From Myxococcota bacterium (GTDB lineage: Bacteria > Myxococcota_A > Polyangia > Nannocystales > Nannocystaceae): 64,000 bases of DNA. Where the stretch lies: the NCBI GenBank assembly GCA_039028615.1, contig JBCCHT010000016.1, positions 96,001 to 160,000 of the forward strand. The letters run 5' to 3'. The position numbers and the translations under genes are program-made. This document shows positions 1 to 64,000 of the stretch, one piece after another. The notes below the pieces were generated by a model. That model saw only the letters and a list, made by a program, of their open reading frames with translations. It was not told the origin of the DNA and did no database searches. How positions within the stretch are numbered: position 1 is the first letter of the stretch; each line of letters starts with the position of its first letter.

Positions 1-2124
1 GTCGAGGGCGACGAGCGCTCGCTATGGGACGCCAAGCGGCAAGGCCCGCCGCCTTGGCCCACGGGGAGCGCTCGGGTGCCCCGCGCCGTGGTCACCGCGA
101 TCCGACGCGGGCTGGCGGTGGACCCCAACGAGCGCTGGCCATCGATGCACGACCTGCTCGCCGAGCTTGCTTGGGACCCGCGGCGTCGTCGGCAGCGCTG
201 GGTGCTGGGTATCGTGGGTGGGGGCGTCGTGGCGCTCGGCGGCGCGGCGTCGTGGTCGTGGGCGCAGGCGAGGGCCGAGCGCTGCTCGGGGGCCTCCGCT
301 CACCTCCAAGGGGTCTGGGACGACGAGCGCCGCGCTGAGGTCGAGGCCGCGATCCTGGGGATCGAGCGCCCCTACGCGGGGTCCGTGTGGCAGCAGACCG
401 AGGGGGCCCTGTCGAGCTACGCAGGGGAGTGGGCGACGGCCCACACCGAGGCATGCGAGGCCACGACCATTCGTCGAGAGCAGAGCGCCGCGGCGATGGA
501 GCTGCAGATGCGCTGTCTCGACCGCGCCCGGGTGGAGCTGCGAGCGACCGTCGACACGCTATCCGGTGCGGACGAAGGGGTGGTGCGTCGAGCCCATCAG
601 CTGACGGGCGGGCTGCAGCCCTTGGCTCGTTGTGGCGACGTCGAGCGGCTACGCGAGCAGGAGGAGCATGGGCCGCCACCGCTCGCGGAGGAGGCCGAGG
701 CGGTGGAGGAGGGCCGACGTCATCTGGCGGACGCGCGCTCGCTGATCCGAGGCGGCCTGTTCGACGCTTCGCAACGCTCGCTCGAAGAGGCCCGCGTCGC
801 CCTGTCGGAGGTCGAGTACGTGCCCGTACGCGTGGAGCAGCAGCTGGCCGAGGGCGCGCAGTTCGAGGCGAAGGGCGACTACGCCGAGGCGGAAGCGGCA
901 TTCGTGAGCGCACTCGAGCTGGGGTTGGGGCAGAACCTCCGCACGCCCGCCGCCAACGCAGCCATGAAGCTGATGTACGTGCTGTCGGCCGGCCATCGAC
1001 GCGCCGACGAAGCGCTTCGCTATTGGTCGCTCGTGCAGGGGTTGGTCGCCGGAGACGACTCCATGGAGATGGCCGCTCGGGGCTCCTACGCCATGCTGTC
1101 GCACACGCGGGGCGACTATGAGGCCGCGGAGGCGGAATTCCGGGCCGTGTACGAGTACTACCTGGACTCGCACGGGCCCCAGCATCACACCGTCGCCCGA
1201 GTGCAGCTCAACATCGCCAATGCGCTCTACGGTCGCGGTCGGCTCGAGGAGTCCGCCGCGGTGAGCCGAGCCTCGCTGGCCGCCTTCGTGGCCGCGCTGG
1301 GACCCCAGCACCCCAACGTCGCGGCGGCTCGACTGAACCTCGCGACGACGCTCGGCGATCTCGGTCACTTGGACGAGGCGGAGGCGGAGGCCCGAGCTGG
1401 TCTGGTCGCCCTCGAGGCGGCGCAGGGGGCCGAGCATCCCGATCTCGCCATGGTGCGGCTGAACCTCGCGAACCTCCTCGACCGCCAAGGACGGTCGCAG
1501 GAGGCGGACGAGGAGAACCGACGCGCTCTCGAGCTGTTCGAGAAGACGCTCGGGCCCGAGCACCCGAACGTGGCCACGCTGCGCCTGAACATCGCCGCCA
1601 AGTACGAGCGCGAGGATCGCTTCGACGAGGCCGAGCCGCTGATTCGCTCCGCGCTCGCGATCTTCGAACGGACGCTGGGCCCCGATCATCCCAACCTGGC
1701 CGTGCCCTACAACAACCTCGGCGCGGTGCTCGAGGGACGGGGGCAAGACGACGAGGCGGAGGTCGAGTACCGAGCCGCGGTCGAGCTGCGCGCGAGGGTG
1801 CTGGATGCCGACCACCCCAAGCTGGCGCGCTCGCGCTACGTGCTGGCGCGCTTCCTGCTGAAGCGCGGCGGCATCGTCGAGGCCTTGCCGCTGGCGGAAC
1901 AGGCCTGGGCTCGCCTTCGCCAGCCCGACAGCTCGGTGGAGGCACGGTCCAAGTGCGCCTTCGTGCTGGCTCGCTTGCTGTGGGCCCACGAAGCACCGCA
2001 GCGCGACCGGCAGCGGGCGCGCGAGCTGGCCGCGGCCACGGCGAAGCAGCTCCGCGCGTCGGGGGAAGACCACGCCGAGCTGCTCCGCGACGTGGAGCAG
2101 TGGATCACCGCGCACCCTCGATGA
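1..2124 (+). CDS. Ser/Thr protein kinase-TPR protein, C-terminal part (5' end outside window)
   Basis: Frame open from base 1. Kinase C-lobe end (IRRGLAVDPNERWPSM), a TM segment, then TPR repeats (LGPEHPNVA, LGPDHPNLAVPYNNLG). Paralogous to 52333..55218. Confidence 0.85.
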   Translation, partial: VEGDERSLWDAKRQGPPPWPTGSARVPRAVVTAIRRGLAVDPNERWPSMHDLLAELAWDPRRRRQRWVLGIVGGGVVALGGAASWSWAQARAERCSGASAHLQGVWDDERRAEVEAAILGIERPYAGSVWQQTEGALSSYAGEWATAHTEACEATTIRREQSAAAMELQMRCLDRARVELRATVDTLSGADEGVVRRAHQLTGGLQPLARCGDVERLREQEEHGPPPLAEEAEAVEEGRRHLADARSLIRGGLFDASQRSLEEARVALSEVEYVPVRVEQQLAEGAQFEAKGDYAEAEAAFVSALELGLGQNLRTPAANAAMKLMYVLSAGHRRADEALRYWSLVQGLVAGDDSMEMAARGSYAMLSHTRGDYEAAEAEFRAVYEYYLDSHGPQHHTVARVQLNIANALYGRGRLEESAAVSRASLAAFVAALGPQHPNVAAARLNLATTLGDLGHLDEAEAEARAGLVALEAAQGAEHPDLAMVRLNLANLLDRQGRSQEADEENRRALELFEKTLGPEHPNVATLRLNIAAKYEREDRFDEAEPLIRSALAIFERTLGPDHPNLAVPYNNLGAVLEGRGQDDEAEVEYRAAVELRARVLDADHPKLARSRYVLARFLLKRGGIVEALPLAEQAWARLRQPDSSVEARSKCAFVLARLLWAHEAPQRDRQRARELAAATAKQLRASGEDHAELLRDVEQWITAHPR

Positions 2125-2129
2125 GGCCG

Positions 2130-2810
2130 CTACTCGCCCGCGGTGGCCCGGATATAGTCCTGGAGCGTCACCGGGGACACCAGCTCGAAGGTCGACTTGA
2201 GCGGCCGGATGGTGGAGATGCGATCGATCCGAAAGTTGCGGAAGTCTTCCCGCAGCTCGCACCACGCTCCCACCGTCCAGGTGCTGCCCCAGAAATACAG
2301 CCCCAGCGGACGTAGGGTGCGGCGCGTGGCCTTGCCCTCTCGATCGAGATAGCGAAGGCTCACCCGCCGCCGCTCGTCGATGCAGGTCCGCATGGTGCCC
2401 AGTCGCTTGCGAAACTCGGGGGGCACGCGGAACGACAGCGAGAACAGGGCGGTGTTGTTGATGCGCCCCCGCTCGGCCTCGGGCAGGGCCGCCTCGACCT
2501 TCTCGAGCACGCTCTGGGCGGCGCGCTGGAGCTCTTCATCGGCCCAGCTCTCGACCATGCGAGCGCCCAGGACCAGGGCTTGGATTTCATTGACGGAGAA
2601 CATCAGCGGAGGGAGCTCGAAGTCCTTGCCGAGGCGGTAGCCCACCCCGGCTTCGCCCTGAATGGGCACTCCCGAGAGGCTGAGGTCCCGTATGTCGCGG
2701 TAGACGGTGCGCTCCGAGACCTGCAGCCGCTCGGCGATCCTCGCCGCCGTGGTGATCCGGCGATGCTGGAGGATCTGGACGATCTGGAAGAGTCGGTCAG
2801 CCCGTCGCAT
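2130..2810 (-). CDS. YafY-family HTH-WYL transcriptional regulator
   Basis: MRRADRLFQIVQIL, wHTH VSERTVYRDIRDL, GEAGVGY, WYL domain WCELREDFRNFRIDRI. Confidence 0.92.
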   Translation of the reverse strand: MRRADRLFQIVQILQHRRITTAARIAERLQVSERTVYRDIRDLSLSGVPIQGEAGVGYRLGKDFELPPLMFSVNEIQALVLGARMVESWADEELQRAAQSVLEKVEAALPEAERGRINNTALFSLSFRVPPEFRKRLGTMRTCIDERRRVSLRYLDREGKATRRTLRPLGLYFWGSTWTVGAWCELREDFRNFRIDRISTIRPLKSTFELVSPVTLQDYIRATAGE

Positions 2811-3207
2811 CCGCGATCGAACTTTGGGCGGATTCGTGGAAGAAGTCCAGGATCACCCCGTTGGGGTCGACCGCGGTGAAGCTGCGCCAGCCCCAGGGTT
2901 TGTCGCTGGGCTCGGACAGGATCTGCGCGCCGTGGCCTCGCATGGCCTGGTGTTTGTCGTCGGCGTCCTTGGTGGGGACGCTGACGATCAGCCCCTGGCC
3001 TCCGAAGGGCACCGTCGGGCCCATGGGCGTGTCGCCGCTGGGGCGCATGAACGCCAGCTCTGGTCGCGCCTCGTCGTCTCCGTAGCGGACCTGCAGGTAG
3101 TTGTCGTTCTCGAAGGTCACGACGAACCCCGCCTTGCCCGTGTAGTACGCCTTGGTCTCGTCGAGCTTGTCGGTGATGACCAGGGGAAAGAGCTTGTTCG
3201 GATTCAT
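2797..3207 (-). CDS. VOC/glyoxalase family protein
   Basis: ETKAYYT..GF and PSDKPWGWRSFTAVDPNG motifs. Overlaps the start of the WYL gene. ATG at 3207 preferred. Confidence 0.85.
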   Translation of the reverse strand: MNPNKLFPLVITDKLDETKAYYTGKAGFVVTFENDNYLQVRYGDDEARPELAFMRPSGDTPMGPTVPFGGQGLIVSVPTKDADDKHQAMRGHGAQILSEPSDKPWGWRSFTAVDPNGVILDFFHESAQSSIADATG

Positions 3208-3228
3208 GCCGAGCACCCTAGTGAACCC

Positions 3229-3295
3229 CTCCTGCCACCGGTGTGTCACCAGGGCCCGCGCCCCCCGGGGACTCCTGTCAGCGTTGTGTCAGGAG
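3229..3295. promoter_or_regulatory. Pair of candidate WYL/YafY operator sites next to a probable leaderless promoter
   Basis: CTCCTGCCACCGGTGTGTCA (3229-3248) and CTCCTGTCAGCGTTGTGTCAGGAG (3272-3295, imperfect palindrome). Minus-strand TAGGGT lies 7 nt before the VOC ATG. Confidence 0.6.
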
Positions 3296-3314
3296 GGCCC
3301 GCGACGGGCCTTCG

Positions 3315-3360
3315 AAAAGCAAAACCCCCGGAGTCTCGCGAGCGAGTCCCCAGGGGTCTG
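3315..3360 (-). terminator. Intrinsic terminator after the 3387..5063 gene
   Basis: Minus strand CCCCTGGGGACTCGC-TC-GCGAGACTCCGGGGG hairpin followed by TTTTGCTTTT. Confidence 0.6.
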
Positions 3361-3386
3361 CGGCGTGAAGGCCGATGCGTCCCGGC

Positions 3387-5063
3387 TCAGAAGGTGACCG
3401 GGAAGTCCGTGCCCTGCTGCGCGCTCAGGAAGCGCGGGAAGGTGGCCTTGGACAGCTTGTCGGCCACGCACTGGCCCAGCGCATTGTTGTGCGGAGCCTT
3501 GGGCTCGGCCGACATGACCTTGCCGCTGTCGCCCTCGATGGAGAGCTTCACGTGCACGATCTCGCCGGGGCTCGCCCCGTGCTGCGCACAGCCACTCTTG
3601 GCCTTGCCCTTGGCCGAGCGCAGGGCCTTGCGGATCTGCGACTGGCTGAGCTTGTCGGGCAGGGTGGCGTCGAGGTCCTTGAGGCCCGGGCCGCCGCCCT
3701 TCTTGCCGACACAGCCCGGCGCGTTCGGGTTGAACACGCAGTTGGCCTTGCCGCCCTCGAAGGGATCGGGTCCGCCCTTGTCGTCCTCGCTGTAGTCGCC
3801 GTAGGGGGCACCCGCGCCCTTCTTCTTCTTGCCGCCCTTCCTCTTGGCGCGGGCGACGGTCTGGGTCGCACCCCAGTCGTCGTCGCCCTCGGGCTCCTCG
3901 CCGCCGGTCCCGGTCCCAGTGCCGGTATCGGAGCCGCTGCCCGAGGAGTCGCCCCCCGTGCTGCTGCCACCCATGACCGGCTCGGGCTCGGGCTCGGGCT
4001 CGGGTGCGGGCGGGGGCGCCGGCTTGGCGGCCACGGCGGGTTCCTTGGTCTCGGCGACCTGGGGCGCGGGCTCGTCGGGCTTTTGCATGGCGAACCAGAC
4101 GATGCCGCCGAGCAGCAGCACCGCGATGGCCACCAGGATGAGCTTGTTGTTGCCGCCCTCTTCGGACTTGCCGGCTGCGGCCGCACCTGCGCCCGCCGTC
4201 GCCGCCGAAGATGCGGCCGCGGCCTTCGCCGACTCGGCCACGGCAGCCGAGCTCGAGCTCGATGCGGCGGCGCCCGCCGACGCGGCGGCGATCGGAGCCA
4301 CGACCACGGCGCCACTGCTGTCGTCGTCGTCGTCGTCGTCGTCGTTGCCCGGGGCGAGCAACGTTCCCAGCGGATCGTCGTTCTGCTCCGCCTCGGCGGC
4401 TTTGACCTTGGCCTGCGCCTTGGCGACCTTGCGCTCGAGCGCTTCGTCTTCGGCGGTGGGCTGCGGTGCCTTGAGGACGGCGTCGATCGGATCGACGTCT
4501 CCCTCGTCGTCGGGCGTGACGATCGAAGTCTTCTTGGCCTCGGCGTTGGCGAGCTTGGCCTTGGCCTCGGCGAGCTTGGCTTGCGCTTCGGCGAGCTTGG
4601 CTGCTGCCTCGGCCTTGGCCAGCTCGGCCTTCACCCGCGCCAGCTCGGACTCCGGGTCGTCGGAGTCGGCCGCCTCGGGGGCGGGCGCAGGCGCTTCGGC
4701 CTTCTTGGCCGGCGGAGGCGGGGGCGGGGGAATCGTGCCCTTGGCTTTCGGCTTGGGGGCCTCGGCCTTCGGGGGGGGCGGTGGTTTGGGCGGAGCCTTG
4801 GGTGCCGCGTCGGCACCTTCGTCCCCCCCGACCATCGCCGCGGCAGCCCCTTGGCTCGGACCTACGCTATCGAGGTCGTCGTCATCGTCGTCGTCGGAGC
4901 CGAAGCCGTCGTCGTCATCGTCTTCGTCACCCAACGCCTCGCCCGCTTCGAGAATGTCCGTGAGGCCGGAGCTTTCCGAGTCGGCATTCTCTTGATTGTC
5001 CTGTTCTGAGCCGGTGTCCATCTGACTTACCTGAGTTGCTTCGCGTTGAGCAGACCGCGCCAC
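3387..5063 (-). CDS. Low-complexity bitopic membrane protein with a C-terminal TonB-like (AgmX/PglI-type) domain
   Basis: Acidic/Pro/Ala-rich N-terminus, one TM (LILVAIAVLLLGGIVWF), C-terminal CAQH...VKLSIEGDSGKV...LGQCVADKLSKATFP...FPVTF. The start may be ATG 5021. Confidence 0.6.
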   Translation of the reverse strand: MARSAQREATQVSQMDTGSEQDNQENADSESSGLTDILEAGEALGDEDDDDDGFGSDDDDDDDLDSVGPSQGAAAAMVGGDEGADAAPKAPPKPPPPPKAEAPKPKAKGTIPPPPPPPAKKAEAPAPAPEAADSDDPESELARVKAELAKAEAAAKLAEAQAKLAEAKAKLANAEAKKTSIVTPDDEGDVDPIDAVLKAPQPTAEDEALERKVAKAQAKVKAAEAEQNDDPLGTLLAPGNDDDDDDDDSSGAVVVAPIAAASAGAAASSSSSAAVAESAKAAAASSAATAGAGAAAAGKSEEGGNNKLILVAIAVLLLGGIVWFAMQKPDEPAPQVAETKEPAVAAKPAPPPAPEPEPEPEPVMGGSSTGGDSSGSGSDTGTGTGTGGEEPEGDDDWGATQTVARAKRKGGKKKKGAGAPYGDYSEDDKGGPDPFEGGKANCVFNPNAPGCVGKKGGGPGLKDLDATLPDKLSQSQIRKALRSAKGKAKSGCAQHGASPGEIVHVKLSIEGDSGKVMSAEPKAPHNNALGQCVADKLSKATFPRFLSAQQGTDFPVTF

Positions 5064-5152
5064 ACTTGCATCAACGACCCTGAGAGTCGTAACGACCCGT
5101 GATCCCTAACCGGTGCCGCGCCCGGGCGCAATTTTGCCGGGCGAAGATGCGC

Positions 5153-6706
5153 TTACGACCCGTCAGCTGTTGGTTTTGTGGGTTTCGGGGCAGTTGAATC
5201 CGTTCCGGGACGGGTACCGGGGCCTACGGATGGAGGCGGAGAACTCGCGGAACCCGCATTTGCCGGCGTCGCGGGGGGTTGTGCGCCGAGGGGAGCGATC
5301 TCCATCGTGGCCGGCGGAGCCTTCGATTCCTCGTCCTCTTCGGGCTCGTCGAGCGCCGACGGAGGCAGCTTGCCGTTGCGGCGCGCCTTGATGGCTTCGA
5401 TCCGACGGCGCCTCATCTCCTCGACTTCTTCGGGGGTCTTGCCCGCGATTTGCTGGGAGAAACCCGCGCCGTACTTCATGCCCATCTCGGCTTGGCCCGT
5501 GGTCAGCTCGCCTCGAATTTGGATGGACCGCGCCTCACGTTCGACCTCGAGTTTTTCGTAGATCGGTTTGACGTTGATGATGAGCCCCAAGTTGCTGCCG
5601 ATGGTCTCCCGCAGGTCCTTGCTCCACCACGTCTGGAACGCACGGGCATCCTCGACGGTGTCGAACTTCGTTCGGATGAGCACCTGGGGGTTCAGGTCGG
5701 ACGAGACGCTGATCTCGAACTCGTCGGGGATCTCGAAGGGCAGGGGGTTTTTGGTGACGTTCTTGCGGACGTCGGCGATGACGATCTGCAGCGCGGCCTT
5801 GGGCTGACGACGAGCGTAGCGACGCAGGTTGACCAGGTTGGCCACGAAGTTGCCCGAGGTCTTGCGCCCGTCCTCGGTGGGCCCCTCGATGATGTTGGGC
5901 AGGAACTCTTCGCGGACGTAGACCGCGATGTTGTCCTCGAGGAACACGAACCAGCGGTTGTCGGGATCGATCGCGTCGGGATCGGCGGGGCGCGGGTTGC
6001 CGCGGAGGAAGCCGCCGTCGTCCACCCACTCGATGACTTCGTTGCGGACCGCAGCCGCTCGCTCGATGCCGCGCTGGGCTTCCTCGCGCGAGACCTTGTA
6101 GTCGACGGCCAGGAAGGTCTGGGTCCAGTCGCGAATGTCGGGACTGGCGATCACGATGTGGTCGAAGTCCTTCAGCGCGTCGAAGCGGCCCTGATCGATG
6201 AGGTACTCGAAGTCCGGCAGCGGAGCCATGATGTCGAGGACGTTCTGCCGCAGCGGATGGCGGCGGAGCTTCCTCGGCACGAGCAGCATGTGGAAGGTGC
6301 TGGTCTCGGGGGCGAGCTTGCTGACGCGGGAGCCCTTGGCGGCGAACTTCTTCGGCTTGGGCTTTTCGGGCTCCGGCTCCGGCTCGGGCGGAGGCTTTTC
6401 CTCTTTGCTGTTCGGGTCCTCCGGCGTGGGAGGGGGCGGGGGTGCTTCCTCCGGCGGCTCGGGCTCGGGCGGCGGCTGTTCGGGCTCCGGCTCCGGCTCC
6501 GGCGTGGGTCCCTTGATGGCGTCGGGGTCGATGAGCTCGACCTCCGTGAACTCGAAGTCGTCGAACTCGGGGATCTCGATGCTCGGTACGCAGCTCATCC
6601 TGAACACGGGCGCGCCCACGATGGCCGTATGCGCCACGAAGGACACACCGAGGGCCAAGCGTTTGCGGAGGCGATCGCGCACGGGTTCGGGGCGGAACGA
6701 TAGCAC
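5153..6706 (-). CDS. Hypothetical membrane-anchored protein with a Pro/Glu-rich linker
   Basis: N-terminal hydrophobic segment, PEPEPE linker, globular C-terminal region with typical codon usage. Confidence 0.7.
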   Translation of the reverse strand: MLSFRPEPVRDRLRKRLALGVSFVAHTAIVGAPVFRMSCVPSIEIPEFDDFEFTEVELIDPDAIKGPTPEPEPEPEQPPPEPEPPEEAPPPPPTPEDPNSKEEKPPPEPEPEPEKPKPKKFAAKGSRVSKLAPETSTFHMLLVPRKLRRHPLRQNVLDIMAPLPDFEYLIDQGRFDALKDFDHIVIASPDIRDWTQTFLAVDYKVSREEAQRGIERAAAVRNEVIEWVDDGGFLRGNPRPADPDAIDPDNRWFVFLEDNIAVYVREEFLPNIIEGPTEDGRKTSGNFVANLVNLRRYARRQPKAALQIVIADVRKNVTKNPLPFEIPDEFEISVSSDLNPQVLIRTKFDTVEDARAFQTWWSKDLRETIGSNLGLIINVKPIYEKLEVEREARSIQIRGELTTGQAEMGMKYGAGFSQQIAGKTPEEVEEMRRRRIEAIKARRNGKLPPSALDEPEEDEESKAPPATMEIAPLGAQPPATPANAGSASSPPPSVGPGTRPGTDSTAPKPTKPTADGS

Positions 6707-6874
6707 TCGGGCCCGGGTTCGCGGCGAAGGCCGAACGTGGGCTATCGCGCGGCGTTCGGCCTCTACGGCCGCGTCGAAGGCCGCAGGGCCACCGGTCGAT
6801 CGGTGACCACGACTAGAGCCATCACGGACATCTCGGGCGTGGCGGCGTACGCGAGGGCCGAGTCCCGAGCCGAC

Positions 6875-7450
6875 TCAGCTACCCCAGCGCTCGACGACGG
6901 CCTGCACCCGCTCGCGAAAGCCGGGTTCCTGGTGCCGCTGAAACTCTTTCCACGTGCACAGGGTCGAGGTGTCTTCGACGCGATCGACGAACAGCTTGCC
7001 GTCGAGGTGGTCGACCTCGTGCTGGAAGGTCCCGGCGGTGATGCCCCGGACTTCGCGATCGATGGTGTTGCCGTGGCGGTCGAGGGCCTGGACCCGCAGC
7101 TCGGCGTAGCGCGAGACGACCCCGCGCAGGTCCGGCACCGACAGGCAGCCCTCGTAGTTGTCGAAGCGCTCGTCCGACAGCGGGGTGAGGACCGGGTTGA
7201 CCAGGATGGTCAGCGGGATGTTCGGCTTGTACGGGTAGCGAGGGTTGTCCTTCACGTGCATCGCGACGACCCGGATCGGTCGGTAGACCTGGATCGCGGC
7301 GAGCCCCGCTCCCGAGGCGTCGTGCATGGTCTCGACGAGGTCGTCGATGAAGGTCTGGATCTCGTCGCTGCCCAGCGCCTCGGCGCTGACCGGCTCCGCT
7401 TGCGTGCGCAGGACGGGCGCGCCGATCTGGGCGATCTTGAGGAGCGTCAT
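6875..7450 (-). CDS. def: Peptide deformylase
   Basis: GAGLAAIQV, EGCLSVP and QHEVDHLDG motifs. ATG 7450 overlaps the upstream stop (ATGA). Confidence 0.95.
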   Translation of the reverse strand: MTLLKIAQIGAPVLRTQAEPVSAEALGSDEIQTFIDDLVETMHDASGAGLAAIQVYRPIRVVAMHVKDNPRYPYKPNIPLTILVNPVLTPLSDERFDNYEGCLSVPDLRGVVSRYAELRVQALDRHGNTIDREVRGITAGTFQHEVDHLDGKLFVDRVEDTSTLCTWKEFQRHQEPGFRERVQAVVERWGS

Positions 7451-9204
7451 CCCTTGACGATCTTGGCTTTGAGCGCGGCCTTGCCGTCTTTGACGTACAC
7501 GGTGAAGTTCACCCGCGCGACCTCGGGGCGCTTCTTCTTGATGTCCGACGCGTTCTTGGTCAGCTTCTGCGCGAACTTCTCGAAGGTCAGCTTGTCGGTC
7601 GGCTCGCCGCACTGGGCCTTGACCCGCAGGAACTCCTCGTAGACCTCGCGATAGCGTTCTTGCTCGGGCGAGGCGGCCGCGGCCGCAGGGGCAGCCGCCG
7701 GAGCGGCAGGGGCGGCCGGCTTGGGCGCGGGCGTGGGCGCAGCCGCACGGGGCGGCGGAGTCGGGGCCGCAGGCGCGGGGGCAGCCGGCTTGGGCGCGGG
7801 CGCGGGGGCAGCCGGCTTGGGCGCGGGCACGGGCTCGGGCTTGGCCGTGAGCGCGGGCGTGGTCTCCGACTCGGGCTCGACCATGGGTCGCTTGCGGACC
7901 CCGGAACCAGCGTCTTCGTTGCCCGCGGTCAGCGTGCGATAGGAACGGCTCCCCGGGCGGTTGGAGACGCCGCGGTGCGCCCGGGTGGCCCGGCGCGCAC
8001 GCGTGGTCCGAGGACGCGACCGGGCGTCGCTCGGGTCTTCCATCTCCTCTTCTTCCTCGATCTCGAGCTCGGCCAGGTAGGCCTGCCGCAGCGCCTCGTG
8101 GGCCGCGGCCGCGGCTCGGGCGACCTCACCCGCCGTCCCGCCGTAGCGATCGTGGAAGATCGAGTGCTGGGTTCCCAGGGCGATGGCGTTGAACTCTCGG
8201 CTCAGCCGCTGCATGGGCGTCAGGCCTTCGAGGCCGGGAAGGTAGAAGGCCAGGCCCACGGTGACGAGGAGCAGGCCGCCGAGCAGCGGCCAGTTGAGCT
8301 CGCTGGTGAGGCCCTTTTCGCGGGCCTGGGCCAGCGCCTGCGCCAGGTCTTGCTGACCGGCGGCGGCGGTGCGCGAGGACAGCACGACGAGCATCGCACC
8401 GTTGTCGCCCTGACCGGCCGGGCCGGGGATGCGACCGAGCGAGCCGAGGCGGGCGTTCATGCCGTCGCCGACCTCGAACACCTTGCTCGCGCCCTCACCG
8501 GGGGCGTCGCCCTTGTGATCCTTGGCCAGCGCCAGCAACGACTCACTCACCGGCTGGTTGCCGATGATGTCGCCGAGCATCTCGTCCTTGCGCACGACGG
8601 CGGCGGGGTTGTTGGAGCCGAGCACGCGTCGCAGCAGCGAGCCCGCCCCGGTCTCCAGTCGCTCCACCGCGATCAGCCGACGGCCCTCGGCGTCGGGCTT
8701 GAGCACCTTGGCCACATGGAGCTGGTCGGACAGCGCGAGGGAGAAGATCGTGTCCTCTTCGGCGGGGGCGTCTTGGAACGCCTCGGATGCGACGAGCTCG
8801 GGGACTTCCTTTTCGGCGGCACCGCTGGCGGCGACGACAGCCCCGGTCTTGTCGACCAGCGCGACGGTCATGTTCGAACCGGTGCGGTTGCGGGTCTCTT
8901 CGGCGACCTCGCCGAGCGTGTTGTAGACGTCGGCATCGCGCGCGTCGGGATCGTCTGGATCGGGCTCGGCCGACAGCGCCTCTTGCAGTCGCGAGTCTTG
9001 CATCACGCTGCCCGCCTGCTGCACGGGCGAGGCTTGGATCTGAGACTCGAGCGCGGCGACGCCGGCCTCGGTGACCGCACTCACGGCGGCGCGATCGGCA
9101 TCGGTGAAGCCTCCGCTCGTGTCGGCGGAGAGCAGGAACATGCCTGCGAGGCATGCGGTGGCGAGGAACGCCAGAATGATGGCCCAAGCTCTGGTCAGCG
9201 GCAC
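7447..9204 (-). CDS. MXAN_5187-family membrane protein
   Basis: Two TMs around a periplasmic domain, a PAAPAP linker, and C-terminal YEEFLRVKAQCGEPTDKLTFEKF...FTVYVKDGKAALKA. Confidence 0.75.
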   Translation of the reverse strand: MPLTRAWAIILAFLATACLAGMFLLSADTSGGFTDADRAAVSAVTEAGVAALESQIQASPVQQAGSVMQDSRLQEALSAEPDPDDPDARDADVYNTLGEVAEETRNRTGSNMTVALVDKTGAVVAASGAAEKEVPELVASEAFQDAPAEEDTIFSLALSDQLHVAKVLKPDAEGRRLIAVERLETGAGSLLRRVLGSNNPAAVVRKDEMLGDIIGNQPVSESLLALAKDHKGDAPGEGASKVFEVGDGMNARLGSLGRIPGPAGQGDNGAMLVVLSSRTAAAGQQDLAQALAQAREKGLTSELNWPLLGGLLLVTVGLAFYLPGLEGLTPMQRLSREFNAIALGTQHSIFHDRYGGTAGEVARAAAAAHEALRQAYLAELEIEEEEEMEDPSDARSRPRTTRARRATRAHRGVSNRPGSRSYRTLTAGNEDAGSGVRKRPMVEPESETTPALTAKPEPVPAPKPAAPAPAPKPAAPAPAAPTPPPRAAAPTPAPKPAAPAAPAAAPAAAAASPEQERYREVYEEFLRVKAQCGEPTDKLTFEKFAQKLTKNASDIKKKRPEVARVNFTVYVKDGKAALKAKIVKG

Positions 9205-9222
9205 GGGCCGTCAGTTTAGGGG

Positions 9223-11232
9223 TTGGGCAGTGAAGGCAGCAAATACGACTCGTTCCGGGGCCGGGCGCCCGCGCTCGCGCAACGCCCCGAGGGTCGTGGT
9301 CGACAATCGAACGTGCGTACGCTGGGCTCGTGGATCGTGGCCGGCCTTGCGGTCGCGATCGGGTACGCGGTGCTCGGGGCCGGCTTCGGGCCGCTCGCGG
9401 CACGAGATCTGGGTGTAGGGGCCCTTCTGCTCGCGTCAGCGCTCGGAGCCGTCGCGATCGCCCGAGCGTATTGTGCGCCGTACCGGGCCGGGTCGTGGTC
9501 GCTGGCTGCGGTTGTCGCACTTGCGCTGGCCCGCGGCCTCTTTGCGGCGGCAAACGACGATCCGCAGCGTTGGCGAGGTCCACGGGGCGCTCCCGCGGGG
9601 CTGCTCACCCTGCGGGTCGAGGGCGCGTCGCATCCGGGTCCGCGCTGCCGGGTGCGAGTGCGCTCGGGCGATGTCGCGCTGTGGATCGATGCGCCTCCCG
9701 AGTCCTGTCCCTTGGCGTCGGGCCAGCTCGTCCGGGTCCCGGCCGCCGCGCTGTGGCGTCACGAAGGGCCGATGCTCCCCGGCGCGCCCGAGCCCGGGGC
9801 CCTGGCGCACTCGCGGGGCGCGGTCGCGCGAGCCACTGTGGGCCGGGTCTGGCTGGCGGGCGGCGAGGCCTCGGCGTACTGGTCGTGGGTCGCCCGTCAG
9901 CGGCAGCGCGCCTGGGAGGCCACGCGGGGTCGCCCCGCCCGCGCCTTCGTGGTCGCCTCCGCGCTCGGGGTCCGCAACGCTCTGTCGCCCCCGACCCGAG
10001 CGCAGGTCCGACGCGCCGGTCTCGGTCACCTCATCGCCGTCAGCGGTCTGCACGTCGGGTTGGCGGCGTGGGCCTTGCTGGTGTTGTCGCAGCGCATCGG
10101 CGGTCGCTTCGGTGGTGCGCACTCGGTCGGCGTGTGTCTGTCGTGGCTTCCGCTCGTGGGCTACGTCCTGCTCACGGGCGCGTCGCCGCCCGCGGTGCGG
10201 GCCGGGCTCATGGCGGTCGGCATGGGTCTGGGTGCGATCTTGGGTCGTCCGCATCACGGGCCCGTGCTGCTCGCCGCGACCTGCGTGGTCATGCTCGTCG
10301 TGCGCCCGGCGTGGATCGGCGATCCCGGGTTTCAGCTCTCGGCCGCGGCCATGGCCACGCTCGTTCGGGCCGCGCCGGGCGAGGGCTTGCTGCGGTCCAC
10401 CTGGCGAGTGACCTGGGTGCTGCTTCCGCTGTCGCTGTGGCATTTCGGCCAGGCGGGGGTCTGGGGGGTGGTGTCCAACCTGGTGGCGGTGCCCGTGTTC
10501 ACCCTGTGGATCTTGCCCCTGGGTCTGGTGGGCTGGGTGTTGGCGCCGTGGCTCGGGTGGGGGGCGTTGATGCCGGCCGAGTGGGGGGCTCGTCTCGTGC
10601 TCGACCTGGCCGCCTTCGTTGCGCGCTGGCCCTCGCCGCCCTCGTGGATGGTGCTGCTCGTGGCCATCGTGGCGCTGTCGGTGGCCGTCCTTGCGGGGCG
10701 CCGCGATGCCCACGGCCAGCTGAGTCCGCGGTGGTCGTGGCTGCCGCCCGCTCCCGTCGCGCTCGCGGTGATCGTCGTGCTGGCGTGGCCGCGCGCCCGC
10801 GAGGTCCCGCCCGATCTTCAATGGTGGGCGGCGGGCAGCCCTCGCGCGCCCGCGGTGGTCACCGTCTCCTCCGAGTCCGATGCACCCGTGGGGTGTGTGC
10901 ATCAGGTCGCGCTGGCGCCCGAGCGCTGGCCGGCCTTGCTCGACGCCACCGGGCTCGACGGCGTCGGGTGGGCCTCGGCATCGGAACCCTTCGCTCCGCA
11001 CGAGCACGCGCTCGTGGCCGCGCTCGAGCCGGTCGGGCGCTGGCGCCCTTCGCCCCGCTGCGGTGAGGCGCCGCCGGTCGAGCGGGTCGAAGCCGGGCTC
11101 GAGGCATGTCGCCGCCGGGCGGGTACCCGCCACGCCATGATGGTGGGCACCGCCCGGGGCCCGCGCTGCTTCGTCGCCGGTCGCTGGGAGCCGGTTTTGC
11201 TAGACTCCTCCGCACTCGAGGTCTCGCCATGA
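9223..11232 (+). CDS. comEC: ComEC/Rec2-family competence membrane protein
   Basis: GLGHLIAVSGLHVG, LTGASPPAVRAGLM, DPGFQLS and SNLVAVP motifs. Start uncertain. Confidence 0.85.
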   Translation: MGSEGSKYDSFRGRAPALAQRPEGRGRQSNVRTLGSWIVAGLAVAIGYAVLGAGFGPLAARDLGVGALLLASALGAVAIARAYCAPYRAGSWSLAAVVALALARGLFAAANDDPQRWRGPRGAPAGLLTLRVEGASHPGPRCRVRVRSGDVALWIDAPPESCPLASGQLVRVPAAALWRHEGPMLPGAPEPGALAHSRGAVARATVGRVWLAGGEASAYWSWVARQRQRAWEATRGRPARAFVVASALGVRNALSPPTRAQVRRAGLGHLIAVSGLHVGLAAWALLVLSQRIGGRFGGAHSVGVCLSWLPLVGYVLLTGASPPAVRAGLMAVGMGLGAILGRPHHGPVLLAATCVVMLVVRPAWIGDPGFQLSAAAMATLVRAAPGEGLLRSTWRVTWVLLPLSLWHFGQAGVWGVVSNLVAVPVFTLWILPLGLVGWVLAPWLGWGALMPAEWGARLVLDLAAFVARWPSPPSWMVLLVAIVALSVAVLAGRRDAHGQLSPRWSWLPPAPVALAVIVVLAWPRAREVPPDLQWWAAGSPRAPAVVTVSSESDAPVGCVHQVALAPERWPALLDATGLDGVGWASASEPFAPHEHALVAALEPVGRWRPSPRCGEAPPVERVEAGLEACRRRAGTRHAMMVGTARGPRCFVAGRWEPVLLDSSALEVSP

Positions 11233-11696
11233 GTACGCCCCCTCCGCAGACGCCCCAGCTGGTGGAGCTCGACGGCCCCAACGCAGGCCGAGTGCATCCC
11301 CTGACGTACGGGTCGCATCAGGTCGGTCGCGGCGGGCGGGTCTCGGTGCGCCTCGACCACGACGACGTCTCCCGCCAGCACGCCAGCATCGAGGTCTCCG
11401 CCCAAGGGATGCTCGTACAAGACGCGGGCAGCAAGAACGGGGTCTGGAGCGACGGTCGGCGCCTCGAGGGGCCCACCATGTTGGTGCACGACGACCGCTT
11501 CTCCCTCGGGGAGCTCAACCTACGGGTCATCCACCCTGCGTCTCAGGTCACACGGGCGCTGGCGGCCGGGGGTGAGAGCACGGTCACCATCAACCGGCCT
11601 CCGCCCGAGCCCCGGCCCGAGCTACGCTCCCTGCTCATTCCCCTGGTCGGCGTCGTGATCTTTGGCACCCTGGTGGTCGTCATGCTCTTGCGCTGA
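11229..11696 (+). CDS. FHA-domain protein with a C-terminal TM
   Basis: VGR...VSRQHA...DAGSKNG FHA signature. ATGA overlap with comEC. Confidence 0.88.
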   Translation: MSTPPPQTPQLVELDGPNAGRVHPLTYGSHQVGRGGRVSVRLDHDDVSRQHASIEVSAQGMLVQDAGSKNGVWSDGRRLEGPTMLVHDDRFSLGELNLRVIHPASQVTRALAAGGESTVTINRPPPEPRPELRSLLIPLVGVVIFGTLVVVMLLR

Positions 11697-11713
11697 CCTC
11701 CCTCGCCTTCATC

Positions 11714-13105
11714 ATGCCTCGCTCCGAGCTCGCCTCTCTTCTCTCCGCGCTCCCCAAGGTCGACCAGGTCCTCGACGATCGAGCCCTGGCCGAGTCCGGG
11801 TGGCGGCGTTCCGTGCAAAAGCGCCTCGTCACCGATGCGCTCGACGACCTGCGTCGCCGCGTCCGCGACGGCGAGCGACCCGCGATGCCCGACGCGCCTG
11901 GCCTCGCCCAGTCCGTGCGCCAGACCCTCGACGGGTGGCTGCGGCCGCGACCACGGCCGGTCATCAACGCGACCGGCGTCCTGCTGCACACCAACCTCGG
12001 TCGCGCCCCGCTCGCTCGGTCCGCCCGCCAGGCCATGGTCGACGCCGCGGGCACCTGCGATCTCGAGGTCGAACTCGACGACGGCAAGCGAGGCTCGCGG
12101 TTCACCGCCATCGGCCCGCTGCTGCGCTCGACCATGGAGGCCGAGGACGCCCACGTGGTCAACAACAATGCCGCCGCGCTGCTGCTGGCGTGCACCGTGC
12201 TCGGCCCGCCCGGCGGGGTCGTGCTCTCGCTCGGCCAGATGGTCGAGATCGGCGACGGCTTCCGCGTCACCACCATGGCCGCGGCGGGGGGCTGCCCGGT
12301 CATCGGGGTCGGCAGCACCAACCGCACTCACCCGCAGGACTACGTGGCGGCGCTGCGCGGCGAGGCCCCCGAGTGCAAGGGCACGCCGGCCTCGGCCATC
12401 TTGTGGGCGCATCGCAGCAACTTCGAGCAGAGCGGCTTCGTCCAAGAGGTCGAGCTGCCGCAGCTCGCCGAGATCGCCCGGGCGCACGGCGTCCCGCTCA
12501 TCGCCGACCTCGGCAGCGGCTCCCTCGGTCCCGGCCTGCCCACCACCGAGCCCACCATCGTCGAGTACATCCAGCAGGGGGCCGACCTCGTGCTGTGCAG
12601 CGGCGACAAGCTCATGGGGGGTCCTCAAGCCGGCATCATCGCGGGCAAAGCCGAGCTGGTGCACCGCTGCCGTCGCCATCCCATGGCGCGTGCGCTGCGA
12701 CCCGACAAGACAGCTTTGGCTGCGCTCTACGCCACGTTCAGCGCCCACGCCCGCGACGGCGCCACCGACTTGCCGCTGCACTGCATGGTCGCGGTGAGCG
12801 TCGAGCAGCTGCGCGAGCGGGCGGCGGCGATGGCCGAGGCGCTCGGCTGGGACCCGGCGGCGGCCATCGTCGACAGCCACGCCACCATCGGCGGCGGCAG
12901 TCTCCCCGGCGACACCATGGCCAGCGTCGCGCTGCGGGTGCCCGGTGAAAAACCTGGGCGAGTGGCCAAGCGCCTGCGGCTGGGCGAGCCCGCGGTGGTG
13001 GGGCGCATCGAAAACGGCGCCGTGCTCATCGACCTACGCACCGTCGATCCCGAAGACGACGGCCCGCTCATCGACGCGCTGCGGGCCCAGTCCAGCAAGG
13101 GCTGA
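11714..13105 (+). CDS. selA: L-seryl-tRNA(Sec) selenium transferase
   Basis: VINATGVLLHTNLGRAPL, VVNNNAAA, EIGDGFR, DLGSG and SGDKLMGGPQAG (PLP lysine). Confidence 0.93.
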   Translation: MPRSELASLLSALPKVDQVLDDRALAESGWRRSVQKRLVTDALDDLRRRVRDGERPAMPDAPGLAQSVRQTLDGWLRPRPRPVINATGVLLHTNLGRAPLARSARQAMVDAAGTCDLEVELDDGKRGSRFTAIGPLLRSTMEAEDAHVVNNNAAALLLACTVLGPPGGVVLSLGQMVEIGDGFRVTTMAAAGGCPVIGVGSTNRTHPQDYVAALRGEAPECKGTPASAILWAHRSNFEQSGFVQEVELPQLAEIARAHGVPLIADLGSGSLGPGLPTTEPTIVEYIQQGADLVLCSGDKLMGGPQAGIIAGKAELVHRCRRHPMARALRPDKTALAALYATFSAHARDGATDLPLHCMVAVSVEQLRERAAAMAEALGWDPAAAIVDSHATIGGGSLPGDTMASVALRVPGEKPGRVAKRLRLGEPAVVGRIENGAVLIDLRTVDPEDDGPLIDALRAQSSKG

Positions 13106-13119
13106 TGCGCCTGCGCGGC

Positions 13120-14592
13120 TCAGCGCAAGGCGAGGACACCATCACGGTACCCGGCCCCGTCGAGTTGGGGGGCAGCGTCGTCCGAGCGCAGGGCCTCGAG
13201 CGCGGTCTCGAGGGTGGGGTCGCGACCGGCGATCGTATCGGCGAGGCGCTCGTCGACGCGTAGGTGGGGCTCGACGGGGCCGGGCTGGCGAGGGTCTCCG
13301 CTGGCGCGCAAGAACGCCGCGCTGGAGATGGTCGCGGTGAGACCCGAGTGGGGCATCGCATAGGTATAGATCTCACCGAAGTAGGTCGGAGGAGACGAGG
13401 TGGGCTCACCGACGAGGAGGCCGAGCTCGTACTCGTGGATGGCATCGGCGAGCATCATCGCGGCCGACAGCGTGCCCGGGCCGATCAGGAAGGCCACGGG
13501 ACCATCGAAGCGATGCCGTGCCTTCGCCGGGGGCGTGGGCTGGATCTGCTGCAACAGGTCGTCACCGATCTCCGCGTCGAAGTATGCGCTCGAAGCGGGG
13601 CCGAGCTCCCGCAGGTGCTCGCGCATCGGCTCCGAGACCTTCCAGTGCTTCATCGCGAGCATCCGGTAGGGCCGCTGGGTGATATGGCCAAGCAGGGCGT
13701 CGGCCACGATCGTGCTCCCGCCGTCGTTGTTGCGAAGATCGACGACGAGGCCGCGGACCGGCTGACGCTCCAGCCATTCGAAGTGCTCGTCGAAGGCATC
13801 GAGGAGCGTGCGGCCATACTCGGCGGCAAAGGTCCGTACCGTGAGCACGGCGATCGACCCCGGCATCATGTGGAGCTCCATCGCGGCCATCTTTGGCGGG
13901 GGATTGTCGCTGAGACCAAGGTGAGCGCGGACCACGTCGCCGTTGGGGGTCGTGCCTTCGATGGACCACGGCGAGCCCAACCCGAGGGCGAGGCCGAGGG
14001 CAGGCAGAGCGCGTGGGACCCCGCGATCGAGCCCGACCTGGGTCTCGGCGCTGACCAGTCGGCGAGCCCACGGGACGATCTTGCTCGACGGATAACGCCC
14101 GACGCGCTGGAGGCACGAGCCGGCCGGGAGGTCCCCGACGGGGGAGGTCAGGCACAGCTCACCGTCTTCGACGAGCAGCGGGAGGCGAATCGACGCGAGT
14201 TCTTCGGGGTGGAGCAGCGTGGTGTGCGAGTCTCCGAGCCTGGCCGCGAGGCCTGCGGCCATCACGTAGAAGACGGAGCGGCTCATCGATGCGGGGAAGT
14301 GCCCGATGGCTTCGTCGATCTCCGCGCTCAGCTCGTCCTTCGTCAGCCGGCGCTCGGGATCGGGGTGGACTTCGTAGAGCCGTCGTTGCCAGTCGAAGAG
14401 GTCCTCCGCCGCTTGTTCCTTCGTCAGCCGCTGTGGCGGGGTCGCGGGGCGCCGAGGCTGCTCGCGTGTCGCGGATACCGTCGACGGCGTGGCTGAGCTC
14501 GCATCGCTTGGTTCACCCATCGCGAGCACGCCGAGCACGATCGCAACGCTCATCGAGATCAACGCCGTGGTTTTGGCCAGGAGCAGCGGCAC
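13120..14592 (-). CDS. S41-family peptidase, exported
   Basis: GLVVDLRNNDGG, TLSAA, LVGEPT and N-terminal hydrophobic signal. Confidence 0.85.
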   Translation of the reverse strand: MPLLLAKTTALISMSVAIVLGVLAMGEPSDASSATPSTVSATREQPRRPATPPQRLTKEQAAEDLFDWQRRLYEVHPDPERRLTKDELSAEIDEAIGHFPASMSRSVFYVMAAGLAARLGDSHTTLLHPEELASIRLPLLVEDGELCLTSPVGDLPAGSCLQRVGRYPSSKIVPWARRLVSAETQVGLDRGVPRALPALGLALGLGSPWSIEGTTPNGDVVRAHLGLSDNPPPKMAAMELHMMPGSIAVLTVRTFAAEYGRTLLDAFDEHFEWLERQPVRGLVVDLRNNDGGSTIVADALLGHITQRPYRMLAMKHWKVSEPMREHLRELGPASSAYFDAEIGDDLLQQIQPTPPAKARHRFDGPVAFLIGPGTLSAAMMLADAIHEYELGLLVGEPTSSPPTYFGEIYTYAMPHSGLTATISSAAFLRASGDPRQPGPVEPHLRVDERLADTIAGRDPTLETALEALRSDDAAPQLDGAGYRDGVLALR

Positions 14593-14621
14593 GCATTCTC
14601 GGGTAGCATGGCGAATCTTAA

Positions 14622-14640
14622 ATTGAAAATGCTATTCAAT
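14622..14640. promoter_or_regulatory. Fur-family-like box 1
   Basis: ATTGAAAATGCTATTCAAT, a 9-1-9 imperfect palindrome in an AT-rich divergent spacer. Confidence 0.65.
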
Positions 14641-14717
14641 ATCAAAAATGAACGATCGCCCGATTTAATGAACGATTTTTATGATTTGGACCGATGAGCG
14701 GAAAATCAAATGTTGAT

Positions 14718-14736
14718 AGTGAAAATTAAAATCAAT
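14718..14736. promoter_or_regulatory. Fur-family-like box 2
   Basis: AGTGAAAATTAAAATCAAT, just upstream of the operon leading to sodN. Confidence 0.55.
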
Positions 14737-14757
14737 AAATGATAGGGTCCCTCCCAC

Positions 14758-15180
14758 ATGATGGCCACGGGCTCCCATGAGGCCAGCTGGAGCGGCTCGT
14801 TCGAACGAGAGACCTTTACCGTCGCGTTGGCCGACTTCGTGCGGGACATGGTCCCCGCCTTGCTGGAACGACCGCGGGTTCGCGATCGCTACTCGGCGTC
14901 GGAGTCGGAGCGCGTCTTGGCGGAGTTCGAGTTCGAGCGGTGGGGGCAGCTCGCGGTGTTGGCCGTCGGCGCCCGCGATCGCTTCGTTCTGTACGCGAAG
15001 CACGACGAATTCGAGCTGGTCACGCAAGTGGCGTTCGGCGAAGACCTCGTCTTCGACGCGCTGCGTATTGCGACCTTCCGTGGCGATCTGACGACCGCAC
15101 TGCTGTGGTGCCGCGCGTTGCGGGAAACGGTCGGACCTCGAGATCAGCGCCACCCGCGGTGGGCGGCGCATTTGCACTGA
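14758..15180 (+). CDS. Hypothetical protein
   Basis: 140-aa ORF with normal codon bias. First gene after the AT-rich promoter region. Confidence 0.6.
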   Translation: MMATGSHEASWSGSFERETFTVALADFVRDMVPALLERPRVRDRYSASESERVLAEFEFERWGQLAVLAVGARDRFVLYAKHDEFELVTQVAFGEDLVFDALRIATFRGDLTTALLWCRALRETVGPRDQRHPRWAAHLH

Positions 15181-15199
15181 ACCAACGGAGACACGATCC

Positions 15200-15382
15200 A
15201 TGTCCCTAGTCACTCAATTGTTGGCCGCACATCCGGCCCCGCTTCCCCACGAACACGGCGAGATCCCCTGGATGGCCCTCGCAGTCATGGGCCTCATCGG
15301 CCTGGCGGCGGGTGTCATCCTCGCCCGCCGATCCCGGAGCGCACTGCAGGCTCGCAACGGCGACATCCAGGACGCGGCCTGA
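15200..15382 (+). CDS. Small single-TM protein with His-containing N-terminus
   Basis: GGAG RBS. HPAPLPHEHGE precedes a TM helix. Ends 2 nt before sodN. Confidence 0.55.
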   Translation: MSLVTQLLAAHPAPLPHEHGEIPWMALAVMGLIGLAAGVILARRSRSALQARNGDIQDAA

Positions 15383-15384
15383 TC

Positions 15385-15825
15385 ATGACGCTCACGGCTA
15401 GCGCGCACTGCGATGGACCCTGCGGCATCTACGACCCGGCCTCGGCTCGGGTTGCGGCCGAGGCCGTGCTGTCGATGACCCGAAAGCTGCTCGAGCTCAC
15501 TCCGCCCGCCAAGGGGCTGGAGGATCCCGCGTATGCGTCCTACCTCAACACCTTCAGCCGCTACGTGTCGATCAAGGAGAGCCAAGCCGAGCTGACCAAG
15601 CACGAGCTGCTCGTCCTGTGGACCGACTACTTCAAGCCGAAGCACCTCGAGGCGAACCCCGAGATCCACGAGCTGTTCTGGACGGCCGCGAAGTTGTGCT
15701 CCGCGTGCAAGCAAGAGGTGAACGGCGACAAGGCGACCGAACTGCTCGCCAAGATCCAGAGCATCCACGAGCTGTTCTGGAAGACCAAGGGACGTGACGT
15801 GCCTTGGATCAAGGCCGGCGGTTGA
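15385..15825 (+). CDS. sodN: Nickel superoxide dismutase
   Basis: Ni-hook HCDGPCGIYDP after a short leader (MTLTASA). LWTDYFK and CSACKQ also present. Confidence 0.97.
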   Translation: MTLTASAHCDGPCGIYDPASARVAAEAVLSMTRKLLELTPPAKGLEDPAYASYLNTFSRYVSIKESQAELTKHELLVLWTDYFKPKHLEANPEIHELFWTAAKLCSACKQEVNGDKATELLAKIQSIHELFWKTKGRDVPWIKAGG

Positions 15826-16187
15826 TTCCCGAGGCCGGCTCCGACGGTTCCTTCACCGTGAAGGTGGAGGGATCGTCGATGTGGCCTGCCATCGAGCACG
15901 GCGCGCTCCTCCACGTGGTGGAAGGGGCGCAGTGCCGTGCGCTGGGCCATCCATGGCCGCCCACGCCTGGTGCTCTCGTCGTCGCCCATCACCCCTTTCG
16001 GCGCCGCCTCATCGTCAAGCGGGTCGCCGCTCGCGACGGGGAGCGGTTCGTGCTGCGTGGTGATGCCCCGGTCGAGAGCGAGGACTCGGGCACCCTGGGG
16101 GCCTTCACCGTCGATGCGCTGGTCGGCTTGGTGGTGAAGGTCGAGCCTCCATCAGCGAACCCGACGGCGGAGCACGAGCAGCGATAG
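15822..16187 (+). CDS. sodX: Ni-SOD maturation protease (S26-like)
   Basis: VEGSSMWP (Ser), LIVKRV (Lys), LRGD...SEDS. Follows sodN directly. Start is TTG 15822 or 15804. Confidence 0.88.
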   Translation: MIPEAGSDGSFTVKVEGSSMWPAIEHGALLHVVEGAQCRALGHPWPPTPGALVVAHHPFRRRLIVKRVAARDGERFVLRGDAPVESEDSGTLGAFTVDALVGLVVKVEPPSANPTAEHEQR

Positions 16188-17690
16188 CAGCGAGGCCACG
16201 GGCCATGGCTCGGGGCCGCCGTCGGACGGGGAGGTCCGGCAGGCGCATCCCGAGCCTCCTTCGTCGTCCATGCCCGCGGAGCTCGTCGAGCCCGTCGTTG
16301 CCTCGTCCGAGTCCCCGGTGGTGGTCGTGTCGTCCGCTGGACCGTCGCCGCTGCCCGAGTCCGCCTCGGGTTCCTCGGGGATGGGGTCGATCTCGCAGGC
16401 CTCGACGTGCTCGAGCGGTCCCACGCAGACCCGAGCTCGGGTGGAGCTGTCGGCGACGACGGGGCGGCTGACGACGATCCAGTAGCCGCCCTCGGGTAGG
16501 TCTCCGGGGCCGACGGTGTGATGCCCGGCTTCGCTCGCCTCCCACTCGTCGATCGCGTCTCCGACCACGCCGTCCGCCGCGAAGTCGGCCACCGGGTGCA
16601 GGGAGAACACGGCGTGATCGAGGGCTTCGTCGGCACCGAATACGAGCGGGCCACCCTCGTGATCGATGCGCCAGTACTCGGTGCTCAGGGGAAAGAGCCG
16701 AAGGGAGCGATCGATGACCGGGCCTTCGACGATCGCGTCGATGCCCGGCAGCTGCGCCGCGTACTCGTGCGAGGTGGCCACGCCCGATCGTGGCCCGATG
16801 GCGAGGTTGAAGCGGGAGAAGACCGGCCACGCGTCGAGCAGCGGATCGCCCGAGTCTTCGAGCACGGTGGCCATGACCTGCTCGGGGGCGTCGTCGCTGT
16901 CGGCGAGCGCGACGAACAGGTCGATGAAGAAACCCTCGTCCAGGCGCTGATCGACGAAGTCCCACCACAGCGCGGAGCCGTAGGCGAAAGAGGGGACGGG
17001 ACCCAGCGGGGGTTCGTAGAGCGTGCGGTTGGGATTGATGAGGTAGCCCGCACACGCGTTGACGAAGTCGGGCAGGGTCGAGTCGTAGCGACGCGTGGCC
17101 CAGGTCGCGGTGCCTTCGCTGATCCAAACGGGAAGCCCGACATAGGCCGCCTGCACCGCATGGAACAGCTCGTGGGACGCCACGATTCGGACCGCGACCT
17201 CCGTGCTCGGGTAGCCATAGCCCGAAAAATCGTTCTCGAGCACGATGAAGCCCGAGCAAGGAAGGTTCGAGGGGGCGCAGTCGTCGGAGCCGTAGCGGCC
17301 ATCCGCGGCGCCCCCGAAGTCGACGAGGTACACGTCGATCGCCGCGTCGCCGCCGAGGTCCGGGTCGTCGGCCTCGGCGGTAGGCGCATCGAACCCGAAG
17401 TCGTCGACGTACAGGCCCAGCGCGTCGGCCGTGGTCGTGGCGACCAGCTGGGCGTAGTCGGGCACCATGTCGCCGTCGTTCGAGCTCAGCGGCGCCGAGT
17501 TGGGTCCTTCGACGCTGTAGTGCACGCGGACCTGCCCGGTCGGCTCGGCCCACGACTCGATGACGTCGGCGGGGTCGAAGCCCCAGATCCCTCCCGCGGG
17601 AGGCCGTGGTTCCGCCCTCGCGACACTCGGCCCCAGCCATGCCGCCAGCGAGAGTCCGCAGGCGAGGGTAGGGCGAGAGCGCAAGCGCAT
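16152..17690 (-). CDS. MXAN_6640-family putative metalloprotease with MYXO-CTERM
   Basis: HELFHAVQAAY..WISEGTATW zincin motif. C-terminal GSGCAC...LLSLLVLRRRVR sorting signal. Confidence 0.82.
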   Translation of the reverse strand: MRLRSRPTLACGLSLAAWLGPSVARAEPRPPAGGIWGFDPADVIESWAEPTGQVRVHYSVEGPNSAPLSSNDGDMVPDYAQLVATTTADALGLYVDDFGFDAPTAEADDPDLGGDAAIDVYLVDFGGAADGRYGSDDCAPSNLPCSGFIVLENDFSGYGYPSTEVAVRIVASHELFHAVQAAYVGLPVWISEGTATWATRRYDSTLPDFVNACAGYLINPNRTLYEPPLGPVPSFAYGSALWWDFVDQRLDEGFFIDLFVALADSDDAPEQVMATVLEDSGDPLLDAWPVFSRFNLAIGPRSGVATSHEYAAQLPGIDAIVEGPVIDRSLRLFPLSTEYWRIDHEGGPLVFGADEALDHAVFSLHPVADFAADGVVGDAIDEWEASEAGHHTVGPGDLPEGGYWIVVSRPVVADSSTRARVCVGPLEHVEACEIDPIPEEPEADSGSGDGPADDTTTTGDSDEATTGSTSSAGMDDEGGSGCACRTSPSDGGPEPWPVASLLSLLVLRRRVR

Positions 17691-17696
17691 GAGGAT

Positions 17697-17715
17697 ATTG
17701 AAAATCATTATCGAC
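17697..17715. promoter_or_regulatory. Fur-family-like box 3
   Basis: ATTGAAAATCATTATCGAC, close to the canonical Fur box, just before the metalloprotease ATG. Confidence 0.7.
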
Positions 17716-19336
17716 TATTGTCAAGCGCGGACGTGGACGGCGTGGTCTTCAGCAGGCGTTCGACCTCGGCTGCGATCGCGTCGCCCTCCTCGGGCGTATA
17801 GCCGGCGTGGGTCGCGACGATGTTGCCCTGTGGTCCGACGATGAACGTAGTCGGCATCTTGGCCGGCTGCCAGCTGTCGGCGTGCCGTTGTTCGGTGTCG
17901 ACGATGATGGGGAACCCGACGCCGTGGCTTTCGACGAACTCCCGGGCGTCGCTTTGTTCCTCGTCCATGGAGACGCCGAGCACCACCAGGCCCTGGGCTC
18001 CGAGGCGCTCGTGCAGCTCTTGGAGCCGGGGCATGGCTTCGCGGCACGGACCGCACCACGATGCCCAAAAATCGACGACGACCACCTTGCCGCGGAGCTC
18101 GGCCAGGTTCAACGCGGTGCCGTCGAGGGTGACGCCTTCGAGTGGTGGAGCAGGGGCGAGCTTCTCTGGCTCTTGCTGCGTCGGTTCCGGGGGCGGCGGT
18201 GCGGCGGCGCGGGGCGGCCGTCGTCGGGCCTCCTCGGGTCCGCGGGCTCGGGGTCCGCGGATGGACAGGCCCACCGTCAACACGCGGAGACTGTCGTCCA
18301 CCGCGGCCGACCACCACGCCCCGCGTTCCGTGTAGCGCAGCGTGGCCCAGACCCCGCGACCGAGCCGAAGGTGCGCGCGTGCATCCAATGAAACGGCGAC
18401 GCCGAGGGTGTCGAGGCCGACCTGTCGGGCGTAGGGGTCGGGCACGACCAGCGCCAGTCCGGGGGCGATTCCGACGACGGCTCGATCGTCGCCCAGGTGC
18501 AGCACCAGGGGCGCTCGCACGCCGGCCGAGCCCACGCCGCGATTGCGTCCCACGCCCGAAGAGCCGCCGCCGAGGGCGGAGAAGCGCCCCATCACGCCGC
18601 CGCCGATCCACACGCGCACGGGCGTGTCGGGACCGACGCGGGTCATCGCGTCCAGGGCGAGGTCGAGCACCTGGCTGCGGATGGGTCGAGTGCGTTCGAA
18701 GCCGGGGCCACGCTCGACGACCCGGGCGGAGATGGTGCTCGCGTAGGTCATGGGCATGGCGAACGCGACGTCTCGCCGCCACCGTCGCTCGATCCACGGG
18801 GTCGCCCAGAGCTCGGCCGCCAGCCCCGGTCGCACGTCGAGCGACACCGGGCCCTCGGTCCACGCCGGACGTCGCATGCCGAGGCCCAAGCCCGCGCCGA
18901 CACGAAGCTCGAATCGACCCGGAGTGCGCGAGGGCGTCGAGGCGGGCTCGGGGGGCGTCGTCGATGAGCTCGGGGCGCGGTCGGTCGTGTCGGCGGACGG
19001 TGACTCGGCGTCGGGGCTCGAGCTGGCCTCGGTCTTTTCTGGCGCGGAGGCGTCGTCGTTCGAGTCGGGCTTGGATGGCTCGGAGTCGGGGTCGATCGTC
19101 TCCTGCTCGGAGGCTTCGCTCGACGATTCGTCGTCGTCCGAGTCGGGCTTCGACGCCTCGGAGTCGGGGTCGGCCGTCCGCGAGTCGGAGGCGTTGCTCG
19201 ACGGCTCGTCGTCGCCCGCTTCGGGCTCGAGGGTCTCGGAGTCGGTCTCCGTGGACTCGTCGCCATTGGGGGGCGGCTCGTCCGCGGATGGTGACATGGC
19301 GACCAACCACGCGCTGGCCGTCAGTCGAGCGATCAC
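17708..19336 (-). CDS. Exported protein: acidic linker, beta-rich domain and C-terminal TlpA-like redoxin
   Basis: VVVDFWASWCGPC and MPTTFIVGPQG at the C-terminus. GTG 19336 overlaps the DUF3570 stop. Confidence 0.8.
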   Translation of the reverse strand: MIARLTASAWLVAMSPSADEPPPNGDESTETDSETLEPEAGDDEPSSNASDSRTADPDSEASKPDSDDDESSSEASEQETIDPDSEPSKPDSNDDASAPEKTEASSSPDAESPSADTTDRAPSSSTTPPEPASTPSRTPGRFELRVGAGLGLGMRRPAWTEGPVSLDVRPGLAAELWATPWIERRWRRDVAFAMPMTYASTISARVVERGPGFERTRPIRSQVLDLALDAMTRVGPDTPVRVWIGGGVMGRFSALGGGSSGVGRNRGVGSAGVRAPLVLHLGDDRAVVGIAPGLALVVPDPYARQVGLDTLGVAVSLDARAHLRLGRGVWATLRYTERGAWWSAAVDDSLRVLTVGLSIRGPRARGPEEARRRPPRAAAPPPPEPTQQEPEKLAPAPPLEGVTLDGTALNLAELRGKVVVVDFWASWCGPCREAMPRLQELHERLGAQGLVVLGVSMDEEQSDAREFVESHGVGFPIIVDTEQRHADSWQPAKMPTTFIVGPQGNIVATHAGYTPEEGDAIAAEVERLLKTTPSTSALDNSR

Positions 19337-20430
19337 AGGGAAACTCCCAGGCTCGCGGTGAGCTCGAGCGCGGTCACGGCATCGAGCCCCACGAACGCGC
19401 GGTAGCCATAGTGACCCACCGCGGCCAACCCTCCGACGTTGAGCACCACGGAGTCGCTCACGGGCCAGCGGCCATCGAACATGGCGCCGCCGCGCACGTT
19501 CCACATCGGCGACAGCTCGCGGTCGCGGGTCACCCAGCCTTGCGAGGGCACCGAGGGGTAGGCCACGCGGTAAAAGTCCGCACCGCCTTGGGTGTAGCCG
19601 CGGCCTTCGAGGCCGAGGGTGATGGTCGGGGTGGGCCGCACGCGTACGTCGAGCTGGGCCGTGTGCCCCAGCACGCCCCAGCTGTCTGCGTACAGGCGAT
19701 AGGCCCCGCCCATCGACCAGCGCGAGCTCAAGGCCTGACGGAGCCGAGCGACCCCGGCGACTCGCAGGCGTCGTCCCGGGTGTTGCTCGGGGATGCACAG
19801 CCCGACCGCGTCGGCGCACACGCCCGAGGCCCCCAGCGAGACCCAGCGGTAGGGGCTGGCGAGGTAGCCCCACTGTCCGCGGACCTCGGCCGAGGCCTGG
19901 GCGAGGGTGGTGGGCGTGAGCACGTGCGTGTAGCCGAAGTACAGCCCGCCGTAGCCGATGGTGCGGCGGAACCCGGGGTCGCCCGCACGCCCCACGATGT
20001 CGCCGCCAGCAAAGGCTCGAGCATCGAAGGTCACCGTGCGCTGGAGCGCGTCCGCCTTCACCGACACCGCGCCGCTGTTGGACAGGTAGTCGTTCTCGTG
20101 GGAGATGCGATAGCCGACGGTCGCGACCCCCATCGACCAGTCGCGGTCGAGGCCGAGCCCGACCTCGTCGCGCTGCTCGTGAACCACGGGCGAGGCGGCC
20201 GTGCGCACGTCGATGGATGCGCTGCTCCACGCGTCCATGGCGTAGACCACGTCGACGTGGCTGTGTTCGTCGACGATCGGTGCCCGCACCCTCACTCGCG
20301 GCGAGATCACCGTGGTGTGGTCGGTGTCCGCGCGCACGTACAGGCTCGCCGCGGCCTCGTAGCGCTCGGGCTCCGCCTCGGGGGCCAGCCACGCCACCAC
20401 GGCCACCAGCCACATGTGAAAGAGCTTCAC
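19333..20430 (-). CDS. DUF3570-family outer-membrane beta-barrel-like protein
   Basis: DAWSSASIDVRTAAS, SHENDYLS, GYLASPYRWV, PEQHPGRR, YRLYADSWGV and TRDRELS motifs. Confidence 0.8.
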   Translation of the reverse strand: MKLFHMWLVAVVAWLAPEAEPERYEAAASLYVRADTDHTTVISPRVRVRAPIVDEHSHVDVVYAMDAWSSASIDVRTAASPVVHEQRDEVGLGLDRDWSMGVATVGYRISHENDYLSNSGAVSVKADALQRTVTFDARAFAGGDIVGRAGDPGFRRTIGYGGLYFGYTHVLTPTTLAQASAEVRGQWGYLASPYRWVSLGASGVCADAVGLCIPEQHPGRRLRVAGVARLRQALSSRWSMGGAYRLYADSWGVLGHTAQLDVRVRPTPTITLGLEGRGYTQGGADFYRVAYPSVPSQGWVTRDRELSPMWNVRGGAMFDGRWPVSDSVVLNVGGLAAVGHYGYRAFVGLDAVTALELTASLGVSL

Positions 20431-20477
20431 CGTCTTCGTCCCCGATGTGGCCTCGCCACGGAGCCGACTAGACCCTC

Positions 20478-20496
20478 ATTGAAAAAGATAATCAAG
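20478..20496. promoter_or_regulatory. Fur-family-like box 4
   Basis: ATTGAAAAAGATAATCAAG in the divergent spacer between DUF3570 and the 20505 operon. Confidence 0.6.
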
Positions 20497-20504
20497 TTCG
20501 ATAA

Positions 20505-20981
20505 TTGCTTCAGCTCGTGGGAGACGTCGTTACCCGGTGGGCGCTCGGGCTGACTCTCGTGGCCGCCGTCGGTGGTTGCGACGACGTCGAGGACGCCTCG
20601 GTGCCCGCGCCCGACTACGACGCGTTCGAGCGCGACGTGTATCCCATCTTGTTGCGAGACTGCGGGTTCCCGGCGTGCCACGGCAACGAGGGGCGCCCCT
20701 TTCGAGTGTACGGTCCGGGGCGCTTGCGGCTGTCCGAGGAGTCCGAGGCCGACGATCCGCCGACCAACGACGAGGTGTGGCTGTCCTATCAGCGCACGCG
20801 CTCGATGTTGGTGACCAGCGAGCCCATCGAGGCGTCGTTGTTGTTGCGGAAGGTGTTGCCCGAAGGAGGGCACCGCGGGGTCGATGCGCTCGGGCGCTCC
20901 GTGTACCCCGATGCGCTCGACGAGTCCTACCTGATCCTCGCGCGCTGGGCGGCCGGAGAGCTGAGGTACGGAGACCAATGA
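20505..20981 (+). CDS. Lipoprotein with an atypical Cx4CH motif
   Basis: Lipobox VGGC, FERDVYPILLRDCGFPACHG, SLLLRK...H.G. The start may be GTG 20517. Confidence 0.7.
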   Translation: MLQLVGDVVTRWALGLTLVAAVGGCDDVEDASVPAPDYDAFERDVYPILLRDCGFPACHGNEGRPFRVYGPGRLRLSEESEADDPPTNDEVWLSYQRTRSMLVTSEPIEASLLLRKVLPEGGHRGVDALGRSVYPDALDESYLILARWAAGELRYGDQ

Positions 20982-21682
20982 TCCACCGCGGACACTGGTT
21001 CGTGCTCGTGTTCGTCGTGCTGTGCATGGCCGGGTTCTCCACGCCGGCGTTGTTCGGCGAGCCCGCCACGGCAGGTGGCGGAGGCGGCCGCTACTTCACC
21101 GGCTCGGCCCGCGATGGCTTCGGCTGCGACGTCTGCCACGAGGGCAGCCTCGGCACGGGCGTCGAGGTCACGGGCCTGCCCGAGGTGTGGCGGCCCGACG
21201 CGACGTACACGTTGGAGCTGCGGTGGGCGGCGGAGCTGGGCACCGCGTCGTTCGTGGGCGAGGTGGTCGACGACGAGGGGCGCGGCATGGGCACGATGGC
21301 CACCCCGCCGCCCAGCGAAGTCCTGGCCGACGAGCGCTGCGCCAGCGGCACCCTGGCCGTTCGCTTGCAGGAACTGCCCGAGGACGAGCGTGCGGTGTTC
21401 ACCATGCCCGCGTGTGGAGCCACGCGAGCGCGGGTGCAGTGGACGGCGCCCGACTTCGACGAGGGGTCGGCGTGGGTCCACATCGGCTTCGTCCACGGCG
21501 ACGACTCGAGCTCGCCCCAGGGCGACCGGGTCCAGATGATCTCCCACGAGCTGCCTTCGGTCGCGACCCGCGAGGCTGGCTGTCGAGTGGGCACGGGATC
21601 GCGTTCGACGGTGGGCATGGGGTTGCTCGCTTGGCTCTGCCTACTCGGCTTGGGCTGGCCTCGGACCAGGAGACGACGATGA
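20978..21682 (+). CDS. Exported protein with CxxCH, a Reeler-like domain and a MYXO-CTERM-like tail
   Basis: FTGSARDGFGCDVCHEG, VQWTAP and C-terminal GC...hydrophobic...RRRR. ATGA-coupled to the previous gene. Confidence 0.7.
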   Translation: MIHRGHWFVLVFVVLCMAGFSTPALFGEPATAGGGGGRYFTGSARDGFGCDVCHEGSLGTGVEVTGLPEVWRPDATYTLELRWAAELGTASFVGEVVDDEGRGMGTMATPPPSEVLADERCASGTLAVRLQELPEDERAVFTMPACGATRARVQWTAPDFDEGSAWVHIGFVHGDDSSSPQGDRVQMISHELPSVATREAGCRVGTGSRSTVGMGLLAWLCLLGLGWPRTRRRR

Positions 21683-22782
21683 CCGGGATCTGGACCCGCC
21701 CCGCGGGGCGCTACTTCACCAACGGCGGTGACACCAAGCTCGCGCGACTCCTTCGCCACTACGAATGGACGGAGACGCCGCAGGCCAACGACGCGGACCT
21801 GCTGCTGCTCGGCTCGCCCCGCCACTTGTCGGAAGTGACCCGTCGCCCGAACCAGCGGGTGGACTGCGTCGCGGGGACCGAGCAGCTCACCCACAAGGCC
21901 AACCTCGCGCGCCTGTTGCGGGCCGATCCGCGCACGGCGGCTCTTCAACCCGAGACCTATCTCGTCGACGAGAGTCCGCTGGAGCGCGCGCGCCTGGCCG
22001 AGCGAGCCCGGGCCGAGCCCGACGCCGTATGGATCCGCAAGCCCGTGGCGCGGGGGCGTGGCATCGGGGTGCAAGTGCTGACCGACGTCGAGGGCTTCCT
22101 GCGCGAGTCGGCCGAGCGAGCCCATGGCTCCGAGCTGGTGCAGCGCTACATCGAGCAGCCGCTGTTGCTCGAGGGGACGAAATCGGAGGTGCGGTCGTAT
22201 GTGCTGGTCGCGAGCACCGATCCCCTGCTCGTGCTCTATCACGACGGCACGGTGCGCCTGACCAGCTTGCCCTACGAGACTGGCGATTGGTCCAACCCGC
22301 TGCGACATGTGACCAATACCTACCGGCAGAAGGAGGCCTCGGCGTCGCTGTGGAGCGAGCGTGGCGACGCCCTCAAGTGGACGCTGGGGCGCCTGGGGCA
22401 GGATGTGCACGCCCGCGGCCTCACCGATGACCCACAGTGGATCGATCGTCGCCTGCGACCCGCGCTCATCGGCATGCTGCACCAGGTCTTCGCGGTCGCG
22501 GCTCCGCACCTGCGGCCGCAACCCGGTGCCTTCCAGCTGCTGGGTATGGACACGATCATCGAGGGCGACCTCGAGAAGTTGTGGCTCACCGAGATCCAGC
22601 TCGGGCCCGGGTTGTCGATCGACAATCCGGTCAAGGCCACGTTGATCCCGTCGATGCTGCAGGAAGCGGTCTCGATCGCCCTGGAGGTCCACGACCGGAT
22701 CGAGGCGGGGCTCGATCCCACCGAGCTGAGCAGTCGTCGGCACTTCCGCTGGGTCTATCGCGGGCAGCCGGTCACGGGCTGA
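21679..22782 (+). CDS. Tubulin-tyrosine ligase (TTL/TTLL)-like ATP-grasp ligase
   Basis: LTHKANL, QPETY, WIRKP..GRGIGV, VQRYIEQPLLLEG.K.EVR.YVLV, HVTN, FQLLGMD and LWLTEIQLGPGL. ATG 21679 overlaps the upstream stop. Confidence 0.85.
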   Translation: MTGIWTRPAGRYFTNGGDTKLARLLRHYEWTETPQANDADLLLLGSPRHLSEVTRRPNQRVDCVAGTEQLTHKANLARLLRADPRTAALQPETYLVDESPLERARLAERARAEPDAVWIRKPVARGRGIGVQVLTDVEGFLRESAERAHGSELVQRYIEQPLLLEGTKSEVRSYVLVASTDPLLVLYHDGTVRLTSLPYETGDWSNPLRHVTNTYRQKEASASLWSERGDALKWTLGRLGQDVHARGLTDDPQWIDRRLRPALIGMLHQVFAVAAPHLRPQPGAFQLLGMDTIIEGDLEKLWLTEIQLGPGLSIDNPVKATLIPSMLQEAVSIALEVHDRIEAGLDPTELSSRRHFRWVYRGQPVTG

Positions 22783-24919
22783 GCGCGTCGGTGATTCGAT
22801 CGACGAGCACGGGGACGTCGTCGTCGCTCACGCCGACCAGCCCGATGCGAAACTGCTGGGGGTCGTCGCTCGCGGCCGGGTACAGCTCGATGCCCTGGCC
22901 GCGGAGGCCTTCGATCAACGTCGCGGCCGGGATCTCGGCGCATCGCATGGCCAGCACGAGCGGCATCCGATGGGGGGCCTCGACGACGGGTCGAACACCC
23001 ACCGCGGACAGGCCCTCGACGATGGCGAGGGACCGCCGCCGATAGGCCGCCCCGCGTGCCGCCGGACCGCCCTCGGCCGACAGCTCCTCGAGCGCCACGT
23101 CCAGCGCCCGGATGGCCCCGGTCGCGCTGGTGAACGGACTCTGCCCGTCCTGCTCGAGGCGTCGCCAGTGAGCGGCGAGGTCCAGGGTTGCGCTCGGGCC
23201 TCCGGGAGCGGCCTCGAGCAGCGAGCTCCGGGTGAACACCAAGCCGAGACCGGCCGGGCCGTGGAGACCCTTGGCGGCGGAGGCAAAGGCGACGTCGATG
23301 CCCAGGGCGGGAAGATCGATCGGGGTCAGCCCCAGCGAACCCACGATGTCCACCGCCATCGCCACGCCGTGACGCCGAGCGACGGCGGCGATCGACTCGA
23401 TGGGGTGCAGGACGCCGGTCGAGGTCTCCGCGTGCACGAAGGCCAGCCACTGAAGGCCGGGTTTTGCGGTCAGGGCGTGGTCGATCACCGCAGGGTCGAC
23501 CGGGCGATCCCGCGGGACCTCGACGGGCACGACTTCGTGGCCCCAGCGGCGAGCCATGGCCGCGATGCGGGCCCCGTAGCGCCCGGCGACGACCACCGCG
23601 ATGCGCCGCTGCGTGGGGAGCAGCGAGCCCACGATCGCATCGAGGGCCGAGGTGGCGCTCCCCGCCAGCGGCACGCAGGCGTAGTCGTCGTCGGCGACCA
23701 TCTCGACCAAGGTCCGTCGAACCCGCGCGGTGCTCTGCGTCTGAGCCTCCGAGCGGGAGCCGACTTCGCGGCCCATCGCGCGCTGTGCAGCCAGCGAGAG
23801 TCGGCCGGGACCCGGAGTGAACAGCCGCGGGCCGACGGCCGAGCCCGGCTCGGTCGCGACGTCCCTGCGGGAGCCGGGTCGCGGCGGCACGGGGTCGGCG
23901 TGTGCTTCGATCTCGACATGCACGAGGGCAGGCCCGGGACGGGGATCGACGAGCGCGGCTTCCAGCTGGGTCGCGTCGGATACGGAGACCCCGCGACGGT
24001 AGCCGAGCGCCCGCCCCAGCGCGGCCCGATCGCTTCGACCCCATGGCGTGGACGTTCCCCCGACCGACTCGTGGCAGCCGTTGTCGAGCACCACGTGGAC
24101 GAAGTTCATGGGGGCTCGTCCCGCACTCACCACGGCCGAGCCCAGGTGCATGAGCGCCGCGCCGTCTCCTTCGATGCACACGACGGGGCGGGCGGGCTCG
24201 GCGAGCGCCAAGCCGAGGGCGAATGAGATGCCGTGGCCCATGCCTCCCGCGGCGAGCACGTCGTCGGCCGGCTCTGGGCGACGCGAAGCGAGTTCGCGTC
24301 CGACGTAGCCGACGCCCGCCACGAGACGCGCCCGCGGATCGATGACCCGTACGAGCGTGGCAATGGCGTCGCCCCGACCGAAGCCGTCTCGCTGGGGTCG
24401 CGGGGGCACGGTGAACGTGCCCGGGGTCACCAGTAGCGCGGTGGAGCGGCCATCGGCGTCGAGTCGGCGATACGCTTCGGCGACGGCATCGTCGATCCCC
24501 GCCGGGTCGCGAGGGAGACGATGGACCCGGAGCCCCGCCTGATGGCACATCGCTTCGGTGTACTCGCCGTGCCAGCGATGATGGGCGACGTCGGGCACCT
24601 CGGGGTGACCGCGCCATCCCACGATCCAGGGCACGGCCGCATCGAGCACGTCGGGGCCGACCAGTGACCCGTGCGCATCGATGGCGATCCCCAGGCCCGT
24701 GTTCTGCAAGTACACGGCCGCTCGCACTCCGCCCCGTCGCAAACCACTGGCCAGGGCGACCGCGCCGCCTTCGTTGGCGGCCACGATATGCCGAGCGCCC
24801 GTCGCAGCGAACCGTTCACCGAGCTGCGGCAGGGTGGAGTCGGGCACGCCCACCAGCGCCTCCACGCGGGCGTTGGCCAGGGCCTCGACCAGGGCGCCGA
24901 TATCGACCGAGGGGATCAT
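22772..24919 (-). CDS. Fused phosphonopyruvate decarboxylase / 2-aminoethylphosphonate aminotransferase
   Basis: N-half: GVPDS, ANEGGAVALASG, GWRG, GGMGH, GDGAALMHLG, DNGCHESVGG. C-half: LFTPGP, FVHAETSTGVL, SAAKGLHG (class V PLP). One uninterrupted frame. Confidence 0.85.
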   Translation of the reverse strand: MIPSVDIGALVEALANARVEALVGVPDSTLPQLGERFAATGARHIVAANEGGAVALASGLRRGGVRAAVYLQNTGLGIAIDAHGSLVGPDVLDAAVPWIVGWRGHPEVPDVAHHRWHGEYTEAMCHQAGLRVHRLPRDPAGIDDAVAEAYRRLDADGRSTALLVTPGTFTVPPRPQRDGFGRGDAIATLVRVIDPRARLVAGVGYVGRELASRRPEPADDVLAAGGMGHGISFALGLALAEPARPVVCIEGDGAALMHLGSAVVSAGRAPMNFVHVVLDNGCHESVGGTSTPWGRSDRAALGRALGYRRGVSVSDATQLEAALVDPRPGPALVHVEIEAHADPVPPRPGSRRDVATEPGSAVGPRLFTPGPGRLSLAAQRAMGREVGSRSEAQTQSTARVRRTLVEMVADDDYACVPLAGSATSALDAIVGSLLPTQRRIAVVVAGRYGARIAAMARRWGHEVVPVEVPRDRPVDPAVIDHALTAKPGLQWLAFVHAETSTGVLHPIESIAAVARRHGVAMAVDIVGSLGLTPIDLPALGIDVAFASAAKGLHGPAGLGLVFTRSSLLEAAPGGPSATLDLAAHWRRLEQDGQSPFTSATGAIRALDVALEELSAEGGPAARGAAYRRRSLAIVEGLSAVGVRPVVEAPHRMPLVLAMRCAEIPAATLIEGLRGQGIELYPAASDDPQQFRIGLVGVSDDDVPVLVDRITDALSP

Positions 24920-25830
24920 TGTTGGTCGATGAAGCGCAGCAGATCGGCGAAGGGCACACAGTCCGATTCCACCGCGTCGGCTCGGCCCTCTCGAAGGAGG
25001 GTCTGCGCCGTGTGCTGCATCGTCGCCAGTGCGGCTCGCAGCAGTTGGTTGGCGTACACCACCACGTCGATCCCCGCCTCGACCAGCTGCTCTTCGTGGG
25101 CATCGGGATAGCCGGTCGGCACCGCGAAGAGCGGGACTCGGATGTCGCTGGCTCGACAGCGGCGAGCCACCTCGAGCACCGGATCCGCGCTCGGGCCTCG
25201 GCCGTGGATGAGCAGCGCGTCGGCCCCCGCTCCCACGTATGCGTGGGCTCGCTCGAGCGCCGCCTCCACCGATTCCCCACGCAGCAGAGACTCGATACGG
25301 GCGACGACCAGCGGTCCATGGGGAGGCCGAGCCGCGACGGCGGCTTGGAGCTTGGTGCAGAACGAGGCGATGCTCGCGGCGGGCTGGTGCACGTCGGCGG
25401 CCGCTTCCAACGAATTGCGCTTGCGCCCCGCTTTGTCTTCGAACACGACGGCCGCGACGCCTAGCCGAGCCAGCCGCCGCACGAGACCAGCGGCTTGCTC
25501 GGGCCACCCCCCCGTGTCGCCGTCGAACACGGCCGGCAGGGGCGAAGCATCGAGAGTCCACGCCAGCGAGGCGAGCCGCGAGCCCAGGTCGACCATCTCT
25601 TCGTCGGGCTGAGCCCGCGTCGCGGAGTCGGCGAGGCTGCCGACCCACAAACCATCGAAGCGCCGCTGTTGCGGCCCGTTTCCCACGACCGCGGTCGCGG
25701 CGACGCGAGCCGAGAGTCCATCGTGGGCTTGGAGGAGCCGCAGAGGCCGTGGTCCCTCGGCCAGCCGACGGCGCAACGCCGCGGCGCCCGAGATGTGCTC
25801 ATTCGCCGGTGGCGGCGTCGTCGTCGTCAT
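24916..25830 (-). CDS. pepM: Phosphoenolpyruvate mutase
   Basis: AHDGLSA, DGDTGG, EDKAGRKRNS (EDK-x5-NS PepM signature), ARIESL, ADALLIH and VYANQLLRA. Start 25830 or 25842. Confidence 0.92.
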   Translation of the reverse strand: MTTTTPPPANEHISGAAALRRRLAEGPRPLRLLQAHDGLSARVAATAVVGNGPQQRRFDGLWVGSLADSATRAQPDEEMVDLGSRLASLAWTLDASPLPAVFDGDTGGWPEQAAGLVRRLARLGVAAVVFEDKAGRKRNSLEAAADVHQPAASIASFCTKLQAAVAARPPHGPLVVARIESLLRGESVEAALERAHAYVGAGADALLIHGRGPSADPVLEVARRCRASDIRVPLFAVPTGYPDAHEEQLVEAGIDVVVYANQLLRAALATMQHTAQTLLREGRADAVESDCVPFADLLRFIDQQ

Positions 25831-26173
25831 CGTCTTCGTCATCGCCGGTCCCCATGCCGCCGAGGTCCGGCAGTGGCGGGAGGCTGTCGTCGTCGGCCGC
25901 ATCGTCGCCGTTGCCGGTCGTGTCGCCTTGGGGCGCGCCGCTGGTCGTCGAAGACGGGCGGCCGCCGCTCGAGTCGGCCATGCCGTCGGCGCCGCCGGTT
26001 CCCGCACCCGTACCCGTCGCTGCGTCGCCTCCCGAGCTCGTGCCGCCGGTTTGTTCCCACGGCGGCGTCGAGTCGTCGCCCCCCGTGGCCGTGGCTTCGT
26101 CCGGGCCGTTACCGCAGCCCGAGATGAGCGAGGCGATGGCGGCGAGATCGACGATTCGTTCCTTGATTGGCAT
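25799..26173 (-). CDS. Small low-complexity lipoprotein with an acidic C-terminal tail
   Basis: Lipobox LISGC, G/T/S/D-rich body, ends DDEDDDDDDAATGE. Confidence 0.6.
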   Translation of the reverse strand: MPIKERIVDLAAIASLISGCGNGPDEATATGGDDSTPPWEQTGGTSSGGDAATGTGAGTGGADGMADSSGGRPSSTTSGAPQGDTTGNGDDAADDDSLPPLPDLGGMGTGDDEDDDDDDAATGE

Positions 26174-26182
26174 ATTGAACTC

Positions 26183-27310
26183 TCACGGGCAGGGGGTGAG
26201 CACCATGACGTCCTCGAACGAGGGGCTCGCGTGGTGCTTCACCTGGCAACGGGCGGCGGTGGAGAACACCACCCCCGAGACGGGGCCGCGGGGGGCGCCC
26301 TGGTTGGAATTGTCTTCGGTGACCTCGAAGCGGACGACGTATTCGCCGGCTGGCATCACGTTGACGCCCGAGTCTCGTAGGTCCCACTCGACCAGGCGCG
26401 AGTGGTGCGACGACGCGGTCGCGGCGGTGATGGCATCGACCCGGTCGCCGAGCGAGCGCGAGAACCACGCCACGAGGTGCTCGCGGCGAACGTTGCCCCA
26501 CACTGAAAGCGAGCGCACGAACTGGCCCTGGATGTCCTCGATCCAGATCGCGCCCACGTTGTCGGGGGCATAATTGCCGCCGTAGGAGCCCGTGCGTAGC
26601 TGAATCATGACCACGTCGTTGGCCGGGGCGCCGTTCAGGCGCCGGAGCCGAGCGTCGAACACCACGTCCGGGGTGCCGCGCTGGTGAATCTCTGCCGCGA
26701 GCACGTGCGGCCCCTCGGCGGTGGCCGGAGGCGCGGGCAGGGCGATGAAGTAGGTGTAGCCATCGACGCTCTGGACTTCGTCGGGGACGGATGCGCTGGA
26801 GCCGGAGGTTCCGGGGGCGACGTTCCAGCGACCGACTTCGACGCCATCGAGGTAGGCGATCGCCCCGTCGTCACGGCGCAGGCGAAGCTCGAGGATGTCC
26901 TCGGGAGCGAACTCGGCATCGAAGGTATGTCGCAGATAGACGGAGCGACCGTCGCCGGGCCACTCGCTCGTGACGTCGTAGCCCGAGCCCAGCGGAGCCT
27001 CTCGCTCCTCCCACGCCGCATCGTCGAAATCCACCGCGGTCCAGCCCGAAGCCGGCGCCGCCGTCACGCGCCAGCGTGCTCCGCTGGGGACCAGCGTCGA
27101 GCCTGGGACTCCGCCATCGTCGCCTCCGCCCGCGCTGTCGAGTCCGTCCAGGCCACCCCCGGCCGGACCGCCGTCGCCGAAGCCGGTGGTCCCCGAGTCG
27201 GCTGCGGGCGCATCGGGGGCCAGCGGTTCTTCGATCGACAGGCCGCCGCTCTCGCAGCTAGCGATGAGAGCGAGGATCGAGGACACGACGACGGTGCGGA
27301 TCAGTTGCAT
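26183..27310 (-). CDS. DUF2271-domain lipoprotein
   Basis: Lipobox IASC, a beta-sandwich region, then AIWIEDIQGQFVRSL...VDAITAAT...WDLRD...GEY. Confidence 0.8.
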   Translation of the reverse strand: MQLIRTVVVSSILALIASCESGGLSIEEPLAPDAPAADSGTTGFGDGGPAGGGLDGLDSAGGGDDGGVPGSTLVPSGARWRVTAAPASGWTAVDFDDAAWEEREAPLGSGYDVTSEWPGDGRSVYLRHTFDAEFAPEDILELRLRRDDGAIAYLDGVEVGRWNVAPGTSGSSASVPDEVQSVDGYTYFIALPAPPATAEGPHVLAAEIHQRGTPDVVFDARLRRLNGAPANDVVMIQLRTGSYGGNYAPDNVGAIWIEDIQGQFVRSLSVWGNVRREHLVAWFSRSLGDRVDAITAATASSHHSRLVEWDLRDSGVNVMPAGEYVVRFEVTEDNSNQGAPRGPVSGVVFSTAARCQVKHHASPSFEDVMVLTPCP

Positions 27311-27570
27311 CCGCACCCGCCTCCACCGCCGCCCCAACCACCGACGGACGCTTCGCGATACTCGTCGGCGTGGTCCTGACCGGCCGCGAGATCGGCGGGT
27401 CGCTCGAGCGTCATGTCCGGTTGGGCGAGTCGTCCACGCTGATACGGCGACACCGTGACGCATCCACCGAGGGCCAGTGCAGTCCCGATCAACCCGGCGC
27501 GTAGGGCCCGGGCTCGAACCGTTCGCACTCCAATGCGGACGGGCTCGAGGAAGTGGCGGACGAGGTGCAC
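27301..27570 (-). CDS. DUF4266-family small lipoprotein
   Basis: GGCVTVSPYQRGRLA..DM...REAS.GG.GGGGGGCGCN. Confidence 0.85.
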   Translation of the reverse strand: MHLVRHFLEPVRIGVRTVRARALRAGLIGTALALGGCVTVSPYQRGRLAQPDMTLERPADLAAGQDHADEYREASVGGWGGGGGGCGCN

Positions 27571-27592
27571 TGCGTTGGACGATATTGATTTA

Positions 27593-27611
27593 ATTGAAAA
27601 TGTAAATCAAA
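27593..27611. promoter_or_regulatory. Fur-family-like box 5
   Basis: ATTGAAAATGTAAATCAAA upstream of the DUF4266-DUF2271-pepM run. Confidence 0.6.
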
Positions 27612-27786
27612 ATTGATTGGATCCTCACCATTAAAACGATGTTCATTGGCTATATTCGAGCAAAGGTGCCCTCTGTGGTCGAATTTTGACTTGAGGATTC
27701 ATCAAGAAAGCGCTGCTTGGGCTCACACGGCACCGCCACGAGTGCTGCGTAGCCGTCGTGCGACGCGTGGTCACGATGATGGGCGG

Positions 27787-29397
27787 TCAGCCCACGGGCG
27801 GCTGACAGATCCCGCCCGCCTCGATCTGCGCCTGCGTACGGAAGGTGTTCAGCTCGCCCCAGTGCGGGATCTCGACCGCGGGGATGGTGCCGTCCTCGCG
27901 GATGTTGGTCACGTGATACGTGTGCTGATTCCAGATTCGCCGCGCGGAGATCCATCGGTCCTGTACGTCGCGGATCACCTGGAGCGCGGGCGCGGTCTGG
28001 TCGTCGAACCAACCCGCGTTGGAGACCACGAGGATCTCGGCGGAGCCGTCGTTGTCGACGTCGGCGACCACCGGGTACTCGCTCAAGGTGCCGCTGCTGC
28101 GAGGGACCTCGAGCAGGACGTTGCCGTCGCCATCGAAGACATAGAGGTTCTGCTCGTCGCCGTACATCGCCTCGGCGATGCCGTCGCCGAGGAAGTCGAA
28201 GGCGGTGCCCGCCGCACTGCCGGTCACGTCGGTGACGGGGGCGGTCCACAACACGTCGCCATCGGACTCGAACACGGAGTAGATGCCGCCCGAGCTGGTG
28301 GCGAGCTCGGCCACGCCGTCGCCGTCGAAGTCGTGCACGGTCGGCGGGCGGATCCAGGAGGTGCCGTCGGACATGATGCCGCTGGGGCGAAGCCCGGCCG
28401 TCTTCACCGTGCCGTCGTGCTCGAGGATGCTGATGCCGTCGAAGCTCTGCACCACCACCTCCGGCTCGGGGTCTTCGTCGAGGTTGGCGACCAGCGGATA
28501 CCCGGTGGGGACCTCTTCAGTGCGGTAGTACTCGGTTCCGTCGGCGTGGAAGGCACTGCGCCCGAGTACGATCTCGAGCTCGCCGTCGCCGTCGAGGTCG
28601 GCCGCGGTCGTGGCGTTGCCCCACCCGGTGATGGTGGTCTCCTCGAGCATCAGGCTGAGCTGGCCTTCGGCGTCGAAGACGAGGTTGTCGGCCAAGATCT
28701 CCACCGAGCCGTCGCCCTCGAGGTCGGCCAGCGCCAGCGACGAGAACCCGAAGTCGAGCCAGGGCTGGTCGCTCTGCCAGGCCATGGTGCCGTCGTGCTC
28801 GAAGGCGAGGAGGAAGTTGATGCCGTGCGCGACGGCGACGATCTCGGGCAGCCCGTCACCATCGATGTCGCCCAGGGCGGGGGTGAACGAGGCGTCGATG
28901 ATGGCGTCGGTGCTCCAGTGTACGGCCCCGGTGGCGCCGTCGAGCACGTACATGGAGCCCGCGAAGTTGGCGTAGTTGGCGAAGGCGATCACCACGATGT
29001 CGGGTGTGTCGCACAGGTCGATGGTGCCGTTGCCATCGTCGTCGGTGAGGTTGGCGACCAGCGGGATGGCGATGGCCTGAGTGTTGGCCCCGTCGCCGTT
29101 CCAGCTCCACTGCACCTCGGGCTCGAAGCTGTCGGGCGGGGCGCTGTCGGTGCAGGGCCCGATGCCGCTCATGTCGTCGACGACGTCGCAGGTCGGGGCC
29201 GCGCCCACGTCGATGGTGCTGACGTCGAGAAACTCGTCGCTCGTGGCGGTCTCGTCGGCGCCATCGGTGGTCGATGCGGCGACGGTCGTCGTGCCGGGAC
29301 CACCGGTCGGCTCGGTGTCGAAGGGGTTGCTTCCATCGTCTCCGCAGCTGACGACCATTACGGCCGCCGCGAGCAAGGTCCCACGAGCGCTTCGCAT
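27787..29397 (-). CDS. FG-GAP/VCBS repeat lipoprotein
   Basis: Lipobox VVSC. Repeated GDIDGDGLPEIV, ADLDGDGELEIV and DFDGDGVAE. WNQHTYHVTNI. Confidence 0.85.
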   Translation of the reverse strand: MRSARGTLLAAAVMVVSCGDDGSNPFDTEPTGGPGTTTVAASTTDGADETATSDEFLDVSTIDVGAAPTCDVVDDMSGIGPCTDSAPPDSFEPEVQWSWNGDGANTQAIAIPLVANLTDDDGNGTIDLCDTPDIVVIAFANYANFAGSMYVLDGATGAVHWSTDAIIDASFTPALGDIDGDGLPEIVAVAHGINFLLAFEHDGTMAWQSDQPWLDFGFSSLALADLEGDGSVEILADNLVFDAEGQLSLMLEETTITGWGNATTAADLDGDGELEIVLGRSAFHADGTEYYRTEEVPTGYPLVANLDEDPEPEVVVQSFDGISILEHDGTVKTAGLRPSGIMSDGTSWIRPPTVHDFDGDGVAELATSSGGIYSVFESDGDVLWTAPVTDVTGSAAGTAFDFLGDGIAEAMYGDEQNLYVFDGDGNVLLEVPRSSGTLSEYPVVADVDNDGSAEILVVSNAGWFDDQTAPALQVIRDVQDRWISARRIWNQHTYHVTNIREDGTIPAVEIPHWGELNTFRTQAQIEAGGICQPPVG

Positions 29398-29530
29398 CGG
29401 GGGGACCGTGGCAGATTCGTGGCTCGCCCGCAAAGGGGGTGCTCGGCGCTTGCACCGAGCGCGTCGCGTTGCGAGCCTGGCTGCGGCCATGGCCTCCGTC
29501 CGTGAAGACTCGGGACCGCACGCGTCCGTC

Positions 29531-30631
29531 ATGGCTTTGCCCCAGCCCAGCCGACGGGCCCGTTTTTGGTGGTGGGTGGTGTTGGTGCTGCTCGCGTCGG
29601 GGTACGCCGCACTGCGGCTGACCATGAACGAGGAGTATCGGGTGGCGCCCTGGGCCGCGATCGTGGAGCTGCGGGCCCCGCTGCCCTTTGGCCACCGCGT
29701 GCTGGTGCCGCTGCTCGCTCGACCTCTCGTCGATGCGGGGGTCTCGTTGCGCCTGGTGCTCGGCGGGTTCGAGGCCTTCGCGACCGCGGGGTTGATGGCG
29801 GCGACGGCTTGGACGCTGCGTCCCCATGTCGGCCAGCGCCTGGCGATGGCGGCCGGGCTCGGGATTCTGTGCATCCTGCCCTGGCCCTATCTCCTGCCGC
29901 ACGAGTGGCCGATCTTTTATCCGTGGGACACCCCGGCCATGGCCCTTCTCATGGCGGGGCTGGGGGCGATCGACCGGCGGCGATGGGGGCTTTCGCTGGG
30001 CATCGCCGCAGCGGCCGCGCTCAACCGGGAGAGTGCCATCCTGCTCCCGGTCGTCGCGGTGCTGTGGGTGCCACCGCGCGCCGAGGACTGGCGCCCGGCC
30101 CTGGCTCGAGTGGCCGGGCTCGTTGCGGTGGTCTTGTTCGTTCGTATGGGTGTCGCGCTGACCCTGCCCGACAACCCGGGGCCACCCGTTCACTTCACCA
30201 TCGGTAAGGGTGAATATCGGGTGTTCAACAACCTGCGATGGTTGTCCGATCCGCTTCACGTGTTGGCGGCCATTCCCAGCCTCGCCGCGTGGCCCCTTTG
30301 TTGGCCGCTGATGAGATCGGCGGTCGCTCCACGCATGCGTCGTCTGTGGCTCGTCGCGTGGATGCAAACCGCCGGCCTCCTGCTCGTTGCGAATATCTAC
30401 GAGCCGCGGGCATTCGGCGAAGTCTTGGTCCTGGCCTATGTGCCATCACTGGTGGGCGGGGCGCGCTGGTTGGGTCTGGGACCCGAACACGAAGCCCACG
30501 CCTCACCGCGATGGCTGAGGGTCGTCGACCGCCACGGGGCGTGGCTCGTTGCGTTGGCATTCATTGCGTTCGTGCTTGCGCTCCAACAGTGGAGCTTCTT
30601 GCCCGTGGCTCAGTGGCCCATGCCTCGTTGA
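29531..30631 (+). CDS. Multi-pass membrane protein (possibly GT-C-like)
   Basis: Many hydrophobic segments with PFGHRVLVP, YPWD and LNRES motifs. The start may be 29489. Confidence 0.6.
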   Translation: MALPQPSRRARFWWWVVLVLLASGYAALRLTMNEEYRVAPWAAIVELRAPLPFGHRVLVPLLARPLVDAGVSLRLVLGGFEAFATAGLMAATAWTLRPHVGQRLAMAAGLGILCILPWPYLLPHEWPIFYPWDTPAMALLMAGLGAIDRRRWGLSLGIAAAAALNRESAILLPVVAVLWVPPRAEDWRPALARVAGLVAVVLFVRMGVALTLPDNPGPPVHFTIGKGEYRVFNNLRWLSDPLHVLAAIPSLAAWPLCWPLMRSAVAPRMRRLWLVAWMQTAGLLLVANIYEPRAFGEVLVLAYVPSLVGGARWLGLGPEHEAHASPRWLRVVDRHGAWLVALAFIAFVLALQQWSFLPVAQWPMPR

Positions 30632-30673
30632 CGAGGCGGGGCGCTCGGGCGCAGCCGAGCCGATGGACAGAGG

Positions 30674-30815
30674 AAAAGGTGATCGCGACGAGAGATGTGA
30701 AGACGTTTACGCGTTCTACCGATTGAACTACCGCCCCGAAGTGGTGGAGCGACCCGGACTCGAACCGAGAACCTCGTCATTGGAAATGTAGTCTTCACTG
30801 CATTCGCGATCGAAG
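30674..30815 (-). ncRNA. yrlA: YrlA-type Y RNA with a circularly permuted tRNA-like domain
   Basis: Terminal stem GAUCGCGA/UCGCGAUC with a CGAAUG motif. Internally the order is T-arm (CUCGG UUCGAGU CCGGG), closed acceptor stem, D-arm (GUUC AAUCGGUA GAAC), with no anticodon loop. Downstream of rsr. Confidence 0.85.
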
Positions 30816-30822
30816 ATCGATG

Positions 30823-30899
30823 AAAAAGGTGGCTGCGACGAGGTGTTCGAAGAGACGGTCGGTAATGGATGTAGTCTCTTCGGGCATTCGCGGCCGAAG
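30823..30899 (-). ncRNA. Short Y-RNA-like unit (no tRNA-like domain)
   Basis: CGGCCGCGAAUGCCCGAAGAGACUACAUCC...GUCUCUUCGAACACCUCGUCGCAGCCACCUUUUU, the same scaffold as its neighbours. Confidence 0.7.
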
Positions 30900-30905
30900 T
30901 CGTTG

Positions 30906-30983
30906 AAAAAAGGTGGCTACGACCAGGTGTTCGAGGAGACGCATTTTTCCGGATGTAGTCTCCCCGGGCATTCGTAGCCGAAG
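30906..30983 (-). ncRNA. Short Y-RNA-like unit (no tRNA-like domain)
   Basis: CGGCUACGAAUGCCCGGGGAGACUACAUCC...GUCUCCUCGAACACCUGGUCGUAGCCACCUUUUUU, starting a few nt after the rsr stop. Confidence 0.7.
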
Positions 30984-30987
30984 GGGT

Positions 30988-32544
30988 TCACAGGGCGATG
31001 GAGTCGATCTCGCCCACCCAGTGCTTGCTGTCGATCCCGTTGTCGATGAACGAGCCTACGAGGTCGAACACGGCGTCGGAGAAGCCGCCCACGTTGAGGA
31101 TGTCGTCCCGCTCGGGGGCCTGGGTGTTGGGGTAGGGCTGGATGTCGATGCAGACCAACTTGGCCTTGGGGTTGCGACGCTTGTACTTCGTCCACTCGGT
31201 CATGACCTGCGTGCCGGGGTTCCAGCTGCGGGTCTCGTCGATCCACGACTGGTTGTCCGAGACGAAGACCACCAGGTCACCCGTGGCCTTTTGCGCGTTG
31301 AGCCGAGCCAAGGGGGCCGCGCACTTGGTGCCGCCGCTGGGCAGCGAGGCCAAGCGATTGGCGTTGGTCATGATGCTGTCGCGGGGGTTGAGGGGGCAGG
31401 GCTGGACGCGATCGTGGAAGGGCAGGACGTTGGTCTTAGGGTTGGTACGCAGGAACGCGGCGGCGATGAGGGCCGCGATGTCGATGCAGCGGACCACCGA
31501 GGTGGCGCCGGGGCGGTGACCGGTGGCGGCCGAGTGCATGGAGCCTGAGATGTCGGGCAGCACGTGCACGGTGCCCTGGGTGCGAGGCACGTTGGCCACC
31601 GCGATCTCCATGGCATCCTGCAGGGCTTCGCGAACGGGCAGCGGGACTCGCTCGTCGAGCTGGGTGTAGGCCACCATGAGCTGGTAGGGGAACACTCGGG
31701 CGCGACGCACCTCCTTGGGGGATGCGAGCCGTCGCGCGATCATGCGTACGGTGTCGGGGTTCTCGAAGACGCCGTGGCGGGCGAAGGTGTTGAGGTTCAT
31801 GCGGGTCATCTGCCAGCCGGCATCGCGGGCGATCTGCGTCCACGCCGAGGTGTCGAGCGACAGCGCGGTGAGGAGCTGGAAGGGGACCTTGGGGATGTGC
31901 GTGGTGTGCCCGTTCTTGTACGCGAGGTAGTCCTTCACGATGGTGGGCAGGGCGTCGGGGTCGTGGGGGCGGCCCACGAGGTAGCCATACAGGGCCCGGC
32001 GCTCGGCGTCGGGAGGCGTGGGGTGGACCATCTTGATGACGTCGGCGAGCGAGGGGCTGGTGCCCACGCTGGCGCGCAGCAGGGCCGAGGCGGAGCGGTC
32101 ACCAAGCCAGCGCTTGACCAGTCGCTTGGGGCGGCTACCGAGCGAGCGTCGGCCGGTCACGCCGCTGCGGAGGATCTGCACGAAGTTGCGCAGCATCTTG
32201 CCGTTGTCACAGACCCGGTCGAAGGCCGGCTCGAGCCAGTCGCTGCCGCGGCTGGCCAACACGGCCAAGAGCAACGCGGGCATGTCCTTCATGTGCGCCT
32301 TGGTCCGAGCGTAGATCGCCGTGCGAGCGATGAACGTATCGTCGATATCCTTGGTCAGCGCGAGCACCTCGTCGAGCTGATCGGCCTGCGAGGAGTAGTA
32401 GGTGTTGCCGAAGCAGCCCGTCGCGGCGTACTGCGCCAGCGCATGCTCGCTGTCGAGCCGGTAGGCCTTGCCACCGGCCTGGTTGATGGTGTTGGCGGCG
32501 GGGACTCGGCGGGCAGCGGAAGAGAACAGGTGCTTGTTGGCCAT
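30988..32544 (-). CDS. rsr: Ro60/TROVE-domain RNA-binding protein with vWA domain
   Basis: NQAGGKAY, GCFGNTYY, QMTRMNLNTFARHGVF, vWA MIDAS DISGSM and VSDNQSW. Confidence 0.93.
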   Translation of the reverse strand: MANKHLFSSAARRVPAANTINQAGGKAYRLDSEHALAQYAATGCFGNTYYSSQADQLDEVLALTKDIDDTFIARTAIYARTKAHMKDMPALLLAVLASRGSDWLEPAFDRVCDNGKMLRNFVQILRSGVTGRRSLGSRPKRLVKRWLGDRSASALLRASVGTSPSLADVIKMVHPTPPDAERRALYGYLVGRPHDPDALPTIVKDYLAYKNGHTTHIPKVPFQLLTALSLDTSAWTQIARDAGWQMTRMNLNTFARHGVFENPDTVRMIARRLASPKEVRRARVFPYQLMVAYTQLDERVPLPVREALQDAMEIAVANVPRTQGTVHVLPDISGSMHSAATGHRPGATSVVRCIDIAALIAAAFLRTNPKTNVLPFHDRVQPCPLNPRDSIMTNANRLASLPSGGTKCAAPLARLNAQKATGDLVVFVSDNQSWIDETRSWNPGTQVMTEWTKYKRRNPKAKLVCIDIQPYPNTQAPERDDILNVGGFSDAVFDLVGSFIDNGIDSKHWVGEIDSIAL

Positions 32545-32594
32545 GATGGGCTCCGTTTCATGCCGCCGATGGGGCGGCCGACGCAGAGTTATTG

Positions 32595-32611
32595 AGCACG
32601 CACCGGGCCAA
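32595..32611 (-). promoter_or_regulatory. Sigma54 (-24/-12) promoter of the rsr-Y RNA operon
   Basis: Minus strand TTGGCCCGGTGCGTGCT = GG-N10-GC, about 50 nt upstream of rsr. Confidence 0.7.
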
Positions 32612-32750
32612 CCGACGCCGAGTCTCGTCGGGTCGGGGCTATTTTCTAGTGATTACGGACCATTATGGGGTTCTGGAGAGTTCGCGTGGGCCGAGCGTTG
32701 TCGGTCTATTCATATCTATCTGTATCGCTTCGTATTGAACTGGAGCGCAG

Positions 32751-34364
32751 CTAGTCGCGAGGTAGATCCTTCCATTTCAGGTCGTACTTCGCCAGGTACT
32801 TGCGCAGCCGGTCCGCGTCGTTGACCGAAGTTCGAGCTCGACGCGACGCCGCAAAGAGGGTGCGGCCCGCCTCCGACAGGGTGCGGCTGCGTCGGCAGAC
32901 CCGGAGCACTGCCGCCAGCTGTACTCGATCGAACAGGTCCAGATCATCGAACGCATCCGAGCCCAGGGCCTCGTCGATGAGCTCCCGGTCGCCGCTGTCG
33001 GCTTGCCCGCGATTCCAGCTCTTCTCGAGCCGTGCGCGCTCGGCCTCGACGACGCTGCGGTTGATTCGCCCGCCCGGCGCGAGCGTGGCCATGCGTTCCA
33101 CCGCGGCCGAAAAGTCCCGGAAGTTGCCCTTCCAGGCGGCGGCGGGCGAGGTGGCAAAGCGCAAGAAGGTCTGCCGGGCCTCCTTGTTGAAGGTGACGCG
33201 AGCGTTTTCTCGGGCGGCGTAGCGGGACAGCTCGTACTCGAGGTTGGGGGCGATGTCCTCGGGCCGCCGGGCGAGCCCCGGAAGCTCGAAGCTCCACAGG
33301 TTGATCCGTGCCAGCAGATCCTCGCGGAAGCGGCCCTTGTCCACCGCCTCGCCCAGGTCGCGGTTGGTGCCCGCGATGAGCTGGAAGTCGCTGTCGACCT
33401 CGCGATCGCTGCCCACGGGGAGGAAGCGCTTGTCCTCGATGGCTCGCAGCAGCATGGCCTGTTCATCGAGGCCGAGTTCGCCGATCTCGTCGAGAAAGAG
33501 CACGCCATCGTCGGCGCTGCGCAGCACACCCGGTCGGTCCTTCACCGCGCCCGTGAAGGCTCCCTTGGCGTGGCCGAAGAGCATCGACATGGCCTGGTCG
33601 CCCCGGAGCGTGGCGCAGTTGATCTCCACGAATTTGCCGCGAACCTGCTTGCGTTGGCTCTTGAGATCGAAAATCCGCCGCGCCAGCCGGGTCTTGCCCG
33701 CCCCCGTCGGCCCGGTGAGCAGCACGGGGGAGCGCGAGCCGATGGCCACGTGCTCGATCTGGGCGATCAGCTCGTTGAAGGCCTTGTTCTTGGTGTCGAT
33801 GCCTGCCTTGAGGAACGACAGCCCCTCGCGCTGGTCCTGGCGAAAGCGCGAGGCGATCTGGTCGTACTTGCTGAGGTCGAGGTCGATGATGCGAAAGGTG
33901 CCCGGCCCGTCGGCGTTGGTGCGCCCGCCCGGCGGCGAGCTCTGGATCAGCCGGGCCGGCAGCTCGCGCGACTCGGTGAGCAAGAACCAGCAGATCTGCG
34001 CCACGTGGGTGCCCGTGGTGATGTGCACGAGGTAGTCCTCGGAGGTGCGGAAGCGATACGCTCGGGTAAAGTCGAGCAGCGCGGCGTAGACCTCCTCGAA
34101 GTCCCAGGGGTCCTCGAACTCCAGCTGGTGGTGTCGAACCTCCGTCTCGGGCGAGATCTGGGCGATGTCCTCGGCAACGGTATCGGCCAGGCGCGTGAAC
34201 TGGGACTGACCGAGCAGCTCGAAGCGCGAGACCAACAAGTCCTCGTGGCGGCATACATCGACGGTGGGGCGCCACCGATTCCAACGCTTCGCACCACGGC
34301 CGGCATCGAGGGTAGGACCGAGCAGGCCGAGCACGACGACCGGTTTGGGGCTTCGGGACGCCAT
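32751..34364 (-). CDS. rtcR: RNA repair transcriptional activator (CARF + sigma54 AAA+)
   Basis: RWNRWRPTV, DPWDFEEVY, VHITTGTHVAQI, GPTGAGKT, GAFTGA and NDADRLRKYL. Confidence 0.96.
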   Translation of the reverse strand: MASRSPKPVVVLGLLGPTLDAGRGAKRWNRWRPTVDVCRHEDLLVSRFELLGQSQFTRLADTVAEDIAQISPETEVRHHQLEFEDPWDFEEVYAALLDFTRAYRFRTSEDYLVHITTGTHVAQICWFLLTESRELPARLIQSSPPGGRTNADGPGTFRIIDLDLSKYDQIASRFRQDQREGLSFLKAGIDTKNKAFNELIAQIEHVAIGSRSPVLLTGPTGAGKTRLARRIFDLKSQRKQVRGKFVEINCATLRGDQAMSMLFGHAKGAFTGAVKDRPGVLRSADDGVLFLDEIGELGLDEQAMLLRAIEDKRFLPVGSDREVDSDFQLIAGTNRDLGEAVDKGRFREDLLARINLWSFELPGLARRPEDIAPNLEYELSRYAARENARVTFNKEARQTFLRFATSPAAAWKGNFRDFSAAVERMATLAPGGRINRSVVEAERARLEKSWNRGQADSGDRELIDEALGSDAFDDLDLFDRVQLAAVLRVCRRSRTLSEAGRTLFAASRRARTSVNDADRLRKYLAKYDLKWKDLPRD

Positions 34365-34461
34365 GCCCGAGTATTATCCATTTCGATAAATTACGGTATG
34401 GAGAGATATGGGAGGGGCTCGGGCGATTATCTAAGTATTTGAAAATACTCGAAGGGAGGCG

Positions 34462-34477
34462 TGGCTCGGGTCCTGCT
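34462..34477 (+). promoter_or_regulatory. Sigma54 (-24/-12) promoter of rtcBA
   Basis: TGGCTCGGGTCCTGCT = GG-N10-GC. A TTATC-N6-GATAA inverted repeat lies upstream (34374-34389). Confidence 0.7.
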
Positions 34478-34510
34478 CTTAGTTCGGGTGTCCCACGGAC
34501 CAAGGAACCG

Positions 34511-35761
34511 ATGATGGAGACCCAGACCAAGACCCCGACCCAGTACAAGGTGATGAGCGAGACCGGCGGTGTGCCCGTGAAGCACTGGACCCGCGGCGTG
34601 CCGGTCGAAGACGCGGCCCTGCGCCAGCTGTCGAACCTGGCCCGGCTGCCCTTCATCCACCGCTGGGTCGCCGCCATGCCGGACGTGCACGTCGGCGTCG
34701 GTGCGACCATCGGCAGCGTCGTGCCGACCAAGGGCGCGATCATTCCCGCGGCGGTCGGCGTGGATCTCGGCTGCGGCATGATGGCGGTGCGGACCTCCCT
34801 GCGGGCCGCGGACCTGCCCGACTCGCTCGGTCACGTGCGGGCGGCCATCGAGGCCGCGGTCCCGCACGGCCGTAGCGGCGACCGTCGTCGCCGGGATCGC
34901 GGTGCATGGGGGACCCCGCCCACCGCGGTCGCCAAGGCCTGGACCGACACGCTGGCGACTCGCTTCGACGCCATCACGACCAAGCACCCCAAGATCCGAC
35001 AGAGCAACAACCTCGTGCACCTGGGCACCCTCGGTACGGGCAACCACTTCATCGAGCTGTGCCTCGACCAGGCCGATCGCGTGTGGGTGATGTTGCATAG
35101 CGGCTCGCGCGGCGTCGGAAACCGCATCGGCAGCTACTTCATCTCGAAGGCCAAGGAGGACATGAAGCGATGGTTCGTGAACCTGCCCGATGCCAACCTG
35201 GCCTACTTCCCCGAGGGCACCAGCCACTTCGAGGACTACTGCGAGGCGGTGACCTGGGCGCAGGACTTCGCGCGGACCAACCGCGAGCTGATGATGGCGG
35301 CCACGCTGCAGGCGCTCCAGCAGGTGTCTTCGTTGCCCCCGTTCACGGCCGATCTCGAGGCGGTGAACTGTCACCACAACTACGTCGCGCGCGAGCGCCA
35401 CTTCGGTGCCGACGTCTGGGTGACCCGCAAGGGCGCGGTTCGGGCCGGCGAAGGCGAGCTGGGGATCATCCCCGGCAGCATGGGCACGCGCTCGTATATC
35501 GTCCGCGGTAAGGGTAACCGCGACAGCTTCTGCTCGTGCAGCCATGGTGCGGGCCGCAAGATGTCGCGGACGGAGGCCAAGCGCCGGTTCACGCTCGAGG
35601 ATCACATCGAGGCCACCAAGGACGTGGAGTGCCGCAAGGATGAGGCCGTGATCGACGAGACGCCCGGCGCGTACAAGTCCATCGACGACGTGATGAAGGC
35701 GCAGTCCGACCTCGTCGACATCGAGCATACGCTCCGCCAGGTCGTGTGCGTGAAGGGTTAG
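34511..35761 (+). CDS. rtcB: RNA ligase RtcB
   Basis: MPDVHVG, VGVDLGCGM, GTLGTGNHFIE, LHSGSRG, HHNY and SHGAGR. AAGGA RBS before ATG 34511. Confidence 0.97.
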   Translation: MMETQTKTPTQYKVMSETGGVPVKHWTRGVPVEDAALRQLSNLARLPFIHRWVAAMPDVHVGVGATIGSVVPTKGAIIPAAVGVDLGCGMMAVRTSLRAADLPDSLGHVRAAIEAAVPHGRSGDRRRRDRGAWGTPPTAVAKAWTDTLATRFDAITTKHPKIRQSNNLVHLGTLGTGNHFIELCLDQADRVWVMLHSGSRGVGNRIGSYFISKAKEDMKRWFVNLPDANLAYFPEGTSHFEDYCEAVTWAQDFARTNRELMMAATLQALQQVSSLPPFTADLEAVNCHHNYVARERHFGADVWVTRKGAVRAGEGELGIIPGSMGTRSYIVRGKGNRDSFCSCSHGAGRKMSRTEAKRRFTLEDHIEATKDVECRKDEAVIDETPGAYKSIDDVMKAQSDLVDIEHTLRQVVCVKG

Positions 35762-35762
35762 G

Positions 35763-36815
35763 ATGACCACGATGAGCCAGACTGCAATCGTCGTCGACGG
35801 CTCCGAGGGGGAGGGCGGAGGGCAGATCCTCCGCTCTTCCCTCGCGTTGTCGCTCGTGACCGGGACGCCGCTTCAGATCCGCGAGATCCGGGCGCGGCGA
35901 CGCAAGCCCGGGCTGATGCGCCAGCACCTCACCGCGGTTCGAGCCGCGGCCGAGGTCGGCGGGGCCACGGTCGAGGGGGACGAGCTGCGTTCGCTTCGGC
36001 TGAGCTTTTCGCCCGGCACGGTGAAGGCCGGGGAGTATCGGTTCTCGGTCGGCACTGCGGGCAGCATCACCCTGGTGCTCCAGACGGTGCTCTGGCCGCT
36101 GCTGCTCGCCGAGGGGCGCTCGACCGTGGTGCTCGAAGGCGGCACCCACAATCCCATGGCGCCACCCTTCGACCACGTGCAGCGGAGCTTGCTCCCGCTG
36201 CTGCGGCGAATGGGGGCCAGCGTCGAGCTCGAGCTGCGGCGTCCGGGGTTCTATCCCGCAGGTGGAGGCTGCATGATCGCGACGATCGACGGTGGTCGTT
36301 CTTTGTCGCGACTCGACTGCCTCGAGCGGGGGTCGCTCCAGGGCGTTGTCGCGCGAGCCCAGGTCTCGGAGCTGCCCGTGTCCATCGCGCGACGGGAGCT
36401 CGCGGTCGTGCACGAGCGACTGGGCTGGACGCAGCGGGAGCTTCACGTCGAGCGCATCGATGCGCGGGGTCCCGGCAACGTGCTGATGCTCGAAGTGACC
36501 CACGAAGGTGGCACCACCGTGGTCTCTTCGTTCGGGGCCAAGGGCGTCACCGCGGAGCAAGTCGCCGAAAACGGCATCGCCGAGCTCGATCGCTTCCTCG
36601 CGGCGCAAGTCCCGATCGACTCCCACTTGGCCGATCAGCTGCTCATCCCCATGGCGCTCACGGGCGGAGGGAGCATGCGCAGCACCAAGCCCACCATGCA
36701 CACACGAAGCAACGCGGCGCTGATCGAGCGGTGGCTGCCGGTCTCCATCGGGTTCACCGAGCAGGCCTGCGGGGCGTGGCAGATCGAGGTGGCGCCGCGC
36801 GGCGCCACGAAGTGA
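35763..36815 (+). CDS. rtcA: RNA 3'-terminal phosphate cyclase
   Basis: DGSEGEGGGQILR, KPGLMRQHL, GFYPAGGG and HLADQLL. Confidence 0.96.
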   Translation: MTTMSQTAIVVDGSEGEGGGQILRSSLALSLVTGTPLQIREIRARRRKPGLMRQHLTAVRAAAEVGGATVEGDELRSLRLSFSPGTVKAGEYRFSVGTAGSITLVLQTVLWPLLLAEGRSTVVLEGGTHNPMAPPFDHVQRSLLPLLRRMGASVELELRRPGFYPAGGGCMIATIDGGRSLSRLDCLERGSLQGVVARAQVSELPVSIARRELAVVHERLGWTQRELHVERIDARGPGNVLMLEVTHEGGTTVVSSFGAKGVTAEQVAENGIAELDRFLAAQVPIDSHLADQLLIPMALTGGGSMRSTKPTMHTRSNAALIERWLPVSIGFTEQACGAWQIEVAPRGATK

Positions 36816-36836
36816 GCTAGGGCCCCGACCCCAGGC

Positions 36837-37649
36837 TCAGCGACACTCGGCCCGGCACGCCTTCAGAGCGGCCGGGTCGAACGGGGCATCGGCGAGCTCG
36901 ATGGTCTCGGGCACGGCGCACTGCAGATCGCAGGGCATGGTGCGTCGGCGCGGCCGAAGCTCGCGAGGGTCACCCTCGCGCCGCCCCTCGAGCACGCCGT
37001 ATTGCCCCGATTTTTTCCACTGGGCGCCGCGCTGCTGCCAGCTGCCGACCAGGCGCTCTCCATCGAGCGCGAACACGAAGCGCTTGGGCGTGCCGACGCC
37101 CGACTCGCTGCGTGCATCGAAGGACCCGGCGAAGCCGAAGGCCTGGGCGTCCTCGCCCCGCTCCAGCGGGGCCGTGCCCCGCTGCTTGCGAGCGTCGGTC
37201 AGCTCCTCCGCGCCCGTGCGTCCCACCTTGGTGAGCGAGGCCTCGGCTTTGCAAGCGTCGACCTCGATCTCGATCTCGTAGTAGCCCCGCATGCCGCGGC
37301 GCTTCTTGTTGCGGGCCCCGGTCGTCACCGTGGTGAAGACCCACTGCCCCTTCAGGGCGTCGAGCTCGGGGCACGCCGAGGACGAGCCGTCGGAGGCCTT
37401 GCCGCTGTCGGCTGTCTCGTCCGTGCTCGAGTCGGAGCTCGCGAGCATCACTCCGACGCCGATACCCGCGAGGACCAGGACCCCCGCTGCGATGCCCATC
37501 CACAACCGAGTGGCGCCTGGTTCGGCCGGCGTCGGCCCGGGCGTGGGTTCGGGCTTGGGCGGTGCGGCCTGCGGCGCCGAGCCGCATTCTCTACACGTGG
37601 TGGCTCCCGCTTCCCATCGGGCCCCGCATAGTTCGCATCGTGCGTCCAC
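36837..37649 (-). CDS. Hypothetical bitopic protein with an N-terminal zinc ribbon
   Basis: CELCG...CRECG, a Pro linker, a TM, then a Cys-containing extracytoplasmic domain. Confidence 0.65.
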   Translation of the reverse strand: MDARCELCGARWEAGATTCRECGSAPQAAPPKPEPTPGPTPAEPGATRLWMGIAAGVLVLAGIGVGVMLASSDSSTDETADSGKASDGSSSACPELDALKGQWVFTTVTTGARNKKRRGMRGYYEIEIEVDACKAEASLTKVGRTGAEELTDARKQRGTAPLERGEDAQAFGFAGSFDARSESGVGTPKRFVFALDGERLVGSWQQRGAQWKKSGQYGVLEGRREGDPRELRPRRRTMPCDLQCAVPETIELADAPFDPAALKACRAECR

Positions 37650-37750
37650 GGTGAGGGCAAGGGTAATCGACCCCGCTCGCCGACCCAAGGACTGCCGCGG
37701 TCAGGCGCCGACCCCAACTCACGGATCGGCCATTGCCATCGAGCGGCCGG

Positions 37751-38260
37751 CTACACCAAGCGGATCCCGTAGTCGGATCGCAGCTGATGCAGGGGCACGT
37801 CGAGCTTGGACTCCCACTCGTGCAGGACCCACTTGCGGGTCATCTTGCGGCCCATCCACATGGCCTTGAGCACCCGGGGGACGGAGCGGAGCGACGCCAC
37901 GAAGAGTTTCCAGTAGCCGATCTCCGCGATGAACTCCTTGAAAAACTGCTTTTGTGCGTCGCTGCGGAAGTACGACAGAAGCTCGCTCAACTTGGCGTCG
38001 GTGCCGACGAGGGTCCAGGTGTCGGCGAGGGTCTCGTCGCCCAGCGAGGTGTCGAGCCCGAACAGCACGTGGCATGCATCATGAGCGGCGAAGAAGGGGC
38101 CGAGGTCGCCGAGCTTCGCTTCGATCTCCTCTGGGTCGAACAGGTCGGGGTTTGCAGCGTGATACTCGGCCAGCCCCTCGCGCAGCGTCTGCGTCGAGCT
38201 CGGGTCTTGGTATCGGCATCGCGTGCGCAGGGCCGATGCGGGGGCATGCACCATCTCCAT
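37751..38260 (-). CDS. Coq4-like (HDxxH) protein
   Basis: HDACHVLFGLDTSLGDE motif and C-terminal PLHQLRSDYGI. Confidence 0.6.
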   Translation of the reverse strand: MEMVHAPASALRTRCRYQDPSSTQTLREGLAEYHAANPDLFDPEEIEAKLGDLGPFFAAHDACHVLFGLDTSLGDETLADTWTLVGTDAKLSELLSYFRSDAQKQFFKEFIAEIGYWKLFVASLRSVPRVLKAMWMGRKMTRKWVLHEWESKLDVPLHQLRSDYGIRLV

Positions 38261-38292
38261 CAAATCGTTCTCGTCTTTCTCGGCGGTGTTTC

Positions 38293-38327
38293 AGACCACC
38301 TGGTCTAATCTTAAGACCAGGCGGTCT
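38293..38327. promoter_or_regulatory. Two tandem TetR-type operator palindromes
   Basis: AGACCA-CC-TGGTCT (38293-38306) and AGACC-AGGC-GGTCT (38314-38327), 21-bp period. Confidence 0.6.
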
Positions 38328-38481
38328 AATTTCAACTCGTTTGAAGGCGAGAATCCATTTTGGTGTTTGATTTCAGATATTTGTGGTCAGTTTGTGAGCT
38401 GGGCCGGCGAGCGGTGACGTCGGGGTGCGCAATGTACGTCTGCAACCCCGGTTCGCAGCGGACGTCGTTGGTGTCGGACTC

Positions 38482-39942
38482 ATGAACGGCTTCGTCTATC
38501 GCTCGATTTTCGCCTCGATGTTGGCCTCGCTCGCGGTGGGCTGCGTGGACGAACCCATGCAGCCGCGCCCCGCGGACGGGCCTGCCGATGGCGAGGAGAT
38601 GACCACCGGGATCACGACGTTCTCGACCATGACCGACCCGACCAACGGTGACGTCACTGCGAGCGCGGGTGACGAGGACTCGGGCACGGACGGAGGCACG
38701 GACGAGGGCGACGACGAGTCGACCACCAGCGGGAGCGACGAGAGCGGAGACGAGGGCGACGACGAGACCGGGACGGACACCGCCGAGGTCGAGGACGACA
38801 CGATCTACGAGATCCAAGACGGCACGATCCCCTCGGGCACCGAGGTCGACGTGCGCGGCGTGATCGTCACGGGCGTGGCCAACAGCGGCTTCTTCGTGCA
38901 GGAGCCCTTTGGCGGCGAGTACGGCGGCGTCTATGTCTACACCGAGACCCCGCCGACCGTGCTCGTCGGCGACGAGGTCGACCTGCGGGGCATCGCCGCC
39001 GAGTTTGGAGAGCTGACCGAGATCGACATCAGCCGCGGCATGGTCAGCCCGACCGGTGTGCAGGACGTCATCCTCAGCCCGGCTCCGATCGCGTTGTCCG
39101 AGATCAGCGGAGGCGCGGGCGAGCCCTGGGAAGGGGTTCTGGTCCGCATCGAAGGCATGCCGCTGTCCGTGGTGGCGCTGCCCGGCTCCTCGGAGTTCGA
39201 CGTCGGCGGAGCGGGGCCGGAGACGGTGCGCATCGACAACTTCCTCTACAACGTGTTCGACGTGCCCGAGACCTACGTGGACTTCGGGGTCGACGCGGGA
39301 TTCATGGCGATCAACGGGCCGCTCAACTTCAACGGGGGCGAGTTCAAGGTCGCTCCGCGGAGCGCCGAAGACCTCGAGGGCTACGTGCCCGGCCCCGGCC
39401 TCGCGGGCACCTCGGTCGAGGACCTCGTCCCCGGCGATCTGGTGATCACCGAGCTGATGTACGACCCGGGCTGCTCCAGCGACACCTGCGAGTGGATCGA
39501 GATCTACAACGCGTCCGGCCTCGAGGTGAACCTGTTCGGGCTACGGATCCAAGACAGCGCGCTGTCCGAGGCCACCCAGGGCGTGATCATGGACGACCTG
39601 TTGCTGGCCGACGGCGAGTACGCGGTGTTGGCTCGCGGTGATGCGGCGGGGTGGCCCTACGCGGTGGCGCCCACCGCCTACTACGGATCCAACCCCGGCC
39701 TGAACAACACGGGTGACTTCGCGGTGTTGGCCAACTCGACCGAGGTTCTCGACCAGACGGCGACGTACCCCAACCTCGGCGCGGCGGACGATGGCATCTC
39801 GTGGAAGCTCGATCCCACGATGATCGACGGGGTCGCCAACGACATGGCCGCCAACTGGTGCCTGTCCACCGTCGTGTTCGACAGCCCCGGGGGCAACGAC
39901 GAGCTCGGCTCGCCGGGGGCGGCGAACGAAGCGGGCTGCTAG
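38482..39942 (+). CDS. Lipoprotein with OB-fold and lamin-tail domains
   Basis: Lipobox AVGC, TIYEIQ/VRGVIVTG/GFFVQE, LVITELMYDP..EWIEIYN and GSPGAAN. Confidence 0.8.
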   Translation: MNGFVYRSIFASMLASLAVGCVDEPMQPRPADGPADGEEMTTGITTFSTMTDPTNGDVTASAGDEDSGTDGGTDEGDDESTTSGSDESGDEGDDETGTDTAEVEDDTIYEIQDGTIPSGTEVDVRGVIVTGVANSGFFVQEPFGGEYGGVYVYTETPPTVLVGDEVDLRGIAAEFGELTEIDISRGMVSPTGVQDVILSPAPIALSEISGGAGEPWEGVLVRIEGMPLSVVALPGSSEFDVGGAGPETVRIDNFLYNVFDVPETYVDFGVDAGFMAINGPLNFNGGEFKVAPRSAEDLEGYVPGPGLAGTSVEDLVPGDLVITELMYDPGCSSDTCEWIEIYNASGLEVNLFGLRIQDSALSEATQGVIMDDLLLADGEYAVLARGDAAGWPYAVAPTAYYGSNPGLNNTGDFAVLANSTEVLDQTATYPNLGAADDGISWKLDPTMIDGVANDMAANWCLSTVVFDSPGGNDELGSPGAANEAGC

Positions 39943-39945
39943 GGC

Positions 39946-41172
39946 TCAGGCCGAAGCCGCAGCGTCGACCGGCACAGGCTTGAGCACGCCTGCGCGAAGT
40001 AGTCGGGTCACCAATACGCGCTTCGAGCCTTCGGTGACCGAGTCGGGGAGCTCGTCGACCTCGAAGCTGCCGTCCGCGTCGGCGATGAACTCGAGGGCGG
40101 CCGCCACCTGTCGTGGGGCGCGGATGGTCGCGGCTGGCTCGCTGCCGGGCCAGGCGAAGGAGACATGCTCACCCGTCGTCTCCACCACGCAGTCGATGCC
40201 TTCGCGCTTGCGGACTCGCGTACCGCCATCGACCTCGGTGTGCAGGGCGGTCTGGAGGTCGAGCTGTCCGTCCCGGAGCGGAGCGTCGGGCAGGCGCGTG
40301 CGCTGAATCAGTGCCTCGAGTGCGCTCGCATCGAGGTTCTCGGCACAGCGAGCGAACAGTCGTCGGGCGTGCTCGGCTTGATCGGCCAGATCGAGCGGCA
40401 CCGAGCGACGCAGCTCGGGGTCGGTCTGTGCCATGTCGAAGAGCATGTCCGCCATGACCTCGTGCCATTGCGGGCGGTGGATCCCGATGGTCAGGTGCAG
40501 CGACTGCTCTTGCTGGGCGCTGACGTCGTGCACGGTGCCGCGCGGGAGGTAGAGGAAGTCACCGGGGGAGAGCACCAGATCGTGGGTGGGCTCTGCCTCC
40601 CCGAGCGGCTGCTTGAACACGGCCTTGCGCGGCTTGACGGGCAGCTCTGCGCCCTCGCCGTACAGGCGCCATCGCTTGGTCCCCGCGATCTGCAGGACGA
40701 TCACGTCCATGTAGTCCCAGTGCGGGGCCAGGCCCTGGGTGCCGCCGGGGGTGAGGTAGAAGCCGATGTCGACGCGGGCGCCGAGCGTGCGGCCCAGGTT
40801 GCGGGCGAGCTTGCCCAGCGCGCGGAACTGGTTCTCGATGCGGTAGCCGACCACGGTGTCGCCGGCCAGGTGGCGATCGCGGATCCAGCTGGCGATCGTC
40901 ACTTCGCGCTGTCGGGAGCCGAAGCCCGGGAGCGCGCGGAGGTGGGGTGGAGATTGGCGTTGCCCGTCCCGAAAGACACCGAAGCGATCGTCCGACGACA
41001 AGTAGCCTCGCGTCAGGAGATCGTCGACGTCGTCGAGATCGAAGAGCCCCTCGAAGCGCCCGGTGTCCCCGCTGACATGCAGCGGCGCACGCTCGAGAAA
41101 CTCGTCGACGAAAGTCGCAGCGGTATGCGGAGCGAGGAGGTCGTCGAGATCGAGGGAGTGGGCGTGGCTCAT
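39946..41172 (-). CDS. JmjC/cupin-4 2OG-Fe(II) oxygenase (YcfD/NO66-like) with C-terminal winged helix
   Basis: YLTPGG.QGLAPHWD..DV.VLQIAGTKRWRLY (HxD), LSPGDFLYLPRGTVH (distal His) and SLHLTIG. Confidence 0.9.
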   Translation of the reverse strand: MSHAHSLDLDDLLAPHTAATFVDEFLERAPLHVSGDTGRFEGLFDLDDVDDLLTRGYLSSDDRFGVFRDGQRQSPPHLRALPGFGSRQREVTIASWIRDRHLAGDTVVGYRIENQFRALGKLARNLGRTLGARVDIGFYLTPGGTQGLAPHWDYMDVIVLQIAGTKRWRLYGEGAELPVKPRKAVFKQPLGEAEPTHDLVLSPGDFLYLPRGTVHDVSAQQEQSLHLTIGIHRPQWHEVMADMLFDMAQTDPELRRSVPLDLADQAEHARRLFARCAENLDASALEALIQRTRLPDAPLRDGQLDLQTALHTEVDGGTRVRKREGIDCVVETTGEHVSFAWPGSEPAATIRAPRQVAAALEFIADADGSFEVDELPDSVTEGSKRVLVTRLLRAGVLKPVPVDAAASA

Positions 41173-41268
41173 CGGGATACGGTGGGGCGGTGACGGAGTC
41201 GTGGGAACGCGTTGTGGGAGAAGTACGGCGCGGTGGCGAACGAGTTGTTCACCACCGCGATCCAGGCG

Positions 41269-41448
41269 TTAGATGTGCGCCCAGTGGCCGTCCCAGTTGT
41301 GCACCGACAGGGGCTTCGGCGGGCCGATGGGGCGCGGCGAGGCGGTCGGGGTGGGGGCCCCACCCACGACGCTCTCCAGCATCTCGTCGGTCAGCTCGAA
41401 GGGCTCGGCGGCGGTGGAAGTCTTGGGGGCTTTGTCTTTGTCAGTCAT
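41269..41448 (-). CDS. 59-aa putative RiPP precursor with a double-glycine leader
   Basis: Hand translation: MTDKDKAPKTSTAAEPFELTDEMLESVVGG-APTPTASPRPIGPPKPLSVHNWDGHWAHI*. High GC3. Below the length cutoff of the ORF track. Confidence 0.75.
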   Translation of the reverse strand: MTDKDKAPKTSTAAEPFELTDEMLESVVGGAPTPTASPRPIGPPKPLSVHNWDGHWAHI

Positions 41449-41511
41449 CGCTTGGGGTAGAGCCGCGAGTCGGCTTCTGGATCAGCGAAAAACCGAAAAA
41501 AACGACGAGGC

Positions 41512-42069
41512 CTACCAAAGCCGTAGGAGCTTGCTGCCGTGAAGCAGCGTCGCGACGACCAGGACCGCCAAGAACAGCGGTTTTCGGGTCTTGTGGCGGA
41601 GGCCGTGCCGACCGAGCCAGGCGCCCACGAAGCCGCCCAGCAGCGCGACCAGGTGGAGCGCGCGCTCGTCGACCCGGGCGCGCTTGCTTCGGCCCTGCTC
41701 GTTCGAGCCCGCCTTGGCCGCCCACTTGTCGATGGCGTAGAGCATGAAGGCGGCGACGCCCCACGCGGCAACCCAGGCGAGGTGATCGTGCCCTTGCCAC
41801 CACGGACGGGTCGCTGCGAGCAGGCTCACCGCGACGAGGGTCGTGAGCGTCAGCGAGACGGTCACGCCCAAGCCCCACCGACGGCCTCGCTTGCGATCCG
41901 CGATCAGGAACGCGACCAGGCCGAAGGGAGGCAAGAGCCACAACGCGACGACCCAGCCGAGCTTGTGCTTGGCCGGGCGTCTGGAGCGGAGCACCGACCC
42001 CGTCGCGTCGCCGATCCACCACAGGACCAGCACACCGAGGGCGACGAGGATGAGATCGGGTTCGGGCAT
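41512..42069 (-). CDS. DUF1294-family membrane protein
   Basis: LYAIDKWAA...RVDERALH...GG..GAW....RHKTRK. Confidence 0.85.
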   Translation of the reverse strand: MPEPDLILVALGVLVLWWIGDATGSVLRSRRPAKHKLGWVVALWLLPPFGLVAFLIADRKRGRRWGLGVTVSLTLTTLVAVSLLAATRPWWQGHDHLAWVAAWGVAAFMLYAIDKWAAKAGSNEQGRSKRARVDERALHLVALLGGFVGAWLGRHGLRHKTRKPLFLAVLVVATLLHGSKLLRLW

Positions 42070-42103
42070 GGCGGCGAGCGCCGCCGATCATGCCATGCCG
42101 AGG

Positions 42104-42937
42104 CTATTGCTTGGACAAGGTGCGGCAGAAGATCCGCAGGCGACGGATCTTGCCGTTGCGCGTGTCGTACTTGAGCTTGAGCCCGCTCATGACGTGCTGA
42201 TCGGGGCACTGCAGCTGGGTCAACGGACCGATCCAGAAGGTGCTGCCGTGGAGTGGCGCCCACCCGGTCCAGTCGGGCGAGCTGTAGCTGCCCAGGAACC
42301 CACCGACCTGCTCGGAGACCTTCAGGATGCGGAACGACTTGATGTACGCGTCGTAGGGTCCGGCCTCGAAGAACACTCCAATGGGGTACTCGTCGGGATC
42401 GGTGATCGCGATGGTCTCGCCCGGCAGCCGATGGTTGCCGCTATAGACCTCGTCCGTCGCGGTGGTGGAGGTCTGGAGGAAGTCGCCGTCGATGTTCTCG
42501 TACTCGGTGCACGTACCCTCGAGGCGGGCGATGAAGTTGTCGAGGTTGCTCGTCGGCTCCTTGTAGGCGCGCAGATCGGTCAGCAGGAAGTTGGGTCCGT
42601 GGTCGGCGTTGCAGAACACCCGCTTCCACGACGACAGGCTCGTGGTCTTGCCCGAGTCCCACTCCTCGGTCACCGCAGTCTCGCCCAGCACCCACTCCTC
42701 CACGTCCTCGTCGTCACCCGGCCAGGGCCACGGGTGGGGGAGTGCCCCGGGGACGCCCGGGAACGGGTTGGTGGCCTCCAGCGGGTCGACTTCGAGCACG
42801 AGATCGTCGATGGGCTGATCGTCGCCCGTGGGCTCGAGCTCCATCGCATCGATCTCGAGATCGAGGTCGCTCTCGGCGACGCAGCCGAAGGACAGCAGGA
42901 TCATCAGGGGCAGGGCAGAGCGGGGGCGCGTGTGCAT
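42104..42937 (-). CDS. Hypothetical lipoprotein
   Basis: Lipobox SFGC, an acidic linker and a Cys-containing beta-rich domain. Confidence 0.65.
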   Translation of the reverse strand: MHTRPRSALPLMILLSFGCVAESDLDLEIDAMELEPTGDDQPIDDLVLEVDPLEATNPFPGVPGALPHPWPWPGDDEDVEEWVLGETAVTEEWDSGKTTSLSSWKRVFCNADHGPNFLLTDLRAYKEPTSNLDNFIARLEGTCTEYENIDGDFLQTSTTATDEVYSGNHRLPGETIAITDPDEYPIGVFFEAGPYDAYIKSFRILKVSEQVGGFLGSYSSPDWTGWAPLHGSTFWIGPLTQLQCPDQHVMSGLKLKYDTRNGKIRRLRIFCRTLSKQ

Positions 42938-43100
42938 GGCTTCGTCTTCCAACCCGCTAGAGATGCGCGCCCGGGTTTCGGATCACGAGCAACGGCGTCA
43001 CCGTAGTGAGAAACCGCGATCGGGGTTTGCCCCGGAGTAGGCCGCTCGGCCGGGGTCGTTCGTTACCCCGCCTCGGAAGGCCGGGTGGTACGGTGCGTCC

Positions 43101-44105
43101 ATGCGTCGGGTCTCGCTCGCCATCTCGCTCGTCGGAGGTCTCGTGTCGTGCAATCGGGCTCCGGTCACGAACCCGCCCGACCTCCCCGCAGAGGCTGCGA
43201 AGGACGAGACCCCCGAAGAGGCCGCCCCCGCAGAAGCGGAGAAATCACCGTCGCAGGTCCTCTCGGAGCTGCACCACACCGACGTCGAGGTCGACGATTC
43301 CATCTCGATGCCCGATGGCTTCATCGTCGCCTATACCTACGGTCGCATCGCCGCCCAGCTGGGAGAGCTTCGCGAGGACGGCATCGACCTGAAGGCCGAG
43401 ATCGACGAGGAGACCGCGCGCTGCGAGTCCGAGCGGGCCGCGATGGAGGAAGGGGAGCGAGAGTGGGTCGAGATGGAGGGGCGCACCTGCGAAGAGGAAG
43501 CGCTGGCGTCGGTCCTCGACGACGAGGGCGCCTCGATGGAGTGCGAGAGCTTCGGGCTCGCCTACTTCGATCTCCAGGGCGCGCTGCTTCACGATGAAGA
43601 AGGGCCCGATGAGTGCGTGGCCGGGGTGGTCGCGTTCGACCTCGAGACGATGCCCGGCAACGACACGCCCGTGCTGCTGGTCGTCACTTCGATCGGCAAC
43701 TATGGCCACTACACTCGAGGCGGCTGGGGCTTCGTGAAGGAGTGGGAGCAGCTCGAGATCATGCAGCCCCGGTTCGAGGACGACGGCTTCTTCCTTCCGC
43801 TGGTCGAGGCCGAACTCAATGCCGAAGAAGACGGCGGGAACTGCTCTTCGGGCGTCCACGCCGGGTACGTGTTTTCGGAAGAAGGGCACCTGGACGTCTA
43901 CCGGCAGGACTGGGACGACTGCGAGCAGGAAGAGTGCATGATGGAGCTGGAGGAGGCCTCCGAAGACGGCGACTACGACGAGGCCGAGTGCGAGCCGCCG
44001 ATCGAGGTCGAGCGCAACGAATGGGACCCGAAGGAAGCCGAGTTTCTGGGCTGGGAAGATAAGGACGAAGAAGACCCGGTCATCCCCAGCAACGTGCACA
44101 AGTAG
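43101..44105 (+). CDS. Hypothetical highly acidic lipoprotein
   Basis: Lipobox LVSC, Glu/Asp-rich with paired Cys. Confidence 0.7.
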   Translation: MRRVSLAISLVGGLVSCNRAPVTNPPDLPAEAAKDETPEEAAPAEAEKSPSQVLSELHHTDVEVDDSISMPDGFIVAYTYGRIAAQLGELREDGIDLKAEIDEETARCESERAAMEEGEREWVEMEGRTCEEEALASVLDDEGASMECESFGLAYFDLQGALLHDEEGPDECVAGVVAFDLETMPGNDTPVLLVVTSIGNYGHYTRGGWGFVKEWEQLEIMQPRFEDDGFFLPLVEAELNAEEDGGNCSSGVHAGYVFSEEGHLDVYRQDWDDCEQEECMMELEEASEDGDYDEAECEPPIEVERNEWDPKEAEFLGWEDKDEEDPVIPSNVHK

Positions 44106-44117
44106 CGCCCGGCGGGC

Positions 44118-47100
44118 CTACCTGCGCGACGTCACCAGGATGAACATCGCTGGGGTCGCCACCATCGCGAAGAGCGTCCCCGCGAGCAGGCCCCCGATGA
44201 TCGCGCCCGCGAGCGGGAACCACTGCGGGTTGGACAGGGCCAGGGGCACCATGCCGACGAGGGTGGTGAGGGTGGTCGAGAGGATCGGTCGCAGGCGGCC
44301 AGCGGCTCCCACCGCGGCGGCGCTCTCGATCGAGTGACCGTCGCGCCGCAGCTCGTTCATCGACGAGATCATGACGATGGCGTTGTTCACCACGATCCCG
44401 ATCAGCGAGATGATGCCGATGAGGCCGGGGAACGAGATCGGCTCGCGGAAGACGACGAAGAACACCAGCGTGCCCGTGAGCGACAGCGGGACCACGAACA
44501 TCATGGCGAAGGGCTGGCGGAACGAGTCGAACTGGATCACCAGCACGGCGAACACGAGGAACGCGGCGAGCCCGAGCATGCGAAAGGCGGAGCCGAAGGT
44601 CTCCGCTTGGCTCTCGGCCTCGCCCGCCTGGGCGAAGGCAATGCCGGGGTGCTCCTTGGCGAGCACGTCGAGCCGCGGCTGGAGCTGCTCGAGCACCTCG
44701 CCCGCGGTCACCCCGGACACGCGCGCGGTGACGCTGACCGCTCGACGCCCGTCGTAGTGGGTGATGGCCAGCGGTGCGTTGACCAGCTTGGCCATGGCCA
44801 GTTCCCGCAGCGGCACGGGCCGCCCTTCGTTCGACATGACCGTGAGGGCGAAGGCCTCCCACTGATCGGTGGGCCCACCCGGCTTGCCCTTGCGGCTGGG
44901 CCAGGCGGTGCCGACCCGAACTTCGAGGTCGTCGCGTCCTTGCCCCAGCGGGAACTTCATGGCCTCGTCTTCCGCGAAGCCCAGGCGGACCTGAGAGGCG
45001 AAGTCGCCGATCGAGATCCCGAAGAAATCGAGGGCCTCGAGATCGGGGGCGATTTCCAGGGTGGGGCGGACCTGGCCGAGGTTGTCGTCGATGTCCACAG
45101 CGCCCGGGATCTCGGCGAGCGCCTGCCGTACCTGCCCCGCCGTCTTGCGCAGGGCATCGAGGTCATCCCCCATCACCAAGACCTCGATCGGCGAGTCGGC
45201 GCCGCCCTGGGCCTGCGGGGAGTAGGTCATCAGCGAGCCGGGGCAGGCCCGCAGCGCGGTGGCGAGCTCGGAACGCAGCGGCTCGAGGTACGCCACCGAG
45301 ATCTGGTCGCGGTCGTCCTCGGGGGTGAACTTGGCGGAGAACCCGATGATGTAGGTGTCCTCCTCCGGGCGCAGAGTCGAGGAGATTCGTGTTCGGGTGA
45401 AGGGCGACGCCCGGCCCACGAACTTGGTCACCGACTCGAGGTACGGCTTGCCGCGCAGCTGTTCGCCCACCTGGTCGGCGCAGCGCTGCGACAGCTCGAG
45501 CCCCGCGTCGGCCGGCATGATGATGCTTATGCCCAGGTTGCGACCGTCGGTGTCGGGGTACAGCTGGGAGGGCAGCGTACCCGCGGCGACCACCGAGGCG
45601 AGGAACATTCCCATGCAGCCGACGGCGACCAGCACCGCCCGCACCCGGCTCTTCACGACCACGCGGCTGATGAACTTCTCGAGCGAGTCCGAGGCGCGGC
45701 TGGTGATCTGGTCGATGCGACTCGGGGCGCGAGCGGCCGGCTTGTTGGGCAGGACGAGCTGTGAGATCGGCACGCAGATCAGCAGCGCGACGACATAGCT
45801 GAGCACCAGGCAGATGATGGCGGTCAGCGGAATGAAGCGAATGAACTTGCCGTCGCTACCGCCGATGGCCATCAGGGGCGCGAGCGCAAAGATGGTGGTG
45901 AGCTGTCCCGCCAGGGCGGGCATGGCATAGGTGCGGATCGTGGAGACGGCCGCAGTGGCGAAGCCCTCGCCGCGCTCGTAGATCGCGGCGTGCATGCCCT
46001 CCATCATCAGGATGAACACGTCGACCAGCAGGCCGAGGGCGAGGATCATGCCGATGACGATGAGGTCGTTGAGCGTGTAGCCGAAGGCCCAGATCACGCC
46101 CAGCGTGGCGAGGAAGGTGACGGGAATGGCGAGCCCCGCCACGATTGCCTCGCGCCAGGTCAGGGCGATGAGCAGCACCACGAAGACGGCGGCCATCGCT
46201 TGCAAAGCGTTGCGGAAGCCGTCACCCAGGGAGTCCTCGATGTCGACGGACTGGTCGGAGGTGATGCGGTACTGCAGACCCTGCGGCCACGAGGGGCCTT
46301 GGCGGGCCGCTTCGAGCTCGGCCTTGACCGCCTGGGCGACCGCGATGGCATCGGCCCCGGACAGGCGCGTCACCGAGACATCGACGGCGGAGGCGAAGGG
46401 TTCACCGCCCGTGCTGATGAAGGCCCGGGAGCGCTCGCGCTCGAGACCGAACTCGATGTCGGCGACCTCCGAGAGTCGGACGACCCGGCCGGTGCCCATG
46501 CGCGCGACCGGAGTCTGGCGCAGCGCTTCGAGGGTCCGCATACGCCCGCGCATGACCAGCACGATCGAACCGGTAGTGGCCTCGTAGCGATCCCAGGGTT
46601 GGTCGCGGTTGGCATCGACCAGGCGCGAGCGCACCGTGCTGCCCGACAGGCCCAGGGCAGCCAGTCGCGATGGCAGCAAGCGCACCCGCACGACCTCGTC
46701 GCGCTGGCCCGAGATGGAGACCTCGTTGACGCCCTTGATGTTCTCGAGTCGGCGCTCGAGAGCGTCTAGGGCCTGACCGCGGGCGATCTCGTCGACCTCA
46801 CCGTAGAGCGACAGCGAGATGATCGGCGCGTTGTTGACCGAGATTTCGCTGATGCGTGGTTTCTCGACGTCGCTGGGGAGGTCCGCCTCGGCCGCGGACA
46901 CCCGCGCGCGCAGGCGGGCCATGGCCGACGCGATGTCCTCGTCGGCCTCGAACTCCACGGCGATGACGCAGAAGGAGTCGAAGGACGCACTCTGCATCTT
47001 GCGGAGGCCTTCCATGGCCTTGAGCTCCGTCTCGAGCTCCGCCGCGACCTGGTTTTCGATGGTCTCCGGGTCGGCCCCCGGCCACTCGACGACGACGGTG

Positions 47101-47249
47101 GCCTGCGGAATCTCGAGGTCGGGCGTCGACTCTCGAACCAAGGAGCCATAGCCGAGCCAGCCGGCCATGACGAACGCGCAGAGCAACAGGATCGCGAAGG
47201 TCGGGCGCAGCAGCAGGAACGAGGTCATGCGGGAGGGAGGCGCCGTCAT
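44118..47249 (-). CDS. RND efflux permease (AcrB/AcrD/AcrF family)
   Basis: 1043 aa with WPGADPETIE, LALGLLVD, GIVVNNAI and RLRPILSTTLTT. Confidence 0.93.
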   Translation of the reverse strand: MTAPPSRMTSFLLLRPTFAILLLCAFVMAGWLGYGSLVRESTPDLEIPQATVVVEWPGADPETIENQVAAELETELKAMEGLRKMQSASFDSFCVIAVEFEADEDIASAMARLRARVSAAEADLPSDVEKPRISEISVNNAPIISLSLYGEVDEIARGQALDALERRLENIKGVNEVSISGQRDEVVRVRLLPSRLAALGLSGSTVRSRLVDANRDQPWDRYEATTGSIVLVMRGRMRTLEALRQTPVARMGTGRVVRLSEVADIEFGLERERSRAFISTGGEPFASAVDVSVTRLSGADAIAVAQAVKAELEAARQGPSWPQGLQYRITSDQSVDIEDSLGDGFRNALQAMAAVFVVLLIALTWREAIVAGLAIPVTFLATLGVIWAFGYTLNDLIVIGMILALGLLVDVFILMMEGMHAAIYERGEGFATAAVSTIRTYAMPALAGQLTTIFALAPLMAIGGSDGKFIRFIPLTAIICLVLSYVVALLICVPISQLVLPNKPAARAPSRIDQITSRASDSLEKFISRVVVKSRVRAVLVAVGCMGMFLASVVAAGTLPSQLYPDTDGRNLGISIIMPADAGLELSQRCADQVGEQLRGKPYLESVTKFVGRASPFTRTRISSTLRPEEDTYIIGFSAKFTPEDDRDQISVAYLEPLRSELATALRACPGSLMTYSPQAQGGADSPIEVLVMGDDLDALRKTAGQVRQALAEIPGAVDIDDNLGQVRPTLEIAPDLEALDFFGISIGDFASQVRLGFAEDEAMKFPLGQGRDDLEVRVGTAWPSRKGKPGGPTDQWEAFALTVMSNEGRPVPLRELAMAKLVNAPLAITHYDGRRAVSVTARVSGVTAGEVLEQLQPRLDVLAKEHPGIAFAQAGEAESQAETFGSAFRMLGLAAFLVFAVLVIQFDSFRQPFAMMFVVPLSLTGTLVFFVVFREPISFPGLIGIISLIGIVVNNAIVMISSMNELRRDGHSIESAAAVGAAGRLRPILSTTLTTLVGMVPLALSNPQWFPLAGAIIGGLLAGTLFAMVATPAMFILVTSRR

Positions 47250-48577
47250 TCCTTGGCCTCCGGTTGGGGCGGCGGCGCGTCGGGGACGATGTCTTCGTCG
47301 CCGATGCGCGCCACGTCGACGCGGCTGCCATCACCCAGGCTCCGACGGCCTCGGGTCACGACCAGCTCTCCCTTGGCCAGGCCGCGGACGATCTCCGCGC
47401 GGTCGACCCCGGAGAGACCCAGCGTCAGCTCGCGTCGCTCGGCTTTGTCGCCGCCCTCGGGCACGACGAACGCGAACGAGTGTTCGTCCTCGCGGATGAA
47501 CGCGTTGAAGGGGACCGCGATGGCATCCTCGGAGGACTCGGTGAGGATGAAGCAGCTGGCGAACTCGCCGTCGCGCAGACGCTCGGGCCGTTGGTGGACC
47601 CTCACCTTGACCAGGATGGAGCGGGCGCTGGGGTCGACCGAGGGGCTGACGGCAAACACGGAGCCCCGAGTCACCAGTGCTTCGGGGCGGACCGCAGGGT
47701 CGTTGGCTTGGGACAAGGTGGCCACGTCCTGCCCGGTGAGCACGAACGCGGGCTGGCCCACGCGAACCTGAGCTGCTTCGTAGGCGGGCAGCTCCACCTC
47801 GATCTCGAACTGCGAGGGATCGATGACCACCACCGGGGCGGTGCGCAACTGCTGGCCGGGATCCGGGCTGACCTGCGCGCCGAAGTTGTAGTCGCCTTCC
47901 TTGATGTTGATGGCGGCCACGACCCCGTCGAAGGGCGCGAAGATCCCCGCGCGCTCTTGGGCGATCTCGGAGCGCTTGACCTGGGCCTTTTGTGCTTTGG
48001 CCCCCGACTTGGCCGAGCGGAGGCCCGACTTGGCCGAGTCCACCGCACTACGGGCGGTGGAGACCCGCGTCTGGGCGTTGTCGACCTCGTTCTGCGTGCC
48101 CGTGCCCGACTTCAGCAGCGACTGGGCGGTGGCGAGGTCTCGCTCGGCCGCCTCGAGCTCGGCCCGGGCCGTCTTGAGCTGAGCCTCCGACGAGAGCCAC
48201 TGCCCCTGCGTGCGCTGCAGCTCGGCGCGGTTGGCTTCCACGTTGGCGAGCACGTCGCGATCGTCGACCTTCGCGATGAGCTGACCGAGCAACTCGTCGG
48301 GCGCGGGGCCTTCGACCGGGTCGCCCGGGCGCAGCTCCCCGCCGTTGGGTCCGCGCGCGACGTAGCTGACCTTGCCCTCGAGCTGGAAGTACAGCGCCTT
48401 GCGGCGCACGGCGACCGCGGTGCCTTGCCCGAAGACCCACGAGTACACCGTTCGTTTCTCGGCCCGCACCGCATGGACCACGGTGGCTGCTCCCGCGGCG
48501 GGTGGAGGCGGGGGCTCGGCTTCACCACACGCTGCGAGCAGCAGGAGGGTCGTCCATGCGACTTTCAGGCGACGCAT
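47246..48577 (-). CDS. RND periplasmic adaptor (MFP) lipoprotein
   Basis: Lipobox LAAC, a coiled coil, IFAPFDGVV and GLAKGELVVTRG. ATG 48577. Confidence 0.9.
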   Translation of the reverse strand: MRRLKVAWTTLLLLAACGEAEPPPPPAAGAATVVHAVRAEKRTVYSWVFGQGTAVAVRRKALYFQLEGKVSYVARGPNGGELRPGDPVEGPAPDELLGQLIAKVDDRDVLANVEANRAELQRTQGQWLSSEAQLKTARAELEAAERDLATAQSLLKSGTGTQNEVDNAQTRVSTARSAVDSAKSGLRSAKSGAKAQKAQVKRSEIAQERAGIFAPFDGVVAAINIKEGDYNFGAQVSPDPGQQLRTAPVVVIDPSQFEIEVELPAYEAAQVRVGQPAFVLTGQDVATLSQANDPAVRPEALVTRGSVFAVSPSVDPSARSILVKVRVHQRPERLRDGEFASCFILTESSEDAIAVPFNAFIREDEHSFAFVVPEGGDKAERRELTLGLSGVDRAEIVRGLAKGELVVTRGRRSLGDGSRVDVARIGDEDIVPDAPPPQPEAKE

Positions 48578-48677
48578 GGGCAGCACAGTACCGCGGAACG
48601 CCCCCTTCGCTCCGTCCCGCGGCAACGATGTTCGACTGCAAGTTTCGCCGCCCGCGCGGCATACTGGGCCGAGGTCG

Positions 48678-49769
48678 ATGAACCGGGCGAGGACGGCGGT
48701 CAAATTCGCGAGCGGCGTCGCGGCAGCGGGCCTGCTCGCGTGCGCGGGTTCGCCGGCGACTTCGCCTCCGCCCTCGTCTCGAGCACGGGTCGAGATCGAT
48801 CTGGCGGCCGAGCCCGACGATCGACGAGCGTGCGGGCGGTGCCACGCGGAGATCATGGCCGAGTGGCAGGCCTCGGAGCATCGCAGCGCGTGGAGTGACC
48901 CGGTGTTCCAGTCGGGGTACGCGGTCGATCGGCAGCCGGAGTGTCGTCAATGCCATGCGCCGTTGAACGCCGAACCCCGAGACCCACTGCCCTCGTCGGT
49001 GGCGGCTCGCAACGGGGTGTCGTGCCGCTCGTGTCATGCCGCGCAGGGGCACATCGCGGGACCCGGCTCGGGTCGAGCCCACGGGGGACCCGTCGCGGCG
49101 GAGTGGGGGACGAGCACCGCCTGCCGGGGCTGCCATGAGTTCGACTTTCCCCGGCCGACGCCGGAGCGCCGCGCCGTCTTCGACCCGCGCGAGCCGATGC
49201 AGCGGACCGTGTCGGAGTGGGCGCAGTCGGGTACGGACTCCACCTGTCAGGACTGCCACATGCCCTGGCGGATCGGCGAGGACGGAGGTCGCTACCGTAG
49301 CCATCGCATGCGAGGCATCGATGACGCGGAGTTCATGGCCTCGGCGGTGCAGGTGCAGCTGCGGGCGAAGATCGTCGGTGATGAAACGGTGGTCGAGGCC
49401 GAAGTCCACGCCGAGACCCTCGGTCATGCCTTTCCGACCGGCGACATGTTTCGGGTGGCCGAGCTCGCGGTGTGGCCCGTCGGGCAGTCGGAGCAGGCGA
49501 AGGGGCTCGAGATGCGCCGCGAGTTCGGGACCGTGGCGCGGCTCGACGACGAGGGCGTGATGCAGGCGTGGGGGGCCGAGGTTCGGGACACGCGGCCCCG
49601 GCCGGGCCGCCCCGTGCGACGGACGTTGCGTTTTGCCGGGGCGCACCCCGAGCTGTCGTGGAGCCTGGTGCATCGACGCATGCCGACCGAGCAGGCTCGA
49701 AGCCAAGGCTTGGTCGAGGTCAACGAGCGGGCGATCGCCCATGGGCGCGTGTCGGCGACCTCCGAGTGA
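48678..49769 (+). CDS. Pentaheme c-type cytochrome lipoprotein
   Basis: Five CxxCH motifs (CGRCH, CRQCH, CRSCH, CRGCH, CQDCH), GHAFPTGD and lipobox LLAC. Confidence 0.88.
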   Translation: MNRARTAVKFASGVAAAGLLACAGSPATSPPPSSRARVEIDLAAEPDDRRACGRCHAEIMAEWQASEHRSAWSDPVFQSGYAVDRQPECRQCHAPLNAEPRDPLPSSVAARNGVSCRSCHAAQGHIAGPGSGRAHGGPVAAEWGTSTACRGCHEFDFPRPTPERRAVFDPREPMQRTVSEWAQSGTDSTCQDCHMPWRIGEDGGRYRSHRMRGIDDAEFMASAVQVQLRAKIVGDETVVEAEVHAETLGHAFPTGDMFRVAELAVWPVGQSEQAKGLEMRREFGTVARLDDEGVMQAWGAEVRDTRPRPGRPVRRTLRFAGAHPELSWSLVHRRMPTEQARSQGLVEVNERAIAHGRVSATSE

Positions 49770-49801
49770 CGACCCGCCTCGAACGCGTTATACGAGAGCG
49801 G

Positions 49802-50434
49802 ATGGACGCCGCCGCGAACGCATCGATCGAAGAGATCCTCGAGTACTGGTTCGGCACGCTCGAAGGCCCCGCCGACCTGAACGCCGAGAAGAACTCGCTG
49901 TGGTGGGCCGGGGGCGAGCACGTCGACGCCGAGGTTCGCGAGCGCTTCGGCGCGCTCGTCGAGCAGGCCTGCGGCGGGCAGCTCGATCACTGGCAAGACA
50001 CGGCCCGAGGCACGCTCGCGCTGGTGATCCTGCTCGATCAGTTCACGCGCAACCTTCGGCGCGGCACGGCCAAGGCCTTCGAGAGCGACGGCAAGGCCCA
50101 AGGCATCGTGCTCGCCGCGCTCGACCGCGGCGCCGATACGGAGCTGAAGGTCATCGAGCAGAGCTTCTTGTGCATGCCGCTGATGCACGCCGAGGATCGA
50201 GATCTGGCGCGGCGGTGCCTCGAGCAGTTCGAGTGCATCGCCGAGCGAAGGGCAGAGCTGGGGCGCGAGGACTATCCCAACTTCATGCCCTCGGCGAAGA
50301 CCCACGCCGACATCGTGCTCCGCTTCGGTCGCTATCCGCACCGCAACGAGATCATCGGGCGCGACTCGACCCCCGAGGAGATCGAGTTTCTCGCCGACGG
50401 CGGGCCCTCCTTCGGACAGAAGAAGAAGAGCTAG
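49802..50434 (+). CDS. DUF924-family protein
   Basis: ILEYWFG, ILLDQFTRN, MPLMHAED and RFGRYPHRN. Confidence 0.92.
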   Translation: MDAAANASIEEILEYWFGTLEGPADLNAEKNSLWWAGGEHVDAEVRERFGALVEQACGGQLDHWQDTARGTLALVILLDQFTRNLRRGTAKAFESDGKAQGIVLAALDRGADTELKVIEQSFLCMPLMHAEDRDLARRCLEQFECIAERRAELGREDYPNFMPSAKTHADIVLRFGRYPHRNEIIGRDSTPEEIEFLADGGPSFGQKKKS

Positions 50435-50443
50435 TGTGGTGAA

Positions 50444-52000
50444 TCAGTACAGGTAGACGGCCCCGGCATACTGGGCGCCATTGTCGGCCTGATCGCCGTT
50501 GATGCCCGTGGCCGCGCTCGACTCGCCGGTTGCACCGATGGCGCGGACGCTCCCGTCTCCACTCAACCCGACGCTGAACCCGAACACGTCCCCGAGCGGG
50601 ATGTCCGTGCCCGTATTCGACGCCTTGATGTAGTGCTGCTGCTCCCAGCCCGCGGCCGTGCGCAGAAACCAGTACGCGGCACCGGCCGCCCCGGTGTCGT
50701 CGTTCTGGTCGCCATCGAGCGCGGTGGCGGCGCTCGCCTCGAATGGTGCGCCGACCAGCAGTCGATCGCCCGCGTCGTCGAAGGCCGCGCTGAACCCGAA
50801 GTTGTCCTCGGCTCCCGGGTTGGATGCCTTGACAAAGGCTTGCTGCGTCCAACCGCCCACGCCATCGAACTCGAAGACGTACAACGCACCCGCGCCGGGC
50901 ATCGAGTCGTCGGAGGGGTCACCCCCGGCGCTCTGTTCCCGCGCCGCCCCGACCGCGATCGTGCTCATGTCGGCGCTGGCGGCTAGCCCGAAGCCGAACT
51001 CATCGCCTGCGCCGGCATTGGATGCCTTGAGATAGGCGACCTCGGACCAGTCTCCGCCCGCGCCTCTCTCGAAGACATAGGCGGCACCCGCATCGGGGGC
51101 GGAGTCGTCGGCGGGGTCGAAGCCAGCCGTCGCGCTCGCTTCTCCCGGCGCACCGACGAGCAACCGGGTCCCGCTGCCATCGAGGAGCACCTCCTCGCCG
51201 AGCCGATCGTCGGCATCCGAGTTCGACGTCTTGAGGTAGGCCACTTGCTGCCATCCACCGATGACCTGGTTGTCGAACACGTAGACCGCCCCCGAAGATT
51301 CGGCGTCGTTGTTGCCCTGGTCGCCGTTGATCTCGGTCGCGTTGCTGGCCTCGTTGATCGCTCCCACCGCCAACCGAGCACCGTCGTCACTGAGCGACAC
51401 GCTGCTCCCGAAGAAGTCACCGGGCTCGGCATTCGAAGCCTTGATGTACTCGGTCTGCGTCCACGTGCCGCTCGCATCCCGCTCGAAGATGTAGACCGCG
51501 CCGACGAGGGTCCCCGAGTCGTCCAGCATGTCACCCCCGACGCCGGCCGCCGTGCTGCGCTCGCCCGCGGCCCCCACCGCGAGGGTGTCTCCATCGCTGC
51601 TCAGCGCCACGCCCACGCCAAAGAAGTCGCCAGTGCCGGCGTTGCTGGCCTTGAGGAACGCTTGCTCGGTCCAGCCCTGGTCGACGGTCCAGGAGTAGAC
51701 GTAGACGGCGCCCGAGTTTCCGCTCGGTCCGGCACCGCTGCCGGGGTTACCCAGCGCATCGCTGTTCTCGGAGAACGCCCCGACGGCGAGCGTTCGGCCG
51801 TCGTCGCTGAACACGACCCTCGTTCCGAACAACGAGTCTGCTGTCGTATTCGAGGCTTTGACATAGACCGGAGTCTCCGCGAGTTCCTCGGTGCCTGGTA
51901 CTTCGGTGCCCGTGTCGGGCTCGTCGGGATCGGGGAAATCGCATCCGCCCGGGGCGAGAAATAGCAGTAGAGTGAAGGCCGATAGAACGCGCGGGAACAC
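50444..52000 (-). CDS. Integrin-like FG-GAP repeat lipoprotein
   Basis: Repeated Y(V/I/L)KASN...D.FG...LS.DG..LAVGA...GAVY. Lipobox PGGC. Confidence 0.88.
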   Translation of the reverse strand: MFPRVLSAFTLLLFLAPGGCDFPDPDEPDTGTEVPGTEELAETPVYVKASNTTADSLFGTRVVFSDDGRTLAVGAFSENSDALGNPGSGAGPSGNSGAVYVYSWTVDQGWTEQAFLKASNAGTGDFFGVGVALSSDGDTLAVGAAGERSTAAGVGGDMLDDSGTLVGAVYIFERDASGTWTQTEYIKASNAEPGDFFGSSVSLSDDGARLAVGAINEASNATEINGDQGNNDAESSGAVYVFDNQVIGGWQQVAYLKTSNSDADDRLGEEVLLDGSGTRLLVGAPGEASATAGFDPADDSAPDAGAAYVFERGAGGDWSEVAYLKASNAGAGDEFGFGLAASADMSTIAVGAAREQSAGGDPSDDSMPGAGALYVFEFDGVGGWTQQAFVKASNPGAEDNFGFSAAFDDAGDRLLVGAPFEASAATALDGDQNDDTGAAGAAYWFLRTAAGWEQQHYIKASNTGTDIPLGDVFGFSVGLSGDGSVRAIGATGESSAATGINGDQADNGAQYAGAVYLY

Positions 52001-52332
52001 GGCCGGCCGATAGCAAGGTGCTCGAGCCATTGTCAACGAAACCCCTCGTCGAGTGCATTGAGTGCGCATTTCTGCGCAACCGACCAACGATCAAGACGCT
52101 TCATCTACACAATGGTGGTCTCTTTCGCATGACCCATTGATGCCAGGGCGACGTTGGTACTTGCCGTAATGTGGCTATATTGAAGTCGGATACATCGATG
52201 ATGTGCCGAGTGTTCCTGCTGTCGATTGTGTCAGTTTGCCCATCGCGCGGTTGATGGTCGAACTATGCGTCTCACCAATGGAGCTTGATTGTTGATGCTC
52301 GGACTCGAGATGTAGCGAGTCTACGGGTCACC

Positions 52333-55218
52333 CTAGTTCCCCGGCGCGGGCCAGGGGTGCTCGGCCCGCCAGGCCTTCAGTCGCTGCAGGTCGCGGGCGT
52401 AGCCCCCGGAGACGTCTTCGAACTTGGTGAGCGCTTGCGAGACCAACTCCTGGGCCTGCGCGACGTCCTGCCCGGCGGCGACCATGCACATGCCGGCTTC
52501 GAGGCGGACCTGGGCGAGGGTGACCTCGGCGGAGTCGGCTTCGACGGCCTGCTTCAGGGCGCGTTCCATGGTCTCGACCGACGCGCCGGTCTCACCGAGT
52601 TCCCGCTGCGCCCAGGCCAGGGCACGGAGGGCATCGAAGAGGGGCTTGGTGGTCGACTTGCGCGCTTCCTGTAGCTCGATGGTACGCAGGGCTTCGGCCT
52701 TGGCTTCGGAGTAGCGCCCCGCCTCGGCCATCATGATCGCCGCGGACGCACCGTTGATCGCGTGTTCGGGATGGTCGGGCGCCAGCCGACGAGTGGCGAT
52801 CTCCTTGGCCTCGAGCACCAGCCCGAGCGCTTCCTCGAAGCGTTTTTGGTCGCGGATGGCATGGGCCAGGTTGCGCTTGGACTCGGCGATGGAAGGGTGG
52901 TCGGGGCCGAGCAGCTCGCGACGAGTCTCGAGCGCCTGACGGTGCAGTCGCTCGGATTCCCCGGGGCGGCCGAGGTTGCGCTGAGCCACGGCCATGCTGG
53001 CGATGCTGCGCGCATACTCGACGCTGCGCTCACCCAGCACGGTGCGCTGGAGCGCGAGGGTTTTCTCGAGGCTCTTCTCCGCCTCTTCGTAGCGCCCGCG
53101 CATGAGCGCCACCATGGCGAGGTTGGCCCACAGTCGGGTCATGCGGGGGTGCTGCGGTCCGAGGATCCGCTCGGTGTGCGCGGCCGCCTTCTCGATGTTC
53201 TCGGTGGCCTTGTCGAAGTCGCGACGCCCGGCGTAGTAGCTGCCCAGGTTCATCAAGCCGACGGAGAGGTTGGGACTGTCGGGGTCGTCCTCGCGCTGCT
53301 TGGCGAGCATCTGCTCGAAGTACTCCCGGGCCTCGTCGTAGTGGGCTTGAGAGGACGCAATGACCGCCTGCGCGTTGAGGATGCCGATGAGGATGTCGTC
53401 GGCGCCGCCCTGCCGCTCGACCAGCGAGTGGGCGATGGCGGCCCACTCGAGACCCTGCCCGTGCAGCTGCTCTTCGTAGCCGAGCTGGTAGGCGAGATCG
53501 GTGGCCGCCATGGCGGCGAGTCGATCGTCGCCGGCCGCCAGTGCATCGTTGAGAGCACGGCGCAGCGTGGCGGGCCCCTCTGGCTCGTCGAGCGCGAGCT
53601 GGGCTCCCGACAACGCATGCATGACCCGCGCGATGATCGGCCGGTACCCGGTGGCCTCGGCTCGCGCCACGAGCTTTTTCAGCTGCACGAGCTGCTCTCG
53701 GTAGCGGGCGGCGGCACTCAGCGCCTCGGCTCGGGTCAGCGCTTCATCGATGGCATCGACCTCGGTCCGGACTTCCTCGTCGTCCGGGGGAGGGACCGCC
53801 GAAAGCAGCGTGACGATATCGCTGCATCCGTCGAGGTCGGGCAGGGCTCGGCTGCTCCGCACGGCCCCGTCGACCACCGCGGGGTTGGGATCGGCGATGA
53901 CCTCCACGAAGGCATCCAGCTTCAGCAAGCGCTCGTTGAGACAGCGCCGCCGCGCATCGAGGACGTCGCTCGATTGCTGATGCGTGACGTGGGTGGCCTT
54001 GCAGGCCTCCACGGCCTGGCTCGACCACGCCTCGGCGTAGGGGTCGAGGTGTTGCTTCACGCGAGACCAGGTGTCGTCCGCGTACGCCAGCTCGGTGTCG
54101 TGGAAGGCCTTGGCGATGGCCTCCGCCCGTTGCTCGTTCCAGACCTCCTGGATGTCGGCACCGGCCGCCTTGCAGGGCGAGGCCCCACGAGCCCCGGATC
54201 GATAGGCGAGGGCGGCCACGAGCACGCCGCCGGCCACGACCCCTGCCGCCATCCCGATTCGACGGCGACGCTGGCCCGGGTCGTGTCGCAGCTGCTGGAG
54301 CAGCGCGTGCATCGAAGGGTGGCGCTTGCTCGGCTCGTTCCGCAGGCCTCGCATGACCACCTGGCGGAGCCGGCTCGGGACCTTGCGATCGGCGGGGGGG
54401 TCTCGGACCTCGCCCTGCAGCACCGCGGTGGCCAGCGATTCGAAGGTGTCGCTGGCAAAGGGGCGCTCGCCGTAGAGCGCTTCGTACAGCGCGACGCAGA
54501 ATGCGAACTGGTCGGAGGCGGCCGTGGCCACCTGTCCCCCCAGCTGCTCGGGGGACATATACGCGGGCGTGCCCATCACCGCGCCGGCCTCGGTCAGCGC
54601 CAGGTCGAGGTTGGAGCTCATCAGCTGCTCGGCGGGGCCGAGGGAGTCGTCGCTGCCGCGACCGCGGGCGAGGCCGAAGTCGAGGACGCGCACGCGACCA
54701 TCGTGGCCCCGCAGGGCGTTGTCGGGCTTGAAGTCGCGGTGGACCAGCTCGGCCGCATGGGCGGCGGCCAGGCCCTCGCCCGCCTGAATGAACACGGCCA
54801 GGATCTCGGGAATGGACCGGGGCTCGGCCGCGAGCCACTGGCTCAGGGTTTGCCCCTCGACCAGCTCCATGGCGACGAACACCGAGCCCGAGATCTCCCC
54901 GACGTCGTGCACGGCCACCACGTTGGGGTGCGAGATTCGAGCGATGGCCTGGGCCTCGCGAATTAGTCGCGTTCGTCCGTCGCGGACCAGGTCATCGTGC
55001 AGGATCTTGATCGCGACGCGTCGGTCGAGCTCGGGGTCGTACGCGACATAGACCACCCCCATGCCCCCGGAACCCAGTTCGTCGACGATGACGTAGCGAT
55101 CGACGGCCGCGCCCCGAGCGAGGCGTTGCGGATCGTGGTCCCGTCGCCGCGTGCCCACGCTGTCTTCTGCGAGCAGCGTCGCGTCCCCATCATCGATGGG
55201 GCCGGTGGGGAGGTTCAT
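52333..55218 (-). CDS. Ser/Thr protein kinase with TM and TPR repeats
   Basis: LGSGGMGVV, VAIK, HRDFKPDN, DFGLA, GTPAYMSPEQ, then LGP.HP TPR repeats. Confidence 0.95.
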   Translation of the reverse strand: MNLPTGPIDDGDATLLAEDSVGTRRRDHDPQRLARGAAVDRYVIVDELGSGGMGVVYVAYDPELDRRVAIKILHDDLVRDGRTRLIREAQAIARISHPNVVAVHDVGEISGSVFVAMELVEGQTLSQWLAAEPRSIPEILAVFIQAGEGLAAAHAAELVHRDFKPDNALRGHDGRVRVLDFGLARGRGSDDSLGPAEQLMSSNLDLALTEAGAVMGTPAYMSPEQLGGQVATAASDQFAFCVALYEALYGERPFASDTFESLATAVLQGEVRDPPADRKVPSRLRQVVMRGLRNEPSKRHPSMHALLQQLRHDPGQRRRRIGMAAGVVAGGVLVAALAYRSGARGASPCKAAGADIQEVWNEQRAEAIAKAFHDTELAYADDTWSRVKQHLDPYAEAWSSQAVEACKATHVTHQQSSDVLDARRRCLNERLLKLDAFVEVIADPNPAVVDGAVRSSRALPDLDGCSDIVTLLSAVPPPDDEEVRTEVDAIDEALTRAEALSAAARYREQLVQLKKLVARAEATGYRPIIARVMHALSGAQLALDEPEGPATLRRALNDALAAGDDRLAAMAATDLAYQLGYEEQLHGQGLEWAAIAHSLVERQGGADDILIGILNAQAVIASSQAHYDEAREYFEQMLAKQREDDPDSPNLSVGLMNLGSYYAGRRDFDKATENIEKAAAHTERILGPQHPRMTRLWANLAMVALMRGRYEEAEKSLEKTLALQRTVLGERSVEYARSIASMAVAQRNLGRPGESERLHRQALETRRELLGPDHPSIAESKRNLAHAIRDQKRFEEALGLVLEAKEIATRRLAPDHPEHAINGASAAIMMAEAGRYSEAKAEALRTIELQEARKSTTKPLFDALRALAWAQRELGETGASVETMERALKQAVEADSAEVTLAQVRLEAGMCMVAAGQDVAQAQELVSQALTKFEDVSGGYARDLQRLKAWRAEHPWPAPGN

Positions 55219-55360
55219 GGGTCGACGATTCACCGCTGCCCCGAGCATGCCGTGCGCGGAGCCGATGCGCTACGGCTCACGGACGGTTGCTTGCACGCGG
55301 CGCCGAGTGTGAGAGACTCCGCTCGTGCTGGCTCGGCTCGAGGCTCGTGGTCGTCGATTC

Positions 55361-56080
55361 ATGGTGCTTCTCGGCCTTTGTTGGGCCGGGGCCTCGTGCT
55401 CCCGCGCGGGCAGCGAGCCCACCGAGGCGCCCGCCGTGGCCCCTGCGCCTGCGTCGGAGCCGGAGTCCGATGCGGGACCCGACCTCGAGCAGAACACCTT
55501 CGTTTCGACCTCCTTCAACGAGGACGACGCCAAGGACGAGCCGACGCAGGACGTGCCCAAGGCCAAGGGGAACGACCTCAGTGAGCTGGCGACGGTCACC
55601 ACCGCCGAGGACGCCCGGCAACGGGCCGAAGCCGCCATCGCCGACCAGCTCGACCCGAACCGCAGCTACAAGATGTCGCCCATCCTGCCCGCGCAGTGGC
55701 CGATCAAGGACCGCGCCGCGGTGGTGTTCTTCTACCCGATGGCCCCGAACCCGCCGAGCCTCACCGAGTTTCGGGTGTTCTCGGCCGCGTTTCGGGTGAC
55801 GGTGATGCTCGAGGACGGCGCGACCGAGGTGAAGACGATCAGTAAGCGCCGCAAGCTCGGGACCATCAAGGAAACCCGGGTGACCTCGCTCGAGCGACGC
55901 GAGCTCGAGATGGCCGAGGCCGCCATGATTCGGCAGCTGCTGGGCTTCGAGATCAAGGCGGGCGCCAAGCCCTACTGGGGCTACCTCAAGTACGTGCACG
56001 AGCACCCCAAGGTGGGCCGCGACCTCGAGCGTCGGTCGTCCGCCTTCTACGGGTGGCTGCGGCGCAAGCACGGCAAGTGA
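55361..56080 (+). CDS. Hypothetical exported/lipoprotein
   Basis: Hydrophobic N-terminus with GASC and a globular C-terminus. The start may be 55325. Confidence 0.65.
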   Translation: MVLLGLCWAGASCSRAGSEPTEAPAVAPAPASEPESDAGPDLEQNTFVSTSFNEDDAKDEPTQDVPKAKGNDLSELATVTTAEDARQRAEAAIADQLDPNRSYKMSPILPAQWPIKDRAAVVFFYPMAPNPPSLTEFRVFSAAFRVTVMLEDGATEVKTISKRRKLGTIKETRVTSLERRELEMAEAAMIRQLLGFEIKAGAKPYWGYLKYVHEHPKVGRDLERRSSAFYGWLRRKHGK

Positions 56081-56107
56081 TGCCGACCGACGAACACGAG
56101 TAGAGCG

Positions 56108-56857
56108 ATGGAACTCAACGAGCTGAAGATCATCGTCACCGGGGGCGGTGGCGGCATGGGAGCGCACTTTGCCCGTCGTCTCGCCGAGGCCGGGGCCCAG
56201 GTCGCGGTGGGGGATGTCGACGAAGCGGGCCTCGCTCAGCTGCCCGAGTCCATTCACACTCGTCGTCTCGACGTGTCCAGCGACACCGACTGCGAGGCCT
56301 TCGTGGCCTGGGCGCGCGAGACCCTGGGCGGGCTGAACGGGCTCATCAACAACGCGGGCATCCTGCGCGACGGTCTGCTGGTGCGTTGCGATCGCAAGAC
56401 CGGCGAGGTCACCACGATGTCCAACGAGCAGTGGCGACAGAGCCTGGGCGTCAACCTCGACGGTCCCACGTTCATGACCCGGGCGATGGCTCGGACGATG
56501 CTGGAGGCCAAGGCCGGCCCCGGGGTGATCGTCAACATCTCGAGCATCGCGCGGCACGGCAACCGCGGTCAGTCGAACTATGTCGCGGCCAAGGCGGCTC
56601 TGGCCGCCAACACCGTGACCTGGTCGCACGAGCTGTCGCCGCACGGGATCCGGGTCGGCGCGGTCGCGCCCGGGATGATCGAGACCCCCATGACCCGCGG
56701 CATGAAGCCGAAGGTCCGCGACGCGCTGGTGGGCATGATTCCCATCGGGCGCATCGGCGAGCCCGAGGACATCTGGCGAGCCGTTCGCTTCGTGATCGAG
56801 TGCGACTACTTCACCGGTCGCACGATCGACGTGGACGGCGGCGCCAGCCTGGGCTGA
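56108..56857 (+). CDS. SDR-family oxidoreductase (FabG-like)
   Basis: TGGGGGMG, NNAG, NISS, YVAAK and APGMIETPM. Confidence 0.93.
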   Translation: MELNELKIIVTGGGGGMGAHFARRLAEAGAQVAVGDVDEAGLAQLPESIHTRRLDVSSDTDCEAFVAWARETLGGLNGLINNAGILRDGLLVRCDRKTGEVTTMSNEQWRQSLGVNLDGPTFMTRAMARTMLEAKAGPGVIVNISSIARHGNRGQSNYVAAKAALAANTVTWSHELSPHGIRVGAVAPGMIETPMTRGMKPKVRDALVGMIPIGRIGEPEDIWRAVRFVIECDYFTGRTIDVDGGASLG

Positions 56858-56873
56858 GCCGAGCGGGTCGTGG

Positions 56874-57761
56874 CTACCGGAGGTACCGGTAGCCGGACCA
56901 CGCCACGTACAGCTCGCACTGCTCGTCCATGATCGCCATGTGATTGGTGACGGTGAAGATCGTCCCCGTGCCGAGGTCGACGTCTTCGGTCGCGGCGACG
57001 TGGACCTCGGTGTCGTCGTTGAAGACCAGGAAGTGCAGGCCGATGAGGCCGCCATTGCACTGGGACTCGATCGCACACTCCTTCATCGGGGTGGCCTTGG
57101 CATCGGCGGGGGGCCAGTACGCCACGAGCCGGTCGTTGGTGCCCACCAGCCGCGGCTCGGGGTCGTCCTCGTCCCAGGCCGTCACGCCCTGCCAGCCGCA
57201 ATCTCCATTGGCCGAGTAGCCCGACCAGAAATCGACGCTGCCGCAGCCCTCGAAGTCGGGAGGGATGACCGCCGCGTCGCCGAAGTAGACGGTGTTGGAG
57301 GGCTGGGCCTGGCACATCTGATCGCAGCCGCCGGGGCAGGGCCGGACCTCGAGCGAGCCATCGGGGCCGGCGCTGTAGCGCCCGAGTAGCGATGCGCTGG
57401 TGCTGCAGGTGGCGAGATCGGGGTGGGACTCGAGGCCCTGTGCGGTGATGATCGTCAGCTCCAGCGGGCCGAACTCGGGCTCGCACTCGAGCGGGTCACC
57501 CGTGTCTTCGGCGGGAGGCCCATCGGTGTCCGGTGGTTGTCCCGTGTCCGGGCTGCCCGTGTCCACGCCGCCCGTGACGTCGCTTGCGGTGTCGTCAACG
57601 CCCGATGTGCTCGTGCCCGGCACGACGCCGCCCGATTGGCTGTCCGCGTCGGTGTCGGGGCTCGACTCGGTCTCGGCATCCTCCTCGGGATCGAAATTGA
57701 TGTTGATGGCCGTGCACGCCAGTGGGCCAGCCAGCGCGAGCAGGAGCCACTGCGGCTTCAT
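56874..57761 (-). CDS. Cys-rich hypothetical lipoprotein (paralog B)
   Basis: Lipobox PLAC. Shares CG...FW....NGDC.WQG and TN.M...D.QC....W with the upstream gene. Confidence 0.7.
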   Translation of the reverse strand: MKPQWLLLALAGPLACTAININFDPEEDAETESSPDTDADSQSGGVVPGTSTSGVDDTASDVTGGVDTGSPDTGQPPDTDGPPAEDTGDPLECEPEFGPLELTIITAQGLESHPDLATCSTSASLLGRYSAGPDGSLEVRPCPGGCDQMCQAQPSNTVYFGDAAVIPPDFEGCGSVDFWSGYSANGDCGWQGVTAWDEDDPEPRLVGTNDRLVAYWPPADAKATPMKECAIESQCNGGLIGLHFLVFNDDTEVHVAATEDVDLGTGTIFTVTNHMAIMDEQCELYVAWSGYRYLR

Positions 57762-58624
57762 TGGTGCGCCATCCATGAGATACGCGTGCGGCACTGGTCG
57801 TCGACGTTGGACATGCGATTGGTGAACGCGAAGTTCGAACCCGATCCCATGGGGAACTCCGCGGTGACACCGGCCGGGACGACGTAGTCGTTGTTGACCA
57901 CGACGTCCTGGACGCCCGTGGGCTGCGATCCGCACATCGGAGGATCGAGCTCACAGCCTTCCACGGCGGCGATCTTGATGTCGTTGTCCGGCCACGGCGG
58001 GACCTGGGACGTGTTGCTGCCCACGAAGACCGGGTCGGGCCCGAACTCGCCATCGAAGATCGCGAGCCCCTGCCAGCGACAGTCGCCGTTGAGGTCGGTG
58101 CCGGGCCAAAACTCGATGTCCCCGCACGCGGTGAAACCCGCGGGGAGGTTCAGCGAGGTCCCGAAGTCAACGATGTAGTCCACTTCCACGGAGCAGGCCT
58201 TGCAGTCGGGGCAGTAGACGAGCTCGAGTCCGTGGTCGACGGCGACGACTCGGCCAAACCACGGGAACAGAGCGCCGCAGACGTTGTCCGGGTTCACCGG
58301 GTCGCCGTTCCAGCTGTAGATGCTGATGTCGATGGGCCGTTCGGCTTGATCGCAGTCGAGGACGTCGCCCGAAGAGCCGCCCTCCTCGCCGCCGGTATCG
58401 AGATCGACGTCGGTCGTGGCCATGCCCGTGCCCGAGGTGACGACGCCGTCGTCGTCCGGAGCAGGCGCGGTCGTGGCCGAAGAGGTCGGCGAAGGTTCAT
58501 CCGTCGTCGCGGGGGCGGTGGCGGTGGCTTCGACTTCGGTGTCTTCGTACGCGGGGTTGATTGCCGAGCAGGCGCCGAGCCAGAGCGGCATCATCAATCC
58601 CAACCCGAGCGACCGATAGACCAT
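57758..58624 (-). CDS. Cys-rich hypothetical lipoprotein (paralog A)
   Basis: Lipobox LGAC, Thr-rich linker, ATGA overlap with paralog B. Confidence 0.7.
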   Translation of the reverse strand: MVYRSLGLGLMMPLWLGACSAINPAYEDTEVEATATAPATTDEPSPTSSATTAPAPDDDGVVTSGTGMATTDVDLDTGGEEGGSSGDVLDCDQAERPIDISIYSWNGDPVNPDNVCGALFPWFGRVVAVDHGLELVYCPDCKACSVEVDYIVDFGTSLNLPAGFTACGDIEFWPGTDLNGDCRWQGLAIFDGEFGPDPVFVGSNTSQVPPWPDNDIKIAAVEGCELDPPMCGSQPTGVQDVVVNNDYVVPAGVTAEFPMGSGSNFAFTNRMSNVDDQCRTRISWMAHQ

Positions 58625-58701
58625 GCCTCCATGGTCTCATCTTCCGGGGGCGGCCCCACGGCCCGACCCCCGGACGATGTTCGGACTCCTCTACGCCGTT
58701 G

Positions 58702-60411
58702 TCAGCGGGTCTCGGGAGTCATCGGACCTTCACCACCGTGCGTGTCGCGAATGTCCTGAGGCAAGTCGCGAGCAGCCACGATCTGCGTGAGCACATCGAC
58801 TCCCATCGTGGCCGTGCGTGCGTAGTCGCCTTCGTAGTCGACCGTGTACAGGCCGAAGCGAGGCTCGTAGCCCTCGGCCCACTCGTAGTTGTCGTACAGG
58901 CTCCAGTGGTAGTAGCCGCGGACGTCGGCGCCCTCGGAGCGCGCCCGCTCGATCGACTCGAGGGCGCGTACGATCGCCTCCGAGCGGCGCTGTCCTACCG
59001 CGGTGGCGATGCCGGACTCGGTCACCGTCATCGGCAGGTCGGGCCAGCGCGACGAGAAGTCGACCAGCCGCAGGTACAGCCCCTGCGGGTAGTGCTCGTA
59101 GTTCATCATCGGCACGTGATAGGTGGGGTCGAGCTCGGGCACGCACGCGCCTACGTCGATGCCGTTGAAGCACGGCGTCACGTTGATCAAGGGCAGCAGC
59201 CCGCTCGCCCCCGTGACCCCGGCGCGGAGGTAGTACTGCACGCCGAGCCAGTCGAGCGTGCCCGCCCACTCGGGGTGCGGCTCCTCGAGCTCGCCGTCGA
59301 GCCCGGGATCGAAGGCACCCTGGCGCAGGGACTCGATGAACAGCGAGTGATAGGCAAAGTCGACGCGCTCGACCGCGGCCAGGTCGTCGGGATCGTCGCT
59401 CAGCTGGTTGCCGCGTCCCGGCACCCACTCGATGGCGCCCTTGGTCAGGCCGACCACCGCGGCCATGCCATCACCGTCCGCGTCGATGGTGTCCCCCGCC
59501 TGCAGCGCGTTGTAGACCTCCACGTGCCCGGCGATGAAGTTGCGCGCGGCGGCGATGAAGGTGCCCTCCACGTCGGTGAGCAGCCCCTGCTTGCCCGGCG
59601 GGAACACGCCGAGCCCGTAGCCAGCGAGCAGGTAGTTGATGGGCTCGTTGAGCGTGACCCACTCGTCGACCCGGTCGCCGTAGCGCTCGGCCAGCAGGGC
59701 GGCGTGCTCCCCCAGCTCCTCGACCACCATCGGGCCGCCCTCGGTGTGGTTCCAGCCGCAGAGGTTCGCGTCGGTCGGTCCCGCCTCGCAGTCGGGGTCG
59801 CTGGGGTCGTCCACCCAGATCGGGTTGGAGAAGTGGTGCACCGTGACCATCGGGCGAATACCGGCCGCGAGCAGGGCGTCGATGAACGCGTCGTAGTGCG
59901 CGAGCGCGTCCTCGTCGATCATGTCGCGCTGCGGCTCGATGCGGGCCCACTCGATGCTGAAGCGATAGGCGTCCAGCCCCATCTCGCTCAGCAGCTCGAC
60001 GTCCTGCTGCGCCATGCTGAAGCCGCGCGACGCGTCGGCGATGAACTCCCCGTTGCCCAGGCCGCCCTCGGCGACGGGCAGGCTCCACAGGTACCAATCG
60101 ACCGACTCGTTCTGGTCTTCGATCTGGGTGGCCGCACTGGCGGCGCCGAAGCGGAAGCTGTTCTCGCCGTCGGGGCCGATCAGCGGGCCGAGCTCGCCGA
60201 AGCCCTCCATCGGCTCGCCGGAGCTGCTGCCTTGGGTCTCGTCGGCCACCGCGGTCTCGCTGCCCGCCGTGCCGTCGGTCTCGGCCACCGTCGTCGTCGC
60301 GTTGGTGGTGCTGCCCGCGTCCGAAGTCGTCGTCGCCGAGCCGTCGTCACCACACCCCAGGGTGCTCATCCCCATGAGCACCGAACCCAATGCTGCGCAA
60401 AATCGCTTCAT
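58702..60411 (-). CDS. Glycoside hydrolase family 1, lipoprotein
   Basis: FGAASAATQIE, YRFSIEWARI, TLNEP (acid/base), VTESG (nucleophile) and WSLYDNYEW. Lipobox TLGC. Confidence 0.92.
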   Translation of the reverse strand: MKRFCAALGSVLMGMSTLGCGDDGSATTTSDAGSTTNATTTVAETDGTAGSETAVADETQGSSSGEPMEGFGELGPLIGPDGENSFRFGAASAATQIEDQNESVDWYLWSLPVAEGGLGNGEFIADASRGFSMAQQDVELLSEMGLDAYRFSIEWARIEPQRDMIDEDALAHYDAFIDALLAAGIRPMVTVHHFSNPIWVDDPSDPDCEAGPTDANLCGWNHTEGGPMVVEELGEHAALLAERYGDRVDEWVTLNEPINYLLAGYGLGVFPPGKQGLLTDVEGTFIAAARNFIAGHVEVYNALQAGDTIDADGDGMAAVVGLTKGAIEWVPGRGNQLSDDPDDLAAVERVDFAYHSLFIESLRQGAFDPGLDGELEEPHPEWAGTLDWLGVQYYLRAGVTGASGLLPLINVTPCFNGIDVGACVPELDPTYHVPMMNYEHYPQGLYLRLVDFSSRWPDLPMTVTESGIATAVGQRRSEAIVRALESIERARSEGADVRGYYHWSLYDNYEWAEGYEPRFGLYTVDYEGDYARTATMGVDVLTQIVAARDLPQDIRDTHGGEGPMTPETR

Positions 60412-60603
60412 CGTGCTGTCTTCCGTGCGGCGGAGCATTCCACGGAGGCATATCGAACGGGGAGGGGACGGTGAGAGGAACCGCTCGGGTGCGCGACGGG
60501 CGATGGGGGTGTTCGTTGTTCGGCGCGGCGTGACGCAGAGTCGAGGGATGGCGCACGAACGAGGGGCCCTCGGCGATGGCCCCCGAACCAGCGATCATAG
60601 CGT

Positions 60604-63099
60604 TCAATGACCGGTGGGCCAGGGCTCGAACGCTCCGCCACATGCCGCGGGGGTACCGATGGGGCTGCCTGGCGGAGGTTCGGGAGGCTCGACGATGGTG
60701 GGCGCGGGGTAGTGAGGCCGCGCGAGCCAACGCTCGCTACGCTCGGCCAACGCCGACGCGGCCGCTCGGGCGCGCGCCGAACCCGGTGTCCGTCGAGCCT
60801 CCCGGACGAGCTTGCGCAGGGCATCTTCGGCCAGCGCCCGCACCCGGGGGCTGGCCCCTGCATCGGCGCCGAGCTTCATCAGGTGATCGGCGAGTCCCCG
60901 CTGGACCATCTCTCGTCGCCGTCGATCCGCGGTGCTCGACCCCGCGGGCGAGGCGAAGGCCTGGTCGTGCACCTCGGCCAGCAACTCGGCGAACCCCAGC
61001 GTGGCCGGGTCTCGCTCGTGCGTCAGCTCGAGGCGATGGGCCCGGTGGCGCTCGAGCAGGACGTCCAGGCTCATGTCGATGGCCGCGGCCGCGAGCGCAT
61101 CGGGGTCGAAGGCCGCGCCCGCGTGGCTCGGCAGGGCATCGATATGCGACTGCGGGGTGGGGCGCATGAAGCCGAGAATTCGATCGGGCACGTGCAGGTT
61201 CTTGGGCTCGAGCGTCCGCAGCACGGCCTCGAGGGCACGGCGTTGGTCGGCATCCGGCACGGAGACCACGGGGGCGCTCGGGTCCGCCACCATCGAGTGT
61301 CGCTGGCCGCCGATGAGTTTGGCCGTCGCGGCCAGCTGATACCGATGGAAGAAGTACAGCGGCGCGAGCGTCAGCTCCAGCGCCTCGGGGGCCGCCCCGG
61401 GGGCCGAGCGGTCGGGGGCAAAGCGCTCGAGGGCGATCGTTCGTACCGCCAGCACCTCGAGCAGGGCATCGACCGAGTCCGAGCCGTTGTCCCAGACATT
61501 GGCCTCGGGATGCGCCGCTCCGGCGGCGTGGGTCTGGGCGTCGCTCAGGTGCAGCAGACCCTCGGCTTCGGCCTTCGTGCGCAGCGCCTGCAACCCCGTT
61601 TGCTCGGCGTTGGGGTCGTCCCACTCGCGGTACAGGTACTCGAAGGCCAGCCGGTCCCACGCACCCAGGCCGACGCCATAGGCCTCGGAGAGATCGAGCT
61701 TCGCGTCGCGGCCTTCGCCGACCACGTGCACCAGCGGCGCGGGGTAGTCCATCACCGAGGCGCGTCCGTAGGTGCTGGCGGCGAAGTTGTGCTCGAAGCC
61801 CAGCGTGTGGCCGACCTCGTGGGCCGCGAGCTGCCGGACCCGGGCCAGGGCGAGCTCGACCGGATCCTCGGAGCCTCCTCGGCCGCTGCCTGCGGCGCCC
61901 ACCAGGCTCTCGAAGATTCGCCGATCTTGGCGTACCCGCTGCGAGCCGAGGATGACGCTGCCGCGCACGATCTCGCCGGTACGCGGGTCGATGATCGGGT
62001 GCCCGAAGGACCACCCTCGCGTGGAGCGGTGCACCCAGTGGATCACGTTGTAGCGCACGTCCATCGGGTCGGCGCCCTCGGGGAGCAGCTCGACGTGGAA
62101 GCCATCGGGGAAGCCCGCCGCTGCGAAAGCCTCGCTCCACCAGGAGGCGCCTTCGATCAACGCGCTGCGCAGCGGCTCGGGCGTGCCGCGATCGACGTAG
62201 TAGACCAGCGGCTGCCCCGGGACCAAGCGGTGCCGCTTCGCCAGCCGACGCTCGAGCGGCTCGTGCAGGGCGCTCGAGAAGTCGAGCATGCCCAGGCTCA
62301 TGTGGCCCATGCGGGCGTGCGCCTCGCGGGGTCGAAAGCCGTCGTCGGGCAGTCGGACGATCGAGTGGTGCTGTCGCAGGGTGAGCACCTCGTCCTGCGG
62401 CGGCGTCGAGCTGGCCCAGCGCCCCGTCTCGTCGGCGTCGAAGGTCAGCGTGGCCTCGAGCTCGATGTTGTCCGGGTAGACGCCGAGCGCGTCCAGCTCG
62501 ACCACGCTGCGATCTGCCTGGAAGCTCCACTGACCTTCGTCGCCGTCGGCCAGGCTCCGCGCGACTCCGTGGGCATCCGAGACGATCAGGGCGGTGATGT
62601 CGACGAGCACCTGCGGCGAGCCGGGATCGCGGGCGACCACCGGTCCCGCCCAGACGAGCGAGGTGGGGAACGCATCGTCGGTGGACCGCGCTTCGTCGGC
62701 ATCACCCGATCCGGCGACGAAGTGGGGATTGAGGAACTCGAACACCGCCTTTTCGCCCACGACCCGAAGGCGGGCGAGCTTGGTCGAGCCGGTCTCCGAG
62801 CGGTCGAGCCCGGCCGGGTTCGCGCCCAGCCCACTGGCGAGCCCTTCCACGTAGAGGCAGTCGAAGGGCGCGGAGGCGTCGAGCTGCACGTAGACCCGGG
62901 CGGTCTGCTCGTCGACCCACACGGGCAGCAGCCCGGAGTGCTCGACCATGCCTTCGGTCGTCTCCGTCAGCGTGGGGAGCTCGTCCTCGTCGTCCGCGGT
63001 CGCACCGGGCAGCGGTGCTTCGAGCGGCTGGCGGCCTCGTTTCGCACAGGCGGCCAGGCTCAGCGCGAGCGCGGTGATGTAGAGCGAGCGACGGAGCAC
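60604..63099 (-). CDS. Zinc-dependent metalloprotease lipoprotein (DUF5117/DUF4953 type)
   Basis: HEVGHTLGFEHNFAAS...SVMDYP and DPRTGEI. Lipobox LAAC after GTG 63099. Confidence 0.88.
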   Translation of the reverse strand: MLRRSLYITALALSLAACAKRGRQPLEAPLPGATADDEDELPTLTETTEGMVEHSGLLPVWVDEQTARVYVQLDASAPFDCLYVEGLASGLGANPAGLDRSETGSTKLARLRVVGEKAVFEFLNPHFVAGSGDADEARSTDDAFPTSLVWAGPVVARDPGSPQVLVDITALIVSDAHGVARSLADGDEGQWSFQADRSVVELDALGVYPDNIELEATLTFDADETGRWASSTPPQDEVLTLRQHHSIVRLPDDGFRPREAHARMGHMSLGMLDFSSALHEPLERRLAKRHRLVPGQPLVYYVDRGTPEPLRSALIEGASWWSEAFAAAGFPDGFHVELLPEGADPMDVRYNVIHWVHRSTRGWSFGHPIIDPRTGEIVRGSVILGSQRVRQDRRIFESLVGAAGSGRGGSEDPVELALARVRQLAAHEVGHTLGFEHNFAASTYGRASVMDYPAPLVHVVGEGRDAKLDLSEAYGVGLGAWDRLAFEYLYREWDDPNAEQTGLQALRTKAEAEGLLHLSDAQTHAAGAAHPEANVWDNGSDSVDALLEVLAVRTIALERFAPDRSAPGAAPEALELTLAPLYFFHRYQLAATAKLIGGQRHSMVADPSAPVVSVPDADQRRALEAVLRTLEPKNLHVPDRILGFMRPTPQSHIDALPSHAGAAFDPDALAAAAIDMSLDVLLERHRAHRLELTHERDPATLGFAELLAEVHDQAFASPAGSSTADRRRREMVQRGLADHLMKLGADAGASPRVRALAEDALRKLVREARRTPGSARARAAASALAERSERWLARPHYPAPTIVEPPEPPPGSPIGTPAACGGAFEPWPTGH

Positions 63100-63179
63100 G
63101 GGCAGAAGCGTAGTACCCGAGTCCCGCGCATTAGAAGGGACACGACCAGCGAAAGTCCCTGCGCAGTCGAGCGCGGGGC

Positions 63180-63644
63180 TTAGCCTTCGACCCAGCCGTC
63201 GTCGGCCAAGGCCTTGCGGGCTCGCTCGAGCGCGGCGGAGGCGGCCGCGTCGTCGGAGAAACGCTCGGCGACCTCGGTCTTGAGCACGCCCCCGTCGACG
63301 CTCAGTCGAGCCTCGATAGTGCGGCCTCCGGCCGTGAATTTCATCGCTGCGGCGGTCGTCAGCTCGGCGTCGGGCACGACCGACAGCGCGGGAGCAGCGG
63401 GCGCCGAGCTGGCCGCCACGGCATCGCCGGCGTCGTCGTAGCCCTTGCGGCGCTTGGACCCGGAGACCTTGTCGAGCTCTTTGCGGGCCTTGGCCTCGCT
63501 GCCGAGCTCCTTGACCTGGGTCTGGCCGTTGGTGCCGATGCGGCCGTAGTTGACGTACAGCGTGCCGCCCTCGATCCGCGCGCGCCAGAACTTGCGCGAG
63601 CTTCCGTCGACGAGCTGAAGGCTGACTTCCCAGGATTCGCTCAT
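63180..63644 (-). CDS. WGR-domain protein
   Basis: GSSRKFW...VNYGRIGTNGQ...KRRKGY. Confidence 0.9.
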   Translation of the reverse strand: MSESWEVSLQLVDGSSRKFWRARIEGGTLYVNYGRIGTNGQTQVKELGSEAKARKELDKVSGSKRRKGYDDAGDAVAASSAPAAPALSVVPDAELTTAAAMKFTAGGRTIEARLSVDGGVLKTEVAERFSDDAAASAALERARKALADDGWVEG

Positions 63645-64000
63645 TGTGGCCCCCCGCCATCGGCGGCATCGCGAAGCGCGGCCGCTCGTTCGAGCAGGGC
63701 ACGACCCTGCGCGTGATCGGTCATGTGCACGTAGGCCGCAAAGCCTTGCAGTCGGTCGAGGGAATCGGGGCCGGCCTTGCCCTTGCTGCGGTTGTGCAGG
63801 GCCGCTCGCAAGATTCGCCGCAGCTTGCGGGGCACCCGAGCGGCGGCGATGGTCGTCTCGGTACCCTTGGTGGGCGCGTTGACGACCAGGCCCGTGACCT
63901 TCTGGCGACGCCCCGAACGCATGACGCGAGTCTTGGCGGGGTGCACCTTGAAGCCCTCGTTGGTGACGATGCTGCGCACCCGATGGAGCAGCTTGCCCAC
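63641..64000 (-). CDS. Retron-type reverse transcriptase, C-terminal part (5' end outside window)
   Basis: EGFKVHPAKTRV...QKVTGLVVN (retron VTG motif), then RRILRAALHN and LQGFAAYVHM. The YADD motif is not in the window. Confidence 0.8.
   Translation of the reverse strand: MGKLLHRVRSIVTNEGFKVHPAKTRVMRSGRRQKVTGLVVNAPTKGTETTIAAARVPRKLRRILRAALHNRSKGKAGPDSLDRLQGFAAYVHMTDHAQGRALLERAAALRDAADGGGPQ

Follow-up and report, generated by a model that had tools for sequence, protein, structure and literature searches.

A previously unannotated peptide gene and the JmjC oxygenase gene next to it form a conserved two-gene cassette in a small group of myxobacterial genomes. This cassette is probably a RiPP system in which the RRE-like tail of the oxygenase binds the leader of the peptide, a side chain of the core is hydroxylated, and a C39 transporter encoded elsewhere cuts and exports the product in trans. 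The cassette was found in a window of 64,000 nucleotides, which is the whole stretch of DNA analyzed; the host genome comprises 12.3 Mb with 68% GC. A marine metagenome is the one sequencing run containing this stretch, with no RNA data set listed among its holders, and contigs of this possible source run agree with the window at every position. The following features of the window are referred to below.

41457..41484, minus strand: promoter-like motif TGATCC-N16-CTCTAC, 8 nt before the ATG of the peptide gene (present in 3/3 loci)
41269..41448, minus strand: precursor peptide gene, 59 aa (translation, codon use, seven homologues)
41359..41400, minus strand: conserved leader box FELTDEMLESVVGG, residues 17-30, L-x4-L with double-Gly end (seven-way alignment)
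41272..41304, minus strand: conserved core end V-H-x-W-D-G-[HN]-x-x-H-I, residues 49-59, likely modification site (seven-way alignment)
41229..41259, minus strand: stem-loop in the 96-bp spacer (3/3 loci)
39946..41172, minus strand: JmjC Fe(II)/2-oxoglutarate oxygenase with NO66/MINA53 (ROX) fold, 408 aa, H151, D153 and H215 (PF08007, model)
39973..40230, minus strand: C-terminal winged-helix domain, about residues 315-400, RRE-like, predicted to bind the leader (secondary structure, structural matches)

The precursor peptide

An earlier note on this DNA had reported an open reading frame missing from the annotation track at 41448-41269 on the minus strand. This reading frame of 59 codons translates exactly as written there. 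Its codon score was 0.417 bits/codon as compared to 0.451 for the JmjC gene, and the other five frames were negative. Third codon positions accounted for 32 of the 61 base differences within the conserved peptide blocks of three DNA loci. When all six frames of the genome were scanned with a strict GG-leader pattern, one of 190,431 open stretches matched, namely this reading frame. The lack of a family match above cut-off in a scan with Pfam/TIGR-type profiles would suit a chance or non-coding feature, but codon score, third-position bias, and seven conserved homologues called as proteins argue against it; judged from these data, a chance origin has a negligible probability and is effectively refuted already. 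The nearest neighbors of the peptide in the ESM Atlas are unnamed clusters at 0.89-0.90, which serve as leads only.

Alignment of the seven peptides revealed two conserved blocks. The leader box has the consensus F-x-L-T-x-x-M-L-x-x-x-x-G-G, with F17, L19, T20, M23, L24, G29, and G30 invariant in all seven sequences, and a mean conservation of 0.85 as compared to 0.42 for the N-terminal tail. The core end reached 0.82, the variable Pro/Gly-rich linker 0.45. In the core end, V49, H50, W52, D53, G54, H58, and I59 are invariant (7/7), and the pattern reads V-H-x-W-D-G-[HN]-[WP]-x-H-I-stop; the His following the core Gly is replaced by Asn in four peptides and the second Trp by Pro in three, namely P0123, P0126, and P0127. 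The HNWDGHWAH tail emphasized earlier was thereby borne out for its first His, first Trp, Asp, Gly, and last His, while the remaining positions vary.

Double-glycine leaders end in Gly-Gly and carry Leu at positions -12 and -7. L19, L24, G29, and G30 occupy these positions in all seven peptides, with V, A or T at position -4. A classic double-glycine leader, as had been claimed, is present as far as this pattern goes; the sequence reads ELTDEMLESVVGG, with Met just before the Leu at -7, and the peptide scored 13.6 bits against TIGR01847, below the curated cut-off of 15.7. The leaders comprise 30-33 aa and the predicted cores 28-35 residues. None of the cores contains Cys, and their Ser and Thr residues are not invariant and do not occur within the last 11 residues; hence, there is no conserved lanthionine or azole site. 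Of the traits that mark lanthipeptides, cyanobactins, and azole RiPPs, neither a core Cys nor a LanM or YcaO gene beside the cassette was found at the three loci.

The JmjC oxygenase

The JmjC gene is located 96 bp downstream of the peptide gene in the same orientation, and its product matches PF08007 with an E-value of 1.5e-29. The iron triad H151-D153...H215 is intact, in agreement with the earlier description of the gene, and invariant across 23 aligned homologues. MINA53 was the top PDB sequence match (E 2e-31), with YcfD far weaker (E 6e-08). A model of the oxygenase with a pLDDT of 87.8 matched NO66 (4ccn) over its full length (Foldseek, TM 0.74, E 8.7e-26) and contains both the helical dimerization region and the C-terminal winged helix. 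The proposal of a NO66/MINA-type enzyme dedicated to a precursor-like peptide is supported by this fold match together with the co-conservation described below.

At the rim of the active site, the enzymes paired with a peptide differ from their outgroup: G137 replaces an Asn present in 16/16 outgroup rows, and M155 replaces a His present in 15/16. In a sequence alignment to solved structures, G137 aligns with NO66 Asn326 and Y139 with Tyr328. G230 stands at what we take to be the position of NO66 Ser421 and MINA Ser257; this Gly is common to the outgroup and therefore not clade-specific. The wider pocket predicted from these substitutions, which fit a remodeled rim, would suit a bulkier target such as Trp. 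In NO66, residues Asn326, Tyr328, and Ser421 are described as binding the histidines of Rpl8 (PMC4556315, PMC9994133).

The winged helix and leader docking

RREs are winged helices of three strands and three subsequent helices and bind a leader as a fourth strand. In the oxygenase, strands 329-333, 336-340, and 350-353 precede helices 354-364 and 381-393, between which a short additional helix appeared in the single-domain model only. For this low-confidence model the last 86 residues were folded alone from the single sequence (pLDDT 53). Its top structural matches were LynD (Z 6.0, rmsd 2.9 over 72 residues), TbiB1 (5.2), MINA53 (5.1), the PbtF RRE (5.1), and ThcOx (5.0), the top rows aligning at about 3 Å over 70-75 residues. 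RiPP proteins dominate these rows, at Z-scores of 5-6 that are modest and within the range of common arrangements. The nearest ESM Atlas clusters belong to PF20514 WHD_ROXA (0.93-0.94); Pfam's WHD model gave no score on the oxygenase at E 0.01. As modeled, the winged helix is RRE-like and has its best matches among RRE structures.

The predicted complex of peptide and enzyme scored 0.44 as compared to 0.02 for the best control, a weak value obtained with 74% contact agreement and a partner pLDDT of at least 48, and with no interface given. Of the pairs used to gauge the mark for such scores, 116 out of 157 solved ones attained it, as did 2 out of 215 mismatched ones; scores up to 0.60 at that mark comprise only 18 solved pairs along with both mismatched ones. 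The earlier idea that the leader is bound through the C-terminal winged helix is thus favored by the RRE-like fold match and weakly by the predicted complex, and docking may well occur in this way. The function of the winged helix in ROX proteins was called unclear in a 2018 review (PMC6182338).

Co-conservation and distribution of the cassette

A search with the enzyme returned 124 proteins. Among the best 120 of these 124, seven proteins sharing 57-100% identity form a clade, and the next tier reaches at most 35% over most of the length. In a quick tree built from 70 of these 120 homologues, a long branch with an SH-aLRT of 100 leads to the clade. The closest named homologues are labeled Nannocystales or Deltaproteobacteria; Streptomyces/Kitasatospora proteins (P0008-P0012) belong to the next tier. 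Correspondingly, a profile built from three peptides identified seven peptides among 89 candidates.

Adjacency was read directly at three of three loci, that is, in the window (genome G000) and in genomes G001 and G019, where the peptide gene is located 96, 105, and 86 nt upstream of the enzyme gene, respectively. Seven peptides and seven enzymes can be assigned one-to-one by the equal size of the longest contig in their source assemblies; as this size is all that matches for four of the seven pairings, these four are deduced, and three were seen directly. The expectation that similar peptides would occur beside homologues of the JmjC protein was therefore confirmed at 3/3 loci by direct reading and at 7/7 when longest-contig matches are counted.

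In 401 genomes of the class, the peptide profile gave six matches at E ≤0.01. The three strong ones are the cassette carriers; the three marginal ones lie at 0.003-0.004, two of them with internal stops. An enzyme of the clade was found in 3 of 151 relatives, which are the same three genomes. Furthermore, the same three reciprocal-best pairs occur among peptides and among enzymes (1 in 105 by our own count). Overall, peptide and enzyme distances were not significantly correlated (Spearman 0.31, a value reached in 477 of 5040 permutations).

Wider searches added little. HMMER, run in full against 1.84 billion representatives, returned five matches. Four are peptides already known; the fifth, the repeat protein P0128, was rejected, as it matches the profile by the leader only. 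A scan with the core pattern yielded 28 matches, two of which are real (L027 and L048, the same peptides as P0121 and P0123); the other 26 were discarded as chance matches without leader or terminal stop context. No further cassette locus was found in a single-protein scan of genome contigs and no cassette match in a viral scan; eight loci obtained from metagenomes with the enzyme are all distant (29-35%), and G000 is the sole clade member in a phylum sample of 401 genomes. A search for longer or fused forms yielded none, which is weak evidence.

Beside distant JmjC homologues, a clear GG peptide was located directly upstream at 1 of 18 loci (L012) and possibly at L013, several of these loci being truncated; none was found at five further loci. 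Judged from these loci, the pairing of peptide and enzyme is specific to the clade. All seven loci come from one narrow group and hence do not represent independent origins. The cassette family is small and narrow.

Neighborhood and transporters

The cassette lies amid unrelated genes in all three genomes. Between positions 25,000 and 60,000 of the window, a generic kinase-like ORF is the only one besides the JmjC gene that matches the flanks in G001 and G019. The RND pump (44118-48856), whose involvement had been considered, is absent from the flanks of the other loci and was dismissed as a part of the cassette. The statement that the window holds no C39 transporter was correct for the 19 ORFs scanned, and no transporter or protease is linked to the cassette at any of the three loci. 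C39 matches exist elsewhere in all three genomes: 3 in G000, located on other contigs (C18:215960, C1:736672, and C1:273058), 10 in G001, and 5 in G019, none of them linked.

Promoter motif and spacer hairpin

At all three loci, TGATCC-N16/17-CTCTAC precedes the ATG of the peptide gene by 7-8 nt, with an unconserved spacer; the distance between motif and ATG is too short to accommodate a Shine-Dalgarno site. A sigma-70 promoter was not found before the peptide gene. The motif is likely an ECF-sigma-type promoter, which would give a leaderless mRNA. TGATCC is described as the -35 box of the Pseudomonas ECF factor PSPTO_1043, whose -10 box CGTA differs (PMC5507510).

A matrix trained on the G001 and G019 sites identified 18 sites with scores of at least 20 in G000, as compared to 3-7 at seven control spacings. 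Many of these 18 sites precede genes that by eye resemble those of secreted lipoproteins, and one precedes an NHLP-like precursor cluster. The 16-nt spacing occurs in 6/8 sites in G000, 10/14 in G001, 3/8 in G019, and 5/29 in five cassette-free genomes. Counts of the motif against a reversed-pattern control (14 and 8 vs. 0) were rejected as support; they are uninformative because five related genomes without the cassette give 2-8 vs. 0, mostly with 17-nt spacing and coding-like. In G019, a same-strand run that starts with the motif encodes a 2OG oxygenase and a further GG peptide and ends in HlyD and a C39 transporter; in G001, an HlyD and C39 pair follows the motif immediately. No C39 operon in G000 carries the motif above background; a site before the C63 cluster of this genome scored 17.7, which is within background, and was discarded.

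The spacer between the two genes contains a hairpin at 3/3 loci (z-scores -2.4, -2.3, and -3.3) with a sequence unrelated between loci. Such a hairpin likely stabilizes the precursor mRNA or tunes read-through.

Proposed mechanism and alternatives

In the favored reading, both genes would be co-transcribed from the conserved promoter, probably as a leaderless mRNA. The winged helix may then bind the L19-x4-L24 leader, and the Pro/Gly linker would span the distance from the RRE to the JmjC active site, delivering the core end. There, one or two core side chains would be hydroxylated at C-beta with Fe(II), 2OG, and O2. A C39 transporter encoded elsewhere is expected to cut after G30 and to export the core in trans, so that the product would be a hydroxylated linear peptide of 28-35 residues or a shorter trimmed end. 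Provided that hydroxylation takes place, the invariant Trp52 is the leading candidate target, at slightly under even chances; one of the invariant His50 and His58 comes second with a substantial share, and Asp53 or another residue is least expected. As a guess, the product may be a secreted signal or a metal-binding peptide rather than an antibiotic. A lone hydroxylase acting on a linear peptide would be unusual, since MppG strongly prefers a pre-cyclized core.

The oxygenase, as the only enzyme, might instead desaturate or cross-link the core (giving a His50-Trp52 or Trp52-His58 link, dehydro-Trp, or a ring that closes as in crocagin once C-beta is hydroxylated), which would make it a class-defining RiPP enzyme. 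The absence of any other linked enzyme at 3/3 loci is consistent with this, as is the fixed spacing of the invariant Trp, Asp, and pair of His residues; in addition, ring closure of crocagin is described as following C-beta hydroxylation of Tyr/Trp (PMC10070186), and beta-hydroxy-Trp as dehydrating readily (bioRxiv 10.64898/2026.10.04.756588). Against it, the single-catalyst Fe/2OG RiPP enzymes compared here (MppG, CzlI, BipG/PbsQ) are hydroxylases as far as they are described, as are the closest structures NO66 and MINA53; crocagin formation, by its published account, also requires CgnB and CgnE. Moreover, the second Trp is not conserved, and its replacement by Pro in 3/7 peptides speaks against a cross-link that needs both Trp residues. 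Leader- and RRE-dependent Fe/2OG RiPP hydroxylases have already been described, so that plain hydroxylation is likelier than cross-linking, which we consider unlikely.

Similarly unlikely is a dispersed pathway to which the cassette belongs as an orphan. Other enzymes, possibly expressed from the same promoter, would then act before or after the oxygenase, the latter providing only a tailoring step. The motif at the head of C39-containing operons in G019 and G001 and before the NHLP-like precursor cluster in G000 would agree with such a pathway, and MppG is described as needing prior cyclization (bioRxiv 10.64898/2026.10.04.756588). A core without Cys or conserved Ser/Thr, and hence without a lanthionine or azole site, argues against it.

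A bolder version would make the ROX-fold enzyme alone class-defining for a new RiPP class: the winged helix reads the leader, a His-Trp cross-link or ring is formed in a core that echoes the NO66 site on Rpl8, and a C39 transporter belonging to the same ECF-type regulon is borrowed in trans. We regard this combination as improbable.

Finally, the peptide might be an intracellular substrate mimic or regulator of a ribosomal-type oxygenase that targets a cellular protein. The enzyme has the NO66/MINA53 fold over its whole length, and the core end G-[NH]-x-x-H-I aligns by eye with the NO66 site of Rpl8, Gly214-Asn215-His216-Gln217-His218-Ile219 (PMC9994133, PMC4556315). This likeness lacks statistical backing and serves as a lead only, because neither the peptide nor its core end produced a match at E ≤10 in profile searches of the PDB; furthermore, the target His of NHXH corresponds to Trp or Pro in the peptide, and the uL2 protein of the host has no NO66-type NHXH site. 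The patchy occurrence of the enzyme clade in 3/151 relatives is unlike that of a housekeeping modifier, and conservation of the leader box is on a par with that of the core. A mimic or regulator is thus very unlikely.

Significance of the cassette

Leader-directed hydroxylation, the reading preferred here, would make the cassette about the smallest possible RiPP system, with one substrate of 59 residues, one enzyme, and seven natural variants. As the oxygenase shows the full NO66/MINA53 architecture, the pair bears on whether the ROX winged helix is a peptide-docking RRE; the surprise in this is lowered because MppG already points in that direction for a related architecture. Cluster-finding tools probably overlook two-gene cassettes of this kind, which contain neither core RiPP enzymes nor transporters. 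If the oxygenase does more than hydroxylate, new peptide chemistry would come from a little-cultured marine myxobacterial lineage. Interest is tempered by the small size of the family, with seven members, and by the fact that hydroxylation, the most probable chemistry, is of a known type.

Comparison with known systems

The earlier note overstated the novelty of its candidate RiPP system, since the type of mechanism is already described (MppG, RREFam042, CzlI, BipG). A literature search including a 2026 survey of Myxococcota (PMC13445942) yielded no account of this family, with the oxygenase as its sole enzyme, in the openly available texts covered, and the family is not named in the supplement of PMC12710340 that was searched. 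The latter lists RREFam042 'Cupin_JmjC_RRE' among the models of RRE-Finder and notes that JmjC-RRE proteins of bacteria occur in RiPP-like contexts. The oxygenase resembles this category in that PF08007 is fused to an RRE-like fold; RREFam042 is a bioinformatic class that, in the description used for this comparison, comes with neither a substrate nor a chemistry. Genes of the bacterial MINA/NO66 clade beside peptide-synthesis genes were already noted in 2010 (PMC2938197).

With NO66/RIOX1, MINA53/RIOX2, and YcfD, the oxygenase shares the JmjC domain, the helical dimerization region, the winged helix, the iron triad, and the substrate-binding Tyr (Tyr139). It differs from NO66 and MINA53 by an identity of only about 23%, by Gly at the positions of Asn326 and Ser421/Ser257, and by the linked peptide gene. 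Ribosomal oxygenases carry the same winged-helix domain but no leader.

The core of the crocagin precursor is I-Y-W. The crocagin system CgnA/CgnC of Chondromyces likewise involves a myxobacterial Fe/2OG enzyme, CgnC, which is reported to oxidize the C-terminal aromatic residues Tyr20 and Trp21 (PMC10070186); as described there, crocagin needs CgnB, CgnE, and CgnD, whereas no such partner genes are located beside the cassette. CzlI of the curacozole pathway hydroxylates Phe to Tyr and is encoded next to the precursor gene (PMC11575548), and BipG/PbsQ of biphenomycin synthesis hydroxylate Orn (PMC12707348, PMC12257519). Like the oxygenase studied here, these are JmjC/cupin Fe/2OG enzymes for which the substrate, here presumably, is a RiPP precursor; in their published descriptions, they catalyze tailoring steps in large clusters, and neither forms a stand-alone two-gene cassette with the core found here.

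The mpp system of Moorena producens appears closest. MppG is described as a Trp beta-hydroxylase that depends on leader and RRE and needs L(X)4L (bioRxiv 10.64898/2026.10.04.756588). MppG/MppE and the cassette have in common a His-x-Asp...His triad, a C-terminal RRE (RRE-like in the present case), an L(X)4L leader, and Trp in the core, and the leader-dependent action of MppG is the mode predicted here by analogy. MppE, according to the same preprint, has a folded Nif11 leader of 77 aa, a lanthionine-cyclized heptapeptide core, and a multi-enzyme cluster; the cassette, in contrast, combines a leader of 30-33 aa with a linear, Cys-free core and a sole oxygenase, the comparison with MppG being made by description only. 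The working principle is known; what appears new is a family in which a sole oxygenase is paired with a peptide whose leader is short and whose His/Trp/Asp core is linear.

Candidate regulon of the promoter-like motif

The promoter-like motif TGATCC-N16/17-CTCTAC, which precedes the ATG of the cassette peptide, was located throughout the genome holding the window (G000). Its 18 strong sites represent a candidate ECF-type regulon.

window 42987, minus strand: copy of the motif
G000:C14 about 175,200-180,353, minus strand: whole locus of a 197-aa NHLP-like precursor

Secreted lipoprotein genes appear to be frequent in this candidate regulon, including window gene 42104-42952, and for several of its genes the distance from motif to start is short enough for a leaderless mRNA. 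The NHLP-like precursor on contig C14 is preceded by a strong copy of the motif; its leader is apparently doubled, its core is rich in Cys and Thr, and ORFs of 330, 1070, and 609 aa follow it.

RNA-repair genes are present at window 30988-36815 (TROVE/Ro60, RtcB, RtcA, and an RtcR-like regulator, the latter assigned by eye); they are ordinary and unrelated to the peptide-oxygenase cassette.

Other precursor loci in G000, and a leader-repeat protein

L001:5295-14627 (G000:C63), minus strand: separate RiPP cluster
L001:10299-10108, minus strand: its precursor, 63 aa, with a double-glycine (GG) leader
L002:16228-19458 (G000:C8 about 196,200-199,460), minus strand: precursor and enzyme genes
G000:C18:214226-218716, minus strand: graspetide-like precursor locus
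G000:C1:732204-738813: short-precursor pair

Besides its precursor, the L001 cluster encodes B12-radical-SAM-like, TfuA-YcaO, PhyH dioxygenase, radical SAM/SPASM, JmjC fusion, and GNAT proteins; its product is likely a thioamidated RiPP. At L002, the gene of a 56-aa GG-leader precursor precedes those of a B12-radical SAM enzyme and a JmjC/cupin protein.

C39 transporters were found at the two remaining loci. The C18 precursor, which we take to be plesiocin-type, carries four TTLA[IL]GEE repeats; downstream of it, genes that probably encode an ATP-grasp ligase and an HlyD protein accompany the transporter gene. On C1, two short precursors with GG/GA leaders and a CKCH motif adjoin a 503-aa ORF and are divergent from the transporter gene.

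The full HMMER peptide-profile search also retrieved P0128 (481 aa), matching by leader only; this protein consists of repeated units, each of a GG leader and a Cys-containing core, that end in NHNE.

Peptide loci in related genomes

L107:4843-12213 (G019:C39): operon
L012:1267-1446 (G001:C370): GG-leader peptide

In the L107 operon, genes for a 2OG oxygenase and a 72-aa GG precursor are accompanied by those for two uncharacterised proteins of 417 and 496 aa, for which Pfam gave no confident match, and for HlyD and a C39 transporter; the operon is possibly a RiPP cluster with uncharacterised enzymes. The L012 peptide lies directly 5' of a JmjC gene whose product is only distantly homologous (30% identity), and a second JmjC gene is located about 2 kb farther along. 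The core of the L012 peptide differs from that of the window cassette peptide.
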